Below are positions 1 through 64,000 of a stretch of 64,000 bases of DNA, one piece after another. This DNA is from Parcubacteria bacterium C7867-007. Its GTDB lineage: Bacteria > Patescibacteriota > Minisyncoccia > Phycocordibacterales > Phycocordibacteraceae. Made by a program: the position numbers and the translations under genes. The number at the start of each line of letters is the position of its first letter. The first letter of the stretch is position 1. Location: contig LFCQ01000003.1 of NCBI GenBank assembly GCA_001189195.1, positions 7,059 to 71,058 on the forward strand. The letters are read 5' to 3'. Under the pieces are notes generated by a model. It was not told where the DNA came from, did not search any database, and worked only from the letters and a program-made list of their open reading frames with translations.

Positions 1-1
1 G

Positions 2-601
2 AACACTTCAGGGGCATTGGGTGGTGTTTCTCCTTCTGAATCAGCTCTGAACTTCTACACACAATTCTCTGATCCTGCGAAGACGGTGTATTCCTGGAAC
101 AATGCGCTCCCTGAAGCAAGACAAGCATTTATTTCAGGAGACCTTGCACTCTATGTGGGATTTGCCTCAGAGGCACCCTTCCTCAAGGCATCTAATCCAA
201 ATCTTGATTTTGATATGACGCATGTACCTCAGCCTGCAACGAGTCAGTCTCGTATGACGTACGGCAAGGTATATGCGCTCTCAGTTCCAAAAGCATCTGC
301 TAATCCTAATGGTGCTATAGCAGTGGCACGGGTATTGAGTAGTAAGGAGGAGGGAGGACAGGTTGCACGGGTACTCTCAATGGCACCTGCACAACGAGCA
401 CTCTTGGCACCCTCTGCTACCGACCCGTATCAAGCTATCTACTACCCCGACGCTCTCATTGCCAAGGGTTGGCTATCCCCATCACCTACGAATACGGACA
501 CTATATTTGCCGCTATGATAGGAGATATAACCAGCGGTAGATCTACGGTGCGTGAGGCGCTCAACCGAGCAGGCCAGGCACTTGATTCTGCACTGCAATA
601 A
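2..601 (+). CDS. 5'-truncated extracellular solute-binding protein (ABC transporter substrate-binding, family-1-like); the reading frame is open to the window edge
   Basis: Long ORF in a frame that continues to position 2. The C-terminal region has the composition and architecture of periplasmic solute-binding proteins. No database search was possible. Confidence 0.35.
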   Translation, partial: NTSGALGGVSPSESALNFYTQFSDPAKTVYSWNNALPEARQAFISGDLALYVGFASEAPFLKASNPNLDFDMTHVPQPATSQSRMTYGKVYALSVPKASANPNGAIAVARVLSSKEEGGQVARVLSMAPAQRALLAPSATDPYQAIYYPDALIAKGWLSPSPTNTDTIFAAMIGDITSGRSTVREALNRAGQALDSALQ

Positions 602-609
602 TCTCACCC

Positions 610-867
610 ATGCTTACGAACCCGCTTCAGTTTGACTCACTTCCAGAACTCCTCACTGGGGTATTAAGTGGACTGGTTGAAATTGGAGTGATTGTTCTCA
701 TCATCGCTTTTGTCTGGGTGGGTTTCTCATTTGTCCGTGCGCAGGGAAAGCCAGCCGAACTTGAGAAAGCAAAGGCAGCTTTTCTCTGGACGGTGATTGG
801 TGGCGCCATACTTCTTGGTGCACAGGGAATCGCAACGCTCGTTGAAGCTACGGTAACCGGCCTATGA
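610..867 (+). CDS. small 2-TM pilin-like protein, paralog 1 (TrbC/VirB2-like architecture; weakest member of the array)
   Basis: 85 aa with two hydrophobic helices separated by a short charged loop (AQGKPAELEKAK). It starts 9 bp after the upstream gene and overlaps the next gene by 4 bp (ATGA). Same architecture as the four downstream paralogs. Confidence 0.4.
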   Translation: MLTNPLQFDSLPELLTGVLSGLVEIGVIVLIIAFVWVGFSFVRAQGKPAELEKAKAAFLWTVIGGAILLGAQGIATLVEATVTGL

Positions 868-1334
868 CCTACACACGCAGCACAGGCATACTCCTAACCC
901 TTATAGCGGGCTTATTCCTCTTTGCTGCTACGACGACACAGGCGCAGACATGCACTCCGTCTTGTGGTACAGGAATGATCTGTGTGTATGAAGGATCTAA
1001 TGGATACACTGCAACATGTATAAAGGCTGCAGCTAGTGACGGTACGGTAGATGTGATTGAAGTGACCGCTACCGCAAAGTGTTCAGGAAAGTCTCTTTGT
1101 GCACTGGTGAACAACACTATTATTCCGATAGGTAACAGTATTGTTGGGTTGCTGTTTGCAGTGGCATTCCTCTTGTTTATCTATGGAATGTTTAAATACT
1201 TCTTCCTTAAGGGAGGAGATCCTAAAGCACGTTCAGAGGGCAGGATGTTCATGCTATGGAGTATTATTGCCTTTGCGGTGATGTTCTCCGTATGGGGACT
1301 AGTGAATCTCATCATTAATATAATTCCGACATAG
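864..1334 (+). CDS. secreted Cys-rich domain fused to a 2-TM pilin-like core (paralog 2)
   Basis: Signal peptide followed by a Cys-rich module (CTPSCGTGMICVYEG...CIKAA...CSGKSLC). Then helix 1, the loop GGDPKARSEGR, and helix 2 (SVWGLVNL). The motif is shared with ORFs at 1337, 1882 and 2300. Confidence 0.55.
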   Translation: MTYTRSTGILLTLIAGLFLFAATTTQAQTCTPSCGTGMICVYEGSNGYTATCIKAAASDGTVDVIEVTATAKCSGKSLCALVNNTIIPIGNSIVGLLFAVAFLLFIYGMFKYFFLKGGDPKARSEGRMFMLWSIIAFAVMFSVWGLVNLIINIIPT

Positions 1335-1336
1335 GT

Positions 1337-1783
1337 ATGGGTATACAGAACTTGATTGCGAGCAGTATTAACTTTATTAACAATGTGCTCGTGCCGTTCA
1401 TATTCGCTCTTGCCTTTGCATTCTTCTTGGTGCGGGTGTTCCAGTTCTTCTTTGTTAAAGGAACGGACCCAAAGGCACGGGTAGAGGGAAGGAACTTTAT
1501 TATTGGCTCCATCATTGCTCTCGCGGTAATGGTTTCTGTGTGGGGTCTCGTGAACCTTGTTGCCGGTACCTTCCGTCTAGATCGTAATCAGCCACGACTC
1601 CCAATATTCAATGCGGGAGGAGGTTCATCTGGTGGTTTCTTGGGTGGTTCAGGAAACGATGAAAGGATTCCTGCGGGCACATCAGATTCAGCAATTCCTG
1701 CAGGATCTGCACAAACAAGCCCATCTACTTCAGGTGGTGACAACTGTTTTATTAACAATGATGGTGAAAACATTTGTCTCTAG
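1337..1783 (+). CDS. 2-TM pilin-like protein with Gly/Ser-rich C-terminal tail (paralog 3)
   Basis: Helix 1, the loop KGTDPKARVEGR, and helix 2 (SVWGLVNL), followed by a low-complexity G/S tail ending in a Cys pair. It starts 3 bp after the upstream stop. Confidence 0.55.
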   Translation: MGIQNLIASSINFINNVLVPFIFALAFAFFLVRVFQFFFVKGTDPKARVEGRNFIIGSIIALAVMVSVWGLVNLVAGTFRLDRNQPRLPIFNAGGGSSGGFLGGSGNDERIPAGTSDSAIPAGSAQTSPSTSGGDNCFINNDGENICL

Positions 1784-1881
1784 CACAATAGCGTTGTCCC
1801 CACTCGCGCATTCTTCATATTGACGATGCGTTTGAGGGGTTTATCCTATACCTTGTACCTAATACCTATATTTGTATCTCT

Positions 1882-2235
1882 ATGAAAACACTTGCCTACA
1901 TAGGCGCAGCATCCGCTCTTCCGTTTATTGCGTTTGCGCAGAACGTAAACAGCGTTCAGGATCTCGCGTCGTTCATCATCAGCTTGATCAATAACGTAGC
2001 GGTACCGCTCGTATTTGCGCTCGCATTCATCGTATTTATCTGGGGCGTGTTCCGCTACTTCATTCTTGGTGGTAGCGATCCTAAGAAGCGCGATGAAGGT
2101 CGCCAGCTTATGATCTGGGGCATCGTTGGTTTCGCATTGATGGTTTCTGTGTGGGGTCTCGTACGTATCCTCACCGGTTCTGTGAACCTTAACAATGCAC
2201 CGCTTGAGGTACAGCCAGTTCGTCAGGTTCGTTAA
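1882..2235 (+). CDS. 2-TM pilin-like protein with signal peptide (paralog 4; closest to the TrbC/VirB2 / T4SS-pilin architecture)
   Basis: Signal peptide (…AFAQN), helix 1, the loop GGSDPKKRDEGRQ, and helix 2 (MVSVWGLVRIL). Followed by a rho-independent terminator. Confidence 0.6.
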   Translation: MKTLAYIGAASALPFIAFAQNVNSVQDLASFIISLINNVAVPLVFALAFIVFIWGVFRYFILGGSDPKKRDEGRQLMIWGIVGFALMVSVWGLVRILTGSVNLNNAPLEVQPVRQVR

Positions 2236-2258
2236 GCAAGGTTTCATTCTCCACTAAG

Positions 2259-2290
2259 AAAGCCGCTCCTTAGGAGCGGCTTTCTGCTAT
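2259..2290 (+). terminator. rho-independent terminator after pilin-like paralog 4
   Basis: Inverted repeat agccgctcc/ggagcggct with a 3-nt loop, followed by a T-rich tract. Confidence 0.6.
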
Positions 2291-2299
2291 CATAAACAC

Positions 2300-2551
2300 A
2301 TGGACGCATTTCATACTTTCCTGGACAATGTGCAGCGTGAGATCCTAACCCCTATTGTCGCGGTTATTGCACTCGCTGCTTTCATTCTCTTTATATACGG
2401 TATGGTGAAGTTTATATACAATGCTGGTGATGCAGCAAAACGAGCAGAGGGGCAGAAGCAGATGCTGTATGGAATCATCGGACTCGCTATTATGTTTGGT
2501 GCAAATGCACTTGTGAACCTTCTTCAAGGCACGGTATCGTCTCTATTCTAA
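2300..2551 (+). CDS. 2-TM pilin-like protein (paralog 5)
   Basis: 83 aa with helix 1, the loop NAGDAAKRAEGQKQ, and helix 2 (GANALVNLL). Same architecture as the neighbouring paralogs. Confidence 0.5.
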   Translation: MDAFHTFLDNVQREILTPIVAVIALAAFILFIYGMVKFIYNAGDAAKRAEGQKQMLYGIIGLAIMFGANALVNLLQGTVSSLF

Positions 2552-2567
2552 TTAATGTATGTGAAAA

Positions 2568-2590
2568 GGCCCGGAAGTTTCCTTCCGGGC
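2568..2590. terminator. GC-rich hairpin between convergent genes (functions mainly as terminator for the minus-strand gene 2601-3275)
   Basis: ggcccggaag/cttccgggcc perfect 10-bp stem. The T-run (ttttc) lies on the minus-strand side. Confidence 0.55.
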
Positions 2591-2600
2591 CCGTGTTCCA

Positions 2601-3275
2601 CTAGGGAACAGTGATGACGGCGATGTTCACCAGCATCGGATCTTGTTCTTCAGCACTTCCGCGCTGAAATCCGACAGCAGTACATCGCTTCTGCGTTGTC
2701 CATATCGAGCGCTCGCCGGTCTCTGCATCTTCGCAGTGCAGAATGAACGGCGTGTTCTCTGGCTTCTTCATCCCACAGTATTCGGGGAATCGAAACCAGA
2801 ATGGCTCCTCTCCCCGCACACGAATGGGTACGACCGGCTGCTCGTTGCACACGGGCGGTCCAGGGGGTGCAGGCACCTCCTGAACTTCCTCTTCAGGTTC
2901 AGCTTGCGCTTGTTCCTGAGGAGGAGTGCGGGGTGCTGAGTGCGTTGGTGTTTGATCCACAAACAACAGTTGAAACAAGAACCAACCGACAACACCGATG
3001 GCCAGGATGGCCAGGATGAGCAGTGCAGTTCGTAGCGGAGGCCCCATGCCCGTTTTGGACGCCGGAGACTTCGCAGGTTTCACCGCCATAGTTGTCGGTG
3101 TGACGACAACGACCTTTGGTTGAGACTGATTGGTGTTTCCACCCTTCAATCTCCGAGCAGGCCCTTTCTTTTTCAATCTCCGCAGGAGCGTCACACCAAA
3201 GGCAATGACGATCAAAACGAAGATAACCCACTCCCAAAAGATGATTGATTTCAGGAAGTTAAGCCACTCAGGCAT
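2601..3275 (-). CDS. Pro-rich single-pass membrane protein, function unknown
   Basis: The start is reassigned to the ATG at 3275, which has the RBS aagggg 6 nt upstream; the longer ORF to 3353 has no RBS. One TM helix, a Pro/Gln/Glu-rich linker, and a C-terminal domain containing cysteines. Confidence 0.45.
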   Translation of the reverse strand: MPEWLNFLKSIIFWEWVIFVLIVIAFGVTLLRRLKKKGPARRLKGGNTNQSQPKVVVVTPTTMAVKPAKSPASKTGMGPPLRTALLILAILAIGVVGWFLFQLLFVDQTPTHSAPRTPPQEQAQAEPEEEVQEVPAPPGPPVCNEQPVVPIRVRGEEPFWFRFPEYCGMKKPENTPFILHCEDAETGERSIWTTQKRCTAVGFQRGSAEEQDPMLVNIAVITVP

Positions 3276-4626
3276 CGGTTTTCCCCTTAGGTTCTGGAGT
3301 CTTATTCTTCCCGAGCACACCCTCGAGCATGTCGTCGACGGCGCCTCGGACATCGATACCGAGAATCAACTTAGCGTTGTCACCGATGATTCTCTCAGCG
3401 GCTTCAGCACCATAGATCTCTCGACCCTCAAGTCCAAGGGTATTGGCTTCGTACTTCTTGCCGTCAGCGATTGCTGTACGGCGGGCGAGTTCTACAGCTG
3501 CCGCAGCGGCACCGGCCTTGGTCGTCACATAAGCGTCGGCGTCGGCTTTGGTGTTGCTGGCTAGTTGGGCTGCGAGGGCCTTACCGATGCCAGTGAGTTC
3601 CTTGCTCAGGTCGTGGCTCAGATCAGGGGCGAGGAGTGTGATCTCCAATATTTTTATACCCCAGTCATTGGTTAGTGTTTCAAGTTCTTCCTCAACCAAT
3701 TCACTGATTGTGATCAAGTCCTTGACCACGCGGCCAATTGGTCGCTGCAGGAATTGCTGCGTTACGGCGCGTGACCATGTGTCGTTTAGTTGTCGGTTAG
3801 CATAGGCAAGCATATCTTCTGGAGTGTCACCTTCCATTGCCATGGCAAAGGACATGACATCTTCGATCTTGTAGCGGACCGTACCAGTGACTGTGGTGGT
3901 CATCTGGATGTTGAGTGGGCCGAGCTCCAAGCCTTTTCTACCAGGCTCAGGTGTACCGCTAATTGGACGGAATGGCCGCACCATGCCCGGAGGCAGGTCA
4001 ACTTTGTCGTCTCCGTGGAAAACCTCCTCAGGTTCACCAGGGATTTGGATTTGCTGAGCTGCGCGAGGCAGCCGAACCATACCCATCCAGGGCACAAGCC
4101 GGAACGTCAGACCAACTTTCGGTTGCCGAATAGGTCTATCGAAGAAAGTGATACTTACGAGATCTTTATATCCGACCTTGTCGATCGAGAAAAGAGTTTG
4201 CAAGATTGCGCCCCCGACGACGAGGTACCACGGATGGCCGAAGAAAGACATGACGATCGCAAGCAGGGCCAGTGCAGCATAGTTGAGGATGATGACTAGT
4301 TTGTAGAGTGCCTTGTCAACTTTCACTGCAGACTTACTCTTACGAGGTTTGTCGGCAGCTCCAGTCTCGGAGGTTTCTTCAGAGTCTTCATCCTGCTCAG
4401 CATCCGTCTCACGTTGCTGGCGACGCTTCTCGAGATGTTCTCGGAACTTGCGCGCCAGAAACTGAGACAAAGTCCTCACGGACTTACCAAGCCATGCGAG
4501 GAAGCCGTCACGAAGACGGGCGATTTCCGATTGGGGCTTTGCCTGGGAAATGACCCAGACAGATACCGCAATAAAGATCCACGGCCCGACTTGAGCCAGG
4601 ACCTGAATCCAATTATTGGTTTCCAT
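3268..4626 (-). CDS. SPFH/Band-7 (stomatin/prohibitin/HflKC-like) membrane protein
   Basis: N-terminal TM segments followed by an SPFH-like core and an Ala-rich coiled-coil tail (…AAQLASNTKADADAYVTTKAGAAAAAVELARR…). The N-terminal region is acidic. Confidence 0.7.
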   Translation of the reverse strand: METNNWIQVLAQVGPWIFIAVSVWVISQAKPQSEIARLRDGFLAWLGKSVRTLSQFLARKFREHLEKRRQQRETDAEQDEDSEETSETGAADKPRKSKSAVKVDKALYKLVIILNYAALALLAIVMSFFGHPWYLVVGGAILQTLFSIDKVGYKDLVSITFFDRPIRQPKVGLTFRLVPWMGMVRLPRAAQQIQIPGEPEEVFHGDDKVDLPPGMVRPFRPISGTPEPGRKGLELGPLNIQMTTTVTGTVRYKIEDVMSFAMAMEGDTPEDMLAYANRQLNDTWSRAVTQQFLQRPIGRVVKDLITISELVEEELETLTNDWGIKILEITLLAPDLSHDLSKELTGIGKALAAQLASNTKADADAYVTTKAGAAAAAVELARRTAIADGKKYEANTLGLEGREIYGAEAAERIIGDNAKLILGIDVRGAVDDMLEGVLGKNKTPEPKGKTDA

Positions 4627-4717
4627 GTTTGGGCCCTCCTAGAGCCAATTTTATTAGGACACGTCAATGTCCATCCACTAAGTATTTTATACCTTCTATG
4701 GGCACTTTGTCAAGTTG

Positions 4718-4798
4718 TGCTGGAGAGAGGACTTGAACCTCCACCCCCGAAGGGACCTGCTCCTAAGGCAGGCGTGTCTACCATTTCACCACTCCAGC
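4718..4798 (-). tRNA. tRNA-Leu (anticodon TAG)
   Basis: Folded by hand as a cloverleaf. The reverse complement reads GCTGGAGTGGTGAAATGGTAGA…CCTGCCTTAGGAGCAGG…long variable arm…GGTTCAAGTCC. Anticodon loop CTTAGGA. Confidence 0.85.
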
Positions 4799-4824
4799 AA
4801 TGTTCTTAGTATACCTAGAACTAG

Positions 4825-4897
4825 TCCGCCTTCTTGGATTCGAACCAAGGACCATCTCCTTAAGAGGGAGTTGCTCTACCAACTGAGCTAAAGGCGG
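4825..4897 (-). tRNA. tRNA-Lys (anticodon CTT)
   Basis: Cloverleaf with D-arm TAGCTCAGTTGGTAGAGC, anticodon loop CTCTTAA and T-arm CTTGGTTCGAATCCAAG. C1-G72 terminal pair. Confidence 0.8.
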
Positions 4898-6067
4898 TTA
4901 ATCCGGAGTATACCGCGCCAACCCATATTCCACGACTCTCTTAAGATGCTGGGGAATATGGGTAAGGATGACGTAGGGGGTGGTTCCTGCAAGAGTTGCC
5001 ATGTGCTCCACAGAGCACTGCTCTGCAGGATTCCTGCTAATAGCAATCACCCCATCACCTTGTTTGGCTTCAGTAATATTCGTGATCTCTATCGTGGACA
5101 TGTTCATGCTCACACGCCCTGCAATAGGTGCAGGTTTGCCGCACACGAGCATGCTGCCCACGTTTGAGAGTGCACGATCTATCCCTTCAAAGTATCCAAC
5201 GGGGACCGTAGCGATGCGTACCGGCTTAGTTGCGGTGAATGTTGCGTTGTACCCAACAAAGTCTCCCACAGGAATGTCTCGTATGGATGTAATCATGCTG
5301 CGAAGCTCCAGGACAGGCTTCAGAGCTGCGTGCTCCTCATGAGAGGTATCAAAGCCGTACAAACCGATTCCAAGACGCCCTACGTTCGTTCCTGCTTCTT
5401 CTGCCCACTTCATACCCTTGGTTGCGGCAATGTGTTTGTGTGTGAGAGAGGGGAATACTGCACTGATCTGTGCAACACCTTCTTTCCATACGTTCACCTG
5501 TTTATCAGTGTTTGCAGGGTTTGGGCCATCAGCATCTGCAAAGTGTGATCCTGCCCCAACCACAATCACATGCCTATTGGACTGAAGAAGCTTTATTGCT
5601 TCGGGAACATCCTTCTGCATGATGCCGTGTCGGTGCATGCCAGTATCTAGTTTGATGTGCAAACGAGTGCTGTGGTGTGCGACCTTAACCAGTGTGCGAA
5701 GTTGCTCCAAGTCAACAATCGCAAAGTCTACATTCTTAAGATGATTGTGTGCAATATCCTCTGGACGAACGTATCCAAGTACAAGGATAGGAGAACGTAT
5801 TCCACCACGTCGTAGCGTACGAGCCTCGTACAGCGAATCAACCATAAAGAAAGCAATGTTCTCCTTATCAAGAAGCTTTGCAATTGTGCAGAGCCCATGT
5901 CCATACGCGTTGCTCTTTAGTACAGGAGCAAAGGTGAGGTGCGGGTATAACTTCTGATAGGTGTGGAGATTGTGAAGAAGGTTCTCCTGCGATATAGAGA
6001 CCTCAATCAAAGGATGTGCAGAACTAAAGAGTCGTTCAATACGCGCAATAATGCGTGAGAGTGTCAT
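4898..6067 (-). CDS. alr: alanine racemase
   Basis: 389 aa with the N-terminal PLP-lysine motif (VLKSNAYGHG) and the overall alr architecture. Confidence 0.85.
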   Translation of the reverse strand: MTLSRIIARIERLFSSAHPLIEVSISQENLLHNLHTYQKLYPHLTFAPVLKSNAYGHGLCTIAKLLDKENIAFFMVDSLYEARTLRRGGIRSPILVLGYVRPEDIAHNHLKNVDFAIVDLEQLRTLVKVAHHSTRLHIKLDTGMHRHGIMQKDVPEAIKLLQSNRHVIVVGAGSHFADADGPNPANTDKQVNVWKEGVAQISAVFPSLTHKHIAATKGMKWAEEAGTNVGRLGIGLYGFDTSHEEHAALKPVLELRSMITSIRDIPVGDFVGYNATFTATKPVRIATVPVGYFEGIDRALSNVGSMLVCGKPAPIAGRVSMNMSTIEITNITEAKQGDGVIAISRNPAEQCSVEHMATLAGTTPYVILTHIPQHLKRVVEYGLARYTPD

Positions 6068-6105
6068 AACGTAACTATACCAAGTGTGAACCAGATTCGT
6101 TTCAG

Positions 6106-6189
6106 TGCCGAGGGCGGGGGTCGAACCCGCAAGAGCGTTAGCTCACGACGGTTTAAGCGTCGCGTGTATACCAATTTCACCACCTCGGC
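6106..6189 (-). tRNA. tRNA-Leu (anticodon TAA)
   Basis: Cloverleaf with GCCGAGGTGGTGAAATTGGTATAC…, anticodon loop CTTAAAC, a long variable arm, and T-arm GCGGGTTCGACCCCCGC. Confidence 0.85.
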
Positions 6190-6275
6190 AGGTGTGACTG
6201 TACGTGATAAGTATATATCTCGTACAGTTATATTTCATATTAGACCCTTTCATTTAAATGATCCGCACGTTTTTG

Positions 6276-6348
6276 AGGCCTGGGCGGGAATCGCACCCGC
6301 GCAATAATGGGTTTGCAATCCACTGCGTTTCTACTTCGCCACCAGGCC
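6276..6348 (-). tRNA. tRNA-Cys (anticodon GCA), unusual T-loop
   Basis: Perfect 7-bp acceptor stem GGCCTGG/CCAGGCC with discriminator U. 3-bp D-stem and anticodon loop TTGCAAA. The T-loop reads TGCGATT, i.e. G at the normally invariant U55 position. Confidence 0.6.
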
Positions 6349-6554
6349 GATAGCACGCATGGTAGCATATATCTATGAAGTAGGGGATCTCAAGGTTGAG
6401 ATGGGAGAAGTTAAAGAACGACTAGGTTCGATAGAGGTTACGATCGACAGGATTGCTGGAGGTGTAGATACTCTTCTTCAAGAAAATGCAGCTGGAGGAG
6501 TGATCCTTAGTCGCCACAGTCGACAGATTAGCGCACTTGCACTGCACGCTGGTG

Positions 6555-6926
6555 CTACGCTTCCGGATTAGAATCCTCAGGCTCTTCTGCTTCAGGGATC
6601 ACTAGACCACGTGTAATCTCCTCTAGGTGCTGACGATTACGTTCACCGTAATCGAGCTCAAATGTTATATAGGGAAGCACTGCTAAACGTGTGGTGCCTT
6701 TCATTGAGTTACGGAAAAGATCCTTGTGGCGCTTGAGAAAGGCGAGCGCATGATCACTCTGGGCATCAGGGAACACACTTACATAAATAGTGGCATTCTT
6801 GCGGTCTGGAGAGATATCCGCACGCATAGGAGTGATGAGGGTGCTGCGTCCCGCTTCACGGGCGATGTACTTTGCAGCCAACTCAACGATGAGTGACTCT
6901 GCCTTATTTTCACGCATGCTTCCCAT
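6555..6926 (-). CDS. rbfA: ribosome-binding factor A
   Basis: Immediately downstream of infB on the same strand (the classical infB-rbfA order). RbfA-like core with an acidic C-terminal tail. The start is set to the ATG at 6926, which overlaps the infB stop. Confidence 0.65.
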   Translation of the reverse strand: MGSMRENKAESLIVELAAKYIAREAGRSTLITPMRADISPDRKNATIYVSVFPDAQSDHALAFLKRHKDLFRNSMKGTTRLAVLPYITFELDYGERNRQHLEEITRGLVIPEAEEPEDSNPEA

Positions 6927-6927
6927 A

Positions 6928-8409
6928 CTATGATTCAACAACGCGGAAGGTGATAAGGGTGTCGCCACCAGCGATGTCTACCTTGGTTTCAATTTGGAGG
7001 CCAAATTCACCCTCCACCTTAATTTCCTGCACATCCATGCGAGCAACCTGTAGGTTGGTGATACGACCCTGTCCAAGCGGAATACCACGACGCTCGATCT
7101 TAACCTGGCTCTTTGGAGTGAGAATACCTGACTCCCAGCGTGCACCAAGCACCACCTTTCCTGACGATGCATTAAATGTTTTAAGAACCTTTGCCTGACC
7201 AGTGAGTTCTTCTGTGGTGATGCGGGGTGCGTGCTCCTTCACAAGCTGCTCAATACGCTCCTTAAGCTCATAAATAATCTTGAAGGATTCAATGAGAATA
7301 GCTGCGCGTTCTGCGAGCTCACGCGCAGAGTTGTCTGTACCAACGGTAAAGCCGATAACAATAGCGCCACTTGCTTGTGCTTGCTTAACATCACCCTCGC
7401 TTACGGCACCTACACCTTCAACAATGACGCGTATTGCAACACGGTCATGCTGAATCTTGTTGAGCTCATGCTTAATTGCTTCAAGACTTCCAGTGACGTC
7501 TGCTTTAAGGATGATGGGTAGAACCCTTTTGCCGTCCTCTGTCTCAAGTGCCTTTGCAGGGATATTAGCAATGACCACCTTCTCCGTTGCAAGTTTCTCC
7601 GCATCCTTCTTAGAAGCTGCTGCAGCAAAAGGAGTACCAGCAGGAGGAAGGCTACTCCAACCTGCAATAAGTACGGGTTGTGAGGGAAGTGCAGTATCAA
7701 TGCGATCTCCTTTAAAGTCTTCGATGAAACGAACCGGTGCAATTGCACTTCCCGCCACCACAAATGAACCCGTACTAAGTGATCCGTCTTTGATAATGAG
7801 GGTAGCGGTCATTCCCTGACGAGGGTCTTGAGAAGATTCAAGAATAAAACCTTCTGCTGTTTTAGAAGAGTCTGCAGTTAGTTCCGCAAAATCAGCGGTT
7901 AGAAGAACGAGATCAAGAAGTTCAGGAACACCCTCACCTGTCTTAGAAGAAACACCCGTGTATGAAATAGAACCACCGAGACCTTCAAGATATATGCCGT
8001 GCTCTATGGTGCTCATCTTTGCACGCTCAATGTCTGCACTGTTCTTATCTATCTTGGTAAAGGCAACCACGAATGGTGTACCTGCTTCCATAATTGCTTC
8101 GTATGCTTCAAGCGTCTGTGGCTTCACTCCTTCCTCTGCTGCAATAACCAGGATTGCCACATCTGCTGCGGTTGCACCACGTGCGCGAAGTACGCGGAAT
8201 GCCTCGTGGCCCGGAGTGTCTAGGAATGTAATTGTGCGGGGGGCACCTTCGTGTTCGTGCACCACTTCATACGCAGATACGTGCTGTGTAATACCTCCTG
8301 CCTCACCTGCAGCAACATTAGACTTCCGGATGTAATCCAGAAGAGAAGATTTGCCGTGGTCGATGTGACCCATGACGGCCACTATTGGTGGACGGGGAGC
8401 AACAGCCAT
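6928..8409 (-). CDS. infB: translation initiation factor IF-2 (minimal form, G-domain near N-terminus)
   Basis: Contains GHIDHGKSSLLDYIR (G1) and DTPGHEAF (G3), plus C-terminal beta-barrel domains. The start is reassigned to the internal ATG (MAVAPRPP…), giving 494 aa. Confidence 0.85.
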   Translation of the reverse strand: MAVAPRPPIVAVMGHIDHGKSSLLDYIRKSNVAAGEAGGITQHVSAYEVVHEHEGAPRTITFLDTPGHEAFRVLRARGATAADVAILVIAAEEGVKPQTLEAYEAIMEAGTPFVVAFTKIDKNSADIERAKMSTIEHGIYLEGLGGSISYTGVSSKTGEGVPELLDLVLLTADFAELTADSSKTAEGFILESSQDPRQGMTATLIIKDGSLSTGSFVVAGSAIAPVRFIEDFKGDRIDTALPSQPVLIAGWSSLPPAGTPFAAAASKKDAEKLATEKVVIANIPAKALETEDGKRVLPIILKADVTGSLEAIKHELNKIQHDRVAIRVIVEGVGAVSEGDVKQAQASGAIVIGFTVGTDNSARELAERAAILIESFKIIYELKERIEQLVKEHAPRITTEELTGQAKVLKTFNASSGKVVLGARWESGILTPKSQVKIERRGIPLGQGRITNLQVARMDVQEIKVEGEFGLQIETKVDIAGGDTLITFRVVES

Positions 8410-8474
8410 AATATGCGTATTATTCCATAAAATAAGCCTTTTGCAAAGAAGTCTCTCATGAGAGACTAGGGTAT

Positions 8475-9641
8475 ATGCACCTGGGGAAGAAACGAATCTA
8501 TTTAGATTGGGCATCGGCTACACCGGTCTCTATGCGTGCACGATCTGCATTTGAGCAGGCATTGAGGTTTGACGGCAACCCGTCAGCTCCTCATACCGAA
8601 GGTCGGGCAGCCAAGAAGATTCTTGAAGATGCACGCACCACTATTGCGAGACTTGCAGAAGTGAAAACAGAAGGGGTTATTTTCACTTCTGGGGCCACTG
8701 AGGCAAACAACCTGGCGCTCTCGGGATATATACAGGCGTTACGTGCAAAGAACCCAACACAAAAGCTTCACGTTCTATACCTGCCCACAGCACACGCTTC
8801 TGTTATAGAAACAGTGAAGATGCTTTCTTGGTATGGGGTTGAGGTTGAACCGCTCACTGTTTCTGAGGGTGCGGTAGACGTACAGGTACTTTCAACACAG
8901 GTTCGTTCTGACACGGTCCTCGTTACGGTTGATGCGGTCTGTGGAGAAACAGGTATTCGATACGATACACGCGATATACGCCGTACGCTTGATGCTATTC
9001 GCTCAGGGATTGTGTTGCATGTGGATGCAAGCCAGCTCCCTCGTATTGCCCCGTTTGAATTAACGCGTCTTGGAGCAGATCTCCTCACGCTTGATGCACA
9101 GAAGGTGGGTGGGGTACGGGGTATTGGTGCATTAATTGTTCGCCACGGTGTTGAACTCTCACCTATCTTGCATGGAGGAGGTCAGGAGCAAGGAATGCGT
9201 CCTGGTACAGAAGTCCCTGCACTCGCAATGAGTTTCGCTGAAGCGCTCACAGAAACAAAGGAGCAACGAGATTCATTCCATGACAGAGCAGATGTTGCTC
9301 GTACAGAGCTCATTGCAAAGATTTCTGCAGTTATACCTGACGTGCAGATTAACGAAGGGAAACAACAGGCACCCCATATTCTTAATCTCTCTTTCCCTGG
9401 ACGTGATACAGACTATGCCGTTGCAGTATTAGATACGGCAGGCTTCGCCGTCTCAACCAAGAGCGCATGTGAGACTGACGCAGAGGGGTCTCGTGTCATT
9501 ACTCTTCTAACAGGGGACGCGGAACGAGCGGCAAGCACCCTGCGTATTTCATGGGGTTCCAGCACCACGCCCCGCGATATGGCGCGCTTTGCCACAGAAC
9601 TTATCCGCACGATTCGATTTCTTGATGCGCATCGTCTATAA
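8475..9641 (+). CDS. cysteine desulfurase-like class-V aminotransferase (IscS/NifS/Csd family)
   Basis: Has TSGATEANN, a PLP-lysine region (LDAQKVGGVRGIGALIV), and a C-terminal Cys (STKSACETD). Confidence 0.75.
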   Translation: MHLGKKRIYLDWASATPVSMRARSAFEQALRFDGNPSAPHTEGRAAKKILEDARTTIARLAEVKTEGVIFTSGATEANNLALSGYIQALRAKNPTQKLHVLYLPTAHASVIETVKMLSWYGVEVEPLTVSEGAVDVQVLSTQVRSDTVLVTVDAVCGETGIRYDTRDIRRTLDAIRSGIVLHVDASQLPRIAPFELTRLGADLLTLDAQKVGGVRGIGALIVRHGVELSPILHGGGQEQGMRPGTEVPALAMSFAEALTETKEQRDSFHDRADVARTELIAKISAVIPDVQINEGKQQAPHILNLSFPGRDTDYAVAVLDTAGFAVSTKSACETDAEGSRVITLLTGDAERAASTLRISWGSSTTPRDMARFATELIRTIRFLDAHRL

Positions 9642-9651
9642 TTAAGTACAT

Positions 9652-10395
9652 ATGGATATAGAGGATTTGACCAAGACACAATTGCTGATGCTCACGATTC
9701 TCGTGAACTTCATTCTTTCGATTGCAACCGGTGTGCTGGTTATATCAATGTTGGATCAGTCACCTGCACCAATCACTCAGACGGTGCAACAGATTGTGGA
9801 TCATACGATAGAAACGATCTCTGCACCGATCTCTAGCCCTATTGTTATAAACAAGCCGGCTCCTGCTACACCAACTCAAGAGCAACAGCTCACGGCAGCG
9901 GTTGCAGCCGATGGAGCACGCACCGTTCTTATCCACAAGAACTCAACCTCAACTCCTGCGATAGCATTTGGATTGTACCTTCCAAAGTCTCGTGCAGTTG
10001 CAACATCTGCGGGAGTACCGCTCCCCAAGGAGGTGCTTATAGCCTTTGCTGATGGGTCTGCTGCAGAAGCATCACTTTCAAAGCAAGGGACAGGTATCAC
10101 CATCTACGGATTTGCAGACGATGCGACCCTCCCAGAAGCACCTGCAGCAAATCCTGTAGCAGCTGCAGACTTGAAGCAAGGACAGACTGTTGTTGCACTC
10201 ACGAAAGATCGAGCCGCTATAACCGGCATCATTAGCAAGGTGGATGCTTCAGGTATCACCACCACCTTAACCAGCGTTCCTGCAGGTGCTGGAGTAGTTG
10301 ATCTTTCTGGGAATGTTATTGGCATTGGTTCACCAAGCGGTATTCTATATCCGACGGACCGCATTATGGCGCTGTTGGAGTCGGTATCGCCATAG
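9652..10395 (+). CDS. membrane-anchored Ala/Thr-rich protein with a degenerate trypsin-like (HtrA/S1-like) C-terminal region lacking the GDSGG motif
   Basis: N-terminal TM helix. C-terminal …AGAGVVDLSGNVIGIGSPSG… resembles the S1 oxyanion/Ser region, but the catalytic Ser/His pattern is absent. Confidence 0.35.
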   Translation: MDIEDLTKTQLLMLTILVNFILSIATGVLVISMLDQSPAPITQTVQQIVDHTIETISAPISSPIVINKPAPATPTQEQQLTAAVAADGARTVLIHKNSTSTPAIAFGLYLPKSRAVATSAGVPLPKEVLIAFADGSAAEASLSKQGTGITIYGFADDATLPEAPAANPVAAADLKQGQTVVALTKDRAAITGIISKVDASGITTTLTSVPAGAGVVDLSGNVIGIGSPSGILYPTDRIMALLESVSP

Positions 10396-10439
10396 CGTCT
10401 TCACCGGGCATTTATAAGGTCTAACGGACTATTCATTCT

Positions 10440-13133
10440 ATGCCCCCTTTCAAGAACTTCACCACCAAGGCAAAAGAAGCTATAAAGCGAGCCCACGAGC
10501 TCGCTATTGAACGTGGTCAGAACCACGTAAGTCCGCTTCACCTCCTCACGGCCCTCATACACCAGGAGGAAAGTCTTGTATTTTCTGTACTTGATCGCAT
10601 GGACATCGATACCATGCTTCTCTCGGACACACTCCTTGAGTCACTTGAATCTCCGGACCCCACGTCGGTACTTTCTCCTTCCTATAACCTGTACCTCACT
10701 CCGGACCTTGCGGAGGCACTTGAGGCAGCAGGAAAGGTTGCTGCACGCATGAACGATTCCTTCATTGGAACAGAACATCTCTTTGTTGCGGTTATTGAAC
10801 ACCCTGGCCCTGCAGAAGAGATCCTTAGTCGATTCAAGATTGATGAGGAAACAGTCGAGCTTGTGCTCAAGGAACTTAAAACATCTAAGGATGGACAGAT
10901 TGCTGAACCAAAGCGCTTCCGTGCACTTTCTAAGTACACACGTAACCTAACGAAGCTTGCTCAGGACAATGCGCTTGATCCGGTCATTGGTCGTGACCAG
11001 GAAATCAATCGTGTGATTCAAATTCTGTCACGCCGTACCAAGAACAACCCTGTCCTTATCGGTGAAGCAGGTGTGGGGAAGACTGCTATCGCAGAGGGTC
11101 TCGCCCTACGCTTAGCAACCGGTGACGTTCCTGAGTCACTTAAGAATAAGGAACTCCTCTCCCTAGACCTTGGCATGATGATCGCGGGTACTAAGTACCG
11201 TGGTGAGTTTGAGGAGCGCATGAAGGCAGTGATGAAGGAGGTGGAGAAGTCCGAAGGGAAGGTGATTGTATTTGTGGATGAGCTCCATACATTGGTGGGT
11301 GCGGGTGCTGCAGAGGGATCACTAGACGCAACCAACATGTTGAAGCCTGCACTGGCACGCGGTGAGATACGTATGATTGGTGCCACCACCCTTAAGGAGT
11401 ATCAACAGCATATTGAAAAGGATGCTGCCCTCACACGCCGCTTCCAGCCTGTGTATGTGAACGAACCAAACACTGAAGATGCCATTGCCATCCTTCGTGG
11501 TCTACGTGATAAGTACGAACTCTTCCATGGTGTTCGTATCACTGATGGGGCCATTGTGTCTGCGGTAGAACTATCTAGTCGCTATATCACCGACCGATTC
11601 CTTCCCGATAAGGCTATAGATCTTGTGGATGAAGCAGCCTCTGGTCTGCGTATTGCTCTTGAAAACAAACCACCACTCCTTGAAGATACGGATCGCAAGA
11701 TACGACGTCTGGAAATTGAACACGCAGCCCTTAAGAAGGATGATGCAACGCTTTCAGAGCAAGGTCGTGAGAACAGCAAGGATATTCGTGAGCGCGTAAA
11801 GGCAATTGATACAGAGATAGCTGATCTTCGTGAAAAAACTGCAGAGCTTGAACTGAAGTGGAAGAATGAGAAGGAAGTACTGCAAGATATTCGTTCACTC
11901 AAGGGTGAGCTTGATCGCCTTCGTGTTGCCGCAGACAATGCAGAAGCAACCGCAGACCTTGGTACAGCAGCAGAGATTCGGTATGGACGGATCCCACACC
12001 TTCAGAAGGAGCTGGAGGCGAAGACCAAACGTCTTAAGACACTTCAGAAGTCTCGCCGTATCTTGCACGAAGAGGTAACAGAGCATGAGATTGCTGGAGT
12101 GGTCTCACGATGGACGGGAGTACCCGTAGCTAAGATGATTGAAGAAGAAGCAGCAAAGCTTGCTCGCATGGAGGAAGCGCTTCAAGGTGCCGTCATCGGA
12201 CAGAGCCAAGCTATCAGAATTGTTACCGATGCCGTAAAGCGATCACGGGTGGGTATCGCAGATCCTAACCGTCCGATTGGTTCATTCATCTTTCTTGGAC
12301 CAACAGGAGTGGGAAAGACAGAACTATCAAAGCGTCTTGCAGAATTCATGTTCAATGATCGTGATGCACTCGTTCGTGTAGATATGTCTGAGTTTATGGA
12401 GAAGCACTCAATTGCAAAACTCATTGGTGCTCCTCCAGGCTATGTTGGCTACGATGAGGCAGGTTCACTCACTGAACGTATTCGACACCGTCCGTATGCC
12501 GTTGTTCTCTTCGATGAAATTGAGAAGGCACACCCTGAAGTATTTAACATTCTCTTGCAGGTACTTGATTCAGGACATCTCACCGACAGCAAGGGGCGCA
12601 AAGTGAACTTCAAGAACACCATCATCATCCTCACCTCAAACATTGGTGCAGAGTATATGGACCGTATGGCTAACATCGGATTCGGTGCTGCTGAACAGGT
12701 TGAATCTGCACAATACGAACAGATGAAAGAGAAGGTTCTTGGTTCTCTCAAGGAGCAATTCCGTCCCGAGTTCCTCAATCGCCTGGATGACATAATTATC
12801 TTCGATCCTCTTTCAAAGGAAGCGCTTGTAGATATTGTTGAGAATCAAGTGGCCGAAGTGGTGGAGCGTCTAAGTGGCAAGCGTATCACTCTCGCTATCA
12901 TGCCTGAAGTACGTGCATGGCTTGCCGAGAAGGGATATAACCCTCAGTACGGAGCACGTCCTCTAAAACGTACTATTCAGGATAAGATCCTCACCCCTAT
13001 CGCTTCACTTATGGTTGGACAGGGAATTATGGATGGAGGAACCGTTACGATCTCTCTTAAGAACGGGGAACCCCACTTTGAGGTGAAGAAGGCCGCAACC
13101 CGAACCCGTCGCAACGCGGCCGTACCTGCCTAG
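10440..13133 (+). CDS. clpB: ATP-dependent chaperone ClpB
   Basis: 897 aa with a Clp N-domain, two AAA+ modules ([10 protein letters not shown] and [10 protein letters not shown] Walker A motifs), a middle coiled-coil, and a C-terminal D2-small domain. Confidence 0.95.
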
Positions 13134-13169
13134 TTGCCGGTATACCGCCACTCTGGTACAGTATTCCCA

Positions 13170-13322
13170 ATGTCACAGGTAAACCTCATAAAGGTGAAGA
13201 GCGCCTCAGGCCTCGTACTATTCACCCGCAAGAATAAGAAAAAGGTGGATCGTAAGCTTGAACTTAAGAAGTTCGACAAGAACACCCGCAAGCGTGAAAT
13301 CTTCAAGGAAGTAAAGAAGTAA
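13170..13322 (+). CDS. rpmG: 50S ribosomal protein bL33
   Basis: 51 aa with …KLELKKFDKNTRKREIFKEVKK matching the bL33 signature. The start is reassigned from the TTG at 13134 to the ATG at 13170. Confidence 0.75.
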   Translation: MSQVNLIKVKSASGLVLFTRKNKKKVDRKLELKKFDKNTRKREIFKEVKK

Positions 13323-13326
13323 AAGA

Positions 13327-13352
13327 AACCGCCCGAAAGGGCGGTCTTCTTT
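13327..13352 (+). terminator. rho-independent terminator after rpmG
   Basis: accgccc-gaaa-gggcggt hairpin followed by cttcttttgtc. Confidence 0.65.
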
Positions 13353-13442
13353 TGTCTTGATTGAGAATACAATCCTTACGTGCAAGTTGACATATGTAGC
13401 ATAAGAATGCATTATATGATCTGGACAACAAAGGAGAAGTAG

Positions 13443-13616
13443 ATGTCCGAAGACTTGGAACCACTGCCATCCTCAGAGGAAATGATCGAACGGATTTGTG
13501 AGAAACTGTACGGTCCGATCGTAGACCTCGAGTTCCACAGGGCAGTGAGAAAAATTGAAGGTGTATCTATTGATTCCGAACATGCTGAATGGGTACTTTC
13601 GTTGTTCGGTGTCTAA
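13443..13616 (+). CDS. 57-aa small acidic protein with near-perfect Shine-Dalgarno (below the ORF-track size cutoff)
   Basis: AAGGAG lies 6 nt upstream of the ATG at 13443. The ORF is MSEDLEPLPSSEEMIERICEKLYGPIVDLEFHRAVRKIEGVSIDSEHAEWVLSLFGV. A hairpin plus T-run at 13686-13716 could terminate it. Confidence 0.3.
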   Translation: MSEDLEPLPSSEEMIERICEKLYGPIVDLEFHRAVRKIEGVSIDSEHAEWVLSLFGV

Positions 13617-13685
13617 GTGAAGTAAGAATAGTTGTGTGTAAAGAAACATCTTAGAAAATACCAAGGGTTCTAAAGGAACCAAACC

Positions 13686-13716
13686 GCACCTGTCCTAGAC
13701 GGGTGCATTTTATTTC
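13686..13716 (+). terminator. putative terminator hairpin
   Basis: gcacc-N11-ggtgc followed by attttatttc. Confidence 0.35.
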
Positions 13717-13813
13717 TATTAGGAAGTGTGCGGGTCCTGTGGGACGATATTCGACTCAATATATAAAAGAAATACCCCAGGCAGAGGAGTCGGACCTCGG
13801 CCTGGGGCAACTG

Positions 13814-14146
13814 TTAGAACCAGTCGTACTTTGGATCATCCATACGGACGAGCCGGATGGACCTTTCGTACCTGACCCAGAACTTTCCCGGCTTGTACAT
13901 AGGAAGCCGAGGGATAGATTCCAATCGCGGTTGCTCGATCTTGCCTGCAGCAATGAATTCACGGCAGAGAGCCTCAGCCTGTTCGGGGAATTCGTGCCAC
14001 GGCCACCCCTTGTATTGTTGGATGACCTTGTCCCAATCCTCAGGGATTCGGCAGGCAGTTCGGCTCACGATTTTCACAACGATGGCGGGATTCTTTTTCC
14101 CCTCCACCATATCAGCGATGCAGTTTGAAACACTAAGTCCGATCAT
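13814..14146 (-). CDS. hypothetical 110-aa protein
   Basis: The start is chosen at the internal ATG (14146) because AAGGAG lies 7 nt upstream. The alternative overlapping plus-strand ORF 13703-14128 lacks an RBS. Confidence 0.35.
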   Translation of the reverse strand: MIGLSVSNCIADMVEGKKNPAIVVKIVSRTACRIPEDWDKVIQQYKGWPWHEFPEQAEALCREFIAAGKIEQPRLESIPRLPMYKPGKFWVRYERSIRLVRMDDPKYDWF

Positions 14147-14327
14147 GGTCAGTCTCCTTGAATGGTTGGTACGCGTGAGCGCACCTTCCATAGAAGAAGA
14201 AAGAGTAATCGGAGGTGCGCGGTGATAGCCTGCAATCAGCCTTTATCTTCGATGACGCATTATGTCCTCCGTACGTTAATGTGCAGTACAGAAAGCATAA
14301 AAACACGTATAATATGAAAAGTCAATG

Positions 14328-14398
14328 CGGGCCCACGAGGAATCGAACCTCGGCCGACGGTTTTGGAGACCGACGTTCTACCATTAAACTATAGGCCC
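14328..14398 (-). tRNA. tRNA-Trp (anticodon CCA)
   Basis: Cloverleaf GGGCCTATAGTTTAATGGTAGAAC…, anticodon loop CTCCAAA, T-arm CGAGGTTCGATTCCTCG, discriminator G. Confidence 0.85.
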
Positions 14399-14473
14399 TG
14401 TATAGGAACGATAGCAGAACCGTGCGCTACGGGCAAAGCTGCTTATTTGAGGTGGTACGATACAAGTAACAAT

Positions 14474-15430
14474 ATGGTGGCTAAACGCGCGCTTTTAAGT
14501 TTTGTTCTCTTTACTCTTGTTTCAGTGCCGCTTTCTGTGTTTGCTGCGGAGACAAGCTTCTTTGGTCCGATCATTCCTCAAGAAGGAGATAAGTGTTATT
14601 GCCCTGGTAAGGCAATGGACTGGGGGTGTGCACTCGAAGTGTTTCAGAATGTGTTGAACGCCCTAATTTCACTTGGAGTAGTAGCGGTGGTGTTTTTCAT
14701 CGGATGGGCAGGGTTCCTGCTTATGACGGGTGGATCAAATCCAGCAACACGCACGAAAGCAAAGAATCGTATGCTCAGTGGGGTGGTTGGCCTCGCAGTT
14801 ATTCTCGGCGCCTTCCTTATCGTTGATACGGTAATGAAGATCCTCTATAACCCAGATACTGCTCTTGAAAAAGGTACCTTCGGTCCTTGGAATGAGATTC
14901 TCTCTGGTGCAGAAGATAACTATTGCGTGGTTGTGAACGAGACTCCCGGTGTGCTGAATAATGGAAGTGTGATGGATATCATAAGCAACGCACTTAATCT
15001 TGGCACCACTAATTCATCAACCAAAGGTGCTGCCACCACTCCCGGTGGAACAATATCTGGAGGATATACCTATGATCCTGGTATTAAAGCCCAGACTGTT
15101 CATGCATCAGGTGAGCTCACCGCCCTGCTAAGTTGTATGAGACCAAAACTTCCCGCAGGTGTTGGTCGTATATCTTCGATCTCAGATAGTGCCATTGTGA
15201 ACGGAAGCAAAACCTTTAATAAGTGTGCAGCGTCAGGCTGTGCACACACCATTAATTCATGTCACTACGGAGGCAAAGCATGTGTGGGGCGCTCACTTGC
15301 TGTTGATTTTGGTGATGAAGACAATGCAAGCGTGCTTAAGGCAGCTGCTATTTCGTGTGGAGCAAACACAGCAGTGAATGAAGGCGATCACCTTCATGTG
15401 AGTGTGGGGAAGTCGTGTGGTTGTAACTGA
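14474..15430 (+). CDS. secreted pilin-like 2-TM module fused to a LAS-type (M15/M23-like) zinc peptidase-like domain; putative peptidoglycan peptidase
   Basis: Signal peptide with mature N-terminus AETSFFGPIIPQ…C.C. Then helix 1, the loop GGSNPATRTKAKNRM, helix 2, a Thr/Gly linker, and a C-terminal …SCHYGGKACVGRSLAVDFGDED…GDHLHVSVG (an H…D plus HxH zinc-ligand pattern). The start is moved to 14474 to avoid overlap with tRNA-Trp. Confidence 0.55.
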   Translation: MVAKRALLSFVLFTLVSVPLSVFAAETSFFGPIIPQEGDKCYCPGKAMDWGCALEVFQNVLNALISLGVVAVVFFIGWAGFLLMTGGSNPATRTKAKNRMLSGVVGLAVILGAFLIVDTVMKILYNPDTALEKGTFGPWNEILSGAEDNYCVVVNETPGVLNNGSVMDIISNALNLGTTNSSTKGAATTPGGTISGGYTYDPGIKAQTVHASGELTALLSCMRPKLPAGVGRISSISDSAIVNGSKTFNKCAASGCAHTINSCHYGGKACVGRSLAVDFGDEDNASVLKAAAISCGANTAVNEGDHLHVSVGKSCGCN

Positions 15431-16455
15431 TGTCGTACAATAGAAATACTTATATGGGAATGCGCGCTTTTCTTTTCTCTTCCAGTGCTGCAGCACTGGC
15501 ATCTGTGCCCTTTGCAGTCTTTGCGGCAGAGACAAGCTTCTTTGGTCCTATCATTCCACAGATTGGTGAGTGTGTATGCGAAGGAAGTGCAATGGATTGG
15601 GGATGTGTACTGGTTGTTGCGCAAGGATTTCTAGGAGCACTCGTTTCCTTTGGTGTTCTGGCAGTGGTCTTCTACATTGGCTATGCAGGCTTCACTCTTA
15701 TAACGAGTGGTGGTAACCCGGCAACCCGTACGAAAGCAAAGAATCGTATGCTCAGTGCCGTAGTTGGTCTCGCGGTTATTCTCGGGGCATTCCTTATCGT
15801 TGATACGGTAATGAAGATTCTCTATAACCCAGATACTGCTCTTGAAAGCGGCACCTTTGGTCCTTGGAATGAAATCTTTGTAGGAGGAGAAGAAAACTAT
15901 TGTGTTGCAGTGAATATGAATCCAGGTGTGCTGAATGATGGAAGTGTGGCAGACATTATAAGCAACGCACTTAATCCAGGCACCACTACCTCATCGACAA
16001 TGGGTGGAGGGACTGCTCCGTCAGGTTCAGGTGCTCCTAGCTCAGCGGGAGGAAGGTGTCAGGTTAAAACCAGTGGACCATGCGCAACCTCAAACTTCAC
16101 GGCAGCATTTGGTGCAGCGGCAGGTCAAGCCTCGCAAATCTGTTCTGCAGAAAGTGGTAACGGAACTCTTCTTGAAGGAGATAGAACCACTTCAGGCAAG
16201 CCGGTGTCGTTCGGACTCTTTCAGATTAATATAACGGCGCATCCTGTTGCTGGACTGCAGTGTCCAAAAGCATTTGATCGCTTGTTCACGGGGTCAAACA
16301 AGAACGTTAAAATACTAGATGCGGATCTCTATCAAAAGTGTAGAACGGCTGCTCTTAATAGTTCTAATAATGCAGCGGTTGCCGCTAAAATATTCAAGGG
16401 CGATAAAAATAGCTGGAGGCAGTGGAGTACCCGTAGAACGTGTGGATTACCCTAA
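15430..16455 (+). CDS. secreted pilin-like 2-TM module fused to a lytic transglycosylase (SLT/VirB1-like) domain
   Basis: TGATG overlap with the upstream gene. The mature N-terminus is identical to that gene (AETSFFGPIIPQ…) and it has the same GGNPATRTKAKNRM loop. C-terminal …CSAESGNG…SGKPVSFGLFQINIT… resembles the family-1 lytic transglycosylase catalytic motif (ES…GLMQ). Confidence 0.55.
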   Translation: MSYNRNTYMGMRAFLFSSSAAALASVPFAVFAAETSFFGPIIPQIGECVCEGSAMDWGCVLVVAQGFLGALVSFGVLAVVFYIGYAGFTLITSGGNPATRTKAKNRMLSAVVGLAVILGAFLIVDTVMKILYNPDTALESGTFGPWNEIFVGGEENYCVAVNMNPGVLNDGSVADIISNALNPGTTTSSTMGGGTAPSGSGAPSSAGGRCQVKTSGPCATSNFTAAFGAAAGQASQICSAESGNGTLLEGDRTTSGKPVSFGLFQINITAHPVAGLQCPKAFDRLFTGSNKNVKILDADLYQKCRTAALNSSNNAAVAAKIFKGDKNSWRQWSTRRTCGLP

Positions 16456-16458
16456 TAT

Positions 16459-17004
16459 ATGCCTATGAAAAAAACTCTTGTAATTAGTAGTGTGGTCGTA
16501 GTTGTTGCTCTTGTTGCGATGGGAGTATTTTTGGTCATGACTAATTCTAGTAACCCATCAGGTATTGCTACATCCACCAACCCGTTCGGGAATCCTGGAT
16601 TAGGTGGTGGTCAAGGTACCACTACAATGAGTGAAATCATTTCGATTAAGAATCGTGATGGAGAGATACGAACCGTTCCTGATTTTACAAAAGACCACCC
16701 AAGCATTGAGCAGACAAGTGGAACGTACTATTACGTTACCCAAAACGAGCAGAACGAAGAAATGTATCCGGACTTCTCGATTGTCTACGGTTCAGACTCG
16801 TCACTGTCTATCGGTATCTTCGCTGAACCACTCGGTGCATCTCGCCTCCACGCAGAGCAAGTACTTAAGAAACTTCTTGGACTTTCAAATAGTGAACTTT
16901 GTAAGCTGGATGTAGCGGTCATGGTCCCTGTTGATGTGAGCGAGACCTATGCAGCTAGAGATCTAGGACTTAGCTTTTGTCCGGGAGCGGTGAAGCTTCC
17001 GTAA
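16459..17004 (+). CDS. membrane-anchored secreted protein, same operon as the two hydrolase fusions
   Basis: Starts 4 bp after the upstream stop. N-terminal TM/signal anchor, a Gly-rich segment, and a C-terminal Cys pair. Confidence 0.45.
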   Translation: MPMKKTLVISSVVVVVALVAMGVFLVMTNSSNPSGIATSTNPFGNPGLGGGQGTTTMSEIISIKNRDGEIRTVPDFTKDHPSIEQTSGTYYYVTQNEQNEEMYPDFSIVYGSDSSLSIGIFAEPLGASRLHAEQVLKKLLGLSNSELCKLDVAVMVPVDVSETYAARDLGLSFCPGAVKLP

Positions 17005-17842
17005 GCTTCCTGAGCCACTTCTTTTGTTCTCGGGCATAATGCCACAGCTTCACTGAAAGAGCGCCTAAGAGGGAATCTTCACTACGTTCACCGCGCAGGT
17101 ATTCACCAACCACGCGATACTCAAGGCCTAATTCAGTAAGCCTTGTGTCTCCCACACGATCACGGGTACGGCGTACTTCGTCTATTAGACCCCGATCTAG
17201 TGCCTGCTGTAGTCGAGCTTCAATACGTGGACGGAGCTCTTCTTTAGGAGGGTCAATAACAACCCACTCTACATCGTATGCAGCATTGGTCCGTTGCCTT
17301 TCTGGTACGGAACCGTGGAGTGCAATCATTTCTGCTGCCCGCACTAACCGGCGACGGTTATGAGGATCAAGCATTTGTGCACGACGAGGATCCTTGGCGC
17401 TTATGCGTGCAAAGAGTTCAGCAGTCGGAAGTGTCTCTAACTCTGCACGAATGATCGGGTCACTTTGAATCTCAGGAAGTCCATACAAAAGAGCATCAAA
17501 ATAGAAGTGGGTACCTCCTGCAAGTACTGCTTTCTTTCCCTGTCTATGCAGATCTGCAATGATCGTTCGTGCATCTGATACAAAGTCTCCGGCACTGTAC
17601 ACCTCTTCAGGTTCACGAACATCTATTAAGTGATGTACCACACCCTGCATTTCCTCTGTAGTGAGTTTCTCAGTACCTATATCAAGAGTTCGATACACCT
17701 GACGTGAATCAACAGATATAACCTCACTCCCCAGCTCCTTTGCAAGAGAAATGGCACGCGCTGACTTACCACTTGCAGTGGGTCCAATGACGGCAATTAT
17801 AGGAATTCGCTGCTCTGTCATGTATGCTCGCGATCCTACCAC
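16970..17842 (-). CDS. miaA: tRNA dimethylallyltransferase
   Basis: P-loop IAVIGPTASGKSARAI, SVDSRQVYRTLDIGT, and the overall MiaA length (290 aa). Confidence 0.85.
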   Translation of the reverse strand: MVGSRAYMTEQRIPIIAVIGPTASGKSARAISLAKELGSEVISVDSRQVYRTLDIGTEKLTTEEMQGVVHHLIDVREPEEVYSAGDFVSDARTIIADLHRQGKKAVLAGGTHFYFDALLYGLPEIQSDPIIRAELETLPTAELFARISAKDPRRAQMLDPHNRRRLVRAAEMIALHGSVPERQRTNAAYDVEWVVIDPPKEELRPRIEARLQQALDRGLIDEVRRTRDRVGDTRLTELGLEYRVVGEYLRGERSEDSLLGALSVKLWHYAREQKKWLRKLTEASPLPDKS

Positions 17843-17855
17843 ATAAAACCATTAG

Positions 17856-17937
17856 TGCCGGGGGAGGGAGTCGAACCCTCATGCCTTGCGGCAGTGGGTT
17901 TTGAATCCACCGCGTATAACCATTCCGCCACCCCGGC
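17856..17937 (-). tRNA. tRNA-Leu (anticodon CAA)
   Basis: GCCGGGGTGGCGGAATGGT…, anticodon loop TTCAAAA, a long variable arm, and T-arm GAGGGTTCGACTCCCTC. Confidence 0.85.
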
Positions 17938-18006
17938 GATACGCACATCGTACTCCAGTGGTACGCGCATCGCAAAGTCATGTTCGGGTGATACAATTGC
18001 GTAATC

Positions 18007-18999
18007 ATGAACGATGCAAATTACGTCCCCACCAAATACGACTCTGTATTCTGGGTCCCCACGGATCGCATCCAACCAAACCCCTATCAACCACGTCGTG
18101 AGTTTGATGAAGATCGTCTCAAAGCGCTCGCAGAAAGTATTCGGCAGTATGGTGTGCTTCAACCGTTAGTCGTCACTCGCACGGAAGTTGAGACATTGAG
18201 TGGTGGACTACAAAGCTCCTATGAACTCATTGCAGGAGAACGTCGTCTCCGTGCATCAAAACTCATTGGTCTGAAAGAAGTACCGGTGGTGATTCGTGTT
18301 GGCGAGCAGTCTGATAGCGTAAAACTTGAACTCGCTATCATTGAGAACGTACAACGTGAAGACCTTAACTCTATCGATCGTGCCAAGGCACTCGCACAGC
18401 TTGCAGAAGAGTTCGGTCTATCGCACGGAGAGATTGGTGCAAAGGTAGGTCGTAGTCGTGAGTATGTTTCCAACTCCATTCGTCTCCTCCTCCTTCCTGA
18501 AGCCATCCAACAAGCAGTCGTTGATAAGGAAATCACAGAAGGGCATGCACGTGCACTTCTTATGCTTAACGATAAGCCAGAAGAGCGAGACACACTTTTC
18601 AAGGAGATCGTCCTTAAGAAGACATCGGTTCGTATGGTGGAACAACTTGCTCGCCGTCTAGCACAAGACAAGATTCGTAAGCATGACAAGACACCAGAAA
18701 TGATGGCTCTGGAAAAGTCCCTCACCGAAACACTTGGTACCCGTGTACTTATTGAGAACCGTCCGAAAGGTGGACGTGTACTTATTGAATTCTTCTCTTC
18801 AGAAGACCTCGCACACATTGCACAGATTCTCGCTGAGCGTCAGGAGCACGAGGCAACTATGAGCAAAGCAGCACAGTTGAGTGTGGCAGAAGTCGCATCA
18901 GCTGAGATGCCTATTCATCCCAACACGACCCAACTCAACCCTATCGCACAAGAGTCTACCGATGAGGATATATATGCGGTGAGCAGCTTCTCTGTTTAA
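18007..18999 (+). CDS. parB: chromosome partitioning protein ParB/Spo0J
   Basis: ParB box GERRLRASKLIGLKEVPVVI and an HTH region. No parA is adjacent. Confidence 0.85.
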   Translation: MNDANYVPTKYDSVFWVPTDRIQPNPYQPRREFDEDRLKALAESIRQYGVLQPLVVTRTEVETLSGGLQSSYELIAGERRLRASKLIGLKEVPVVIRVGEQSDSVKLELAIIENVQREDLNSIDRAKALAQLAEEFGLSHGEIGAKVGRSREYVSNSIRLLLLPEAIQQAVVDKEITEGHARALLMLNDKPEERDTLFKEIVLKKTSVRMVEQLARRLAQDKIRKHDKTPEMMALEKSLTETLGTRVLIENRPKGGRVLIEFFSSEDLAHIAQILAERQEHEATMSKAAQLSVAEVASAEMPIHPNTTQLNPIAQESTDEDIYAVSSFSV

Positions 19000-20654
19000 T
19001 GCTTTGAAGAACGTTTCTTGTGCGTTTTGATGGGCTTGAGATCTCCCTTTACTGACGTGGTGCCGCGCTCAGGAATTTCCAATGACACACGAATGTGTCT
19101 GCGTGCCATGCTGGTGCGCGCATAATCAAGCCACTTAGTGGTTGGATGTGCAGATGCCTTCTCAAGAATCTCCACCACATCACCGTTGCGAAGCACAGTA
19201 TCAAAGGACACCATCTTGCTATTCACCTTTGCACCGTACATGTGGTTACCCAACTCACTATGAATCGCATAGGCGAAGTCCACTGCCGTTGAATTAATCG
19301 GGAGGTCTATAACATCACCCTTTGGAGAGAATACAAATACACGATGTGAGAAGAAGTCTTCTCGAAGTCCTTGTACGAAATCCTCACTGCCCGCGGTTGG
19401 CGCATGTGCATCAGCGAGTTCAGAAAGCCATCGGGGTGCTTCCTGTACCTTCTTTGCTTTCACCTTAGCGGTTGGAGCAGGAACGATAGGAGAGGTCATC
19501 TTTCCACGAGAGAGATTAAGAAGACTTGGAACGAGTCCACGCATCCATGAGAAAGAGAGTCGCTCAAACGCAACACGTTGTGCCTGCTTCTCAAGCTTCT
19601 GACCCTTATCACCCAGCTGCTTGTATGACATGTGTGAGGCAATGCCATACTGCGCATTCTGATGCATTTCTTCAGTGCGTACCTGTACTTCCACAATACC
19701 CGCATCACCAGTTAGGATCGTGGTGTGCAGTGACTGGTATCCATTTGGTTTGGTGAAGGAGATATAGTCTTTAAATTCTCCTGGAAGTGGTTTCCAGAGT
19801 GAATGAATCACTCCAAGTACCGTATAGCAGTCGTCTACCGTTGGGACGATAACCCGCAAAGCAGCAATGTCGTGAATGGCAGCAATGTCGTCATTCTTGC
19901 GTACCAGCTTCTGATGCAGGCTCCATAACCCTTTCATACGAATGTCGGTACGGAAGTTCTTGAGTCCGCGACGTACGAGTGCGTGTTGGAGTTCTTTCTG
20001 TACCCGCACGAGACCTTCTTGTGTCTCTTTAGTCTTAAGCTTACGTACTTCCATCACGTGTGTGTGTGCATCCGCGTCAACGTACGGGAACGATAGGTCT
20101 TCCAAATCTCGTTTAAGCATACCCATACCAAGACGGTCTGCCAGTGGGGCATAGATTTCCAAGGTCTCTAGTGCGATGCGACGACGCTTTGCTTCAGGCA
20201 CATGCTCAAGCGTGGTCATGTTGTGATAGCGGTCTGCAAGCTTGATGATAAGCACACGAACATCAGCTGATGTCGCAACAAGAAGACGTCTGAGAGACTC
20301 TGCATGACGCTCTGCGCCCCGATACTTATGCTTTCCGAGCTTGGTGACACCTTCAACTAAGAAACGCACGTCAGAGCCAAATTCTTGCTCTATCTGATCT
20401 TCAGTCACTCCGGCATCTTCAACAGTGTCGTGAAGGAGTCCTGCTGCAACGGTATCTGCATCCATGCCAAGTTCAGCAAGATGTCGTGCAACCGCAGCAG
20501 GGTGGAGGAAATACTGTTCACCGGAATAGCGCTTGTGTTCTTTGTGTGCTTCTTCAGAAAATACATATGCCTTGCGTATGAGCGCCTCCTCCTCAGGTGA
20601 GACGTCTCGCATTGCTGCCAGGATTTCCTTGACGGTCGTCATACAGTACCGCAT
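18996..20654 (-). CDS. rel: bifunctional (p)ppGpp synthetase/hydrolase RelA/SpoT homologue (HD + synthetase + TGS; no obvious ACT)
   Basis: HD motif (LLHDTVEDAGV), a RelA_SpoT synthetase region, and a TGS domain (VFVFSPKGDVIDLPINSTAVDFAYAIHSELG). Confidence 0.9.
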   Translation of the reverse strand: MRYCMTTVKEILAAMRDVSPEEEALIRKAYVFSEEAHKEHKRYSGEQYFLHPAAVARHLAELGMDADTVAAGLLHDTVEDAGVTEDQIEQEFGSDVRFLVEGVTKLGKHKYRGAERHAESLRRLLVATSADVRVLIIKLADRYHNMTTLEHVPEAKRRRIALETLEIYAPLADRLGMGMLKRDLEDLSFPYVDADAHTHVMEVRKLKTKETQEGLVRVQKELQHALVRRGLKNFRTDIRMKGLWSLHQKLVRKNDDIAAIHDIAALRVIVPTVDDCYTVLGVIHSLWKPLPGEFKDYISFTKPNGYQSLHTTILTGDAGIVEVQVRTEEMHQNAQYGIASHMSYKQLGDKGQKLEKQAQRVAFERLSFSWMRGLVPSLLNLSRGKMTSPIVPAPTAKVKAKKVQEAPRWLSELADAHAPTAGSEDFVQGLREDFFSHRVFVFSPKGDVIDLPINSTAVDFAYAIHSELGNHMYGAKVNSKMVSFDTVLRNGDVVEILEKASAHPTTKWLDYARTSMARRHIRVSLEIPERGTTSVKGDLKPIKTHKKRSSKH

Positions 20655-20967
20655 AGTCTATCACCAGAGACGCACACCACCAACTTGGGGAACGTTAATG
20701 CGCAAAAAAATCGGTACTCCTGGCATCCACTGTGATGAAGGGGCGGTAGCCACCATATGCAGTATCTGCAGCGGGGCACACCGAACCCCTGATTGTCCAC
20801 GACTCAGGACGCTTGATAAATGCGGTTTCTTTGAGGGTGACGGAGGCGAGATTCCACTAAGTCCCAGAAGGATCCGCATGTTCGGTCTCCCTGATTTCCC
20901 GCCATTCATAGACTGAATGGCAAAGCAGTGTAACGAGAAAGTCGTGTCCCGAGGGACACGACTTTTC

Positions 20968-23376
20968 CTATTTCAAATACTCTGCAGCTTCAAGCGGCGT
21001 GAGTTCTTCGGGCTTCTGAGACTCTGGCAGGTATATCCTGCGCAAACCTTTCTTTAGGAATAGACCTTGTTTGGACTTGTATAGCACGATCGTTTTCCCA
21101 GTCTTTGGATGCTTCCCAACCTCGGTAACAATTTCAACACCACGGGGTGGTTGCTTCGGCTGATTAAGAATTGCAATAGCCTCATCAAGAGTAATAGTGT
21201 ACGGATCAAGTTTCTTGATAGAGCGGAACTCTCCATCGTGTGCAACGTATGGACCAAAACGTCCTGTGTTTGCAACAATCATCTTTCCGCTCACAGAATG
21301 CGCACCAAGGTCTCGTGGCAGTGAAAGATATTTAACGGCATCTGCAAGCGTTACGTTTGCAAGATCGGTTCCTGCAGGAATACTTGCACGCTTAACATTC
21401 AACTTTGGCTTCTTTTTCTTTGCTACACGCTTGGCACCCTTCTTCTTAGGTTTCTCTTCTTTGACCTCTGCAACCTCTTCAGCAGGTGCGTCTTCAAGAG
21501 GCATCTCAACATAGGGACCATAGCGGCCTGTGCGAATGAAAATAGGGAAGCCGGTATCTGGGTGCATACCGATAGGCTCATCTTGTTTAAGCTCCGTACC
21601 ATCTTCCTGACGTGCGCCATCACACTCTGGATATCGGGTGCAGCTCATGAAGATACCGCCACGACCTAGCTTGAATTCCATAGGTGCGCCACAGATAGGG
21701 CAAGGGAATTCTGCAGGTACTTCTCCCAGTGATGTTGCTTTAGGAAGTTTGTCTTTAGCGGCAATGGCCTTCTCAAATGGACCATAGAAAGCAGTCATGG
21801 TTGGAAGGTATCCTCGTTCACCTCGTGCTATTTCATCAAGCTCGTCTTCCATCTCTGCAGTGAACACATCAGAAATATATTCTGCAAAGTGTTCTTCAAG
21901 CCAACCAGATACCACCATACCGGTTGCCGTTGGAGTTAGAGTGCGACCAGTCTTCTCAACATAGCCACGATCCTGAATCGTTTTCATGGTGGATGCATAC
22001 GTTGAAGGGCGACCGATACCACGCTTTTCAAGCTCCTTAATTAAACCTGCTTCGGTATATCGGTTTGGTGGCTCAGTTTGCTTCTCTTCTTCACCAAGAG
22101 AGATAAGAGAGAGGATTTCGTTGATCTCTAGTTTTGGAAGCTCAACATCTTCGCCCCGAGCACGGGTATCGCAGGCGAGCCAGCCCGGGAAAAGGATACG
22201 AGAACCGGTGGTGGTGAATGCAGGAATCTCTGCTTCCGCTTGGCTGGTTACCGTGGTGCGTAGGGTACGTGCTGCTTTCATCTGAGACGCTACCGTACGA
22301 CGACGTATCAAATCATAGAGCGCCTGCTCATCTCCCACGGCTCCTGCGGTTGCACGACTTGGATCTGTTGGACGTACCGCTTCGTGTGCCTCCTGCGCAT
22401 TCTTGCTCTTTGTCTTGTATACACGCTTCTCTGCATATTCCTTTCCATATTCTTTCTCTGCAACAGAAAGCAACTTAGTGATTGCGTCCATACCTAGGTT
22501 TACTGAGTCAGTACGCATATACGTGATGTGTCCTGCCTCATACAGTTTCTGTGCGGCACGCATAGTACGACTTGGAGAGAATCCAAGGCGTGTGCTTGCT
22601 GCCTGCTGCAGTGTGGAGGTGGTGAATGGAGGACGGGGAACGCGCTCTTCTTCACGCTCTTTGATATCTGCGATTTTCCACGCAGCCTCACGACCAAGCA
22701 TTACGATACGTTCCGCTTCCTCCCGTGTCGCAGGTTGCTCTACACACTTTGCCGTGAATTCTGTTCCTTTCCCTTTCAGGATTGCTTCGAGTACAAAATA
22801 CGTAACAGGAATGAATGCTTTGATCTCGCGCTCACGTTCTGCAAGGATGCGTAGGGCAGGAGATTGCACACGACCTGCCGAGAGTCCGTAGCGAACCTTC
22901 TTCCAGATGAGACCAGAGAGGTCATAGCCAACAATACGATCGAGGACACGACGCGCCTCCTGTGCTTCACGCAGGTTCTCGTCAATAAGGCGGGGATGGG
23001 CTAGCGCCTCCTCCACTGCTGCTTTGGTGATTTCGTGAAATACCACACGCTTTGGTTTCTTAAGTCCAACAGCTTGCTGGATGTGCCAAGCGATTGCCTC
23101 ACCTTCGCGGTCAGGGTCTGTTGCAAGAAAGATGTCACTAGCCTTCGCGGCTGCCTTCTGGATCTTTTCAATTACCTCACGCTTGTCTGCATTAATCACG
23201 TAGCGGGGTACGAAACCACCCTCAATATCTACTGCATCCTTATTCGTCTTTGGAAGATCTCGTACGTGACCCACAGACGCAAGCACCTCGTATTCGTTTC
23301 CGAGGTACTGTTGGATCGTTCGCGCCTTTGCGGGAGACTCTACGATGAGAAGCTTTTTTCCTGTAGTGGTTGCCAT
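20968..23376 (-). CDS. topA: DNA topoisomerase I
   Basis: 802 aa with a TOPRIM N-terminus (LLIVESPAKARTIQ), Tyr-containing catalytic core, C-terminal Zn ribbons (CPICGAPM…C…C), and a basic tail. Confidence 0.95.
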   Translation of the reverse strand: MATTTGKKLLIVESPAKARTIQQYLGNEYEVLASVGHVRDLPKTNKDAVDIEGGFVPRYVINADKREVIEKIQKAAAKASDIFLATDPDREGEAIAWHIQQAVGLKKPKRVVFHEITKAAVEEALAHPRLIDENLREAQEARRVLDRIVGYDLSGLIWKKVRYGLSAGRVQSPALRILAEREREIKAFIPVTYFVLEAILKGKGTEFTAKCVEQPATREEAERIVMLGREAAWKIADIKEREEERVPRPPFTTSTLQQAASTRLGFSPSRTMRAAQKLYEAGHITYMRTDSVNLGMDAITKLLSVAEKEYGKEYAEKRVYKTKSKNAQEAHEAVRPTDPSRATAGAVGDEQALYDLIRRRTVASQMKAARTLRTTVTSQAEAEIPAFTTTGSRILFPGWLACDTRARGEDVELPKLEINEILSLISLGEEEKQTEPPNRYTEAGLIKELEKRGIGRPSTYASTMKTIQDRGYVEKTGRTLTPTATGMVVSGWLEEHFAEYISDVFTAEMEDELDEIARGERGYLPTMTAFYGPFEKAIAAKDKLPKATSLGEVPAEFPCPICGAPMEFKLGRGGIFMSCTRYPECDGARQEDGTELKQDEPIGMHPDTGFPIFIRTGRYGPYVEMPLEDAPAEEVAEVKEEKPKKKGAKRVAKKKKPKLNVKRASIPAGTDLANVTLADAVKYLSLPRDLGAHSVSGKMIVANTGRFGPYVAHDGEFRSIKKLDPYTITLDEAIAILNQPKQPPRGVEIVTEVGKHPKTGKTIVLYKSKQGLFLKKGLRRIYLPESQKPEELTPLEAAEYLK

Positions 23377-23529
23377 GTTGCTAACTCATACCGCGCATAC
23401 CTATATATGGTCAAGGAGGAGATGCCGTACAGAGGTTGTGTGGTAGTGCAGTATTTCTTGATAAAACCCTGTAGTTGAAAGCTGGTAATAGGAAAGTGAT
23501 GTCGTGAATTTGCATCTTTGCACGCCTAA

Positions 23530-24237
23530 TCAAAACATCTCATGAACATCGATACGAAGTGCTTCAAGTATATGTTCTGGTTCTGACACAAGCTGTGCAC
23601 CGAGACGAATGAACTGGTGGGAACCAGCACTATTCATGTCACGTATACGGTGCGGAACACAGAGTAGGTCTCGATCGTATTCAGCGGCTAATCGTGCACT
23701 TATAAGCGTACCGGACTTCTCCCCTGCCTCTATCACGAGAACCGCATCAGCCATCCCCACCATGATCCGGTTACGCGAAGGGAAGTCTTGCACTTGTGCT
23801 TGGTGGTCCGATGGATGTTCAGATACCAGTGCACCACCCGCACTAAGTATTCTGTTTGCAAGATCAACGTTAGTGCGTGGATACAATACCGTATCTGATA
23901 GTCCTGAACCCGGAATACCGATGGTATGTATTCCCACTGCTAGTGCCGCTTCGTGCGCGCAGGCGTCAGCACCTAAAGCGAGACCAGAGATTATTGATAG
24001 AGGGTATCCAGCTAAGCCACCAATAAGATATTCGCAGGATTCTTTTCCATACGGTGTAAGAGCTCGTGAACCCACTACCGTTAAACATTTTGTTTCTGGT
24101 ATTGGTAACGTGCCACGTACCCAAAGCTGTTCTGGTGGGTTAGGGATCTGAAGTAATTGCAATGGAAACCTCTCTTTTGTAAGTATTGAAGCTTCCATGC
24201 ACTCATAATCGCAAATGAGTGATAGTGTTCCAGTCAA
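23530..24237 (-). CDS. dprA: DNA processing protein DprA/Smf (Rossmann domain only)
   Basis: GSRALTPYGKE…SGLALGADACAHEAAL…GIHTIGIPGSGL. Sits upstream of topA in the conserved dprA-topA arrangement. Confidence 0.8.
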   Translation of the reverse strand: MTGTLSLICDYECMEASILTKERFPLQLLQIPNPPEQLWVRGTLPIPETKCLTVVGSRALTPYGKESCEYLIGGLAGYPLSIISGLALGADACAHEAALAVGIHTIGIPGSGLSDTVLYPRTNVDLANRILSAGGALVSEHPSDHQAQVQDFPSRNRIMVGMADAVLVIEAGEKSGTLISARLAAEYDRDLLCVPHRIRDMNSAGSHQFIRLGAQLVSEPEHILEALRIDVHEMF

Positions 24238-24307
24238 TTCTTTCTAAACAAACGCTGATTTTCTGCTGCTTTTCGTAATGGTAAACCTGTCGTAGAATGC
24301 GGAGAAC

Positions 24308-25576
24308 ATGCTTGATATTAATTTCATCCGCGAGAACGCTGATGTCGTAAAGGCGGGCGCTGAAAAGAAGCGCCTAGAAGTTGATATTGATCGACTCCTT
24401 TCTCTTGATAGCGAACGTAAAGTGCTGCGTGCAAAGCTTGATGACGGCAAAGCAGAGCAGAATCGTATGAGTGCAACGATTGCTAAGGCAGAAGGTGATG
24501 AACGTACCCAATACATTGAACGCATGCGTAGTGTAAAAGATGGCATGGTTGAGCTTGAGACCCAGTACGCAGCAATTCTTGAAGAGTGGCAGAAGATAAT
24601 GCTCACGGTCCCAAACATCCCTGATATGACCGTACCGGAAGGTGAGGATGATGCAGATAATCAGGAAGTACGTACGTGGGGTGAGATTCCTTCATTCTCA
24701 TTCACTCCAAAAGACCACATCGAGCTCATGACCGCTACAGGCATGGCAGACTTTGAGCGCGGTGCAAAAGTGGCAGGGTTCCGTGGATACTTCCTAAAAG
24801 GAGACGGAGTGCTTCTTGCGAATGCCCTATCACAGCTCGCCCTCAATCACTTCATGAGCAAGGGATTCGATCCGATGATGGTACCGAGCTTAGTACGTCG
24901 TGAGACATTCATGGGCACAGGATATCTTCCTCAAGGTGAAGATGATTTATATAAAACACAGGATGGTGAATACCTGGCAGGCACAGGTGAGGTTGCCGCA
25001 ATGGGATATCACATGGATGAGGTGCTTGAATGCACCGACCTACCAAAGCGCATGCTTGCATACTCGCCCTGCTTCCGTCGTGAGGCAGGAAGCCACAGCA
25101 AAGATACAAAGGGACTTATTCGTGTGCATGAATTCTTTAAATGGGAACAGATTGTACTTGCAGAAGCGTCACACGAAGGCTCGGTCCAGCTTCACGAGGA
25201 GATCACTGCAAATGCAGAAGAGTTCATGCAGAAGCTTGGTCTCCCATATCATGTCGTGGTGAACTGTGGTGGTGACCTAGGACTTGGACAAGTGAAGAAG
25301 TATGACATTGAGGCATGGATGCCATCACAAAATGCATACCGTGAGACCCACTCTGCTTCATACTTCCATGACTTCCAGACACGACGTTTGAACATTCGAT
25401 ATCGTGATGCAGAAGGGAAGATGCAATTCGCCCACTCACTCAACAACACGGCGGTTGCTATGCCGCGTGTACTCACCATGATCGTAGAGAATTATCAGCA
25501 GGAGGACGGCACTATCCGTGTTCCAGAAGTACTCGTTCCGTATGTCGGAAAGGAAATCCTGGGACGTCGTTCGTAA
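24308..25576 (+). CDS. serS: serine--tRNA ligase
   Basis: N-terminal coiled-coil arm followed by class-II aaRS core motifs (FRREAGSHSKDTKGLIRVHEF, GLG…, RVPE). Confidence 0.95.
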   Translation: MLDINFIRENADVVKAGAEKKRLEVDIDRLLSLDSERKVLRAKLDDGKAEQNRMSATIAKAEGDERTQYIERMRSVKDGMVELETQYAAILEEWQKIMLTVPNIPDMTVPEGEDDADNQEVRTWGEIPSFSFTPKDHIELMTATGMADFERGAKVAGFRGYFLKGDGVLLANALSQLALNHFMSKGFDPMMVPSLVRRETFMGTGYLPQGEDDLYKTQDGEYLAGTGEVAAMGYHMDEVLECTDLPKRMLAYSPCFRREAGSHSKDTKGLIRVHEFFKWEQIVLAEASHEGSVQLHEEITANAEEFMQKLGLPYHVVVNCGGDLGLGQVKKYDIEAWMPSQNAYRETHSASYFHDFQTRRLNIRYRDAEGKMQFAHSLNNTAVAMPRVLTMIVENYQQEDGTIRVPEVLVPYVGKEILGRRS

Positions 25577-26486
25577 GCCGGTAAAGCCTGTTGGTCACCC
25601 CGTCGCAACTCATGCGCCGGCAGTTTCAAGTGGTCCTCGTAGAAACACACCTACCAAGCGTACCTCTTCTCGACCACTAAAGGAGCAGCGCAAGAAGCAA
25701 CGTAAAACGGTTCTTATTATAGTAAGTATCATTTTGGTAATACTTGTTGCTGCAGCTATGTATGTTGCCTGGCTCCCTGCACTTCGTGTGAGTGCGTTTG
25801 AGGTAAAGGGATCAGAACAAGAAGGTATTCGTGCAACTGCTGAGCGTGCAATCACTGGCATTCACTGGTTTGGTTTGCCACGTAATTCTATTTTTGTACT
25901 TCCTGAAACTGCTATTCGTGATCAAATACTTGCAGACTACCCATCAGTGAGCGCGGTTTCTCTAAAGCCTACAGCGCTCAACACTATACTCATTACCGTC
26001 ACACCACGCGTATCAGGATTCATCTGGTGCGGTGTTTCAGTGGACGCACCTCCTGCAGATGGACAATGCTTTGATACTGATTCTGAGGGGTTAGTATTTG
26101 GACCCGCAACATACACTCAAACCTCTGCAAGCTCTTCTCTTCGTATCTTTGCTCCCCTTGATCGTGAGATCGGTGTGTCACCTGTTGGTGCGCATGTGGT
26201 GAACTCAAAGCAGATACCTGATGCACTACGCTTTGTTAAAGCAGTTCGAAGTCTCGGTGCTCCCGTCTCTACTCTTTCCATACAAGGAGACGAAGCAGAC
26301 CTGTACCTTCAAGGCCCCACCCGTATTAGATATGTGCTTGGACGTGAAGAACAAGCTGCGCAACTTGCAACCAGTGTTTTTCCAACCCTCACCCTCACTG
26401 ATCGCACCATTGAATATATTGACCTGCGATTCGTGGGGGAACCAGGCCAACCAGGCAAGGTATACGTGAAAAGATTCGGAGAATAA
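25542..26486 (+). CDS. FtsQ/DivIB-like cell division protein (POTRA domain), start uncertain
   Basis: Basic N-terminus, one TM helix, and a POTRA-like β-α-β region (…VSAFEVKG…PTALNTILITVTPRVSGFIWC…). Confidence 0.4.
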   Translation: MSERKSWDVVRKPVKPVGHPVATHAPAVSSGPRRNTPTKRTSSRPLKEQRKKQRKTVLIIVSIILVILVAAAMYVAWLPALRVSAFEVKGSEQEGIRATAERAITGIHWFGLPRNSIFVLPETAIRDQILADYPSVSAVSLKPTALNTILITVTPRVSGFIWCGVSVDAPPADGQCFDTDSEGLVFGPATYTQTSASSSLRIFAPLDREIGVSPVGAHVVNSKQIPDALRFVKAVRSLGAPVSTLSIQGDEADLYLQGPTRIRYVLGREEQAAQLATSVFPTLTLTDRTIEYIDLRFVGEPGQPGKVYVKRFGE

Positions 26487-26500
26487 GGTACGGTGCCCGT

Positions 26501-27484
26501 ATGGACTCATTCTGGAGCAAACTTCCAAAACCATTCTTTGCACTAGCGCCCATGGCGGATGTGACGGACCCTGCGTATCGTCGCCTTATCGCTGAGTATG
26601 GTGCCCCACACGTAACCTGGACGGAATTCGTCTCGGCGGATGGTCTATATCATACCCGTGAGAAGAAGGGCATGAAGGATGGAGAGAATCCCCTTGTCCG
26701 TGATCTTCAGTACTCAGAAGCAGAGCGCCCTATCGTCGCGCAGATATTCGGAAGTATCCCAGAGACGATTGAATATGCATCTGAACTAGTGGCAACACTC
26801 GGGTTTGATGGAGTGGATATAAATATGGGATGTCCTGACCGCTCCATTGAGAAGCAGGGTGCAGGTGCCGGCATGATAAAGACTCCTGAACTCGTGGCGC
26901 CCATTGTTGAGGCGGCACGCCGTGGAGCCGCACGTGGAAAAGAAGGAGGTATTCCTGTCTCACTTAAGACGCGTATCGGATACCATCAAGAAACCATGGA
27001 TACCTGGCTACCGGTGGTGCTTGCAGCAAAGCCTGATGCTCTCACGGTGCACCTGCGTACTCGTAAGGAGATGTCTAAGGTGGATGCACATTGGGAACTT
27101 ATGGCACGTGCAGTCGCGTTGCGTGATGCACATAGTCCAAACACGATCATTCTTGGAAACGGTGATGTAAACGATTTGAATGATGCACGCACTAAAGCAG
27201 AAGCATCGGGAGCAGATGGCATCATGCTCGGCCGCGCCATATTTGGTACCCCGTGGTTGTTCACTGATCGTGTGGAGGTAACCCCTGCAGAGCGCATTGA
27301 AGCACTCCGTACACTTGCACAGTATTTTAGTGAACTCCGACCCACAAAGTCCTTCCACCTACTCAAGAAGCACATTAAATCATTCATAACCGGCTGGGAT
27401 GGTGCTGCACAGCTCCGTGGGGCACTTATGAATGCCAGTACCCTAGAAGAATTGGAAAGTATTCTCGCTGCAGCAAAGCCGTAG
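26501..27484 (+). CDS. dus: tRNA-dihydrouridine synthase
   Basis: ALAPMADVTDPAYRRL, DINMGCP, and a C-terminal helical domain. Confidence 0.85.
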   Translation: MDSFWSKLPKPFFALAPMADVTDPAYRRLIAEYGAPHVTWTEFVSADGLYHTREKKGMKDGENPLVRDLQYSEAERPIVAQIFGSIPETIEYASELVATLGFDGVDINMGCPDRSIEKQGAGAGMIKTPELVAPIVEAARRGAARGKEGGIPVSLKTRIGYHQETMDTWLPVVLAAKPDALTVHLRTRKEMSKVDAHWELMARAVALRDAHSPNTIILGNGDVNDLNDARTKAEASGADGIMLGRAIFGTPWLFTDRVEVTPAERIEALRTLAQYFSELRPTKSFHLLKKHIKSFITGWDGAAQLRGALMNASTLEELESILAAAKP

Positions 27485-27500
27485 TGGTACACTTTGAGTA

Positions 27501-28535
27501 ATGGCGCATCAGTCTCTGTATCGCAAATATCGTCCGTACACCTTCAAGGATGTTGCAGGACAAGATCAAGTTATCGTGCCACTTCAGGCACAGATAGAAG
27601 GGAAATCAGTGGGGCACGCATACCTCTTTGCAGGATCCCGTGGCTTAGGAAAGACCTCAATTGCTCGTATCTTTGCTCGTGAACTTGGTACTCAAGATTC
27701 AGATCTCTATGAGATAGATGCTGCTTCAAATAACAGTGTTGATGATATTCGTGCCCTCACAGAGAATGTGTACACACTTCCTTTTGCCTCTCCATACAAG
27801 GTATATATTCTTGACGAGGCACACATGCTCTCAAAGGGAGCATGGAATGCGTTCCTGAAGACCCTTGAAGAGCCTCCTGCACATGCACTGTTCATTCTTG
27901 CGACGACTGAACTTGATAAGGTGCCTGAAACAGTACAGTCTCGTTGTCAGGTATTTCAACTCCGAAAGCCAACACGTTCTGGTCTTGCTTCCCTTGTTAC
28001 CGATATTGCAAAGAAGGAGGGATACTCTATTGAACCTGCAGCTGCTGATCTCCTTTCACTCATGGGAGATGGTTCATACCGTGATGCGCTCTCTATGCTT
28101 GAGAAAGCACTAGCCTCAGCAACAGGAAAGAAACTCACCCTTGAAGAAACTGAACAGGCAACCGGTGCACCAAAACATAGCCTCGTGTATGCACTTGTTC
28201 TAGCACTTTCAAGTGGAAACACGGAAGGTGCACTCACTAGTATTTCTAAGGCAGCAGCAGCTGAAGTGAATATGAACCTCTATCTCACACTCATTCTTGA
28301 GCGTATGCGTCTCATCCTCCTCACACGCCATGCGTCAGATATGCGTACTCAAATTAAAGAAGAAGTTGGTGCAGAAGAATATGCGGACATTGAGAAGATC
28401 GCTTCTTCAAAGGAATCAGTACTCACCCATCAAACACTCCGTATCTTTATTGATGCAGCAGCACGTATTCGTTTTTCACCTATCCCTCAGCTTCCGCTAG
28501 AGCTTGCGGTGTTGGAAGCAACAACGGGGAGCTAG
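27501..28535 (+). CDS. dnaX: DNA polymerase III subunit gamma/tau (short form)
   Basis: GSRGLGKTSIARIFAREL (Walker A), ILDEAHMLS (Walker B), and SRCQ sensor. Confidence 0.85.
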   Translation: MAHQSLYRKYRPYTFKDVAGQDQVIVPLQAQIEGKSVGHAYLFAGSRGLGKTSIARIFARELGTQDSDLYEIDAASNNSVDDIRALTENVYTLPFASPYKVYILDEAHMLSKGAWNAFLKTLEEPPAHALFILATTELDKVPETVQSRCQVFQLRKPTRSGLASLVTDIAKKEGYSIEPAAADLLSLMGDGSYRDALSMLEKALASATGKKLTLEETEQATGAPKHSLVYALVLALSSGNTEGALTSISKAAAAEVNMNLYLTLILERMRLILLTRHASDMRTQIKEEVGAEEYADIEKIASSKESVLTHQTLRIFIDAAARIRFSPIPQLPLELAVLEATTGS

Positions 28536-28819
28536 TGGTTTGCGAGAAGATTTCCTCCTCCACGGATACTTTGAACATCTACCAGCTGACGAGGGGTGAT
28601 TTGGTAGTTTGCTTGTACATACCGAAGATCATGACGGAGTTCACGTGCCATAGCGCGTTCACGCTCTGATACTAATTCAGACTCGCAGTTATTAAGAGCT
28701 TCTTCAAGAAAGCCCATCATGGTTGCAAGGAAGGCGAAGTAGTCACCCGTCTTAATATGGAAATCAATATGCTGTGGCGAGTCGTTCAGTATGAGGGTGG
28801 TGGTTGGGGTGCTGTACAT
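28532..28819 (-). CDS. hypothetical protein
   Basis: 95-aa ORF convergent with dnaX. No recognisable motif. Confidence 0.3.
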   Translation of the reverse strand: MYSTPTTTLILNDSPQHIDFHIKTGDYFAFLATMMGFLEEALNNCESELVSERERAMARELRHDLRYVQANYQITPRQLVDVQSIRGGGNLLANH

Positions 28820-28938
28820 ACTCTCAGTCTACGTACTAAGCAGGGGTGTGGGGAAGCTTTGTCTGGGGAAAACTTACTCAGTATCTTCATCGTTTCTTTA
28901 CTTGCCCGACCAACAGCTTCCGTGCATGATGAATCCAT

Positions 28939-29009
28939 TGGGAGATCGTCTAATGGTAGGACAGCGGCCTTTGAAGCCGTGAATCTAGGTTCGATCCCTA
29001 GTCTCCCAG
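28939..29009 (+). tRNA. tRNA-Gln (anticodon TTG)
   Basis: U1-A72 acceptor stem (TGGGAGA/TCTCCCA), anticodon loop CTTTGAA, T-arm CTAGGTTCGATCCCTAG. Confidence 0.85.
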
Positions 29010-29062
29010 CTTGCAGTGTTATAAAAAATCGCCCCCACCTGAGCAGGAGCGATTGGGTAACG

Positions 29063-29293
29063 TTACCCAGCGTTGTAGGAACCTAGCACAATTCCTTGCG
29101 GGGCCGTTTCGCTTGCGCAACCAAGCCGTACGCAAGAAACTATGCTCAGATCATCCCAGATTTTACCTTCATCAGCAGCGCGACCGTTGGCGAGCCTTCT
29201 CGCTTCTTCTTCGGAAGACGCAACAATGACAAAAGCATCGTACTGCTCATACCCTGGCAATCTAGCGTCCTGCGAGAGGAGATAAATATGCAC
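29063..29293 (-). CDS. hypothetical small protein (GTG start with GGAGGG RBS)
   Basis: 76-aa ORF with GGAGGG 5 nt upstream of a GTG start codon. Confidence 0.3.
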   Translation of the reverse strand: MHIYLLSQDARLPGYEQYDAFVIVASSEEEARRLANGRAADEGKIWDDLSIVSCVRLGCASETAPQGIVLGSYNAG

Positions 29294-29457
29294 TGTAGCC
29301 CTCCGTGGTTAGTGTAGATTGGCTACGACTTTCCACGAAGCACATAGAGGAAGGGGCAAGTACGCAGGCTTGGTTTATCTTTTATTTGGGACGGTGTCAA
29401 TCAAAAAGGTTCCAACATCGTCCCATACAACCCTCACAAGCTGCTATACTCCCTGAT

Positions 29458-30159
29458 ATGTTTCCGCACCCAGAATCTCATACAGGCTCAGTAGCATCGT
29501 TACAAAACTGGCTACGAGCAGCAGTGCTGGGTGCTAATGATGGTATCGTCTCACTCGCTGCTCTGGTAGTTGGTATTGCAGCCACTTCAGCAAGTACTCA
29601 AACACTCCTTGTTACCGGTGTCGCTGCATTGGTGGCAGGAGCACTATCTATGGCGGTGGGTGAGTATGTATCCGTAAGTAGTCAAAGAGATATTGAACAT
29701 GCACTCCTTGCTAAGGAACGATACGAGCTTGAACACTACGCAGATGAAGAGCTTGCAGAGCTTATCGGTATTTATGAAAAGAAAGGCCTCTCGCATGAGA
29801 CCGCACGTACCGTTGCTCTAGAACTAACAGCACATGATGCATTTGCTGCACATGTTGATGCGGAGTTAGGTATTGATCCTGATGATCTCACAGATCCTTT
29901 GCAGGCTGCATTTGCTTCTGCAGCAGCATTCTCACTGGGTGCCGTCATTCCCCTCATCGCTATTGTTACCGCACCAGTTGATATTCGTGTGCAGGTAACG
30001 TTCGTTGCTGTACTCATCGCTCTGGTTGGTACAGGACTTATCAGTGCAAAGATGAGTGGTGCGGGAACTCGCATGGTGATTGTGCGTATGATATTCGGTG
30101 GCTTGCTCGCCATGGTCATCACCTTTGGTATCGGTAGGTTGTTTGGTGCAGGATTCTAG
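29458..30159 (+). CDS. VIT1/CCC1-family membrane protein (putative Fe/Mn transporter)
   Basis: LRAAVLGANDGIVSLAALVVGIAAT N-terminal signature and a C-terminal TM bundle. The start is set at the ATG at 29458. Confidence 0.7.
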   Translation: MFPHPESHTGSVASLQNWLRAAVLGANDGIVSLAALVVGIAATSASTQTLLVTGVAALVAGALSMAVGEYVSVSSQRDIEHALLAKERYELEHYADEELAELIGIYEKKGLSHETARTVALELTAHDAFAAHVDAELGIDPDDLTDPLQAAFASAAAFSLGAVIPLIAIVTAPVDIRVQVTFVAVLIALVGTGLISAKMSGAGTRMVIVRMIFGGLLAMVITFGIGRLFGAGF

Positions 30160-30192
30160 TTCTTGTCTTGTGAGTGTTGGTATACTTATCGC

Positions 30193-30984
30193 ATGAACCT
30201 ATTTCTTGTTGCAGGCCTCTTTCTCTTTATATACATGTGTTTTGCGTTTGTGGTCTCACTCATACGCAAGGATAACGGGACCGCAGATATCGCTTATGGA
30301 TGGGGCTTTGTACTGCTTGCGTGGATCACCTTCTCACACGGTATGCCGGGTCTCCCTGCAACCGTTGTAAACATCCTTGTGACTATTTGGGCCGTACGCC
30401 TCTCCCTCCGCATCTACCTACGTGGTCGAGGGAAACCAGAAGACTTCCGTTATAAGAAATGGCGTGAGGAGTGGGGAAAGACCTTCGTGATACGAAGTTT
30501 CCTTCAGATCTATATGCTCCAAGGTCTAATCATTTATCTCGTATCTATACCAGTGATGATGCTTAACGCATACAATGGGGTGATTATCTTTGGTCTCATT
30601 GCACTCTTTGGTGCTGCGTTCTGGCTTAAAGGATTCTTCTTTGAAGCAGTGGGTGATGCTGAGCTTGCACGATTCATGAAGGATCCAAAGAATAAGGGTC
30701 ATGTTATGCAGACCGGCCTCTGGTACTACACACGCCATCCCAACTATTATGGTGAGTCACTTATGTGGTGGGGTATTGCACTCATATCGTTTGGTACTCT
30801 TGGTGCAACACAACCCCTTTGGTTTGCCGCACTTGCCTTCATTGGTCCACTCCTTATCACCTTCCTTCTCCTAAAAGTTTCTGGTGTACCGATGCTTGAA
30901 GAGAGATTCAAAGGCAATCCAGAATGGGAAGCGTATAAGGCGCGTACCAGTGTATTCATACCGTGGTTTCCTAAGAAGCAGTAG
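30193..30984 (+). CDS. DUF1295 / steroid-5α-reductase / ICMT-like membrane methyltransferase-fold protein
   Basis: Polytopic membrane protein with C-terminal …[23 protein letters not shown]…. Confidence 0.6.
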
Positions 30985-31027
30985 TAGTACTGGGCTAACA
31001 GCGCAACATGCGGTAAGGTGGGTGTAA

Positions 31028-32521
31028 ATGGCTGATAAGAAAGGCGGCGACCAGAATGGCGCGCCTCCACGAGAGATCATCACACGATTTGAGGAGGCGT
31101 CATTCGAATACGGGCACAATCACCCCATCCTAGATGAGGTTAGTTTTTCTATACGCAAAGGAATGAAGGTAACCCTGATGGGACAGAATGGTGCAGGGAA
31201 GTCCACCATCTTTAAACTCATCACAGGAGAACTCAAACTGAATAATGGACGCGTTCTCAATTCTCGGGGAGTGAGTATTGCAATGGCAAGTCAGGTTATC
31301 CCTCCAGCACTCCGTGAGCGCACTGTACGTGAGTTCTTCGAGTCCTGCTTCCCTGAGAAGGTATACGACATTGATCCAAAGATCGATGCTGTACTTGAGG
31401 TGGTTAACCTCCATGCTCCCAAGGAACGCATCATTAGCTCATTCTCTGGAGGTCAACAGGCACGCCTTCTTCTTGCGAGTGCCCTTATACAGGATCCAGA
31501 CCTCCTTCTGCTTGATGAGCCAACAAACAATCTTGATACTGGTGGTATTGAACACCTCACTGACTTCCTTAAGAAGTACGATAAGAGCTGTCTTGTTATT
31601 TCGCATGATGCAGAATTCCTTAATTCATTCACTGATGGTGTGCTGTATCTTGATGTGCACACTCGAAAGATTGAGCAGTATTCCGGTAACTATAATGATC
31701 TTTTGAAAGAGATCACTGCACGTATTGAGCGTGAGAACCGAAAGAACGCACAGTTGGAGAAGAAGATCCAAGAAAACAAAGATAAGGCTAACTTCTTTGC
31801 ACAGAAGGGAGGAAAGATGCGTTTGGTTGCAAAGAAGATGCGTGAAGAGATTGAAGAGATGGAGGATGATAAGGCAGATGTGCGTCGTGAGGATAAGACT
31901 ATTCGTCCCTTTGTTATTCCCTCACAGCCAGAAATACTTGGTGATGTTATTACGATTACTTCGTATGTAACCATTGACCCTAAGAAGCATGTGCCGGTTG
32001 TACACAATAAGTCTCTGTCACTTCGAAAGAAGCAGCATCTCCTTTTGCGTGGTCCTAATGGTATTGGCAAGACTACGCTTCTTGAAGCACTGGCAAGTGG
32101 AAAGGCAGAGGGTGCACAAATAGCTAAAGGTGTACGCACCGGTTACTATCGCCAGGATTTCTCCACACTAAACTTTGATCATTCAGTACGTGAATCACTC
32201 CTGTCAGTGATGGAGAAACAGGATGAGGAACGTATGCGTGCTGTTGCTGCAGGGTTCTTGATTAATGCAGACCACATCAACAAGAAGATTGGGGTGCTTT
32301 CAGAGGGACAGAAGGGTCTTGTTGCTTTTGCACGTCTGGTACTTGAACGCCCGGGCCTCCTTATCCTCGATGAGCCAACCAACCATATTAACTTCCGCCA
32401 TCTACCAGTTATTGCAAAGGCACTGGATCAGTATGAAGGCGCTATGATTATGGTGAGTCACGTACCTGAGTTCGTGAGCCAGATACGTATTGATGAGATA
32501 CTAGATCTTGATAAGAAATAA
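31028..32521 (+). CDS. ABC-F family ATPase (two ABC domains, no TM domain)
   Basis: Two Walker A motifs (GQNGAGKST, GPNGIGKTT) and two signature motifs (SGGQQARLLLA, SEGQKGLVAFA). Confidence 0.85.
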   Translation: MADKKGGDQNGAPPREIITRFEEASFEYGHNHPILDEVSFSIRKGMKVTLMGQNGAGKSTIFKLITGELKLNNGRVLNSRGVSIAMASQVIPPALRERTVREFFESCFPEKVYDIDPKIDAVLEVVNLHAPKERIISSFSGGQQARLLLASALIQDPDLLLLDEPTNNLDTGGIEHLTDFLKKYDKSCLVISHDAEFLNSFTDGVLYLDVHTRKIEQYSGNYNDLLKEITARIERENRKNAQLEKKIQENKDKANFFAQKGGKMRLVAKKMREEIEEMEDDKADVRREDKTIRPFVIPSQPEILGDVITITSYVTIDPKKHVPVVHNKSLSLRKKQHLLLRGPNGIGKTTLLEALASGKAEGAQIAKGVRTGYYRQDFSTLNFDHSVRESLLSVMEKQDEERMRAVAAGFLINADHINKKIGVLSEGQKGLVAFARLVLERPGLLILDEPTNHINFRHLPVIAKALDQYEGAMIMVSHVPEFVSQIRIDEILDLDKK

Positions 32522-32526
32522 CTTCT

Positions 32527-32889
32527 ATGAAGAACTCGCTACGAACAAAGGAAATGGTTCAAAGCATTAGAGACTACAATGCTGAACATCCAGAAGAAAA
32601 GAATGGAGAGTGTGCACTTTGCACCAAAGAAGCTGTTGAAACATTCTCTCACTGGAAGATTACTGAAAACAAGTTCCCCTACGATCTCGTTGCCACAACG
32701 CACCACATGATCATGCCGCTTCGTCATGCAACTGAAACTGAACTCACCATGGATGAGTGGAAAGAATATCAGGAGATAAAGCACAGTAAGTTACAAGAGT
32801 ACGACTATCTCCTTGAAGGTACTTCGAAGACGAAGTCTATCCCTGCACACTTTCATATTCATTTGATTATTGGAAAGGGACCTCAGTAG
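32527..32889 (+). CDS. HIT-family (histidine triad) protein
   Basis: C-terminal HFHIHLI histidine-triad motif. Confidence 0.65.
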   Translation: MKNSLRTKEMVQSIRDYNAEHPEEKNGECALCTKEAVETFSHWKITENKFPYDLVATTHHMIMPLRHATETELTMDEWKEYQEIKHSKLQEYDYLLEGTSKTKSIPAHFHIHLIIGKGPQ

Positions 32890-32910
32890 GTTCGATCCCT
32901 GGTCTGCGAG
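32887..32910 (+). repeat. 24-nt tRNA 3'-end-like fragment (20 of 23 aligned positions identical to the tRNA-Gln T-arm/acceptor 3' strand at 28986-29008)
   Basis: TAGGTTCGATCCCTgGTCTgCgAG versus TAGGTTCGATCCCTaGTCTcCcAG. It overlaps the HIT gene stop. Confidence 0.3.
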
Positions 32911-32975
32911 TAACTAAAGCAAAAGTCGCCCGACGGAATTCGGGCGACCACGTAGCGGAAATAGTCCTCTTAATC

Positions 32976-33548
32976 TCAACGAAGATAACGAGTGATGGTG
33001 TGTGCAAGGCCATCGATTGTGTGACGCACCTCGTAACCTCCTTCGTCTCCACCGCCTGTAAACAGACGAGGAGGATCAGCAGGTATACCACCTGTGATCC
33101 AGAGCCCGTACTTGCGAGAGAGAGCTTCAAGTTCATCAGCAAATGCCTGTGCCTTCATAGTGTGGTTCTCAACCCATGGCAACTCAGGCCAAAGGACTTC
33201 GGCAAGTTGTCGCGCCCTCTTGACGGTGTAGTTGTGAACAGGACGAGTTGCATATAGTTCGTTAGCCGTAATTTCACGGATATCGAAAGGAGGGGACAAG
33301 AAGTGTCCACCGAATTCTTCTTCCGTGAGCAAGCCGCGTACATCATGGATTCTGCCGTCTGGAGCGCGCACACCTGCGTGCCAAATCACTGCGTCCTTCA
33401 TTAAGCCGGCCATTGGCCAGTTAAGGCCTTGATTGAGTGCTATCGCGAAGGCATAACATTCTCCTTCAAGAAAGACACCGCGGTACATGTCATGCAACAT
33501 CTCGTGGTCTTCAGGGCTTTGTTCCAGTTTGCGAAGGATCGTAGGCAT
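32976..33548 (-). CDS. hypothetical protein
   Basis: 190-aa ORF. No recognisable motif. Confidence 0.4.
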   Translation of the reverse strand: MPTILRKLEQSPEDHEMLHDMYRGVFLEGECYAFAIALNQGLNWPMAGLMKDAVIWHAGVRAPDGRIHDVRGLLTEEEFGGHFLSPPFDIREITANELYATRPVHNYTVKRARQLAEVLWPELPWVENHTMKAQAFADELEALSRKYGLWITGGIPADPPRLFTGGGDEGGYEVRHTIDGLAHTITRYLR

Positions 33549-33700
33549 CAGTCATCTCCTAAAAAGAGTTGAACGGCTAAGGCCGCTTATCTAGACAGAA
33601 GCTAGCACATGTAGCAAAAGGCTACCAACATTGCTTAGACAGTCCTTCATTGACACCTTATGAATAAACATTAGAATCCGGACAGAAAAGGAGACCAGAA

Positions 33701-34084
33701 ATGAGTAGTTTCAAGTTGGGTGGGATCCCCACTCATGCCTGCGAACACTTCTATGCCTTGCGAGACAAGGTGTGTGGTGAAAACGGCCAGCAGTGGTCCG
33801 ACGCTTTAGGGGCTTTGCTTGCGCATGCAGATCCTGTGCAAGCGAAACACCTGCTCACTCCCGTCCCGCAGTTTGGGCCTGAGTACCCCTTGTTTCTCAT
33901 GCAAGCGGGCGCCATGTTCCAGTTCCTGCCTCTTCGCGAAGCAGGTATTCTGTATGACAACGGCCTCGTGGACGTCAAATTCGGTACCTTTGTTCTCGAA
34001 GAAGGTCTCAAGATCAGACTCATGACTGATGAGGAGAAAGGCAAGATTTCTGAAATTGCCGACCGGTACAGTGAGAACAAATAA
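33701..34084 (+). CDS. hypothetical protein
   Basis: 127-aa ORF followed by a strong terminator. Confidence 0.4.
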   Translation: MSSFKLGGIPTHACEHFYALRDKVCGENGQQWSDALGALLAHADPVQAKHLLTPVPQFGPEYPLFLMQAGAMFQFLPLREAGILYDNGLVDVKFGTFVLEEGLKIRLMTDEEKGKISEIADRYSENK

Positions 34085-34116
34085 GCCACCGCGAGGGTCA
34101 CCCTCCGGTGGCTTTC
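34085..34116 (+). terminator. rho-independent terminator
   Basis: gccaccg…cggtggc long hairpin followed by tttcg. Confidence 0.55.
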
Positions 34117-34164
34117 GTGCATACTGCGCTCTCCCATATCAGATAGCCGTTATATACTTTCCCC

Positions 34165-34761
34165 ATGAAGCTTGATCGGGTACTAGCATTCACAGAGATG
34201 CTGCAGGAATTTCAGAAGATTGATCGTGTTATGCACGTGCCTGGTTTTCCCGATCGTTTAGAAAATGATGTAGAACACAGCTATACGCTTGCAATGCTTG
34301 CCTGGTATCTGGTCTCGAGTGAGAAACTACCGCTTGACGCAGATCTAGTTCTTAAATACGGGATGATTCATGACCTTGTAGAGGTATATGCTGGAGACAC
34401 CTATATCTACGGCAATGAAGAACACCTTGCCAGCAAACATGAGCGGGAGGCTGCAGCGATACTGCGATTGCAGGAGGTATTTCCAGAGTTCACTGATCTC
34501 CACAAACTTATTGAGCAATATGAACGACGTGAGGATGCAGAGAGCAAGTTTATATACGCTCTTGATAAGCTACAACCAATTATTCATGCGTACATAGGAG
34601 GTGGAGTGACGTGGAAGAAGATGAACATTGTTCTTGCAATGGTGATTGAGAACAAGACTCCCAAGATCGCTGTCGATCCGTATGTAACGGAATGCTATGA
34701 AGAACTCTTGGATATTCTCCGTGAACGTGAAGAAGAGTTCTTTGGCTCTATAACTACCTAG
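34165..34761 (+). CDS. HD-domain phosphohydrolase (YfbR-like 5'-deoxynucleotidase family)
   Basis: H…HD motif (VEHSYTLAMLAWYL…MIHDLVEVYAGD). Confidence 0.7.
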   Translation: MKLDRVLAFTEMLQEFQKIDRVMHVPGFPDRLENDVEHSYTLAMLAWYLVSSEKLPLDADLVLKYGMIHDLVEVYAGDTYIYGNEEHLASKHEREAAAILRLQEVFPEFTDLHKLIEQYERREDAESKFIYALDKLQPIIHAYIGGGVTWKKMNIVLAMVIENKTPKIAVDPYVTECYEELLDILREREEEFFGSITT

Positions 34762-35567
34762 AGACCCAAAAGCTGGAGGAACTCCTTCAATTCCTCTCCT
34801 TCAATGGGACGGAATGCACCCGCATGTAGTTTGCCTAGTTTGATATTTAATACACGACTTCGCTTCAAATCCTCCACCTCATTGTGCATTGCCACAACCA
34901 TACGGCGTACCTGATGTTTCTTTCCTTCCGTTAGAGTGATGGAAAAGCTTTTCTCGCCTAAGATCTTCACCTTTGCCGGCTTAGTTACATACCCCTCAAT
35001 ATCTACACCTGCTTCCATGTGTGTTCGGAAACTATCTCGCATCGGGTACTTTGTCTTAACGGTGTACTCCTTATCATGTTCCGCAGCAGGATTGAGAAGA
35101 CGATCTGTTATGCGACCATCGTTGGTGAGGATAATGAGACCATGTGAGTCCTTATCAAGGCGACCGATAGGGAACACGCCTTTATCAGCGAGCTCTGGAA
35201 CACTCTCACGTATATCGGTCTCTGATTCTCCTGGGGAGTGAGTGATAACACCGCGTGGTTTGTTGTATGCAAAGTACAACCGCTCCGTTCCTTTCTTGCC
35301 ACTTTTCACCTCTACCTTGTCTGTTTCGTTCACCTTGTCTCCGAGGACCGCAATACGTCCATTTATGAGCACCCGATGCTTATCAATTAGTTCATCTGCC
35401 CCGCGCCGTGTTGAGTGCCCCTTGAGTGCAAGGTATTTATTGATACGCATGGGATATACCAGTACTTCATGTTCTTGTTTTGCCTGAACTTTAATCGGCA
35501 ACTTCTTACTAGGAGTCTTCTTCATTGTTTCCAGTATAGCGTCTAATGTATTTCTCTGCCCGCTCAC
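34758..35567 (-). CDS. RsuA/RluB-family pseudouridine synthase with N-terminal S4 domain
   Basis: S4 domain (MRINKYLALKGHSTRRGADELI) and catalytic GRLDKDSHGLIILTNDG. Confidence 0.85.
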   Translation of the reverse strand: MSGQRNTLDAILETMKKTPSKKLPIKVQAKQEHEVLVYPMRINKYLALKGHSTRRGADELIDKHRVLINGRIAVLGDKVNETDKVEVKSGKKGTERLYFAYNKPRGVITHSPGESETDIRESVPELADKGVFPIGRLDKDSHGLIILTNDGRITDRLLNPAAEHDKEYTVKTKYPMRDSFRTHMEAGVDIEGYVTKPAKVKILGEKSFSITLTEGKKHQVRRMVVAMHNEVEDLKRSRVLNIKLGKLHAGAFRPIEGEELKEFLQLLGL

Positions 35568-35765
35568 ATTTTCTTCATTACCAACTGCATAAGATAGCAG
35601 AGTATCGAAGTTACTCGCACCTAACCTACTTCTATGCTTAAAAACATGAAATACGATCTACTGCTTGCGATCCCTGCACTCATGCTTGCAAGCATACTTG
35701 GTGCCTTTACGGTCGTGCACTCATAGAACGGAATCATCTGTTAAAATAGACGGGCGACGATAACA

Positions 35766-35790
35766 GGAACGGCGTAAGTTGCGCCGTTCC
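35766..35790 (+). promoter_or_regulatory. perfect 9-bp stem-loop in the leader of the ECF sigma gene, 15 nt upstream of its ATG
   Basis: ggaacggcg-taagttg-cgccgttcc. No T-run follows, so it is not a terminator. Confidence 0.35.
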
Positions 35791-35805
35791 TGCACGTCAT
35801 ATCCT

Positions 35806-36315
35806 ATGGACCAGGACCAAGCAAAGGCATATTTCCTTGATATTCATGAGAAGCATGCGGATGAGATATTCCGATTCTGCCTCATGAAGGTCTCAAATAA
35901 GGAAAAGGCGGAGGATTTGACCCAAGAAGCATTTATGCGGTTTTGGCAGTCCGTTCGCACTGGAGAGACGATCCGTCAGGAGCGTGCCTTCCTCTATACA
36001 CTTGCTCGCAACCTGGTTATAGACTGGTACCGTAAGAAGAAGGAAAGCTCCCTCGACGCTATTCAGGAGGAGGGAATGGACTTTGCTGGAGAAGGGAAAG
36101 CAGATGTTGAGCAGCTTGCGCAGATGAACGAAGCCCTTGCGGTTATCGATACTCTTGATGCTTCATCTCGTGAAGCAGTGCTCCTCCGCTACGTGGAAGG
36201 GTGGTCTCCGCAAGAGATTGCCGCCCTCACCGGAGAAACAGCAAATGCCGTGTCTGTGCGTCTCAACCGTGCTATCAAGAAGGTGCAAGAACGAATACAT
36301 GCGACCAACCCGTAA
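35806..36315 (+). CDS. ECF-type RNA polymerase sigma-70 factor
   Basis: Region 2 (…LTQEAFMRFW…LYTLARNLVIDWYR…) and region 4 (…EIAALTGETANAVSVRLNRAIKKV…). Confidence 0.8.
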   Translation: MDQDQAKAYFLDIHEKHADEIFRFCLMKVSNKEKAEDLTQEAFMRFWQSVRTGETIRQERAFLYTLARNLVIDWYRKKKESSLDAIQEEGMDFAGEGKADVEQLAQMNEALAVIDTLDASSREAVLLRYVEGWSPQEIAALTGETANAVSVRLNRAIKKVQERIHATNP

Positions 36316-37363
36316 AACAACTGAATATCTAAAATCACTCCAGACTCTCAAGCTCGATGAGAGTGTTAAAGCACGTATGCGTGATGGACTTGATGCATAC
36401 GCTGATCTACACACTCTCAAGACTCCCATTTCAATACCTGTGCGCTCACCATTCTTTGCATACTCATTCATGCGCACAAGCTACGGAGTCTTTGCTGTTG
36501 CCCTCATGCTGCTCGTTTCCGGTACGGGTGCTGCCTACGCTTCCGAAGCAAGTGTGCCAGGAAGTCCTCTGTATAGGGTTAAGGTCTCTGTTATTGAGCC
36601 TGTACGTGGTGCTCTTATAACCAGTGCACAGGGTCAAGCGGAGTGGCATGCGAATCTTGCTGCACGTCGTCTTGAAGAAGCAACGAAGCTTGCGGTGGCC
36701 AATAAGCTTGATGCAGAATCTAGTGCATACCTCCAGGATCGATTTGAATCTGAAGTACGCATTTCAAGTCAGGCAGCGGATGCACTAACCGTAACAGGTA
36801 ACACAGAAGCAGCACTAGATGTGCGCTCCGATCTTGAAGCACGCATTACAGCTCACGCACAGATCCTTGGTCTCGTATCTGAACACCTTAAAGCAACGGT
36901 GGGTGAAGATGCTTCAGGTTTTCTTGATACCCGAGCATTTCTTGCGGTGATCAACGAACATCGTGAGGAGGTGGTACAAGCACGTCTGGCACTTGAAGAC
37001 TCTGCAAGTGACACCGATCCGGTGGTTACCCTTGCGCGTGCAGATGTAACGGCAAAGACCGTGGTCTCTCTTGCTCGTGCCAATCCAGCCGGTACTGTTG
37101 AAGATATTTCTGAACCTCATCTTGATACTGCTCGTGCTGCACTTATGCAGGCACAGGGAGCGTCAAGTGAAATAGAGGCTTCAAACAAGGCCCATGAGGC
37201 AGAGCGTGCTTCTGATGTAGCAACTATCCTTTTGCAGCACGCAAAACTGATTAGTACCCTCACTATTGCAACAAGCACAGCAACCACCACCCCTGTGGAA
37301 ATCCCAACAGAAACACCTGATGATACTGAGAAATCTGTTCAGAAGGACCCTATATCTCGATAA
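36299..37363 (+). CDS. putative anti-sigma factor / DUF5667-like membrane protein (overlaps the sigma stop)
   Basis: The start is reassigned to the ATG at 36299, which overlaps the sigma gene by 17 nt. Short cytoplasmic N-terminus, one TM helix, and a long Ala-rich helical extracytoplasmic domain. Confidence 0.45.
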   Translation: MRPTRKTTEYLKSLQTLKLDESVKARMRDGLDAYADLHTLKTPISIPVRSPFFAYSFMRTSYGVFAVALMLLVSGTGAAYASEASVPGSPLYRVKVSVIEPVRGALITSAQGQAEWHANLAARRLEEATKLAVANKLDAESSAYLQDRFESEVRISSQAADALTVTGNTEAALDVRSDLEARITAHAQILGLVSEHLKATVGEDASGFLDTRAFLAVINEHREEVVQARLALEDSASDTDPVVTLARADVTAKTVVSLARANPAGTVEDISEPHLDTARAALMQAQGASSEIEASNKAHEAERASDVATILLQHAKLISTLTIATSTATTTPVEIPTETPDDTEKSVQKDPISR

Positions 37364-37398
37364 TAAGTGCTTTGGGTGTCGTTTGATACAATGTACCT

Positions 37399-39108
37399 AT
37401 GACGCAAAGCGAAGCGTTGCGAATCCTCGCAACGGGAGTAAACGTATTCCTAACAGGTGAGCCCGGTAGCGGTAAAACGCATACGGTTAACGCCTATGTG
37501 CAGTGGCTACGTGAGCGGGGCATCGAGCCTGCAGTAACTGCATCAACCGGTATTGCTGCCACCCATATTCAAGGCATGACCATTCACTCATGGAGTGGCA
37601 TTGGGGTTAAAGAGTTTCTGTCAGACGCTGATATAGATGCAATTGCAAGCAAGGAGCATGTGGTGCGACGTATTCAACGTACAAGCGTGCTTATCATAGA
37701 TGAGGTATCTATGCTCTCTGGCGCAGTACTCACCATGGTCGATGCAGTGTGTCGTGAAGTACGCCATCGTCCCGATGATGCGTTTGGGGGCATGCAGGTA
37801 GTACTTGTTGGTGACTTCTTTCAGCTTCCCCCTATTTCTCGTAACAACTCAGCATCATTTGCGTTTGAGTCTCCTGCATGGAAGGAACTTAAACTAGTTG
37901 CCTGCTATCTAACAGAGCAGCATCGCCAGGAAGATAAGAAGTTCCTAAATGTACTGGGTGCTATCCGTTCACGTGAATGGGACCAGGGAACCGTCTCTAC
38001 CATCATGACGCGTGAGACTGATGGGTATGAACTAGACGAAGACATCCCTCGCCTGTACACCCATAACGCTGATGTAGATCGCATCAATGAAGAGAAGCTT
38101 TCCACCCTAGAGGGAACGGGCAAGGTGTACCGCATGAGTGCAGAAGGAGCACCACCCCTTATAGAGGCACTTAAGCGTGGCTGTCTTTCTCCAGAAACAC
38201 TAACCCTTAAAGAGGGTGCGGTGGTGATGGGGACCAAAAACAATCCTGCAAATGGTATGACCAACGGTACTCTCGCAACAGTTACGGGCTTTGAGAAGGG
38301 ATCTAACTTCCCTATCGTTGAAACCTTTGATGGTCGCACACTCACCATTTCTGAATTGGAGTGGGCGGTGGAAGAAGGAGGACGGGTGCGTGCAAAGATA
38401 CGACAGATTCCACTGCGTCTTGCATGGGCAATCACCGTGCACAAGAGTCAGGGTATGAGTATGGATGCTGCAGCAATAGATCTTTCTCGTGCCTTTGAAT
38501 ATGGGCAAGGGTATGTTGCACTCTCCCGTGTACGATCACTCGCAGGTCTGCACATACTTGGATGGAGTGAGGGTGCCTTTCAGGTACACCCTGAAGTGGG
38601 ACGAAAGGATGATGAATTCCGTTCTCTATCTGAGGAAGCGCGCATTGCCTTTGATCAGCTCGAAGAAGCAGGTGAACGTGAAGCACTTGCACGCAGCTTT
38701 GTTCGTTTCAGTGGTGGTACCTATGAACCTGAATTTAAAAAGGCTGCTGAGGGAACGGTATCACTTCCTAAAGCAGCAAAGCGAAGTACCTATGACATCA
38801 CTCTTGAACTTCTTAAGGAAGGAAAGTCTCTTGATGAGATTGCAAAGGAACGAAACCTAACTCTTGGGACCATCTGCGGACACGCAGAGAAGCTACTAAC
38901 TGCAAAGCGCATTGAACGAGACCTTATCCAGACCGCTATTTCTGATCGTTTGAACGCAAGTCTGCCTAAAATACAAACCGCATTCAAGAAGTTTCCTAGC
39001 AAAGAGTTAACACCCATATTTGCACACCTGAAGGGTGCCTATACGTTTGATGAACTTAAACTAGCTCGCCTGCTTATGGATGAAGAGGTGGCCCAGGAGG
39101 TATGGTAG
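37399..39108 (+). CDS. PIF1/RecD-like SF1 helicase with C-terminal helix-turn-helix extension
   Basis: Walker A GEPGSGKTH, DEVSM, and C-terminal AITVHKSQGMSMD…GQGYVALSRVRS (UvrD_C_2-like). Confidence 0.8.
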   Translation: MTQSEALRILATGVNVFLTGEPGSGKTHTVNAYVQWLRERGIEPAVTASTGIAATHIQGMTIHSWSGIGVKEFLSDADIDAIASKEHVVRRIQRTSVLIIDEVSMLSGAVLTMVDAVCREVRHRPDDAFGGMQVVLVGDFFQLPPISRNNSASFAFESPAWKELKLVACYLTEQHRQEDKKFLNVLGAIRSREWDQGTVSTIMTRETDGYELDEDIPRLYTHNADVDRINEEKLSTLEGTGKVYRMSAEGAPPLIEALKRGCLSPETLTLKEGAVVMGTKNNPANGMTNGTLATVTGFEKGSNFPIVETFDGRTLTISELEWAVEEGGRVRAKIRQIPLRLAWAITVHKSQGMSMDAAAIDLSRAFEYGQGYVALSRVRSLAGLHILGWSEGAFQVHPEVGRKDDEFRSLSEEARIAFDQLEEAGEREALARSFVRFSGGTYEPEFKKAAEGTVSLPKAAKRSTYDITLELLKEGKSLDEIAKERNLTLGTICGHAEKLLTAKRIERDLIQTAISDRLNASLPKIQTAFKKFPSKELTPIFAHLKGAYTFDELKLARLLMDEEVAQEVW

Positions 39109-39150
39109 GTCTTCATCAACGCTCCAGATAGGGTAACGTAGTATGCATAC

Positions 39151-39618
39151 ATGATGAAAGTGTTCGGTTTAGCTATGATTGTGGTTCTTGCCGTTGGCGC
39201 ACTTGCGTTCTGGGTACGCATGCAAACAGACCTACCCACAGTTTCTCTTCCAACAGTTGAATCGCTGGTTGAGGCAAAGCCAGTGATCCTCACCGCGAGT
39301 GTTGCAAATGCCATTAGTGAAAATGAAGATCAATATGTTGATCGTACAGGAATGATTCTTCTTGATACTGCAGGGGGAACCTCCGTACCTTATATTCAAT
39401 ACGCAACAGATAACGAGAAAGTTGCCACGAGACAACTAATATTCGCAGGAAGTCGTGGCTGTGCCGCCAATGCAGGTGATCTCCCTTGTGTGGCAGTGGA
39501 TCCTGATGCGGCGTACCCTCAGTACCCAACCGGCACCAATGTCCGAGTGCGGGGTATGCAGATGGCAGATCGTATTTTGGTGTATCAGATCGATGTCGTA
39601 ACACCAGCTGCGAATTAA
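39151..39618 (+). CDS. hypothetical membrane-anchored/secreted protein
   Basis: N-terminal hydrophobic anchor, 155 aa. Confidence 0.4.
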   Translation: MMKVFGLAMIVVLAVGALAFWVRMQTDLPTVSLPTVESLVEAKPVILTASVANAISENEDQYVDRTGMILLDTAGGTSVPYIQYATDNEKVATRQLIFAGSRGCAANAGDLPCVAVDPDAAYPQYPTGTNVRVRGMQMADRILVYQIDVVTPAAN

Positions 39619-39642
39619 ACCCTCAGGACGTATACTGATGCT

Positions 39643-40218
39643 ATGACGCGATTTGGATGGATGGTATTGGGGCTTGTATTGCTGGGTATCGCACTTATCG
39701 CAGCAGGCTGGTACTTGGTTCGTAACTACGCCACACAACAGAGTCCAGCACCTATCGCGACGTCCACTCCTCAAACTGATCTCACTGAGAGCTCCATATA
39801 TACGAATGGTACGTATGGATTCTCTATCATCTATCCAGCATCAGATAGTATTTCTGAATCCTTCACCCCGTGGCGCGCAGGAGCCGTAGCGAGTGGCACA
39901 CCGCTTGTATCAATCACTGATATAGAAGGGGTGGTACGAGTGGGTGCAAGTTCTGACCCTAAGGCAATTGATTCTTGTATTAAAACGGGGCAAGCAGAAA
40001 AAGTATTAGCAGACATGGCACTTGGCAGCAGCACGTTTAAAGTTTTCACACGTGATGAGGTGGGGACCGAAAATGAACGACGTATAACCAGCTACCGCAC
40101 TATTCATGAAAAGGCATGTGTGGCGATAGAGCTATTTCAGCCATTAATGGAGGGGGTACCTGCTACAAGTACTCGATTGAACGATATGTTGTTAAGTTTC
40201 TCGTTCGCGCGCCCATAG
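39643..40218 (+). CDS. hypothetical membrane-anchored protein
   Basis: N-terminal TM helix, 191 aa. Confidence 0.4.
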   Translation: MTRFGWMVLGLVLLGIALIAAGWYLVRNYATQQSPAPIATSTPQTDLTESSIYTNGTYGFSIIYPASDSISESFTPWRAGAVASGTPLVSITDIEGVVRVGASSDPKAIDSCIKTGQAEKVLADMALGSSTFKVFTRDEVGTENERRITSYRTIHEKACVAIELFQPLMEGVPATSTRLNDMLLSFSFARP

Positions 40219-40294
40219 CGCACCTTGGTCCATTGAATCTATTGATAGCAGAGGTACCATATATACACGCCTATCAGCACTAACCTTATTCTGT

Positions 40295-40630
40295 ATGATG
40301 CTCATCGTTCACTGGATTATCTCTGCAATTGCCATTGTTATCTCTGCGTACCTCATTCCAGGGGTGCAAGTCACCCTTGTGAGTGCTTTGGTTCTTGCGG
40401 TGGTACTTGGCATCATTAACACCTTCCTTAAGCCCGTTGTTAATTTGATTACTCTTCCAATTAACATCATTACGCTTGGACTGTTCTCATTGGTGATTAA
40501 TGCGCTGTTTATTCTTCTGGCTGCACAGGTTGTGCCAGACTTCTCCGTTACCGGCTTCTGGCCTGCATTCTTCTTTGCAATTGTGCTCTCACTGGTGAAT
40601 GCGGTGCTTGGTGCGATGAATCGCGACTAG
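40295..40630 (+). CDS. 4-TM small membrane protein of the phage-holin-IV / DUF360 (YvlD-like) type
   Basis: 111 aa with four hydrophobic helices and a pattern typical of that family (…WIISAIAIVISAYLIPGV…). Confidence 0.5.
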   Translation: MMLIVHWIISAIAIVISAYLIPGVQVTLVSALVLAVVLGIINTFLKPVVNLITLPINIITLGLFSLVINALFILLAAQVVPDFSVTGFWPAFFFAIVLSLVNAVLGAMNRD

Positions 40631-40650
40631 TTAGTATAGAAAAACGGATG

Positions 40651-40680
40651 GGGCTCAGGGGTGAACCCCTGAGCCCTTTT
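40651..40680. terminator. bidirectional rho-independent terminator
   Basis: gggctcagggg-tgaa-cccctgagccc followed by tttt. Confidence 0.6.
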
Positions 40681-40981
40681 CTGTATAGCCACCGTTTTCA
40701 AGTCTATTAACGACAGCGCTGACGTGTTTGTCGAGGTCATTCTTGTACTCTCGGATCTCGACTTCACCGCGTCGTGCGTACTGCCGGATCACATACCCCT
40801 CGCGAAGTTCTCCCGGCAGCAACTGCAGAATGAAGCCGTTCAGGTTAAGGCAGCGATGCAATTTGTCTTTTGGAATGTACCACTGCGTACAGAGCCACCA
40901 GACTAAGCACACCGCCCCGATGACAAACTCAAGGAATCCCATGAGCGCCATATACAAACGAGTACCCATTTCAACCTCCAA
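40655..40981 (-). CDS. hypothetical small membrane protein
   Basis: 108 aa with an N-terminal TM segment. Its 3' end overlaps the terminator hairpin. Confidence 0.3.
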   Translation of the reverse strand: MEVEMGTRLYMALMGFLEFVIGAVCLVWWLCTQWYIPKDKLHRCLNLNGFILQLLPGELREGYVIRQYARRGEVEIREYKNDLDKHVSAVVNRLENGGYTEKGSGVHP

Positions 40982-41080
40982 AGATCAGATTTAGAGAAAG
41001 CATGTGTTTCAAGATCGATTGTCAATATATTCAACGCATAACTAATCGCGAAGGGCAAAGCGTGTCGTATACTTATCGTA

Positions 41081-43831
41081 ATGGCACTGGAAGGACCAGC
41101 GCGACCAATACGGTCGCCAGAAGAAGAACTTGCATACCTGCGTGCAGAAGTGCTCGCAAAGGAACAAGAACTTGCTTCACTGCGCGTGGATAAACCACGT
41201 GAGACTGTCATACATGAACGCATTCTGCACCATGCAGAACAGCCGGGACACCAGGTACTTGATTCGAAGTACCAGATGAAGCAGGAGGAGAAGCACGAGC
41301 TTGCACTTAACCTTGAGCCTCGGGCTGATGATGAGACCATGGAGGAACTCCGAAAGATTATCGAGACAAAAGGCATTCATAATGCGTTCGGTGTACTTGA
41401 GAAGCTTAAAAACCCGCACCTAGAAGATGATTTCCATCGGTTCCTTGTGCAGTATCTTCTTGCAGGTATGCCACTTGGCATGAATGAGAAGCAGCCAGAG
41501 TGGAAAGGTCTCCATATGACGCTGTATGAAGTCTCCTTGCCTGAGGCAAACGCTGATGATGAATCACGGAGGAAATCTCTTAAGGAATTGATATCTGCTA
41601 TGGAGCAGTTCTATTCCGGTATGCTTGCAACAGAGCATGCGGTTGCAGGAGAGCCTGCACACTTCACGCTTGAACTAGCTGTACCGGTAAACAAAGCTCA
41701 TTTGATGTTTTATGCCGCTGTTCCAAACACCAAGCGTGATTTGTTTGAGAAACAACTGCTCGCCATCTTCCCAAGTGCACACATCGCTCCACAACCAAAC
41801 GACTACAACATCTTCACGAATGGTGGTGCATCATTTGGTTCGGTAGCGGCACTAGGAAGGCCGGGTATGCTTCCTTTAAAGGATTACGGAGACTTTGATT
41901 ATGATCCAATCAATTCGATCCTAAACGCCTTTGCAAAGATTGCCCCTGAAGGTGAGGGTGCATCACTGCAAATCGTTATTGCGCCACAAGGAGATAGATT
42001 CATAAAACACTACAGGAAGGTATTGAGTGCACTTCGTAGCGGAGAGACGAGTCATACCGCCTTTCATCTTCCCGAGTCTTTCTTGGGAGAAGCAGCACGC
42101 GATATCACTAAGACTTTTTTCAGCAAACAGAAGACAGAGGATGACTCTCAAGAGAAGGCACGACAAATTGAATCTAATAAAGGAGAAATTGAGCATGTTG
42201 AGCGAAAGCTAGCGGCACAAATAGTCGCTACCAATATGAGATTGGTAGTTTCCTCAATGGATGGAAATAGAGCTGAACAGATATTGGGTGAGCTCGAGTC
42301 TGCGTTCCATCAGTTTGAGAACCCAACGAGTAACCGGATTGAATGGAAACGAGTGTCGCGTAACACCCAGCGTACCCTCTTTCATGACTTCACCTTTCGC
42401 ACCTTTGAAAAGGGCAGTGAAGTACCTCTTTCAATTAAGGAGCTCACCACCATCTTCCATTTCCCTCCTTCAGGTATTGCATCATCTCCGCATCTAAAGC
42501 AATCTCGCTTCACCGCAGCAGCTGCTCCACTAGAACTTCCTCATGAAGGTATTCAACTTGGTACTAATACGTATCGTGGGCAAGACACGGATGTGTTGCT
42601 GGCACCCGAAGATCGTCTCCGTCATTTGTATGTGATCGGACAAACTGGTACCGGTAAGACATCATTTATGAAAACGCTCATTGAGCAGGACATAAAAGCG
42701 GGGAATGGTGTTTGTTTCATTGATCCCCATGGCAATGACATTCTTGATGTGCTGGCATGCGTGCCTCCTGAGCGATATGAGGATGTTATATACTTTGACC
42801 CCGCATATCTTGATCGCCCTTTTGGTCTCAATCTCCTGGAATACGATCCTGCATTCCCTGAACAGAAGACATTCATAGTTAACGAGCTCCTTGCAATCTT
42901 CCGTCGTTTGTATGGAGATGTACCTGAATCCATGGGCCCTGCCTTTGAACAGTATTTCCGCAACGCAACATTGCTCGTGATGGAAGACCCTGCTTCAGGT
43001 TCAACTCTCATGGATATTGGTCGGGTGCTTTCAAATAAAGACTTTAGAGATCTAAAACTATCTCGGAGCATGAATCCGGTAGTGAATCAGTTCTGGAATG
43101 AAATAGCCTCACAGGCTGAAGGTGAGGCATCACTTGCAAACATTGTGCCGTACATCACAAACAAGTTTGATGACTTCACCGCGAATGATTTCATGCGTCC
43201 TATCATTGGCCAACAAGAATCATCCTTCAACTTCCGGGACATCATGGACAAGAGAAAGATTCTTCTGGTGAATCTTTCTAAGGGTCGTTTGGGTGAACGG
43301 AATGCAAACCTCATTGGTTTGATCATGGTGGGCAAACTCTTTATGGCGGCACTTTCTCGTGCAGATGATCCACGGGCAGTGTTCCCTCCGTTCTATGTGT
43401 ATATAGATGAATTCCAAAACATAACCACAGACTCAATTCCCGCTATCCTCTCTGAAGCACGCAAATACAAGCTTTCCATGACCATGGCACACCAGTTCTT
43501 GGCACAGGTTGATGAAAAGACTCGTGATGCAGTATTCGGGAACGTGGGATCCATGGCTGTGTTCCGAGTTGGCCAGGAGGATGGAGAATTCTTTGCAAAA
43601 CAATTTGCACCCACGTTCTCTGCGCCAGACTTCATTAACATTGAAAACTACAACGCATACGTGCGTATGCTTGCAAATGGTGTTCCTCAAAAGCCATTCA
43701 ACATCCACTCACTAAAGCCCGTTGAAGGAAATCAAAATCAGATTGATGACTTACGAGAACTTTCATACCTCACGTATGGACGTGATCGTGCTACTGTTGA
43801 GGGAGCAATTAGAGCAAAATATCTTTCGTAA
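41081..43831 (+). CDS. FtsK/HerA-superfamily ATPase of type-IV-secretion type (VirB4/TraC/TrbE-like or VirD4/TraD-like); no N-terminal TM helices
   Basis: 916 aa with a mid-protein Walker A (LYVIGQTGTGKTSFMKTL) followed by CFIDPHGNDIL. Walker B/C-terminal block YVYIDEFQNITT…EARKYKLSMTMAHQFLAQV…AVFGNVGSMAVFRVG, as in T4SS ATPases. Confidence 0.6.
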   Translation: MALEGPARPIRSPEEELAYLRAEVLAKEQELASLRVDKPRETVIHERILHHAEQPGHQVLDSKYQMKQEEKHELALNLEPRADDETMEELRKIIETKGIHNAFGVLEKLKNPHLEDDFHRFLVQYLLAGMPLGMNEKQPEWKGLHMTLYEVSLPEANADDESRRKSLKELISAMEQFYSGMLATEHAVAGEPAHFTLELAVPVNKAHLMFYAAVPNTKRDLFEKQLLAIFPSAHIAPQPNDYNIFTNGGASFGSVAALGRPGMLPLKDYGDFDYDPINSILNAFAKIAPEGEGASLQIVIAPQGDRFIKHYRKVLSALRSGETSHTAFHLPESFLGEAARDITKTFFSKQKTEDDSQEKARQIESNKGEIEHVERKLAAQIVATNMRLVVSSMDGNRAEQILGELESAFHQFENPTSNRIEWKRVSRNTQRTLFHDFTFRTFEKGSEVPLSIKELTTIFHFPPSGIASSPHLKQSRFTAAAAPLELPHEGIQLGTNTYRGQDTDVLLAPEDRLRHLYVIGQTGTGKTSFMKTLIEQDIKAGNGVCFIDPHGNDILDVLACVPPERYEDVIYFDPAYLDRPFGLNLLEYDPAFPEQKTFIVNELLAIFRRLYGDVPESMGPAFEQYFRNATLLVMEDPASGSTLMDIGRVLSNKDFRDLKLSRSMNPVVNQFWNEIASQAEGEASLANIVPYITNKFDDFTANDFMRPIIGQQESSFNFRDIMDKRKILLVNLSKGRLGERNANLIGLIMVGKLFMAALSRADDPRAVFPPFYVYIDEFQNITTDSIPAILSEARKYKLSMTMAHQFLAQVDEKTRDAVFGNVGSMAVFRVGQEDGEFFAKQFAPTFSAPDFINIENYNAYVRMLANGVPQKPFNIHSLKPVEGNQNQIDDLRELSYLTYGRDRATVEGAIRAKYLS

Positions 43832-43841
43832 CAATTGATGT

Positions 43842-45836
43842 ATGTCTGAATGGCCTCCAAATAGAACACCAACACAGAAGGAAGAGGTACCTGAAACTGT
43901 TGAAGTTGAACAGGTATCACGAACCCACAATGAACATGTTGATACGCATACGGAATCTGCAGAAGTCTTTCAAGCAGCAAACGAAGATTTCGAACACGAA
44001 GCACAACTCCTAGAGAAAGGTGCCACTGATCAATATATGGAAATCGCAGCTCATATTCGAGCTGCAGGTGTTGAGCCTAATGATATTAAGGATGCATGGG
44101 GTCCAGCATACAGTCTCCTAACACGTATGCGCGGAGCCGCTCATTCCTATGGAACTGCAAAAACAAGCGCAGATCGGAAGAAGTTGTTGAAGCTATACAA
44201 CAAGCTAGAAAATGAACTTCTCACTGATATTGCACCAAAAACAAAGGCTGCAACTGAAGCATGGTTAGAGAATCATGAGCCAAAGGAAGTATCACCAGAT
44301 GCTGGGTTGGAGGAACTAGGTGATCTTGAACATGTTGAGACTCCATCTGAGATTGTGACTGAACCAGAGGTTCAAGAAACAGATGGACCTTCTCCTGATA
44401 CCAGTAACGGAGTTAAGGGTATTGATAGTGATGCAGATGAGCCAATCACTATGCTCAACCCAGCGCTTAATAAGTTGTTTGAGGGCAAGCAGAAGAAGCC
44501 CAAAGCTCGTACTCCGCGTGTAAAACCACTTGTATTCAGTGAGCCTGAACCATGGATGACGACATACAAAGGAGGTACAGACAGTATTCCTGAGACCCAC
44601 GCCGAACAGAAGGCCGCATTGCGTCGTAGTGTAGAGGAAATCCAGAAGGACCTAGATACTAAGCAGGCAATTCTAAAAGCCTTTTACGCAAATGCTGCAA
44701 AGACTGAAGGTATCAAAGAAACCAAACGCTTCCAGGAACATAATGGTGGGAAGGTTGAGGACAGTCTTGAAAAGAAGATTGTTGATACCGAAGCAGAGGT
44801 TATCAAGCTTGAGAAAGAGCGAGCTGAAGCAGCTGCAGCTCCACACATGGAAACTGCAGTAGCTGCTGCAGAGATCGCCAGCGATGTTGTTGCAGATCAG
44901 TCGGAGCAGGAAGTGAATGATAGTAACGTGTTTGAGCTAGCAGACGCACGAGACGCACGTATGAAAGCGCGTCAGCAGAGTATCGTAAAGAAGCATGGCA
45001 AGGGAATGGTAGGTGCTCTGGGTGCACTCGTTGTTTCATTCTTCGGATTCTCCTCAACAGAGAAAAGTACTGCAGCGGAGAATGCCGAGAACACTGCACG
45101 ATTTACTTCAACGGGGGCAGTACAAGAGCAAAAGGCAGAGGGTGAAAGAATCTTGGCAGGCGGAAAACCAAAACCAGTAGTGATTCCTTCCTCGAGAAAG
45201 ACACGTGTCACACAATCTGAGGTTGATACTCCAGAGATTGATCGCACCAGTGATATTGAATTGATCAATAGGGAACAATTAAAGGTAGACAGACCCCTAG
45301 AGGAACACGGTCTCCCAGTAGGCACCGATGCAAGGATTAGTGACTTCTTGAAGGAGATTAAAGAAAGAGATGCGCGCCCAACAGTATTAACCTCAGTCTC
45401 TGAATCAACTGTTTCCGATGGGGCACCAGAATTAAAGTCAGGTCCGGAATCTGTATCCGACCTTGCAGAAATGAATGTAGGTATTCTTGATGAAAAGAAA
45501 GTCTATACCAATAGACACGGAGAAACTATTGATCTGAGTGTTCCTAAGCAGTACGCATGGCGTATGCCTGGAAGCAAGGAGACATTCCCTGTGGTAGATG
45601 GAGGTACTCAAGAAGAACGTGAAGCATGGGCAGATGAGTTTTTAAACAACAACCCAGGCTTTGAATACATACTAGTTCCAACACGTAACCAAGTATCAGG
45701 AGAGGTGGAGTTGCGAATGCGAACCCGGGAGAAGAATGTTAGTTCAGGGCTGGTTGGTCCCGTGTGGCTTAAGAACACAGGATCCGAGCTTCCTGTACCA
45801 AGCCCTGAAGATTATGTGCGTCGCCCTGGGACCTAG
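43842..45836 (+). CDS. large acidic, predicted disordered protein with one central TM helix; 10 bp downstream of the ATPase
   Basis: 664 aa, Glu/Asp/Lys-rich, with a single hydrophobic segment (GMVGALGALVVSFFGF). Confidence 0.5.
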   Translation: MSEWPPNRTPTQKEEVPETVEVEQVSRTHNEHVDTHTESAEVFQAANEDFEHEAQLLEKGATDQYMEIAAHIRAAGVEPNDIKDAWGPAYSLLTRMRGAAHSYGTAKTSADRKKLLKLYNKLENELLTDIAPKTKAATEAWLENHEPKEVSPDAGLEELGDLEHVETPSEIVTEPEVQETDGPSPDTSNGVKGIDSDADEPITMLNPALNKLFEGKQKKPKARTPRVKPLVFSEPEPWMTTYKGGTDSIPETHAEQKAALRRSVEEIQKDLDTKQAILKAFYANAAKTEGIKETKRFQEHNGGKVEDSLEKKIVDTEAEVIKLEKERAEAAAAPHMETAVAAAEIASDVVADQSEQEVNDSNVFELADARDARMKARQQSIVKKHGKGMVGALGALVVSFFGFSSTEKSTAAENAENTARFTSTGAVQEQKAEGERILAGGKPKPVVIPSSRKTRVTQSEVDTPEIDRTSDIELINREQLKVDRPLEEHGLPVGTDARISDFLKEIKERDARPTVLTSVSESTVSDGAPELKSGPESVSDLAEMNVGILDEKKVYTNRHGETIDLSVPKQYAWRMPGSKETFPVVDGGTQEEREAWADEFLNNNPGFEYILVPTRNQVSGEVELRMRTREKNVSSGLVGPVWLKNTGSELPVPSPEDYVRRPGT

Positions 45837-45891
45837 GCACTGGTTTGTGCAGTGATATACTAATCCCACTAACAGCTAATAACCGTTTCGT

Positions 45892-46422
45892 ATGCAAGTT
45901 ACTTCTACTGGTATCGCTGTGGCCCTTGCGGTCGTTGTGGCACTCGGGCTTCTTTTCTTTGGGCCTAGCGTGTTTGCTCCGTTCTCTTCAGAACCAGCGG
46001 CAACAGAGATGGAAATGATGCAGATGGCAACAACTACCGAATCCATGGATATAAATAATGAAGCAATGGGTGCATCAGCAGCAAATGCACTGCCAACTCA
46101 ATTCACCGTAACTGACGTTGTTGTTGGTACCGGTGCAGAGGCAACTGCAGGAAAAACAGTAACCGTTAACTATGTTGGAATGCTTCCAGACGGTACGGTC
46201 TTCGATGCGTCTGCAAATCATGGCACCACAGGTTTCAGCTTTCCTCTCGGTGCAGGTCGCGTCATTAAGGGATGGGATCAGGGTGTTGCGGGTATGAAAG
46301 TGGGTGGCAAGCGTCATCTCGTGATTCCTCCAGAGCTAGCCTATGGAAATCAGGCAGTGGGTGGAGTTATTCCTGCGAATGCAACACTCGTATTTGATGT
46401 TGAATTGGTTAACGTTCAGTAA
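45892..46422 (+). CDS. FKBP-type peptidyl-prolyl cis-trans isomerase (secreted)
   Basis: Signal peptide plus FKBP domain (…GWDQGVAGMKVGGKRHLVIPPELAYG…). Confidence 0.8.
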   Translation: MQVTSTGIAVALAVVVALGLLFFGPSVFAPFSSEPAATEMEMMQMATTTESMDINNEAMGASAANALPTQFTVTDVVVGTGAEATAGKTVTVNYVGMLPDGTVFDASANHGTTGFSFPLGAGRVIKGWDQGVAGMKVGGKRHLVIPPELAYGNQAVGGVIPANATLVFDVELVNVQ

Positions 46423-46438
46423 GAAAAGATAAGAAGAA

Positions 46439-46476
46439 GGACCCGGCACGAATGTGCGCCGGGTCCTTTTTGTTTG
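46439..46476 (+). terminator. rho-independent terminator after the FKBP gene
   Basis: ggacccggc…gccgggtcc hairpin followed by tttttgttt. Confidence 0.65.
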
Positions 46477-46491
46477 GTCGACCGAAACGAC

Positions 46492-47094
46492 CTAGTCAGG
46501 AGTTGTCGCAGCAGCCGTAGCCGGTGCGACCTTGATCCTGCCATTGGCTCCAGGAGCCTTCCCGCCGGTCACGACGAGGACGATCGCGCCAGGGAATTCC
46601 CCAGCGACGCGGTCCATCTTCTCTTTGGTGCAGGTGCCTTTGGCAGCACCTGCCGAGTTGGCCCCGGTCATGGCGCCAGCGACAACGCCGTTGGCGCCGC
46701 CAGCGACTGCGCCGTAGCCGCCGTATCCAGTGGCCGTCTTGGAGACGTACTTGACGCCGCCCTCGAGGCCCAAGCCACCGGAGACGGCGTATAGGCCGGC
46801 TCCATAGGCGCTGGATTGCAGCAGTCCGGCGACCTGTTGGTCGACGTCCTTGCTGCAGGTCACCGAATAGCGGACGGCGGTGTCGTACGCCAACTTCGGA
46901 ACGAGACGTTCCGGGTTCGCATTCGAACCGACCTTGCAGGTTCCGGTGACGAGGTCGCAGTCCTCGTGGCCGACGATGGCGTTTTGCGCCAGCGGGGCTT
47001 GCGAGTATCCTGCGAGCGGTGAGGTGGCGCAGGCCCCCACGGTCAGGGAGACCATGATCACCAGTGCCGTTGACATGATACGCATGTGGATCAC
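46492..47094 (-). CDS. lipoprotein with glycine-zipper (17-kDa-antigen/Gly-zipper_2TM-like) region, in a high-GC islet
   Basis: Signal peptide with lipobox-like LTVGAC. Gly/Ala-rich GxxxG repeats (YGAVAGGANGVVAGAMTGANSAGAA). The gene is >60% GC, against ~50% in its neighbours. Confidence 0.5.
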   Translation of the reverse strand: MIHMRIMSTALVIMVSLTVGACATSPLAGYSQAPLAQNAIVGHEDCDLVTGTCKVGSNANPERLVPKLAYDTAVRYSVTCSKDVDQQVAGLLQSSAYGAGLYAVSGGLGLEGGVKYVSKTATGYGGYGAVAGGANGVVAGAMTGANSAGAAKGTCTKEKMDRVAGEFPGAIVLVVTGGKAPGANGRIKVAPATAAATTPD

Positions 47095-47233
47095 TCCAGG
47101 TTGGTTGTTTCGATTGAAATTTGTTAGAGCAACGCCCTCTGGGTATATTTATATCACACTAAAAAGAGTATTGTCAAGGCCTTGTATAAGGCCGTAGCTT
47201 GCGTAAATAGCAAGGCACGGATACGGTAGGAGT

Positions 47234-48454
47234 ATGAGTTCCCTTAGGTTTTCTATAACTTCCCGTGAGGGTATGGCACGTGCAGGTACCCTTGGTACCC
47301 CGCACGGTGAGATCCAGACCCCTGCATTTGTGCCGGTGGGTACAAAGGCGGGTGTGAAAGGCATACTACCGAGCATTCTTGAATCACTTGGAGCACAGGT
47401 GGTTCTTGCAAATACATACCACCTATACCTTCAACCGGGAGAACAGATAGTTAAGGATGCAGGGGGTCTTGGTACCTTTATGGACTGGAAAGGTCCCACC
47501 ATGACTGATTCTGGTGGCTTCCAAGTCTTTTCACTGGGTGCTGCTTTTGGTCGTACTATTACGAAGATTGCAAAAGGTGAGGAACTTCCTCGAGATCAAG
47601 GGATGGCTGTGTATGACCAAGAAGTACAGAGCCAACACGGACAACTGGCAGTCATAGATGATCAGGGAGTAACCTTCACCTCGCATCATGATGGATCACT
47701 CCATCGTTTCACCCCAGAACGATCTATTGAAATTCAGCATGCTCTTGGCGCAGACATGTTCTTTGCCTTTGATGAATGCACTGCACCAACAGAACCGTAT
47801 GAGTACCAGAAGGAAGCGATGGAGCGCACTCATCGTTGGGCACTTCGTTCCATCAAGGCACATCGTCAGAACATAGAAGCTAGTCGCACGCAGGCAATCT
47901 TCGGTATTGTGCAGGGAGGTCGTCATACTGATCTCCGAAAGGAAAGTGCAAAGGAGATTGCCTCACTGGGCTTTGATGGTATTGGCATCGGTGGTTCCTT
48001 TAGCAAGGAAGATATGCGGGGAGCACTCCAAGCAGCTATTCCTGAACTTCCTGATGAGCTACCACGCCATTTCCTCGGTATCGGTGAGCCAGGTGACGTA
48101 CTAACAGGTATTGCAGAAGGTATGGATCTCTTTGATTGTGTTGCGGCAACACGGCTTGGACGACATGGCACTATTTATACGAAACGTGGTCCGATAACCC
48201 TCACAAATGAGAAGCATCGAACAGAATTCATGCCTCTTGATCCAGAAACTCTAGTGCCTGGCACAGAAGGGTTCACTCGTGCGTATGTATCGCATCAGCT
48301 CCGGAGTCACGAACTGCTGGGACAAATCATTGCTTCAATGCACAATCTTGGATTCATTATCCAATTGGTTGATGGGGCACGGGAGGCAATACATGAGGGG
48401 CGGTTCGCGACATACCGCGAAGACTTCATCAGGAATTACTACGGCACTGTATAG
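47234..48454 (+). CDS. tgt: queuine tRNA-ribosyltransferase (Tgt), variant lacking the canonical CxCxxC…H zinc site
   Basis: Has DSGGFQVFSLG and GMDLFDCVAATR (catalytic Asp region). The segment where bacterial Tgt carries the zinc-binding Cys motif reads LVPGTEGFTRAYVSHQL, with no Cys. Confidence 0.8.
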   Translation: MSSLRFSITSREGMARAGTLGTPHGEIQTPAFVPVGTKAGVKGILPSILESLGAQVVLANTYHLYLQPGEQIVKDAGGLGTFMDWKGPTMTDSGGFQVFSLGAAFGRTITKIAKGEELPRDQGMAVYDQEVQSQHGQLAVIDDQGVTFTSHHDGSLHRFTPERSIEIQHALGADMFFAFDECTAPTEPYEYQKEAMERTHRWALRSIKAHRQNIEASRTQAIFGIVQGGRHTDLRKESAKEIASLGFDGIGIGGSFSKEDMRGALQAAIPELPDELPRHFLGIGEPGDVLTGIAEGMDLFDCVAATRLGRHGTIYTKRGPITLTNEKHRTEFMPLDPETLVPGTEGFTRAYVSHQLRSHELLGQIIASMHNLGFIIQLVDGAREAIHEGRFATYREDFIRNYYGTV

Positions 48455-48486
48455 ACGCGTGAAGGACCGATCTCATGGATCGGCCC

Positions 48487-48786
48487 TTACTTGATTCGCC
48501 AGAAGCGCATTCTGCCCCCACACACTTGGGATTCTATCTCATGATACCTTGCAGCGTGGTAGCACTGCTCATTTAATGTTTCTCGTTCAACGTCGCTTGA
48601 AACTTCTGGAGAATGGAAATGAGTCCAAATAATTCTAAGCATCATCTCTTCAAATGAAGTACCTGGCCATCCCATAGAAACGGGACGACTGACGCATATC
48701 AAATACCTACGTATATTTGGGTACTGCGCCAATTCCTCCCTAAACGCCTCCAGCAGTCCAAGTGCAATACTTGCATGTATCATCAT
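48487..48786 (-). CDS. hypothetical protein
   Basis: 99-aa ORF. No motif recognised. Confidence 0.3.
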   Translation of the reverse strand: MMIHASIALGLLEAFREELAQYPNIRRYLICVSRPVSMGWPGTSFEEMMLRIIWTHFHSPEVSSDVERETLNEQCYHAARYHEIESQVCGGRMRFWRIK

Positions 48787-48835
48787 GTGTCACCTCGTGC
48801 ACTGATTCCTAAATAACTATACAATTGAGACATCT

Positions 48836-50908
48836 ATGAGCAACTTCAAGCTCCATGTGCCATTTCCTCCTGCGGGTGACCAGCCTAAGGCAATAAAAGA
48901 CCTCGTAAAGGGGGTTAAGGATGGTCTGAGATATCAGACTCTTCTTGGTGCAACAGGCACCGGAAAGACCTATACGGTGGCAAACATTGTTGCACAGATT
49001 GATAAGCCAACGCTGGTAATGGCACACAACAAAACCCTTGCAGCACAGCTTGCCCAAGAGTATCGCGAGTTCTTTCCAGAGAATGCAGTCCATTACTTTG
49101 TCTCCTATTACGACTACTACCAGCCAGAGGCGTACATTGCGCACTCAGATACATACATCGAAAAGGAAGCACAGATCAACGCTGAGATTGACCGTCTTCG
49201 TCATGCCGCAACACAGGCACTGCTAACGCGTAAGGATGTGCTGATTGTTGCCTCGGTGTCAGCAATCTACGGTCTTGGCTCACCTGCTCAATATGAAAAG
49301 GTGCACATCAAACTTGTGAAAGGAGGCAAGGAAGACCGTGCATCACTTATACGCAAGTTGATTGGTATTTATTTTGAGCGAACCAACGCAGACCTGGAAC
49401 CAGGAAAACTCCGTGCGGTGGGTAACTCGCTTGAGCTCATGCCTGTGAATGAGCGCGCCATATACCGCATCGTATTCACGGGTGATGAAATCAGCCTGAT
49501 TGAATGCCTTGATCCTGTTTCTCGTGCAAAAACAGGGGAGCCAGACTCCCTATTTGTATTCCCTGCAAAACACTTTGTTTCTAGTGAGGATGAACGCACT
49601 AAAGCACTTGAGAGTATTCGTGCAGAACTTGATGAGCGTCTTGAGCAGCTAAAGCGCGAGGAGAAGCCGCTTGAAGCAGAGCGCCTTAAACGGCGTACAC
49701 TCCATGACATCGCATTGATCAGAGAGATTGGCTATTCAGGCGGTATTGAAAACTACTCACGACACTTTGATGGGCGTGCACCCGGTGAACCACCCCATAC
49801 ACTCCTCTCCTATTTCCCACACAAGGAGGATGGTTCAGCAGACTTCCTCACCGTGATTGATGAATCTCATGTGGCTGTGTCTCAGATTGGTGGCATGTAC
49901 GCAGGAGATAAGTCACGCAAGGATATTCTTGTTGAACATGGCTTCCGCCTCCCCTCTGCACGTGATAACCGACCTCTTAAGTTCGATGAGTTTGAGAAGA
50001 GGATTGGGCAAGTGATCTTCACCTCTGCAACGCCAGGAAACTACGAGCGTGAACACTCAATTGCGCCTGAGGGCCAAGTGGTACAGCAAATCATTCGTCC
50101 AACAGGTCTTGTGGACCCAGAACTGGTGGTACGTCCTATTAATGAAACGGGAGAATACAAGGGACAGGTTGCTGACTTTATCATTGAGGCGGAGAAGACT
50201 ATCAAGGGAGGAGGTCGTGCGCTTGCAACCACCCTCACCAAACAGATGGCCGAAGACCTTGCTGACTTCCTTCGTCAGAAGGGTATTAAGTCTGAATATC
50301 TCCACAGTGACATTAAAACCATTGAACGTATTGATATCCTCACTGCATTCCGAAAGGGAGAGTTCGATATTCTTGTTGGCGTGAACCTTCTCCGTGAGGG
50401 TCTCGATCTTCCAGAAGTTGAACTGGTGGGTATTCTTGATGCTGATAAGGAAGGATTCTTGCGTTCAGAAACCTCACTCATTCAAACGATTGGCCGTGCT
50501 GCGCGTAACATTCTTGGTCGCGTGATTCTCTATGCAGATGTCATGACGGGCTCTCTCACCCGTGCCATTGAAGAGACGGAGCGCCGTCGGACGATTCAGC
50601 TTGCATACAACAAAGAACACGGCATCACCCCTATTACGATCAAGAAGGAGATCAAGGATATTGCTGAAAGTATGAGAAGTGAGCACCAGAAGACCGTACA
50701 CACACTTCTGGAACTAGATGCAAAGCTATATCAGGAAGATCCAAAGACATTCCTTGCTGACAAACGAAAGCAAATGAATGAAGCCGTTGAAGCACTAGAC
50801 TTTGAAACAGCTGCCATCATCCGTGATGAGATATATACCCTTGAAGGAAAAGAAGTTCCCGAGAAGAAAGCAACACGTGCACGTACCGGAAGACGAAAGG
50901 GGCGTTAA
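48836..50908 (+). CDS. uvrB: excinuclease ABC subunit B
   Basis: 690 aa with Walker A GATGTGKT, a β-hairpin region, helicase motifs, and a C-terminal UVR domain (…ALDFETAAIIRDEI…). Confidence 0.95.
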   Translation: MSNFKLHVPFPPAGDQPKAIKDLVKGVKDGLRYQTLLGATGTGKTYTVANIVAQIDKPTLVMAHNKTLAAQLAQEYREFFPENAVHYFVSYYDYYQPEAYIAHSDTYIEKEAQINAEIDRLRHAATQALLTRKDVLIVASVSAIYGLGSPAQYEKVHIKLVKGGKEDRASLIRKLIGIYFERTNADLEPGKLRAVGNSLELMPVNERAIYRIVFTGDEISLIECLDPVSRAKTGEPDSLFVFPAKHFVSSEDERTKALESIRAELDERLEQLKREEKPLEAERLKRRTLHDIALIREIGYSGGIENYSRHFDGRAPGEPPHTLLSYFPHKEDGSADFLTVIDESHVAVSQIGGMYAGDKSRKDILVEHGFRLPSARDNRPLKFDEFEKRIGQVIFTSATPGNYEREHSIAPEGQVVQQIIRPTGLVDPELVVRPINETGEYKGQVADFIIEAEKTIKGGGRALATTLTKQMAEDLADFLRQKGIKSEYLHSDIKTIERIDILTAFRKGEFDILVGVNLLREGLDLPEVELVGILDADKEGFLRSETSLIQTIGRAARNILGRVILYADVMTGSLTRAIEETERRRTIQLAYNKEHGITPITIKKEIKDIAESMRSEHQKTVHTLLELDAKLYQEDPKTFLADKRKQMNEAVEALDFETAAIIRDEIYTLEGKEVPEKKATRARTGRRKGR

Positions 50909-50923
50909 GCGGATGCTATTATA

Positions 50924-52033
50924 GTGTTCATGAAGCCCATGAGCATCCGAATGATGATGGCGCTGCTATTTGTTGGCACGCTAGGTCTTTCGTATGGATT
51001 TGTTCTCCTCACCATTGTTCTTCTTGAAGGACAGCTCCAACTTCTCCTTCCAGCCGATCTTGTTCCGCAGGTGATGAATGGAATACATACACTTTTTCTC
51101 TTTCAGGTAATTGCGATTGGTATTGTTGCTGCGGTTCTGGCAATAATTGCATTCTTTATGCTTAGTTCAATCGTTGTCGTACCTCTTCGAAAAGTGTTGG
51201 GTGTTATGGCAGCATTCTCAGAACGAGGTGAGCGTCAACCTATGCCCACATCCGGCATGATGCCTGCAGAAATAAGTACTCTTGCAGAGGTCCTCACGCA
51301 CTACATGGACAGAGTGGAAGCGGCACACAATAAAGATACCGAGATATCACGCGTTAAATCAGACTTTATCTCGACTGCCGCCCATCAACTCCGCACTCCT
51401 CTCACGGGCATTCGCTGGGCACTCGAAGCTCTTGAACGTGAAGGACTTTCTCAAGAACAACAGGTGTTGGTTAAGAGTGCTGTTGATAAGAGTCATGATC
51501 TCGTGGCCATTGTTGGTACCTTGCTTGATATCTCCTCTATTGAATCAGGAAAGTACAAGTACACCTTTGCTCCGGTTGATATGACCCAATTGGTCTCAGA
51601 GGTAACTGGTGACTTCACTCCTTTAGCAACACAACGCAAAGTTTCTCTAAACTATGCTCCAAGCAGGGAACAGCTCCCTCCTGTTAAGGCAGATCGCGAT
51701 CGCATTAAGTGGATTCTCAATAACCTCATTGAGAACGCTATTCGGTACACTCCTGATGGCGGTTCGATCACTGTTTCCACAAACCGTGCCGCTAAACAGG
51801 TACAGGTTCGTGTACGTGATACCGGTATTGGTATTCCAGAGACAGAGCGTGGGAACATATTTGAGCGCTTCTTCCGTGCAGGAAATGCAATCACCAAAGA
51901 GAACCAGGGAAATGGTCTCGGTCTGTATATAGCACGTACTATTGCCACAGATCATGGGGGAGATCTTGATTTCGTAGCAAATACTGAGGGTCCGGGTACC
52001 ACCTTTATCCTCTCCTTCCCGATTCCAAGCTAG
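50924..52033 (+). CDS. sensor histidine kinase (HisKA + HATPase_c), two N-terminal TM helices
   Basis: H-box FISTAAHQLRTPLT, N-box LNNLIENAIRYT, and G-boxes DTGIGI…GNGLGL. Confidence 0.8.
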   Translation: MFMKPMSIRMMMALLFVGTLGLSYGFVLLTIVLLEGQLQLLLPADLVPQVMNGIHTLFLFQVIAIGIVAAVLAIIAFFMLSSIVVVPLRKVLGVMAAFSERGERQPMPTSGMMPAEISTLAEVLTHYMDRVEAAHNKDTEISRVKSDFISTAAHQLRTPLTGIRWALEALEREGLSQEQQVLVKSAVDKSHDLVAIVGTLLDISSIESGKYKYTFAPVDMTQLVSEVTGDFTPLATQRKVSLNYAPSREQLPPVKADRDRIKWILNNLIENAIRYTPDGGSITVSTNRAAKQVQVRVRDTGIGIPETERGNIFERFFRAGNAITKENQGNGLGLYIARTIATDHGGDLDFVANTEGPGTTFILSFPIPS

Positions 52034-52051
52034 TGGTATACTTTTGATACT

Positions 52052-52798
52052 ATGGCTGACACGAAATTCATTCTGGTCGTTGAAGACGATCCAATTCTTA
52101 AAAACCTTTTAGGTCACACCTTCGCAGGCAAGTACCAGACGCTATATGCATCAAACGGTGCAGAAGCTCTTGCACTTATTAACCAGTACACTCCTGCAGT
52201 GGTGCTTCTGGATCTTATGCTTCCAGACATGGATGGCTTCACTATTCTAAAGACTATCCGTGAACGTGCAGATGCCGCTAAGTCTGTACCAGTTATTATT
52301 GTTTCAAATCTTGGACAGCAGTCAGACAAGGATCGTGCTCTTTCTATTGGAGCAAACGACTACATTGTTAAAGCAGAAGTTGATATTGAGGAGATTGTAG
52401 GGCGTATTGAGAAGATGCTTGAACCTTCGGGGGCTGTTCCATCAGTTCCTGTTGCGGCGACAGACCCAACCCTTGTTTCTCAGGTACCAGAGCCCATGTC
52501 TATACCAACCGCACCAGGCCCTATAGCAATGGCTATGCCGGTATCTCCTGCACCAATGCCAGCTCCAGTGGCAGAGGTCCCTATGCCACAATCTGCAGCT
52601 CCAATGCCTGAAGCAATACCTGTTGTTGCAGTTCCAGAACCAACTGCACCTATAGCAATGGCTATGCCTGAAGCAGCACCGATGATGCCTGCTCCTCCCG
52701 TACCACCTGCAATGCCAGATCCACTTTCTGGACTCATGCCGAGCAATCCTGAAGCCGCAATGACAGAGGGAACTCAGGAGAAGCCTTTCATCGTTTAG
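52052..52798 (+). CDS. response regulator: receiver domain plus Pro/Ala/Met-rich low-complexity tail, no recognisable output domain
   Basis: Receiver domain (…LVVEDD…LLDLMLPDMDGF…KSVPVIIVSNLG…) followed by about 120 aa of PAPMPAP-type repeats. Confidence 0.75.
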   Translation: MADTKFILVVEDDPILKNLLGHTFAGKYQTLYASNGAEALALINQYTPAVVLLDLMLPDMDGFTILKTIRERADAAKSVPVIIVSNLGQQSDKDRALSIGANDYIVKAEVDIEEIVGRIEKMLEPSGAVPSVPVAATDPTLVSQVPEPMSIPTAPGPIAMAMPVSPAPMPAPVAEVPMPQSAAPMPEAIPVVAVPEPTAPIAMAMPEAAPMMPAPPVPPAMPDPLSGLMPSNPEAAMTEGTQEKPFIV

Positions 52799-52881
52799 CT
52801 AAGAGATAAGCGCAAAATAGGTGAATGCGCTATACTCACTACGTACCAGTCCCACCATGGACTGGGGCAATTCCATAGGAT

Positions 52882-55539
52882 ATGAAAAAGCCTTTAAAGA
52901 ACTCTGAAGACGCACACGCGCAATTCACTGGTGAAAACTGGATTGAAGTGAAGGGTGCACGTACGCACAATTTAAAGAACCTCTCGGTAAAGCTACCAAG
53001 AGGGGCTATGACTGTGCTCACGGGTCTTTCTGGTTCGGGCAAGTCATCATTGGCCTTCGATACCATCTTTGCAGAAGGTCAGCGCCGCTATGTGGAATCG
53101 CTCTCAGCCTATGCCCGACAATTCCTCAATCAAATGCAGAAGCCGGATGTTGATGAAATCACCGGTCTGTCTCCTGCTATTTCTATAGATCAGAAGTCTC
53201 GTTCAAATAATCCCCGTTCAACCGTTGCAACGGTAACTGAAATCTATGACTACCTCCGCGTGCTCTATGCACGTGCTGGTCAGCCGTACTGTACGCAGCA
53301 TGATGTACCAATCTCGCGCCTTTCAAAGGAAGAAATGATTCGTTTGGTGTGGGGCCGCGTGCAGGCGAAGACGGGAGAGGGTGAAAAAGTGATGGGTGTT
53401 GAGTTCGATCGCTCAACCGTAACGATATACGCGCCTGTGGTTGTAGGTCGCAAAGGTGAATACTATCAACTCCTCTATGATCTTCTTGGTCGTGGGTATG
53501 AACGCGTTGTTATCAATGGGACAGAGCAGTCTCTGCGTGAGAAAGCAGTATTGGATCGTAACAAGCGTCATGAAATTGATGCCGTCGTTGATTCTATTTT
53601 TGTATCTGAGTTCGTACGTACTCCAGATGGTGCACGTGAGCGTCTCTCAGAAGCACTGGAGCTCGCACTAAAGGAAGCAGATGGTCTTGTGAAGATAAAA
53701 CATGCAGACGGTACGATTGAGACACTTTCTTCCAAGTTCATCTGCCCTGATGACGGTATGTCTTTCCCAGAGGTAGAGCCCCGTCTCTTCTCATTCAACA
53801 GCCCGTATGGAGCATGTCCTGCGTGTAACGGTTTAGGTACCAAGTCTCTCTTTTCGGATGAAGTGTGTCCTGTCTGTGAAGGGAAGCGTCTGCGTCCTGA
53901 AGCACTGCGTGTATATCTTGGACAGAAGAAGAACACCAAGGAACACCCGCTTGGTCGTAACGTAGTGGATTTCACTGACTTCTCCATTAAGGATGCCAAG
54001 GATTTCATGGATAATCTTCAGCTCTCAGATATGCGCATGGAGATTGCCAAGCCAATCATTCGTGAGATCACTGCACGTCTCGACTTCATGCTAAACGTGG
54101 GGCTCGACTACCTCACCCTTAATCGTTCCGCAGCAACCCTTTCAGGAGGTGAGTCTCAACGTATTCGTCTTGCCTCACAACTTGGTACCGGCCTCGTGGG
54201 TGCGTTGTACGTGCTTGATGAGCCAACCATTGGTTTGCATCAGCGTGATAACGATCGACTCATTAAAACTATGCTCACACTCAAGGAGCTCGGCAATACC
54301 ATCCTTGTGGTGGAGCATGATGAAGATACTATTTATGCTGCAGACTACATTGTGGACATCGGTCCCGGAGCCGGGGTGCATGGAGGCAGGGTGGTTGCTG
54401 AAGGATGGTTAGATGATCTGCTCACGGCACCAAAGAATGATTCAGGTTCCCTCACCCTTTCATACCTTCGAGAAGAAACACGTATTGAACTGCCTGAAGA
54501 GCGTCGTACCAGTGATAAGGGAAGTATCAAGGTGAAGGGAGCAACACTCCATAACCTTAAGAACCAGAATATTGATGTACCCCTAGGAAAGCTTGTGTGT
54601 ATCACCGGTGTCTCCGGTTCAGGAAAGTCCACCTTCCTCTACGATATCCTTCATCGCAACGTTGCCGCCCGCTTTGCAAAGCGTGAAGTGAAGCTTGAAA
54701 ACGTGGCGAGCATAACGGGTACCGAGTATCTTGCTCGTGTGGTACTTATCGATCAATCTGCTATTGGTCGTACTCCCCGTTCTAACCCTGCAACATACAC
54801 AGGAGCGTTCACTCATATCCGTGATCTCTTCTCATCAACCAGTGAGGCTCGTGCTCGTGGCTGGAAGCCAGGACGCTTCTCATTCAACGTACCAGGAGGT
54901 CGCTGTGAGGCATGTCAGGGCAATGGCATGATCGCTGTGGAGATGCACTTCCTTCCAACGGTGTATGTGACCTGCGATGTGTGTGAAGGAAAGCGATTCA
55001 TGAAAGAAACCCTTGAGGTTACCTATCGTGGAAGAAGTATTCATGATGTTCTTCAAATGACTGTTGAAGAAGCTGCCAAGTTCTTCGAGGACATTCCTTC
55101 TATCGGCGAACGTCTTGAAACACTTAAATCAACCGGTCTCGAATATTTAACCCTTGGCCAGTCTGCAACCACCCTTTCCGGTGGTGAAGCACAACGTGTG
55201 AAGATTGCTGCTGAGTTGTACCGCCCAACAACCATGAAGACACTCTATCTTCTAGACGAACCAACGGTTGGTCTTCACTACGAAGATGTCCGCAAACTTA
55301 TTGAGATTCTTCAGGAACTCGTACGCAGGGGCAACACGGTGGTGGTGATTGAACACAACCTTGATCTCGTAAAGTCTGCAGACTATCTCATAGACTTTGG
55401 TCCAGAGGGTGGTATCAAAGGAGGAAAGATTATTGCAAAGGGAACTCCAGAGGAAGTTGCTGAAGCAGAGGGCTCATATACAGGGGAATACCTTGCAAAG
55501 ATCCTCAAGAAACATCGTAAGAAGGTGAAGGAGGGATAA
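52882..55539 (+). CDS. uvrA: excinuclease ABC subunit A
   Basis: 885 aa with two ABC modules (GLSGSGKSSLAFDT and GVSGSGKSTFL Walker A motifs; two LSGGE signature motifs) and zinc-finger Cys clusters. Confidence 0.95.
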   Translation: MKKPLKNSEDAHAQFTGENWIEVKGARTHNLKNLSVKLPRGAMTVLTGLSGSGKSSLAFDTIFAEGQRRYVESLSAYARQFLNQMQKPDVDEITGLSPAISIDQKSRSNNPRSTVATVTEIYDYLRVLYARAGQPYCTQHDVPISRLSKEEMIRLVWGRVQAKTGEGEKVMGVEFDRSTVTIYAPVVVGRKGEYYQLLYDLLGRGYERVVINGTEQSLREKAVLDRNKRHEIDAVVDSIFVSEFVRTPDGARERLSEALELALKEADGLVKIKHADGTIETLSSKFICPDDGMSFPEVEPRLFSFNSPYGACPACNGLGTKSLFSDEVCPVCEGKRLRPEALRVYLGQKKNTKEHPLGRNVVDFTDFSIKDAKDFMDNLQLSDMRMEIAKPIIREITARLDFMLNVGLDYLTLNRSAATLSGGESQRIRLASQLGTGLVGALYVLDEPTIGLHQRDNDRLIKTMLTLKELGNTILVVEHDEDTIYAADYIVDIGPGAGVHGGRVVAEGWLDDLLTAPKNDSGSLTLSYLREETRIELPEERRTSDKGSIKVKGATLHNLKNQNIDVPLGKLVCITGVSGSGKSTFLYDILHRNVAARFAKREVKLENVASITGTEYLARVVLIDQSAIGRTPRSNPATYTGAFTHIRDLFSSTSEARARGWKPGRFSFNVPGGRCEACQGNGMIAVEMHFLPTVYVTCDVCEGKRFMKETLEVTYRGRSIHDVLQMTVEEAAKFFEDIPSIGERLETLKSTGLEYLTLGQSATTLSGGEAQRVKIAAELYRPTTMKTLYLLDEPTVGLHYEDVRKLIEILQELVRRGNTVVVIEHNLDLVKSADYLIDFGPEGGIKGGKIIAKGTPEEVAEAEGSYTGEYLAKILKKHRKKVKEG

Positions 55540-55546
55540 AAGGAAA

Positions 55547-55580
55547 GCGGCGCGATTCATTCGCGCCGCCCTTTTGTCTC
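55547..55580 (+). terminator. rho-independent terminator after uvrA
   Basis: gcggcgcga-ttcat-tcgcgccgc followed by ccttttgtctc. Confidence 0.65.
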
Positions 55581-55598
55581 CCCAATGTGCGTGCCGAG

Positions 55599-55961
55599 CT
55601 ATTCGGCGGCCTGCAGTACGACCACAGGCCGTTCCAGGGAAGTGTCCCAGCGTGCATCCGTGCAGAGCAGAGTGATCCTGAACGCCGTGCAGCCGGCGAT
55701 CGATTCGATCACGAGGCGCTCGCAAGGTTGGCCATAGATCATTTCGCCGGCACGATGTCCGCACTCGCCGGGCCGCACATGCTTGATGCGGGCGAAGTCG
55801 TTGACATTCACCTCACAGGCAGTCGCGACGTGTCTGAGGAAATTGCCCTCTTCCTCGTCAGCGAATCCACTGACCATGAACTTGCGTTCACTTTCAAGAT
55901 CGATCTCACCGCATGTCATTGCGCGGTCACGGACCGATCTCATACCACAGATACTTGCCAT
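55599..55961 (-). CDS. hypothetical 120-aa Cys-containing protein in a high-GC islet
   Basis: The start is set at the ATG at 55961, with GGAGAG 5 nt upstream. The region is roughly 60% GC against about 50% in flanks. Confidence 0.4.
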   Translation of the reverse strand: MASICGMRSVRDRAMTCGEIDLESERKFMVSGFADEEEGNFLRHVATACEVNVNDFARIKHVRPGECGHRAGEMIYGQPCERLVIESIAGCTAFRITLLCTDARWDTSLERPVVVLQAAE

Positions 55962-56037
55962 TTGTTCTCTCCACAAAACCCGCTAATACCATAGCGTAAT
56001 TCGCCCTAATGTCAATTTACTGGCATACTGACTATCT

Positions 56038-57294
56038 ATGCAGCGTAGTGATCTAACTAAGTTTGAACTGCCCGATGTACCTGGTGTCTATTTGTTTACG
56101 CAGGGCAAAGGGAAGTCTAAGAAGGTGTTGTACGTGGGGAAAGCTACATCCCTGCGTGATCGTGTGCGCTCCTATTTTGATATTGAACTCATTGCCACCC
56201 GTGGTCCCCGTATTGTGGATATGGTTACGCAAGCAGACGGAGTAATGCACGAGACCACACCAACGGTACTTGAAGCACTGGTGCGTGAAGCAGCATTTAT
56301 ACGTCGCTATGATCCACCTGCAAACACGCTAGGGAAGGATGGCAAGTCTTTCCTGTATGCAGTTATCACCGACGAACAGATTCCGCGAGTACTTGCTATT
56401 CGTGGCAAGGATATTGATTTTGAAAACCTGCAGGCAGGGGATACAAAGCTCAAAGCAACCTATGGCCCGTTCCCTTCTGGATTCCAGTTACGTGAGGCAT
56501 TGCGTCTCATTCGTCGCATCTTCCCTTTCTATGACACTGCACGACCAGTTGGAGAGGGAAATAAGCACCTGCAAGCCAAGGTGGAGTTCAATCGTCAGAT
56601 TGGGCAGTATCCAAAAGACATGAGCAAGAGTGAATACATGCGCTCTATTCGTAACGTGGGGATGTTCCTTGCAGGGAATGTTAAAGCACTACGCACTCAG
56701 CTCACCAAGGATATGAAGGCTGCTGCTAAGGCAGAGAACTTTGAGGATGCTGCAGTGATGCGCAGACAATTGTTTGCTCTAGATCATGTGCAGGATGTTT
56801 CCCTTATCAAAGAAGATCGCAGTGAAGACAAAGCTGCACCACGTATTGAAGCATATGACACTGCACATCTTTCAGGTACCAATGCGATTGGTGTTATGAC
56901 CGTAGTTGAGAATGGTCTCACCATGAAGCGTGACTATCGAACCTTTAAGATTCAAGGACGTGGAGGCAAGTCCACAAATGATGATATTGCATCTCTCAAA
57001 GAGATCCTCTCACGTCGTCTAGGGCACCCAGAATGGCCTATGCCACGCGCAATTGTTGTTGATGGAGGCAAGACACACAAGAAGGCTGCAGAGGAAGTAC
57101 TGGCGCAATATGAGATCGGCATTCCTGTTGCTGCAGTGGTGAAGGATGAGAAGCATCGCCCCCGTGAAGTGCTGGGTGCAGTACGGGCGGGTATTAGCGA
57201 AGCCGATGCGGTGCTTGCCAATAGTGAGGCACATCGATTCTCTATAACCCTTCACCGAAAGGCTCGGAATAAGACCATGCGAAAAGGTGCTTGA
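56038..57294 (+). CDS. uvrC: excinuclease ABC subunit C, short form (GIY-YIG + UvrC core + RNase-H-like endonuclease; no C-terminal HhH)
   Basis: GIY-YIG (GVYLFTQGKG…LYVGKATSLRDRVRSYF) and the C-terminal endonuclease region (IEAYDTAHLSGTNAIGVMTVV). Ends at 418 aa without an HhH domain. Confidence 0.85.
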   Translation: MQRSDLTKFELPDVPGVYLFTQGKGKSKKVLYVGKATSLRDRVRSYFDIELIATRGPRIVDMVTQADGVMHETTPTVLEALVREAAFIRRYDPPANTLGKDGKSFLYAVITDEQIPRVLAIRGKDIDFENLQAGDTKLKATYGPFPSGFQLREALRLIRRIFPFYDTARPVGEGNKHLQAKVEFNRQIGQYPKDMSKSEYMRSIRNVGMFLAGNVKALRTQLTKDMKAAAKAENFEDAAVMRRQLFALDHVQDVSLIKEDRSEDKAAPRIEAYDTAHLSGTNAIGVMTVVENGLTMKRDYRTFKIQGRGGKSTNDDIASLKEILSRRLGHPEWPMPRAIVVDGGKTHKKAAEEVLAQYEIGIPVAAVVKDEKHRPREVLGAVRAGISEADAVLANSEAHRFSITLHRKARNKTMRKGA

Positions 57295-57578
57295 CAAGAT
57301 AAGGATAGTACGGTAGGGTATTCCCAGACCCATCAACACGGAACGGGAAAACGCCCATGATTTGGAATTCCACCAAGGCGTAAGGGAAGAGCCCCAGAAG
57401 TGAGCTTCTGACAAAAGCCACAGCAACTCTGGCCCCCTTGCGTCTTTCGCTAGGATTCTCACACAATCTTAGCGACTCTCGTGTCGTACCGACGAGCCCA
57501 GAGGCCATGGATTTTCTTTTTTTAGAAAGTTCATGGCCTCACCTTTTTATATACATGGTGCTGGTATACTCTTTTTAT

Positions 57579-58562
57579 ATGCGTGGCACAGTAGTCGGAG
57601 TATTGCGTGGTGGCCCTTCTCGAGAGTATGAAGTCTCGCTTGCTAGTGGTCATGCAATCATCGCGAATCTCCCTAAAGAGCACTTCACGGTGCGTGATAT
57701 TTATATAGACAAGCAAGGAGTATGGCATGAGCGTGGTCGTCCTGTTACACCGCATCGTGCACTTCATTCCTTAGATGTTGTAGTGATTGGTTTGCATGGT
57801 GAATATGGAGAAGATGGTGAAGTGCAGAAGCTTTTGGAAAAGAGTGGAGTTCCCTATACCGGTTCAGATTCATTCTCCTCATTTGTTGCAATGCATAAAG
57901 TGCTCTCCAAAGAGAGAGCTAAACAAGCTGGACTCAAAACTCCCAACTACTACTACATTGAAGAAAGTACCGCTCCCCATCACATGGAGCATATGCTTCG
58001 TGAGGTGGTACGTACTTGGCCACAACCCGTAGTGGTGAAACCAACACGCTGGGGATCTTCTGTGGGTGTGACTATGACGACGGGATACGCACCTCTCCAC
58101 ACCGCAGTAACAGGATTATTGGCGCAAGGTGCAGGAGGAGTACTTGTTGAGGAATATGTAAAGGGAACTGAAGCCACTGCAGGAGTGGTGGAAGAGATGC
58201 GGGGAGAGAAACTATACGCACTTCCTCCTGTTGAAATCATTCCTCCTTCCTCAGACTTCTTCTCATACGAAGCTAAGTACTCGGGTATCTCCAAAGAAGT
58301 ATGCCCGGGACGCTTTGATAAGCAGGTACAGGCAGAACTAGAGCGGCAGGCACGGGTTATGCATGATGCACTGGGTCTTCGCCACTACTCCCGATCAGAC
58401 TTCATTGTCACCCCCAAAGGTATCTACTACCTGGAGACCAACTCTCTCCCTGGTCTCACCAATGAATCACTCCTTCTTTCCTCCTTGTCGGCTGTGGGGA
58501 TCTCCTTTAGTGATTTCCTATCCCATATAGTTGCCCTTGCACGAGCAGGCAAGAAACGGTAA
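57579..58562 (+). CDS. ddl: D-alanine--D-alanine ligase
   Basis: Start reassigned to MRGTVVGVLRGGPSREYEVSL. ATP-grasp motifs (…VVVKPTRWGSSVGV…, EEYVKGTE…, RSDFIV…YYLETNSLPGLT). Confidence 0.85.
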   Translation: MRGTVVGVLRGGPSREYEVSLASGHAIIANLPKEHFTVRDIYIDKQGVWHERGRPVTPHRALHSLDVVVIGLHGEYGEDGEVQKLLEKSGVPYTGSDSFSSFVAMHKVLSKERAKQAGLKTPNYYYIEESTAPHHMEHMLREVVRTWPQPVVVKPTRWGSSVGVTMTTGYAPLHTAVTGLLAQGAGGVLVEEYVKGTEATAGVVEEMRGEKLYALPPVEIIPPSSDFFSYEAKYSGISKEVCPGRFDKQVQAELERQARVMHDALGLRHYSRSDFIVTPKGIYYLETNSLPGLTNESLLLSSLSAVGISFSDFLSHIVALARAGKKR

Positions 58563-58599
58563 AGTTTCCCCTATAGAAACGGCTTTTAGTCGTTTCTAT

Positions 58600-58645
58600 G
58601 CGGGCCGTTAGCTCAGTTGGTAGAGCGCTTCATTTGCAATGAATA
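58600..58645 (+). pseudogene. truncated tRNA: 5' half of a tRNA-Ala(TGC)-like gene (acceptor 5' strand, D-arm, anticodon arm), no T-arm or 3' acceptor strand
   Basis: GCGGGCCGTTAGCTCAGTTGGTAGAGCGCTTCATTTGCAATGAA. A canonical D-arm and a 7-nt anticodon loop TTTGCAA are present. The downstream sequence runs straight into the ORF at 58656 with no T-loop. Confidence 0.4.
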
Positions 58646-58655
58646 AGTCAACAGG

Positions 58656-59111
58656 ATGAAAATTCATCTCGGGAAGCAACAATACCTTAAGTTACTAACT
58701 TTCATCTTTGGGTTTGCCTTGGTTATATTGGGTTTTTTCGTTGACAACCTTAAGGAATTCTCCGGTGTTGCAAGGATATTCTTTCCAGATGCATATTACC
58801 TAAACGAAGCGTTGGTGCATTTGGATTCCAAGAAAGATGTTCATGTCGGCGATCCGTCGTTCAAGTATGTGATTAAGCGGTGTGCGCCACCAGACTTTGA
58901 TTCGACGTTAGTAACGAGCTTTACAAAGGGCACTACAACTTATTACGTGACCTCGATGAGTCGTAAACCAGATTTTGGGATTCACGCACGGATTGGTGAG
59001 CTGACATCAGAGAGACCCATCTGCAACTCTCAAGCTCTTGAGGTGTCCGAGGACAAGATTTTGCTCTACGTCGGTCTACTTATTTCAATTGTGGGTTTTC
59101 TGATTAAGTAA
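58656..59111 (+). CDS. hypothetical membrane protein (N- and C-terminal TM helices)
   Basis: 151 aa in a low-GC region. No motif recognised. Confidence 0.4.
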   Translation: MKIHLGKQQYLKLLTFIFGFALVILGFFVDNLKEFSGVARIFFPDAYYLNEALVHLDSKKDVHVGDPSFKYVIKRCAPPDFDSTLVTSFTKGTTTYYVTSMSRKPDFGIHARIGELTSERPICNSQALEVSEDKILLYVGLLISIVGFLIK

Positions 59112-59221
59112 TTCCCTGCGAGGAGTGTGTGTAGCAGCTAATCATCATCACCAATGCCAGCGACAGCACCCCATAATTTGAGCTTCTTGCAGAAGCTCAT
59201 CTCAACTGGTTATAGTTAGGT

Positions 59222-59254
59222 ACACCCAATAAAACTTCAGTTTGTCACGGCGGC
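59222..59254 (+). repeat. direct repeat R1 (33 nt; partner at 60242-60274, 29 of 33 identical)
   Basis: aCACCCAATAAAAcTTCagTTTGTCACGGCGGC versus cCACCCAATAAAAaTTCgaTTTGTCACGGCGGC. Confidence 0.6.
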
Positions 59255-59284
59255 TCCTATCCCGTTTCCGCCACATATACAGAT

Positions 59285-59998
59285 ATGGAAATAAATCGAC
59301 AGGATTCCGAAAATTCGCATAAGGATAGCTACTCCTTCTGGCCCTTTGTAAGGGAGCGGCTATTTTCAATTTGTACTGCCTTACATGCGTGGGGGATCGG
59401 CCGATCTTTTGATAAGGTGATCGTGATTCTCACACTTGCTATTGCACTCATTAGCTTGGCTCTTTCCTATCAATCAGTCTTACTGGCTCGAGAGGCCGTT
59501 GATCTGTCAACGTCTCCACAGATTAATTACTATCTTCAGACGGAAGATTTGAATAGTGGTGAATATACTTTCGGCATTGAGAATAACGGCGTTATTTCTG
59601 TTCGCGATCTGTCTGTAAGTTACGTTACAACGGACATATACAAACGAGACTGCGACATAAAGAGAACACAAATAGTAATCTGCGGCGGCAGTTCTGCAGG
59701 TATGTCTAATGCTGTTCCTTCAAAAAAGAGCAAACTACAGCCGGGAGAAACTTTTACGTTTAAATTACTAACTGGTACATCACCCGACATGATCGTCGCG
59801 GTTTCTGTAGTGACTAATTACACTCGCAATGTGGACGGGCGCAGGGCGTCTGACCGAGTCACCTATTTCATTGATAACCACAGCGTGTATACGTTAGAAG
59901 CGATAAGGGATATACCAAGTATGCAAGCGTATATTGCTGCATTCCGCCAATTTTCAGCAGACAGCACGCTTGGAAATGAAAAGATCTATTGGCAATGA
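59285..59998 (+). CDS. hypothetical membrane-anchored protein
   Basis: 237 aa in a low-GC region, with one TM helix (VIVILTLAIALISLAL). Confidence 0.4.
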   Translation: MEINRQDSENSHKDSYSFWPFVRERLFSICTALHAWGIGRSFDKVIVILTLAIALISLALSYQSVLLAREAVDLSTSPQINYYLQTEDLNSGEYTFGIENNGVISVRDLSVSYVTTDIYKRDCDIKRTQIVICGGSSAGMSNAVPSKKSKLQPGETFTFKLLTGTSPDMIVAVSVVTNYTRNVDGRRASDRVTYFIDNHSVYTLEAIRDIPSMQAYIAAFRQFSADSTLGNEKIYWQ

Positions 59999-60026
59999 TT
60001 TAGACATTCCTACGCAGACTCATTCC

Positions 60027-60082
60027 CATACCAATCCTTCTTCAACCGCGTCACCCTCCGCTCCCAGTTGATGCGCCGTATG
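60027..60082 (+). repeat. direct repeat R2 (56 nt; partner at 61923-61978, 1 mismatch)
   Basis: CATACCAATCCTTCTTCAACCGCgTCACCCTCCGCTCCCAGTTGATGCGCCGTATG is repeated with a single g/t difference. Confidence 0.7.
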
Positions 60083-60241
60083 GCTGCATGGCCCGGATTT
60101 GGAGGACGCTCTGGGGGCGTAGGAGGGATGAACGGAGGAAGTCGATCGAGAATGAGCGGGTCCTGTACGCACTTGTCCATAATTCCCGTCACCAGTTCTG
60201 AAATCTGCTCTCGCTCTGTTCGAACGTGTGCATGACTCGGT

Positions 60242-60274
60242 CCACCCAATAAAAATTCGATTTGTCACGGCGGC
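60242..60274 (+). repeat. direct repeat R1' (copy of R1) followed by a terminator-like hairpin
   Basis: See R1. It is followed at 60268-60290 by cggccc-ttg-ggccg and a T-rich tract. Confidence 0.6.
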
Positions 60275-60518
60275 CCTTGGGCCGCTTTGTGCGTTATATA
60301 AGAACTCCACACGTACCGAGCATCTATTGAACTGCGTGTGAACAAGCGCAAACGACCATTTCTGACGCTAAAAGGCCGCAGTACTTGACTTTATATATGA
60401 ACCGGAAGTATTATTTCAATGTCAGTTCACGCAGATAGCTATTCTGATGAATAAACAAAGGGTTTTATACGGGACGCCCTAAAAAGAAATAGTCTCGAAT
60501 TATAAAAGTACTTTCTAC

Positions 60519-61100
60519 ATGAGCACTCTCACACCTCAGCAGATGAAGGAAATGATTCAGGCATCGGAACAAGCTGTTTCCGGTATGCAGGATGAAAGCC
60601 TCAAGCGTGCAGCATTTGAAGCGATCTTGTCCCGCTTGTTGAGCGGCGATACCCCGAGTCCAACTGGACCCGTTCGAAAGCAAAAAAAAGCGGCCAGTAA
60701 GCGAAAACCAGGAACAACTAACCCTGGCTCAGGTCGTGTTCGTGCAGCAACACGTATTTCATCCCTAGAGCTCGATGCCGCCCAACTGAAGGCGCTTAAA
60801 GAATTCTATGACCACTATGCTCCCGATGGGCAAGAGGAGGCCGTATTCACACTCGCTTACTTTGCACACGATAAACTAGCAATGAAGCAGTTTCAGGATG
60901 TCGATCTACACCGGCTCTATACGACCCTACTATCATTGAAACCAACAACCAAACCACCCTCGATGTCCGCTGAAGAGGTGACACGCGCTTCCCGTTGGCT
61001 GGTTGCCCCTAGTCGAAAGAAGCAGTGGCTCAAAAGTGTCGGGGAAGGAATATTTGAAGTCAGTCCGCACGGAATGCTGCGTATGACCTACGACGCATAA
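60519..61100 (+). CDS. hypothetical protein (cassette gene A), basic central linker
   Basis: 193 aa, 7 bp upstream of gene B. The cassette is flanked by the R2 and R2' repeats. Confidence 0.45.
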   Translation: MSTLTPQQMKEMIQASEQAVSGMQDESLKRAAFEAILSRLLSGDTPSPTGPVRKQKKAASKRKPGTTNPGSGRVRAATRISSLELDAAQLKALKEFYDHYAPDGQEEAVFTLAYFAHDKLAMKQFQDVDLHRLYTTLLSLKPTTKPPSMSAEEVTRASRWLVAPSRKKQWLKSVGEGIFEVSPHGMLRMTYDA

Positions 61101-61107
61101 GCTCTCG

Positions 61108-61845
61108 ATGATCAATTCTCCGATCGAATTCTTGCAGGCTGTCGATGCCGAATTGAAGAACGCTGTTGAGCGCGCGCGTGCCATTCTTTGGTATGCCAGT
61201 TCGAGAAGCCAAAGCGAAGGGCTCACCACAGCAGAAATTACGGACGTAATGGAGACTGCTGGTCATGCCAAGCAGAACAGAGCGCGGCTTGATACGCTTC
61301 TCACTCGGGATAAGAGATACATAAACCGAGTTCCAGGTCGCTCACAATGGCGACTCAGTGCCGTTGGAAAGCGTGAGCTTGATCCTGTGTATAGAACAGT
61401 TTCTCCGACACCGGTAACGATTGTTGTAACCGACAGCGTCCTACCTCGTGCTCTTGTTACAGGAACACGCGGTTATATTGAGAAGGTTACTCACCAAATC
61501 AATGGGTCGTACGACTGCGGACTGTATGATGCGTGCAGTGTGATGTGCAGGAGACTCTTGGAAACTCTGATTATCGAGGTATATGAACAAGCTGGCAGGA
61601 CCGATGAGATAAAAGGGGTCGACGGGAACTTCTTAATGTTCTCCGGCCTACTGGACGTTTTCGAAAAAGACAAAACGTTCACCCTCAGTCGAAATGGGAC
61701 CAAGGGATTGAGTGACTTCAAGTCTCTAGGTGACCTATCCGCACACAGTCGTCGATACAATGCCCTAAAGGCTGATATTGATCGAGTGCAAAGCGGTCTT
61801 CGTGTTGCGGTCGAAGAACTATTGCATCTAGCTAAACTCAAGTAA
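61108..61845 (+). CDS. hypothetical protein (cassette gene B): predicted winged-helix N-terminus and DUF4145/HEPN-like helical C-terminus
   Basis: N-terminal …LTTAEITDVMETAGHAKQNRARLDTLLTRDKRYINRV… (wHTH-like). C-terminal …CRRLLETLIIEVYEQ…FKSLGDLSAHSRRYN… resembles the (R/K)xLGNxAAH pattern of DUF4145/HEPN-type domains. This is inference without a database search. Confidence 0.45.
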   Translation: MINSPIEFLQAVDAELKNAVERARAILWYASSRSQSEGLTTAEITDVMETAGHAKQNRARLDTLLTRDKRYINRVPGRSQWRLSAVGKRELDPVYRTVSPTPVTIVVTDSVLPRALVTGTRGYIEKVTHQINGSYDCGLYDACSVMCRRLLETLIIEVYEQAGRTDEIKGVDGNFLMFSGLLDVFEKDKTFTLSRNGTKGLSDFKSLGDLSAHSRRYNALKADIDRVQSGLRVAVEELLHLAKLK

Positions 61846-61922
61846 GAGGTACGTGAAAGACGTCTCTACCACTTGAACTGCATCTCTATCGGGATTTAGG
61901 CAGCCTCTCCTCTATCCTTCTC

Positions 61923-61978
61923 ATACCAATCCTTCTTCAACCGCTTCACCCTCCGCTCCCAGTTGATGCGCCGTATGT
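61923..61978 (+). repeat. direct repeat R2' (copy of R2)
   Basis: See R2. Confidence 0.7.
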
Positions 61979-62022
61979 CATAGTTATTCAAACAACTCAC
62001 CCACACTGACACAAACACCAAT

Positions 62023-62481
62023 TTGTTAAAACCAAAATACTATTGTATAAAGTACTCGGCACAGGGGAGAGCTGCAATGATTGAAATAGAGCACGGCTTC
62101 ATTTCCTTCAAAGGACTTGAAGTACTACCGAACACCAAGATATACCTTGACCCCGAACCGCAAGGGAGAGCATTCCGGACGGGTCGTGTGGGTCGTCCAC
62201 GGAAGTCGGAAGTCCTTCATCCACCACACTTCTACATGTCGTTCGTGGTGGAGTGCAACGGTCAGACTGAGCGTATTGAGCACGAGGAGTTGATTCCCTT
62301 CACCTTCTTCCCGCTCACACACGATGTCTGTATCTGCATCACATACCGTAGCCAGACCGTGTTCTTTGCACTCTCTATCAGCAAGAAGCAAAGTCTCAAA
62401 GTGAAAGGGGAGGAAGACATCTTCCTTGAGGTTGCTTTGTCCTGGGAACAGGCAAAGAACTTCTTTCAGGTGATTCGCTAA
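62023..62481 (+). CDS. hypothetical protein
   Basis: 152-aa ORF (the start may be the internal Met at 62077), followed by a strong terminator. Confidence 0.35.
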   Translation: MLKPKYYCIKYSAQGRAAMIEIEHGFISFKGLEVLPNTKIYLDPEPQGRAFRTGRVGRPRKSEVLHPPHFYMSFVVECNGQTERIEHEELIPFTFFPLTHDVCICITYRSQTVFFALSISKKQSLKVKGEEDIFLEVALSWEQAKNFFQVIR

Positions 62482-62508
62482 CTATCGTGCGAGCACTAAT
62501 ACTGCAAC

Positions 62509-62540
62509 GGCGCCCCCTCATCGAGGGGCGCTGTTTTGTT
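62509..62540. terminator. bidirectional rho-independent terminator between convergent genes
   Basis: gcgcccc-ctcatcga-ggggcgc followed by tgttttgtttc. Confidence 0.65.
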
Positions 62541-62551
62541 TCTATTACAGG

Positions 62552-63676
62552 CTACGCACGCTTGAATATAAAGCGTGAAAGCACAAGGAAACTTTCAATA
62601 GCGATAATGAGTGCAGCAATTGCTTGAGCCAAAATGTACCAAACTCCTAGATAGTGTACGAGAATAAATACTATCCCTGTGTTTAGAACAAGGTTAATAG
62701 ACGCAACGAGCAAGTGAAGGGGAACCTGTATTGCCGTTGATTTCTGATGCTTGTAGTTAAAGGTCCAGTATTTATGAAGCAAGAAGTTCACAACACCTGA
62801 TGTCACAAACGCCACAACTGATGAAAGCAAATACCAGAGGTGTGAGATATCGGTGAGGATATAGAGAACTGCAATATTCACCAGTACACTTATCGAACCA
62901 GTGGTGAGAAAGCGGAGTGCCTTAGGAACCTCTTTGCCCATCGGTGCGCTGTGTATACCTAAACGGAAGAATACGATTGCTAACAGGCAATACAAGCCAT
63001 GTCTGGCACGTATCTTCTTTCCTTCTGTGACAGTGCGAGGATGATAGCTGATGGGTACCTGCGTAACGGTACCTGCGTGCTGGAGTATGTACGTCATCTC
63101 AATAGCATCAAAGACGAAGTCGTCACTCGGTGCTGCCAAGAGCGCAGGTATACGTTCACGAGGAAAGACCTTGTAGCAGCAAGGAACATCTTTAAATGAA
63201 CTTTTAAAGGCAAGATTATAGAACGATGATACTAACCTGCCTCCATAGAACAACATTCTATTTCGGTGAGCATCCTCTTCGGCAAGGGTACGGTATCCAA
63301 ATACCGTATCAACTCTCCCTTCAATGATTGGTGCAAGAAGTGATGGGTATTGTCCAGGATCAATCTCAAGGTCTGCATCTTGAATGATGCAGTATTCACC
63401 CGTTGCATGACGGAGTCCTTCTTTAACGGCACCACCTTTGCCTAGGTTCAGTGGAAGGTACACAACCTGCACAGTATTCTCTACACTACCAGATGAGAGT
63501 TTCCTTAATGCAACATGCGTCTCTTCTTTAGAGCCATCATCAACAACAATGATCTCTTTGGACCACCCAGAAGGAAGTTCAGTTGCAGTTACACGCTCAA
63601 CAACCTGGACAATAGTCTCAGCCTCGTTGAAACAAGGGATGATAACGCTTAGAAGTCTTTCCTCAGTCCTACTCAT
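62552..63676 (-). CDS. family-2 glycosyltransferase fused to a C-terminal GtrA-like 4-TM domain (polyprenol-phosphate sugar synthase-like)
   Basis: N-terminal GT-A fold (SVIIPCFNEAETIV…DDGSKEE…IQDADLE, DXD) and a C-terminal GtrA-like membrane domain. The start is reassigned to the ATG at 63676. Confidence 0.75.
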   Translation of the reverse strand: MSRTEERLLSVIIPCFNEAETIVQVVERVTATELPSGWSKEIIVVDDGSKEETHVALRKLSSGSVENTVQVVYLPLNLGKGGAVKEGLRHATGEYCIIQDADLEIDPGQYPSLLAPIIEGRVDTVFGYRTLAEEDAHRNRMLFYGGRLVSSFYNLAFKSSFKDVPCCYKVFPRERIPALLAAPSDDFVFDAIEMTYILQHAGTVTQVPISYHPRTVTEGKKIRARHGLYCLLAIVFFRLGIHSAPMGKEVPKALRFLTTGSISVLVNIAVLYILTDISHLWYLLSSVVAFVTSGVVNFLLHKYWTFNYKHQKSTAIQVPLHLLVASINLVLNTGIVFILVHYLGVWYILAQAIAALIIAIESFLVLSRFIFKRA

Positions 63677-64000
63677 AGAATTGTACAAGGGCATACTTGC
63701 CAGAACGTAGCAGCGCCCGCTTCTCACAAGATGCAACGCCTTCAGTGAAGTCTGTCATATCAAGAAGGCCATACTGGAGATCGTGCGCCTTTCCGTAGTC
63801 AGCAAAGGCAACACAATCTTTAGTTTCAAGTACGTCACGTACTTCGTGGTATCGAGCAAACCACTGATCTGCCGCTGCACCATCATACAAGGCAACGTTG
63901 CCATCCTTTCGAGCCACATACGTTGAACGATTTCCATAGGCACGCACCAGATTAGCCTCACCGTCTGGATTGGCAAGAACCATACTCTGTGGAGGTATGA
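63669..64000 (-). CDS. 3' portion of a gene whose frame stays open past the window end; hypothetical, possibly a sugar-modifying enzyme given the GT2 neighbour
   Basis: The reading frame remains open upstream of the Met at 63983, so the gene begins outside the window. No secure motif. Confidence 0.3.
   Translation of the reverse strand, partial: IPPQSMVLANPDGEANLVRAYGNRSTYVARKDGNVALYDGAAADQWFARYHEVRDVLETKDCVAFADYGKAHDLQYGLLDMTDFTEGVASCEKRALLRSGKYALVQFYE

Follow-up and report, generated by a model that had tools for sequence, protein, structure and literature searches.

The window analysed here, the whole 64-kb stretch, contains the beginning of a tRNA-Ala gene that breaks off and runs into a region of small genes and direct repeats, and we were interested whether the break and the repeats both reflect insertion of mobile DNA. 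The break itself is described by two features:

58602 to 58643, plus strand: 5' part of tRNA-Ala(UGC), the first 42 nt with acceptor 5' strand, D-arm and anticodon arm
58643 to 58644, no strand: assembly join at which 45 nt are absent, gatgtcgcaggttcgaatcctgtacggtccacaacaaaactttaa, corresponding to the tRNA 3' part and 14 nt of trailer

With 24.1 bits, the match of 58602-58643 to the Rfam tRNA model fell short of the gathering score (29), and the acceptor 3' side was unpaired. ARAGORN called no tRNA at this position and no tRNA-Ala in the entire 64-kb window, and no T-arm motif was detected nearby, in agreement with the preliminary description, according to which T-arm and 3' acceptor strand are missing from the window letters. 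In the real genome, the gene extends another 32 nt past 58643. An independent contig (L001, JGI 3300001199) showed 0 mismatches to the window over 5359 nt and 46 nt and contains 45 nt more at the junction, which complete the tRNA, with 100% identity on both sides; its positions 5-46 are identical to the 42-nt tRNA part of the window, and ARAGORN found a complete tRNA-Ala(tgc) at 5-78. Of 30 related loci, 25 likewise have a tRNA-Ala(tgc) after ddl. The cut recurs at the identical base in the co-assembled sister genome C7867-008 (L003), and the last mismatch between window and L003 is found at 58544, exactly 99 nt before the cut, corresponding to k-1 for k=100, the maximum k of IDBA_ud. Therefore, from the intact tRNA in L001, the identical cut in L003 and the k-1 spacing, the half tRNA is an assembly artefact and not biology, and the tRNA gene is intact; the 5' half initially described as ending at about 58645 persists as a partial Rfam match, not as a property of the organism, and the tRNA is not disrupted. 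The C7867 genomes are IDBA_ud assemblies made with default settings (PMC4508563), and the half tRNA arose when two contigs were joined across a node common to the co-occurring sister species, with the 45 nt being dropped. The k-1 argument accounts only in part for the position of the right edge of the gap. Destruction of the tRNA by a mobile element, with an integron-like array downstream whose integrase was lost or lies elsewhere, would suit the window letters as given, which hold the 5' half alone; it is ruled out by the intact gene in the otherwise identical L001, and the k-1 signature shared with the co-assembled genome also speaks against it. The clean appearance of the 5' half, and nothing more, could point to a functional split, permuted or intron-containing tRNA with its 3' half elsewhere. 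No 3' half or T-arm was found in the window or a further 8 kb of L001, Rfam gave no group I or group II intron match, and the contiguous gene in L001 rules this reading out, so that its probability is practically nil.

The region from 58644 to 62555 is a 3.9-kb strain-specific accessory islet, made up of cassettes of foreign origin, following the intact tRNA-Ala(UGC) of a Kaiserbacteria-like Parcubacteria genome, with these features:

58656 to 59111, plus strand: ORF151, cargo of the tRNA-proximal unit, with hydrophobic N- and C-termini and a GC content of 0.425
59219 to 59267, plus strand: R1 copy a (D2a), GGTACACC and a tRNA-Ala-type trailer (CAATAAAACTTCAGTTTGTCACGGCGGC), a displaced copy of tRNA 3' end with trailer
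59285 to 59998, plus strand: ORF237, cargo of the second unit, with a GC content of 0.436
60010 to 60249, minus strand: orfS, a small conserved gene of 52-79 aa depending on the start codon, marking the distal end of a cassette unit
60020 to 60082, plus strand: R2 copy a (D1a), spanning ~19 C-terminal codons and the stop of the intact orfS
60218 to 60245, plus strand: pseudo-tRNA 3' end ('core prime'), GTTCGAAC-N13-GGTCCAC, 28 nt, T-loop-like and acceptor-like
60239 to 60287, plus strand: R1 copy b (D2b), GGTCCACC and a tRNA-Ala-type trailer
60519 to 61100, plus strand: ORF193, which opens a portable cargo module of two genes
61108 to 61845, plus strand: ORF245, the second module gene, with ~140 aa at the C-terminus belonging to a large DUF4145-related family
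61915 to 61977, plus strand: R2 copy b (D1b), 3'-end remnant (~25 codons) of a second orfS allele, the rest of the gene being gone
62077 to 62481, plus strand: ORF134, the last accessory gene
62506 to 62535, plus strand: strong hairpin resembling an intrinsic terminator, located where the variable stretch ends on the right
62556 to 63736, minus strand: GT2/GtrA glycosyltransferase gene, the conserved right flank, where L003 homology resumes

The GC content of the islet (0.473) is not significantly low compared with 0.486 +/- 0.012 in equal-sized windows, 17% of which are as low, and the low-GC stretch reported earlier did not hold up; only ORF151 and ORF237 are AT-rich. Its composition is nevertheless atypical, as its tetranucleotide distance is 0.215 and that of the other windows at most 0.203. 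The islet was obtained with 100% identity and in the same order in three assemblies from at least two pipelines, with L001 spanning all of it and L002 (Logan SRR2043728) corresponding to 60053-61975. Two coexisting strain alleles of a single-cassette locus might have been chained via shared repeats during assembly, since the same assembly is demonstrably mis-joined 45 nt from the islet and both ends of L002 lie within R2. Against such a chimera stand this agreement, the lack, at the orfS/R1b/ORF193 junction, of any exact repeat of sufficient length to mislead a de Bruijn graph, an exact stretch of at most ~14 nt shared by R1a and R1b, and a two-unit layout in the independent lineages L085/L086/L088/L090, L092 and L093, making it very unlikely.

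Both repeat pairs of the preliminary description were recovered and are confined to two copies each in the 64 kb, with 0 expected by chance. The 56-nt repeat forms part of a 63-nt pair (R2, 95% identity) with one mismatch in the 56-nt core; it brackets the two-gene module 60519-61845 and encodes the C-terminus of the minus-strand ORF at 60010-60249, both as described. However, this ORF is not a remnant: it is a complete member of the small conserved orfS family, and the true remnant is 61915-61977. Members share the C-terminal motif NPGHxAIRRINWERRVxRLKKDWYG and form only 6 protein clusters among 5.8 billion, each of 61-104 aa and without Pfam match; an AF2 prediction gave two helices (pTM 0.31). 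The gene is known only from the tRNA-Ala locus of a few Parcubacteria, all copies with enough flank being located downstream of tRNA-Ala. R2 is the 3' end of orfS, the single gene shared by such units, and R2b matches the 3' end of the L083 orfS with 97.6% identity; the high nucleotide identity of R2 is largely explained by the invariant protein motif. Comparable remnants in L004 and L085 have similar yet not identical cut points, which are not accounted for by insertion at the tRNA alone.

The 33-nt repeat was found as a 49-nt pair (R1) of 80% identity with 3 differences in a 32-nt core, located 30 and 245 nt upstream of gene starts as stated before. R1 represents displaced copies of the last 8 nt of tRNA-Ala with the native trailer: R1b is 88% identical to L004 11097-11138, the last 9 nt of the L004 tRNA-Ala with its trailer, and in L004 and L094, a trailer of the R1a type begins right after the real tRNA-Ala. 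The GTCACGGCNGCC trailer was detected after real tRNA-Ala genes (L004, L094, L014, L085, L047) and also after pseudo-tRNA ends (window, L085, L093). The R1a core (GGTACACC) carries one mismatch, and in the R1b trailer, a 7-bp G+C hairpin (60270-60285) precedes TTTGTG. What the tRNA and the distal sites have in common is short, just GGTCCAC(C) and an 80%-identical trailer. The pseudo-tRNA end lies in tRNA orientation and overlaps the 5' end of orfS (codons GP..VRT), and the same 28-nt layout was observed at every orfS-like gene (L014, L019, L045, L047, L083, L085, L087, L093 twice, L094). As it is 6 nt longer than its real tRNA counterpart, it is an old derivative travelling with orfS and not a fresh duplication. 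Its codons GTT CGA for Val-Arg are invariant, weakly hinting at a DNA-level site.

Comparison with relatives supported a recombination or insertion hotspot at tRNA-Ala with serially stacked unrelated cassettes between repeat families, as originally proposed, and an islet in this position is of a familiar kind. Homology to L003 ends at 58643 and restarts at 62556; between the same flanks, the island of L003 is a different one of 5.85 kb that encodes AbiV and a large serine recombinase, and other relatives carry other cargo, repeatedly of defence or toxin type (DUF4145, HEPN_AbiV, AAA_15/21 ATPase). A unit consists of trailer, cargo, orfS and pseudo-tRNA end; in at least 8 related contigs, one (L087, L014, L094) or two (L085/L090/L088, L092 (= L083), L093, L047) such units follow tRNA-Ala, with different cargo in every contig. 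Between window and L083, the orfS module is 96% identical with both flanks unrelated, and the right breakpoint (60245) lies within GGTCC|AC of the pseudo-tRNA end. Related genomes in which the gene order is identical, the tRNA intact and the repeats absent had been named as evidence against a hotspot; the tRNA proved intact, and the repeats are present. An integron-like array was not supported, with neither an IntI-type tyrosine recombinase nor attC-like inverted repeats being detected. Although repeats do separate the cassettes, they correspond to tRNA trailer and gene 3' end, and the combination of a destroyed tRNA with such an array is extremely improbable.

The islet thus consists of three stacked units, for which we slightly favour an origin by serial insertion at the tRNA 3' end. 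Unit 0 comprises the tRNA, a short trailer and ORF151, unit A the R1a trailer, ORF237, orfS and the pseudo-tRNA end, and unit B the R1b trailer, ORF193-ORF245 and the orfS remnant (R2b), with ORF134 after it. Units may have entered by recombination at the boundary of tRNA 3' end (GGTCCAC) and trailer, every new insertion moving the previous trailer and unit away from the tRNA. As earlier units would be pushed outward, the newest is expected nearest the tRNA, and older ones would have decayed later, with orfS being reduced to R2b. None of the units contains its own recombinase, and a motif search found none anywhere in the 64-kb window; the likeliest agent would be a recombinase supplied in trans, with the units acting as cis-mobilizable or decayed elements. 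Candidate enzymes may be the large serine recombinases located at exactly tRNA-Ala in sister genomes. Homologs of the L003 enzyme lie next to this tRNA gene or overlap it in L029, L055 and L095, and L011 retains a remnant. The far ends of the recombinase islands in L003 and L095 showed neither orfS nor a pseudo-tRNA end, and the link between recombinase and units is therefore circumstantial; an empty site, an excised circle or an identical unit at a second location was not found.

Alternatively, the slot from tRNA-Ala to orfS could be a replacement or addition islet without a dedicated site-specific system, a possibility to be taken seriously yet rather unlikely. DNA taken up from related strains would be exchanged by ordinary homologous, possibly homology-facilitated illegitimate, recombination, and unequal crossover of a donor pseudo-tRNA end and trailer with the real tRNA end and trailer of the recipient would give tandem units; R1 and R2 would then be boundaries because they are the sole stretches similar enough between diverged alleles. 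Indeed, R2 is 84-98% identical across lineages compared with 51-57% for the orfS body and is the best available homology, with its conservation coming mostly from the protein motif, the R1 copies are just 80% alike with homology continuing ~45 nt past the 8-nt core, R2 duplications without a tRNA-like core occur in L085 and L004, the islet lacks a recombinase, and the crossover product would look the same as site-specific insertion. However, homologies of 8-56 nt are very short for RecA-type exchange, GGTCCAC is the exact site of the breakpoints in three window copies and again when the window is compared with L083, and bona fide recombinase-borne islands occupy the same tRNA in sister genomes; the GTT CGA invariance also argues weakly for a DNA-level site.

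With serial insertion as the preferred explanation, the units are best read as cassettes without integrase, for which Dehalococcoides ssrA islands, cis-mobilizable elements (CIMEs) and tycheposons provide parallels. In a streamlined genome, the ssrA islands are arranged in tandem immediately after a tRNA-like gene, and the 3' end of this gene recurs as a short direct repeat at the boundaries of each island, with a further conserved motif adjoining; DsiB, a serine recombinase of ~540 aa, adjoins ssrA on the reverse strand, and 15 islands without integration module were read as cis-mobilizable elements (McMurdie et al., 2011, PMC3146451). Tandem units after a tRNA gene, repeats of the gene 3' end with an adjoining conserved motif, a streamlined genome and units without integration module are also found in the window, and in layout the DsiB arrangement recurs in L003, L029, L055, L095 and, at tmRNA, in L096. 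In contrast, the target here is tRNA-Ala(UGC), the units measure 0.6-2 kb and are thus far smaller than the islands with their several kb to tens of kb, a clean 20-bp repeat is replaced by 8 nt and a diverged trailer, orfS has no counterpart in Dehalococcoides, and the islet of the window genome lacks a recombinase. For CIMEs, mobilization by an incoming element was shown experimentally, according to the account of 2004 work in PMC3146451; as far as described there, they share with the window cargo blocks with att-like repeats, without integrase or transfer genes, in tandem at a conserved gene 3' end, whereas the 'att' copies of the window are weakly conserved and its units known from sequence alone. 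Prochlorococcus islands are likewise tRNA/tmRNA-adjacent and hypervariable in a streamlined genome, with scattered partial tRNAs and degenerate remnants, older elements moved distally by successive integrations and defence- or niche-related cargo. The defining property of tycheposons is an integrase of their own, in most cases a tyrosine recombinase and in a minority of such elements a large serine recombinase, often together with replication genes (Hackl et al., bioRxiv 10.1101/2020.12.28.424599); the window units have neither. Integron arrays are similar in their one-directional, small 1-2-gene units without own recombinase and in recurring boundary sequences, but the window lacks IntI, attI and attC-type imperfect inverted repeats, and its boundaries are tRNA trailer and protein-coding 3' end.

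Regarding the cargo, ORF151 had no homologs in 95 related loci. At E <= 1e-3, the ORF245 family, which we take to be HEPN-type, has 955 representative clusters; when 32 members were sampled, 18 matched Pfam DUF4145 (best E 4.7e-6), and ORF245 itself just with E 0.096. For ORF193, ~15 homologs of roughly 50% identity were found, one of them in an Alphaproteobacteria MAG, and a gene of ~250 aa follows in all three loci examined (L099, L100, L101). In L100, 224 nt separate this pair from a serine recombinase of 546 aa, which overlaps tRNA-Asn.

The window derives from a Parcubacteria (Paceibacterota, Kaiserbacteria-like) metagenome-assembled genome, and its D-Ala-D-Ala ligase shares 89% identity with that of 'Parcubacteria bacterium C7867-008' (sister genome, locus L003) and 83% with that of RYN_391 (L004). 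Locally, uvrC and ddl precede a tRNA fragment; six small ORFs come after it, followed by a minus-strand GT2/GtrA glycosyltransferase gene. Homology to L003 stops at 58643 and restarts at 62556, in the 3' end of the glycosyltransferase gene, with unrelated DNA between the conserved flanks; the place of the window islet is taken by a different 5.85-kb island in L003 and by a 1.1-kb unit in L004. Comparison across relatives thus bears out the hotspot beside a tRNA gene proposed in the preliminary description, and both of its repeat families are real, each with two copies and none elsewhere in the 64 kb. Repeats and cassettes mark an accretion hotspot adjacent to tRNA-Ala, a known kind of structure. 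The features concerned are as follows.

58602-58643: first 42 nt of a tRNA-Ala(UGC) gene
58644-62555: islet with ORF151, ORF237, orfS, ORF193, ORF245 and ORF134, in this order
59219-59267 and 60239-60287: repeat R1 (R1a and R1b), 49 nt, 80% identity
60010-60249, minus strand: orfS
60020-60082 and 61915-61977: repeat R2 (R2a and R2b), 63 nt, 95% identity, 56-nt core with 1 mismatch
60218-60245, oriented like the tRNA: 28-nt element resembling a tRNA 3' end (pseudo-tRNA end)

The tRNA-Ala fragment, which has no 3' acceptor strand, scored 24.1 bits with Rfam, below the gathering score; ARAGORN called no tRNA at this position and no other tRNA-Ala in the window, and the 3' half was absent from the window by T-arm pattern, ARAGORN and Rfam (E <= 10). 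Other assemblies were therefore compared. A JGI metagenome contig of 37.4 kb (L001, sample 3300001199), with encoded proteins exactly as in the window, was identical to it over 58642-64000 (100% over 5359 nt, 0 mismatches) and over 58598-58643, with 45 extra nt, gatgtcgcaggttcgaatcctgtacggtccacaacaaaactttaa, between both identical blocks. With these 45 nt, ARAGORN predicted a normal tRNA-Ala(tgc) in L001, and a G3:U70 pair was recognized by inspection. The tRNA described as truncated is therefore complete at this very position in a contig otherwise identical to the window, which places an intact tRNA gene at one edge of the islet, the window copy being cut by an assembly join. In L003, with approximately 80% DNA identity to the window, the tRNA-Ala is cut at the identical base (...gcaatgaa|) and followed by unrelated DNA. 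A de Bruijn contig stops exactly k-1 bases past the last genome-specific base when it meets sequence common to another genome, and the default largest k of IDBA_ud is 100. The last difference between window and L003 upstream of the cut lies at 58544 and the cut follows 58643, a gap of 99 nt and hence k-1. The C7867 genomes were co-assembled from a single groundwater metagenome using the default settings of IDBA_ud v1.1.0 (PMC4508563), and from the shared breakpoint we infer that the window belongs to this assembly. The 'upstream' contigs of C7867-007 and C7867-008 would have ended at one base, and each would then have been joined directly to its own 'downstream' contig. Sequence comparison thus indicates that the half tRNA in the window is an assembly artefact and that the truncation is not a real feature. 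Of the 30 related loci scanned, 25 have a tRNA-Ala(UGC) after ddl, and the lack of any other tRNA-Ala in the window fits a gene that was not truly lost. The k-1 argument does not fully account for where the gap ends on the right, 14 nt beyond the tRNA; this edge may be a further branch point in the population. A split or intron-containing tRNA was rejected, as no downstream 3' half, T-arm or Rfam intron family was found and the gene is contiguous in L001.

A published Parcubacteria genome would thus lack half of an essential tRNA gene solely through a de Bruijn graph join, and C7867-008 likewise (L003 11016-11063, LFCR01000004.1). Because of this equal artefactual truncation, the C-terminus of the adjacent L003 recombinase is probably mis-assembled as well (494 aa versus about 540 in relatives); a search for an independent assembly of the L003 junction found none, and the recombinase protein was found only in the NCBI record. 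Any feature ending k-1 bases past the last strain-specific base is to be distrusted, and tRNA counts in such genomes are affected. In the interval from the ddl stop codon to the tRNA, a strong hairpin was detected at 58568-58604 (-20.4 kcal/mol, z = -4.8), the 3' arm of which overlaps the first bases of the tRNA-Ala; it is identical in L003 and therefore belonged to the shared node at which the assembly broke. L001 begins 4 nt ahead of the tRNA and both ends of a Logan contig (L002, SRR2043728) lie within the two R2 copies, contig breaks at repeats which indicate that the locus fragments assemblies.

R1b shares 88% identity with L004 11097-11138, comprising the last 9 nt of the intact L004 tRNA-Ala and the adjoining downstream sequence, and continues with a 7-bp G+C hairpin and TTTGTG. 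A trailer of the same type, GGTCCACC...(T/A)GTCACGGCNGCC, comes immediately after the real tRNA-Ala in L004 and in the related loci L094, L014, L085 and L047, and this sharing with real tRNA-Ala genes identifies R1, at the level of sequence, as the terminal GGTCCACC of the tRNA together with its native trailer. The window tRNA itself has, in the true genome, a different, shorter trailer leading straight into ORF151, and two trailers of the native type lie 0.6 and 1.6 kb further downstream; such displaced trailers are the pattern expected from repeated insertion of DNA between tRNA end and trailer. The putative distal repeat of the tRNA 3' end consists of GGT(C/A)CACC and a homologous trailer, at 59219 and 60239, and its exact tRNA-derived part measures just 7-8 nt; many relatives have longer direct copies of this end of tRNA-Ala (13-55 nt) downstream of the tRNA.

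R2 corresponds to the last ~19 codons and the stop of orfS. This gene had been regarded as an ORF remnant, a view not upheld by its homologs of 61-104 aa, which share an invariant C-terminal motif (NPGHxAIRRINWERRVxRLKKDWYG). They form only six clusters among 5.8 billion proteins, none with a Pfam domain, and all copies with enough flank lie downstream of tRNA-Ala and convergent with it. R2b is a true orfS remnant of about 25 codons with 97.6% identity to the allele of the related locus L083, and similar remnants in L004 and L085 end at the same point to within about 14 nt. Between lineages, R2 nucleotide identity is 0.84-0.98, versus 0.51-0.57 for the rest of orfS. The invariant peptide largely accounts for this, and conservation of R2 as DNA was mostly rejected because synonymous sites vary: a single codon is used at only 7 of 19 invariant degenerate codons. 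The R2 pattern gave 0 matches in viral contigs and was found in only 5 metagenome contigs, all with the same kind of locus. An AF2 model of orfS (two helices and a Pro-rich linker, pTM 0.31) is too low in confidence for a fold search or functional inference. A split C-terminal piece of an SSV-type integrase gene was also considered for orfS and rejected, because a stop codon in the same frame lies directly ahead of it and the opposite end of the unit has no N-terminal partner.

Every orfS-like gene starts inside a 28-nt element, GTTCGAAC-N13-GGTCCAC, oriented like the tRNA. This pseudo-tRNA end occurs in the window and in L014, L019, L045, L047, L083, L085, L087, L093 (twice) and L094, and looks like the T-loop and 3' acceptor strand of tRNA-Ala (GTTCGAATCCTGTACGGTCCAC) lengthened by six bases. 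These extra bases mark it, as far as sequence can tell, as an old derivative travelling with orfS and not as a fresh duplication. A native tRNA trailer follows it in the window, in L085 and in one L093 copy. The orfS module is 96% identical between window and L083, with unrelated DNA on either side, and the right-hand breakpoint lies inside GGTCC|AC. The second orfS copy of L093 (4337-4600) is a frameshifted pseudogene which has kept the 28-nt element and a native-type trailer.

The general plan is a tRNA-Ala followed by trailer, cargo, orfS and pseudo-tRNA end, once or twice, and then core genes.

Units found downstream of tRNA-Ala
One unit: L087 (DUF4145 cargo); L014; L094 (286-aa protein and DUF4145)
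Two units: L085/L086/L088/L090; L092 (= L083); L093 (AAA_15/21 ATPase cargo, one orfS frameshifted); L047
Window: ORF151; R1a, ORF237, orfS, pseudo-tRNA end; R1b, ORF193-ORF245, R2b remnant; ORF134, strong terminator

The window thus holds an array of three units with R1-type bounds and no recombinase, and two-unit arrays are present in L085, L092 and L093. None of the window cargo genes recurs among the other ~95 loci. An assembly chimera as the origin of the tandem order was rejected, since exact matches between R1a and R1b do not exceed about 14 bases, the sequence is 100% identical in three assemblies, and the layout recurs in independent lineages.

The best-supported explanation, which we consider somewhat probable from the arrangement of the sequence, is serial insertion at the junction of tRNA-Ala 3' end and trailer. 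Insertion events would have occurred there one after another, each moving the existing trailer and unit farther from the tRNA, and decay of the older units would have followed, leaving an array without recombinase comparable to cis-mobilizable elements; the favoured candidate for the agent would be a trans-acting recombinase. The main rival is ordinary homologous or unequal recombination between the sole well-conserved stretches, namely the tRNA end with its trailer and the orfS 3' end, a process that would yield the same product and is a possible, if rather unlikely, origin. The closest counterparts described are the ssrA genomic islands of Dehalococcoides, which are tandem, have 20-bp repeats of the 3' end of ssrA as boundaries and are accompanied by a ~540-aa serine recombinase beside the gene on the reverse strand, 15 islands being without an integration module (PMC3146451). 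The logic of pushing distally and decaying is shared with the tycheposon islands at tRNA and tmRNA genes of Prochlorococcus (bioRxiv 10.1101/2020.12.28.424599). A tycheposon, however, has its own site-specific integrase beside the tRNA, and 58644-62555 holds no such gene. In agreement with the preliminary description, no recombinase domain was found in any of the six islet ORFs, which sets the islet apart from a self-mobile island; regex searches, which are not exhaustive, gave no tyrosine-recombinase motif in the window or in the about 95 loci, and Phage_integrase was absent from the 25 families listed, out of 138, in a Pfam summary of neighbouring ORFs. The likeness to an integron, on the other hand, could not be sustained. 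Integrons have IntI and attI beside the array and end each cassette with attC (imperfect inverted repeats, RYYYAAC...GTTRRRY), whereas neither the window nor the related loci gave a Phage_integrase signature, and the boundaries in the window are direct repeats without attC-like symmetry, R2 being coding sequence and R1 a tRNA trailer.

A candidate recombinase is provided by the L003 island, which encodes a large serine recombinase (Resolvase, Recombinase, Zn_ribbon_recom) on the opposite strand, abutting the tRNA, together with a HEPN_AbiV protein. Related recombinases hold the equal position in L029, L055 and L095, so that these sister islands, like L003, contain an integrase; their genes are read in antisense and approach or enter the tRNA. 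The family comprises more than 1270 proteins at E <= 1e-20, with members overlapping tmRNA in L096-L098 and a more distant member overlapping tRNA-Asn in L100.

Serine recombinases next to tRNA or tmRNA genes
L003, 11046-12530
L029, 3019-4683
L055, 4707-5075
L095, 10001-11626
L096, 10001-11641
L100, 4137-5777
L011, 11141-11293: C-terminal remnant

These proteins are usually 520-560 aa long, and from the antisense strand the 3' ends of their genes approach or extend into the 3' part of tRNA-Ala(UGC), tmRNA or tRNA-Asn, with overlap seen in L029, L095, L096 and L100. They lie at the end nearest the tRNA in small defence-type islands, whose cargo includes AbiV, DUF2326/SMEK_N and an ORF193-like module, and their layout matches that of DsiB of the Dehalococcoides ssrA islands. 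The far sides of the recombinase islands examined carry neither orfS nor pseudo-tRNA end, and the link between recombinases and orfS units is therefore circumstantial. A conserved GGTTCGATAGCC near the recombinase 3' ends was considered as a tRNA-derived att site and rejected; it is also found in a tmRNA-associated copy and is therefore merely coding sequence of the conserved GYRT motif.

With regard to composition, the islet had been described as low in GC, which did not hold for the whole of 58644-62555: its GC content of 0.473 compares with 0.486 +/- 0.012, a value that low being reached by 17% of windows of equal size. Among the ORFs, AT-richness is confined to ORF151 and ORF237; the tetranucleotide composition of the islet is more deviant than that of every other window of the same size. 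Pfam, PHROGs and PADLOC gave no significant match for the window ORFs, and the islet had no BLASTN match in phage and plasmid collections. ORF193 has about 15 homologs of roughly 50% identity, one of them in an Alphaproteobacteria MAG, and is followed by a gene of about 250 aa in 3 of 3 loci examined; in L100 such a gene pair lies beside the tRNA-overlapping serine recombinase. The ORF245 family comprises 955 representative clusters, and 18 of 32 sampled members match DUF4145 (best E 4.7e-6), ORF245 itself remaining below threshold (E 0.096, 13.2 bits versus a cut-off of 23.1). Profile-profile comparisons of ORF245 and L004 ORF310 with the DUF4145 proteins of relatives, and of the ORF245 family with the AF_1680-labelled partner gene, were not significant, and a PDB profile search with the family gave no match. 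From the DUF4145, AbiV and AAA_15/21 cargo in relatives, the tRNA-Ala slot appears to collect defence- or toxin-type genes, and by analogy the window's own cargo may have such a role.

To our knowledge, little is known about gene exchange among Candidate Phyla Radiation bacteria. The locus shows a conserved tRNA-Ala hotspot for very small cassettes, several of them HEPN/Abi-like, with orfS and its pseudo-tRNA end as a lineage-specific twist, as well as a large serine recombinase family whose genes run into tRNA or tmRNA genes. A bolder reading, which we regard as improbable, is that orfS and the 28-nt element define a Parcubacteria-specific family of ~1-2-kb integrase-less mobile cassettes stacked at tRNA-Ala by a trans-acting recombinase, for example a tRNA-overlapping large serine recombinase. 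This would amount to an integron-like cassette collection on a tRNA gene, shuffling HEPN-type defence genes among tiny-genome episymbionts, and to a compact exchange system in streamlined symbionts; if the cassettes are not mobilized in trans, the locus is one more tRNA-adjacent variable islet.

Partial copies of tRNA-Ala were also observed in other relatives. In L005, L009, L041, L044 and L050, the tRNA is followed, about 55 nt downstream, by a 16-nt inverted copy of its nt 56-71, and in all of these except L044, where it was not seen, a 13-18-nt direct copy of nt 58-75 lies about 170 nt downstream (L009 11123-11138 and 11241-11258, for example), an arrangement conserved across these relatives. 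In L057 (4433-4487) and L070 (1904-1958, 2561-2588), partial copies directly follow the intact gene, the second and third copies covering nt 21-75 at 91% and nt 48-75 at 100% identity, and look like classical att-type duplications. Finally, in L099/L100 the recombinase and ORF193-like module lie between inverted duplicate copies of a response regulator/histidine kinase block (about 300-3750 and 8170-11600 in L099), an arrangement that may reflect a genuine inverted repeat or a fold-back in the assembly.

Follow-up and report, generated by a model that had tools for sequence, protein, structure and literature searches.

The window, by which we mean the whole 64,000-nucleotide stretch of DNA that was analysed, belongs to Parcubacteria bacterium C7867-007. 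It exhibits two adjacent forward-strand ORFs, designated A and B (Table 1), the product of gene B being 100% identical to NCBI AB202_00375. The two genes are separated by 7 nt (TAA-GCTCTCG-ATG). This tight linkage had been pointed out in an earlier note made from the sequence alone; both ORFs and their spacing are confirmed, and the arrangement turns out to be that of a conserved operon. The CAI values of gene A (0.61) and gene B (0.57) are low compared with the 22 long genes of the window (0.71±0.035). The codon usage of both genes is foreign, and in the window they form a horizontally acquired operon. Upstream of gene A lies a sigma-70-like promoter sequence, which is listed as a candidate only, the number of matches in the consensus scan being no higher than the shuffle expectation. 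No terminator was detected downstream of gene B before position 62506. Palindromes that might serve as operators occur 5' of the operon at about the chance frequency (one with 6-9-bp arms per 300 nt).

Table 1. Features of the A-B locus and its surroundings in the window (positions counted from the first nucleotide of the window).
Feature	Position	Strand	Remarks
tRNA-Ala(UGC) 5' fragment	58602..58666	+	Left edge of the variable region, right after ddl; Rfam 24.1 bits (gathering score 29)
D2, left copy	59219..59267		Remnant of a small-gene copy (5' end and upstream sequence)
Small conserved gene	60010..60249	-	79 aa; 3' end coincides with D1, start and upstream sequence with D2; outside the A-B module
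D1, left copy	60020..60082		3' end of the intact small gene
D2, right copy	60239..60287		Start codon and upstream sequence of the intact small gene
Sigma-70-like promoter candidate, 5' of gene A	60385..60414	+	TTGACT-18-TATTAT, 10/12 consensus matches
Gene A	60519..61100	+	ORF, 193 aa; partner of B with a putative role as antitoxin, adaptor or sensor
A, N-terminal helical hairpin	60534..60641	+	Residues 6-41; AF2 helices 6-20 and 26-41
A, basic disordered linker	60642..60773	+	Residues 42-85; pLDDT <50 at residues 47-73
A, winged-helix domain	60774..61097	+	Residues 86-193, C-terminal domain; pLDDT >90
Gene B	61108..61845	+	ORF, 245 aa; winged helix and HEPN, putative RNase effector
B, winged helix-turn-helix	61108..61395	+	Residues 1-96
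B, HEPN (DUF4145-like) domain	61459..61842	+	Residues 118-245; R148, R149, E152; K205-x7-H213-x-R215-R216
D1, right copy	61915..61977		3' remnant of another small-gene copy

The AF2 model of protein B (pLDDT 92) exhibits an N-terminal winged helix followed by an all-alpha C-terminal domain with the four-helix core that characterizes the HEPN superfamily. The Pfam DUF4145 model (PF13643) gives 13.2 bits (E-value = 0.096) against the window sequence, below its gathering cut-off of 23.1 bits. Among 30 B homologues, 26 match the same model, weakly (best E-value = 8e-5), and six match MarR_2. The combination of a winged helix with a DUF4145/HEPN-like domain, previously proposed from the letters of the sequence, is thus correct. 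A profile search with B against the PDB sequences returned nothing even at E-values up to 10, and Foldseek found no PDB match at E-values up to 0.1, with HEPN/Csm6 trends only.

The C-terminal motif of B reads K205-x-L-G-D209-x-S-A-H213-x-R215-R216 (K205-S-L-G-D-L-S-A-H213 followed by S-R-R in the window), and R148, R149 and E152 are located on an earlier helix. The earlier note had assigned this block to the pattern (R/K)-x-L-G-N-x-A-A-H; the quoted motifs are present and the spacing and the G, A and H positions fit, but a lysine stands for the arginine and an aspartate for the asparagine. The canonical Rx4-6H catalytic motif of HEPN proteins is absent from B, K205 taking the place of the arginine. 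We computed the conservation of these residues over 345 unique relatives. H213 (337/337) and E152 (341/341) are invariant, and R148 (341/342), K205 (328/338, replaced by arginine in seven), D209 (323/338, asparagine in 12) and R215 (325/337) are nearly so. These six residues are thus kept at 96-100% while the B family otherwise diverges to below 40% identity. Near-invariant polar residues within a divergent family are what an active site typically shows. For RAZR, a DUF4145 RNase, experiments have validated R146 and H154 as the catalytic pair (PMC13017515). The spacing of K205 and H213 in B is the same as in RAZR (PMC13017515) and the G, A and H positions also fit, in a comparison made from the RAZR residue numbers and the DUF4145 consensus. 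The sequence thus suggests that the active site of B is of the DUF4145 type, with R replaced conservatively by K and N by D. Because of these same two replacements, catalysis by B is not assured, and we infer rather than observe its RNase activity. Altogether, the HEPN fold, the reproducible sub-threshold DUF4145 matches, the near-invariant polar residues of the motif and the spacing shared with RAZR argue for B being an effector.

HEPN-like domains may also be non-catalytic, as exemplified by MtlR and Roquin. A and B could accordingly both be nucleic-acid-binding regulators, with the HEPN-like domain of B serving dimerisation or ligand sensing and A acting as a co-regulator. Instead of killing the cell, the pair would then control the transcription or the RNA fate of the island or of the host. 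The conservation of the six motif residues fits an active site instead. The neighborhoods surveyed contain no conserved target gene adjoining the pair, and its patchy spread, low CAI and partner swapping (see below) fit a conflict system better. We regard this regulatory interpretation as unlikely.

Protein A was modelled by AF2 on 76 sequences, with a pLDDT of 80. Gene A had been reported as devoid of any recognisable domain; the winged helix at its C-terminus in the AF2 model contradicts this. The linker of A (residues 42-85) is predicted to be disordered and contains 10 K/R against 1 D/E, in agreement with the strongly basic character attributed to it before. Upstream of it, in the N-terminal hairpin, a block of residues (A21/D25/L28) is kept across the A subfamilies. 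A winged helix together with a disordered linker is also found in many type II antitoxins. Homologues of A number 15 close ones and 115 by profile search. There is no nucleotidyltransferase match for A in Pfam, NCBIfam or PADLOC, and an hhalign comparison of the A and B profiles detects no common homology between their winged helices.

Gene pair A-B had been described as a repeat-flanked cassette lying exactly between 56-nt direct repeats. A direct repeat is indeed present (D1), but it is 63 nt long with 95% identity (52-nt core with one mismatch; matches in 0/100 shuffles), and it does not abut the genes: the end of the left copy lies 437 nt ahead of the start of A, and the right copy begins 70 nt after the stop of B. 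A second direct repeat missed in the earlier note (D2, 49 nt, 80% identity) completes the layout as D2-ORF237-D1 ... D2-A-B-D1. D1 encodes IRRINWERRV(T/K)RLKKDWY, the 3' end of a small gene on the minus strand. This small gene exhibits no Pfam or PHROG match, and has relatives with 50-93% amino acid identity over about 76 residues in five metagenome contigs, apparently of related Parcubacteria. The window contains one intact small gene, one 5' remnant and one 3' remnant, interleaved with the cargo ORF151, ORF237, A-B and ORF152. The window repeats are the product of reiteration of, or recombination at, this host small gene, and not the ends of the A-B cassette; D1 and D2 occur at no other A-B locus. 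Two other assignments of D1 and D2 were rejected. As structured RNA or attC-like sites they fold no better than shuffled sequences (z from -0.55 to +0.48), and a decayed pseudogene does not agree with the 79-aa ORF being a conserved intact gene. D1 and D2 are not the attC-type palindromes of an integron cassette, and no IntI is apparent between 57000 and 64000: among the ORFs of at least 40 aa there, nothing is integrase-sized besides ddl and a glycosyltransferase, and the main ORFs, which were those scanned against Pfam, gave no integrase match.

The variable region begins at a tRNA-Ala(UGC) fragment, which lacks the 3' strand of the acceptor stem and the T arm, leaves the acceptor stem unpaired and is not called by ARAGORN. 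An intact tRNA-Ala(UGC) is found at the corresponding place in relatives (L096 and L097). In the syntenic region of relatives the cargo next to the small gene is different; a NERD/SEC-C protein is part of it, as is a weakly GmrSD_N-like one. The location of the window cassette in a foreign, variable hotspot linked to tRNA-Ala is supported, and with it the mobile hotspot suspected earlier, given the different cargo in relatives and the low CAI.

Protein B has 1372 homologues in a 90%-identity collection. In a 50%-identity representative library, 1197 clusters are found at E-values up to 1e-3 and 409 at E-values up to 1e-30, and a scan with one genome per species yielded 80 loci. Full-length B sequences are found in Peribacteria, Saccharibacteria and other Patescibacteria, in Acidobacteriota, Gemmatimonadota and Alpha-, Beta- and Gammaproteobacteria, and in Actinomycetota, Planctomycetota, Verrucomicrobiota, Ignavibacteriales, Cyanobacteria and others. 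The pair spans more than 10 phyla with a patchy distribution that includes three CPR lineages. In an HMM scan, every locus with a B of at least 45% identity and available upstream DNA exhibits an A-like ORF immediately 5' of B. The gaps between the two genes range from -4 to +31 nt (35 loci), and one copy is frameshifted. A and B form a conserved operon with strict synteny. Such a small bicistronic operon with tight coupling and conserved pairing corresponds to the layout of type II toxin–antitoxin systems.

The two partners evolve very differently. Between subfamilies, B remains about 50-57% identical while A drops to about 14-18%; A diverges and gets swapped far faster than B. The A of the window is of a minority type. 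In more distant B clades, the upstream partner follows the same plan: a strand/helix motif at the N-terminus, then a low-complexity linker, and at the C-terminus a winged helix alignable with A. Three-gene A-A'-B operons also contain close homologues of the window-type A. At one locus (L093) such an A is paired with a different 256-aa protein carrying a canonical HEPN motif (RNSAGH, i.e. RNxxxH), next to a large serine recombinase. This 256-aa partner exhibits no significant relation to the B profile in hhalign and is treated as analogous to B, not as a homologue. A short HEPN-only class (170-172 aa) with the same motif as B always follows a DUF5343 protein. Such modular swapping of partners is typical of conflict systems.

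The genomic surroundings of the pair are mixed. In L001 it is surrounded by genes for a relaxase, a T4CP-like protein, serine recombinase, integrase and transposase, and in L104 it adjoins type I R-M, ParB-methyltransferase and serine-recombinase genes. In Parahalioglobus pacificus (L030) the pair occupies an islet of 1831 bp, with the tRNA-Asp 3' end repeated perfectly over 27 nt at its two edges; there is no integrase inside the islet. Flanking repeats 1.74-1.94 kb apart are also found in L014 and L001. Altogether, low CAI, the tRNA-Ala region, the L030 islet and the recombinase, relaxase and R-M neighbours in L001, L093 and L104 argue for a foreign or mobile character of the pair. At other loci the pair is found inside a hyp operon (L006-L011), between S1 and RbfA (L004) or next to TruB (L002). 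Most of the Pfam families assigned to 148 neighbours at 33 loci are of the housekeeping or metabolic kind, with IS110 found twice. PADLOC returned only singletons on the same 148 neighbours (SoFic, mad2/3/8, PDC-S04, PbeA, a Cas3/DpdF-like helicase and mREase_IV), and gives no clear signal of defence genes being enriched near the pair at the 33 loci. By tblastn, B is found in none of 72,556 plasmids and none of 50,697 phage records; a blastn search with the 4.1-kb window region against plasmids gave no match, and IMG/VR contains a single homologue, of the short class. From the mixed contexts, the singleton PADLOC matches and the lack of plasmid or phage homologues, we conclude that A-B is a chromosomal, patchily spread and horizontally mobile pair without a clear guilt-by-association link to defence. 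The earlier note had suggested looking for co-occurrence of the homologues in defence islands, and this is not consistently seen. It also held that homologues lying consistently outside defence or mobile contexts would count against its interpretation; the predominance of housekeeping neighbours and the lack of plasmid and phage homologues go part of the way in that direction, while several loci are clearly mobile.

A and B might also serve the mobility of a small cassette, as DNA-binding architectural or directionality factors for a site-specific recombination that an integrase performs in trans. Both proteins contain winged helices, large serine recombinases adjoin the pair in L001, L093 and L104, and at four of about 33 loci the pair is surrounded by direct repeats (17-63 nt) with about 1.74-1.94 kb between them. 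Most loci exhibit no flanking repeat above chance, the window repeats belong to the host small gene, and no recombinase co-occurs consistently with the pair. To our knowledge, no role of a HEPN domain in recombination has been described. A function in mobility is therefore very improbable.

More serious is the possibility that A-B is a purely selfish addiction module, kept in decaying islands and in small islets lacking an integrase because its loss kills the cell, with no role in defence against phages or plasmids. The pair is often the sole foreign-looking cargo between housekeeping genes (as in the hyp operon of L006 or between S1 and RbfA in L004), the 1.83-kb islet of L030 has att-like tRNA repeats and no integrase, and defence genes are not enriched around the pair. 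Addiction modules usually abound on plasmids, but this family is absent from the 72,556 searched, and the equivalent hotspot in related Parcubacteria holds the NERD-like and weakly GmrSD_N-like cargo mentioned above. The molecular mechanism would be identical to that of the explanation favoured below, the selective benefit alone being different. We consider pure addiction rather unlikely.

We classify A-B as a widespread, putative two-gene conflict module with a HEPN effector. Its best explanation, to which we would give an even chance, is that of a horizontally transferred two-component module similar to toxin–antitoxin or abortive-infection systems. In such a module, B would be the effector. 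Dimerisation of its C-terminal, DUF4145-like HEPN domain would create a metal-independent RNase site, to which H213, K205, D209, R215/R216 and R148/E152 contribute, and its N-terminal winged helix would tether B to nucleic acid or to A. A, co-translated with B, would be the cognate inhibitor, adaptor or sensor, interacting with B so that the hairpin and linker and/or the winged helix of A keep B inactive. The trigger may be the loss, displacement or titration of A upon infection by a phage or another mobile element or upon loss of the operon; the freed B would then cut RNA and bring about growth arrest. Toxicity of B and any anti-phage effect of the pair would follow from this scheme. The explanation is weakened by the mostly housekeeping neighbours, the absence of plasmid and phage homologues and the chance-level operator palindromes. 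Also counting against it is the winged helix that B itself possesses, an uncommon feature in simple type II toxins. A more specific proposal, which we find improbable, is that A-B is a self-contained, integrase-less cassette of about 1.8 kb, which reached its more than 10 phyla through capture at the 3' ends of tRNAs or genes by recombinases acting in trans, and encodes an unrecognised immune mechanism. Two winged-helix modules, that of a fast-evolving sensor and that of the effector, would together read the nucleic acid or protein of the invader and release a non-canonical Lys-His-Arg HEPN RNase.

HEPN RNases are recurrent effectors in bacterial immunity and toxin–antitoxin systems. Within the sources searched, the present HEPN clade, which numbers about 1,200 clusters (50% identity) and has a conserved K-x7-H-x-R-R site and always a winged-helix partner, had hitherto no family model, name or paper. 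If A-B is a toxin/inhibitor or abortive-infection system, it would provide a new control partner for HEPN proteins, namely a winged-helix inhibitor without a retron, as well as a natural series of swapped partners for studies of specificity. It would also put a conflict module on record for Parcubacteria, Peribacteria and Saccharibacteria, in the reduced genomes of which few defence systems are known. The pair is directly testable in cultured carriers, which include Hydrogenophaga palleronii, Luteimonas granuli, Rhodanobacter soli, Lacimicrobium alkaliphilum, Parahalioglobus pacificus and Nocardiopsis yanglingensis.

The earlier note could not name a described system of this composition, and neither can we. 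A and B have no match in NCBIfam, PADLOC (at E-values up to 1) or PHROGs and none above threshold in Pfam, and the literature on DUF4145, DUF5343, and HEPN with Patescibacteria describes neither the A-B architecture nor its DUF5343 variant. Judged against these four databases and the literature searched, A-B matches no described system.

The nearest systems share some of its features. RAZR/PD-T7-4, by its domain the nearest relative, is a single gene combining a Cys4 zinc finger with a DUF4145 HEPN RNase, and follows an abortive-infection logic (PMC13017515). It resembles B in having a divergent DUF4145-type HEPN effector, with R146-x7-H154 corresponding to K205-x7-H213. In contrast to the single-gene RAZR with its Cys4 zinc ribbon and catalytic arginine, B exhibits a winged helix, a lysine and an obligate upstream partner; the PADLOC PD-T7-4 model does not match A-B. 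The single-gene DUF4145 proteins BxaP (PMC10799925) and Ishtar1 (bioRxiv 10.64898/2026.07.06.735840), which act in anti-phage or anti-plasmid defence, likewise contain a DUF4145/HEPN domain as the presumed RNase module. Unlike B, they are monogenic, with an N-terminal HEPN and a HEAT-like or beta-rich C-terminal domain. The HepT-MntA (HEPN-MNT, type VII toxin–antitoxin) system differs in both partners: A is not a nucleotidyltransferase, its folded domain being a winged helix, and the motif of B is K-x7-H instead of Rx4-6H. Neutralisation by AMPylation as in HepT-MntA is excluded, since A is not a nucleotidyltransferase.

As regards mechanism, the nearest precedent is the two-gene pairing of HEPN and winged-helix proteins in type IX retrons, in which the HEPN also lacks the canonical Rx4-6H motif. 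In Retron-Kva2, a non-canonical HEPN nuclease is made less toxic by the winged-helix protein on its own (bioRxiv 10.64898/2026.07.14.738597), which encloses or encircles the active site of the nuclease (bioRxiv 10.64898/2026.07.14.738597; PMC7736814). The gene order of A-B is reversed with respect to this retron, the winged-helix gene coming first, and B has a winged helix of its own. No RT domain is present among the window neighbours or among the genes called in L001, L002, L004, L005 and L006, an Rfam search of positions 58000-64000 for ncRNA gave only the tRNA fragment, and the PADLOC retron models do not match A-B.

A further counterpart is the DUF5343 and short HEPN pair found in this study. 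Its HEPN protein lacks the winged helix, and its DUF5343 partner carries a conserved C-terminal INLxVHISxDAxPDQIDxIF motif. One relative of this short class (L056) reaches 18.8 bits against the Pfam DUF4145 model. The short HEPN belongs to the same clade as B, with 47-53% identity to B residues 98-245 and the same K..GD.SAH.RR motif, and it is always accompanied by an upstream partner in which a winged-helix-like segment occurs together with a disordered linker, as B is by A.

The variable region that carries the A-B pair (A, a 193-aa winged-helix partner; B, a 245-aa protein with winged-helix and HEPN domains) begins at a fragment of tRNA-Ala(UGC). This fragment keeps the 5' strand of the acceptor, the D arm and the anticodon arm, lacks the T arm and the 3' strand, and received no call from ARAGORN. 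An intact tRNA-Ala(UGC) occupies the equivalent position in two related contigs (L096 and L097).

A gene for a 79-aa protein of unknown function, whose middle is rich in Pro and whose C-terminal helix is basic (IRRINWERRVKRLKKDWY), is repeated, whole or in fragments, among the unrelated cargo genes of this region. Its homologues (50-93% identity) are found in similar variable regions of five metagenome contigs (L096-L100), which appear to come from related Parcubacteria. The 79-aa gene may be a marker or a mediator of cassette exchange. Three other cargo ORFs of the region gave no match to Pfam or PHROG. Those of 151 and 237 aa contain hydrophobic, transmembrane-like segments and have low codon adaptation indices (CAI; 0.62 and 0.60, reference 0.71±0.035 from 22 long genes of the window), while the 152-aa ORF, at 0.67, is closer to the genome norm.

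Elsewhere in the window, two direct repeats reflect a tandem gene duplication, as they correspond to the adjacent paralogous ORFs 14363-15430 and 15430-16455. A local GC peak at 46001-47000 (0.57 vs about 0.48 window-wide) overlaps an ORF on the reverse strand (46492-47094).

Features of the window and of loci in other genomes
Feature	Location	Strand	Remark
tRNA-Ala(UGC) 5' fragment	window 58602-58666		directly after ddl
Intact tRNA-Ala(UGC)	L096 3663-3738; L097 3880-3954		
79-aa conserved protein gene	window 60010-60249	-	fragments at 59219-59267 and 61915-61977
Hotspot ORFs	window 58656-59111; 59285-59998; 62023-62481		151, 237 and 152 aa
Direct repeats	window 14522-14959 / 15502-15936		300 nt at 79% identity, 59 nt at 83%; spacing about 977-980 nt
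Window-type A homologues with other effectors	L093 10001-11363; L102 8001-9833; L104 8001-9850		
Inverted duplication	L092 1-13046		about 5 kb
DUF5343 + HEPN-only pair	L049-L091, e.g. L056 9245-10447		second widespread pair
Integrase-like/HEPN fusion ORF	L039 9104-10447		447 aa
A-B islet	L030 9071-10928		Parahalioglobus pacificus KCTC 23430; 1831 bp, 27-nt repeat at both ends

At three loci, close homologues of A (about 50% identity to window-type A) are accompanied by other effectors. One such partner, 256 aa long and assigned to PF27235 (AF_1680) by precomputed Pfam annotation, carries the canonical HEPN motif RNSAGH, and this pair adjoins a large serine recombinase. Other close A homologues lie in three-gene operons of the order A, A' (168-174 aa) and a B-like gene (242 aa). 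At L092, an A and AF_1680-type pair stands between the arms of an inverted duplication, which carry mirror-image sets of SWIB, histidine kinase and response-regulator genes; this inverted repeat may be genuine or may have arisen during assembly.

The HEPN-only protein (170-172 aa) of the second widespread pair belongs to B's HEPN clade, and is always preceded by a 220-245-aa DUF5343 protein ending in a conserved "INLxVHISxDAxPDQIDxIFxSMAKHIY" motif. DUF5343 is mentioned by none of the papers in the library searched.

The L039 ORF is an in-frame fusion of an integrase-like N-terminal part with the HEPN-containing C-terminal half of a B homologue, which is 66% identical to B residues 97-244. This structure points to truncation of B by an integration event.

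Repeats also flank A-B pairs in other genomes. They measure 17+32 nt at L014, and at L001 a repeat of 195 nt derives from a partial duplicate of B. The Parahalioglobus islet contains solely the A-B pair, and the perfect direct repeat at its edges is the 3' end of tRNA-Asp(GTC). With this att-like duplication and no integrase, the islet resembles a cis-mobilisable element.
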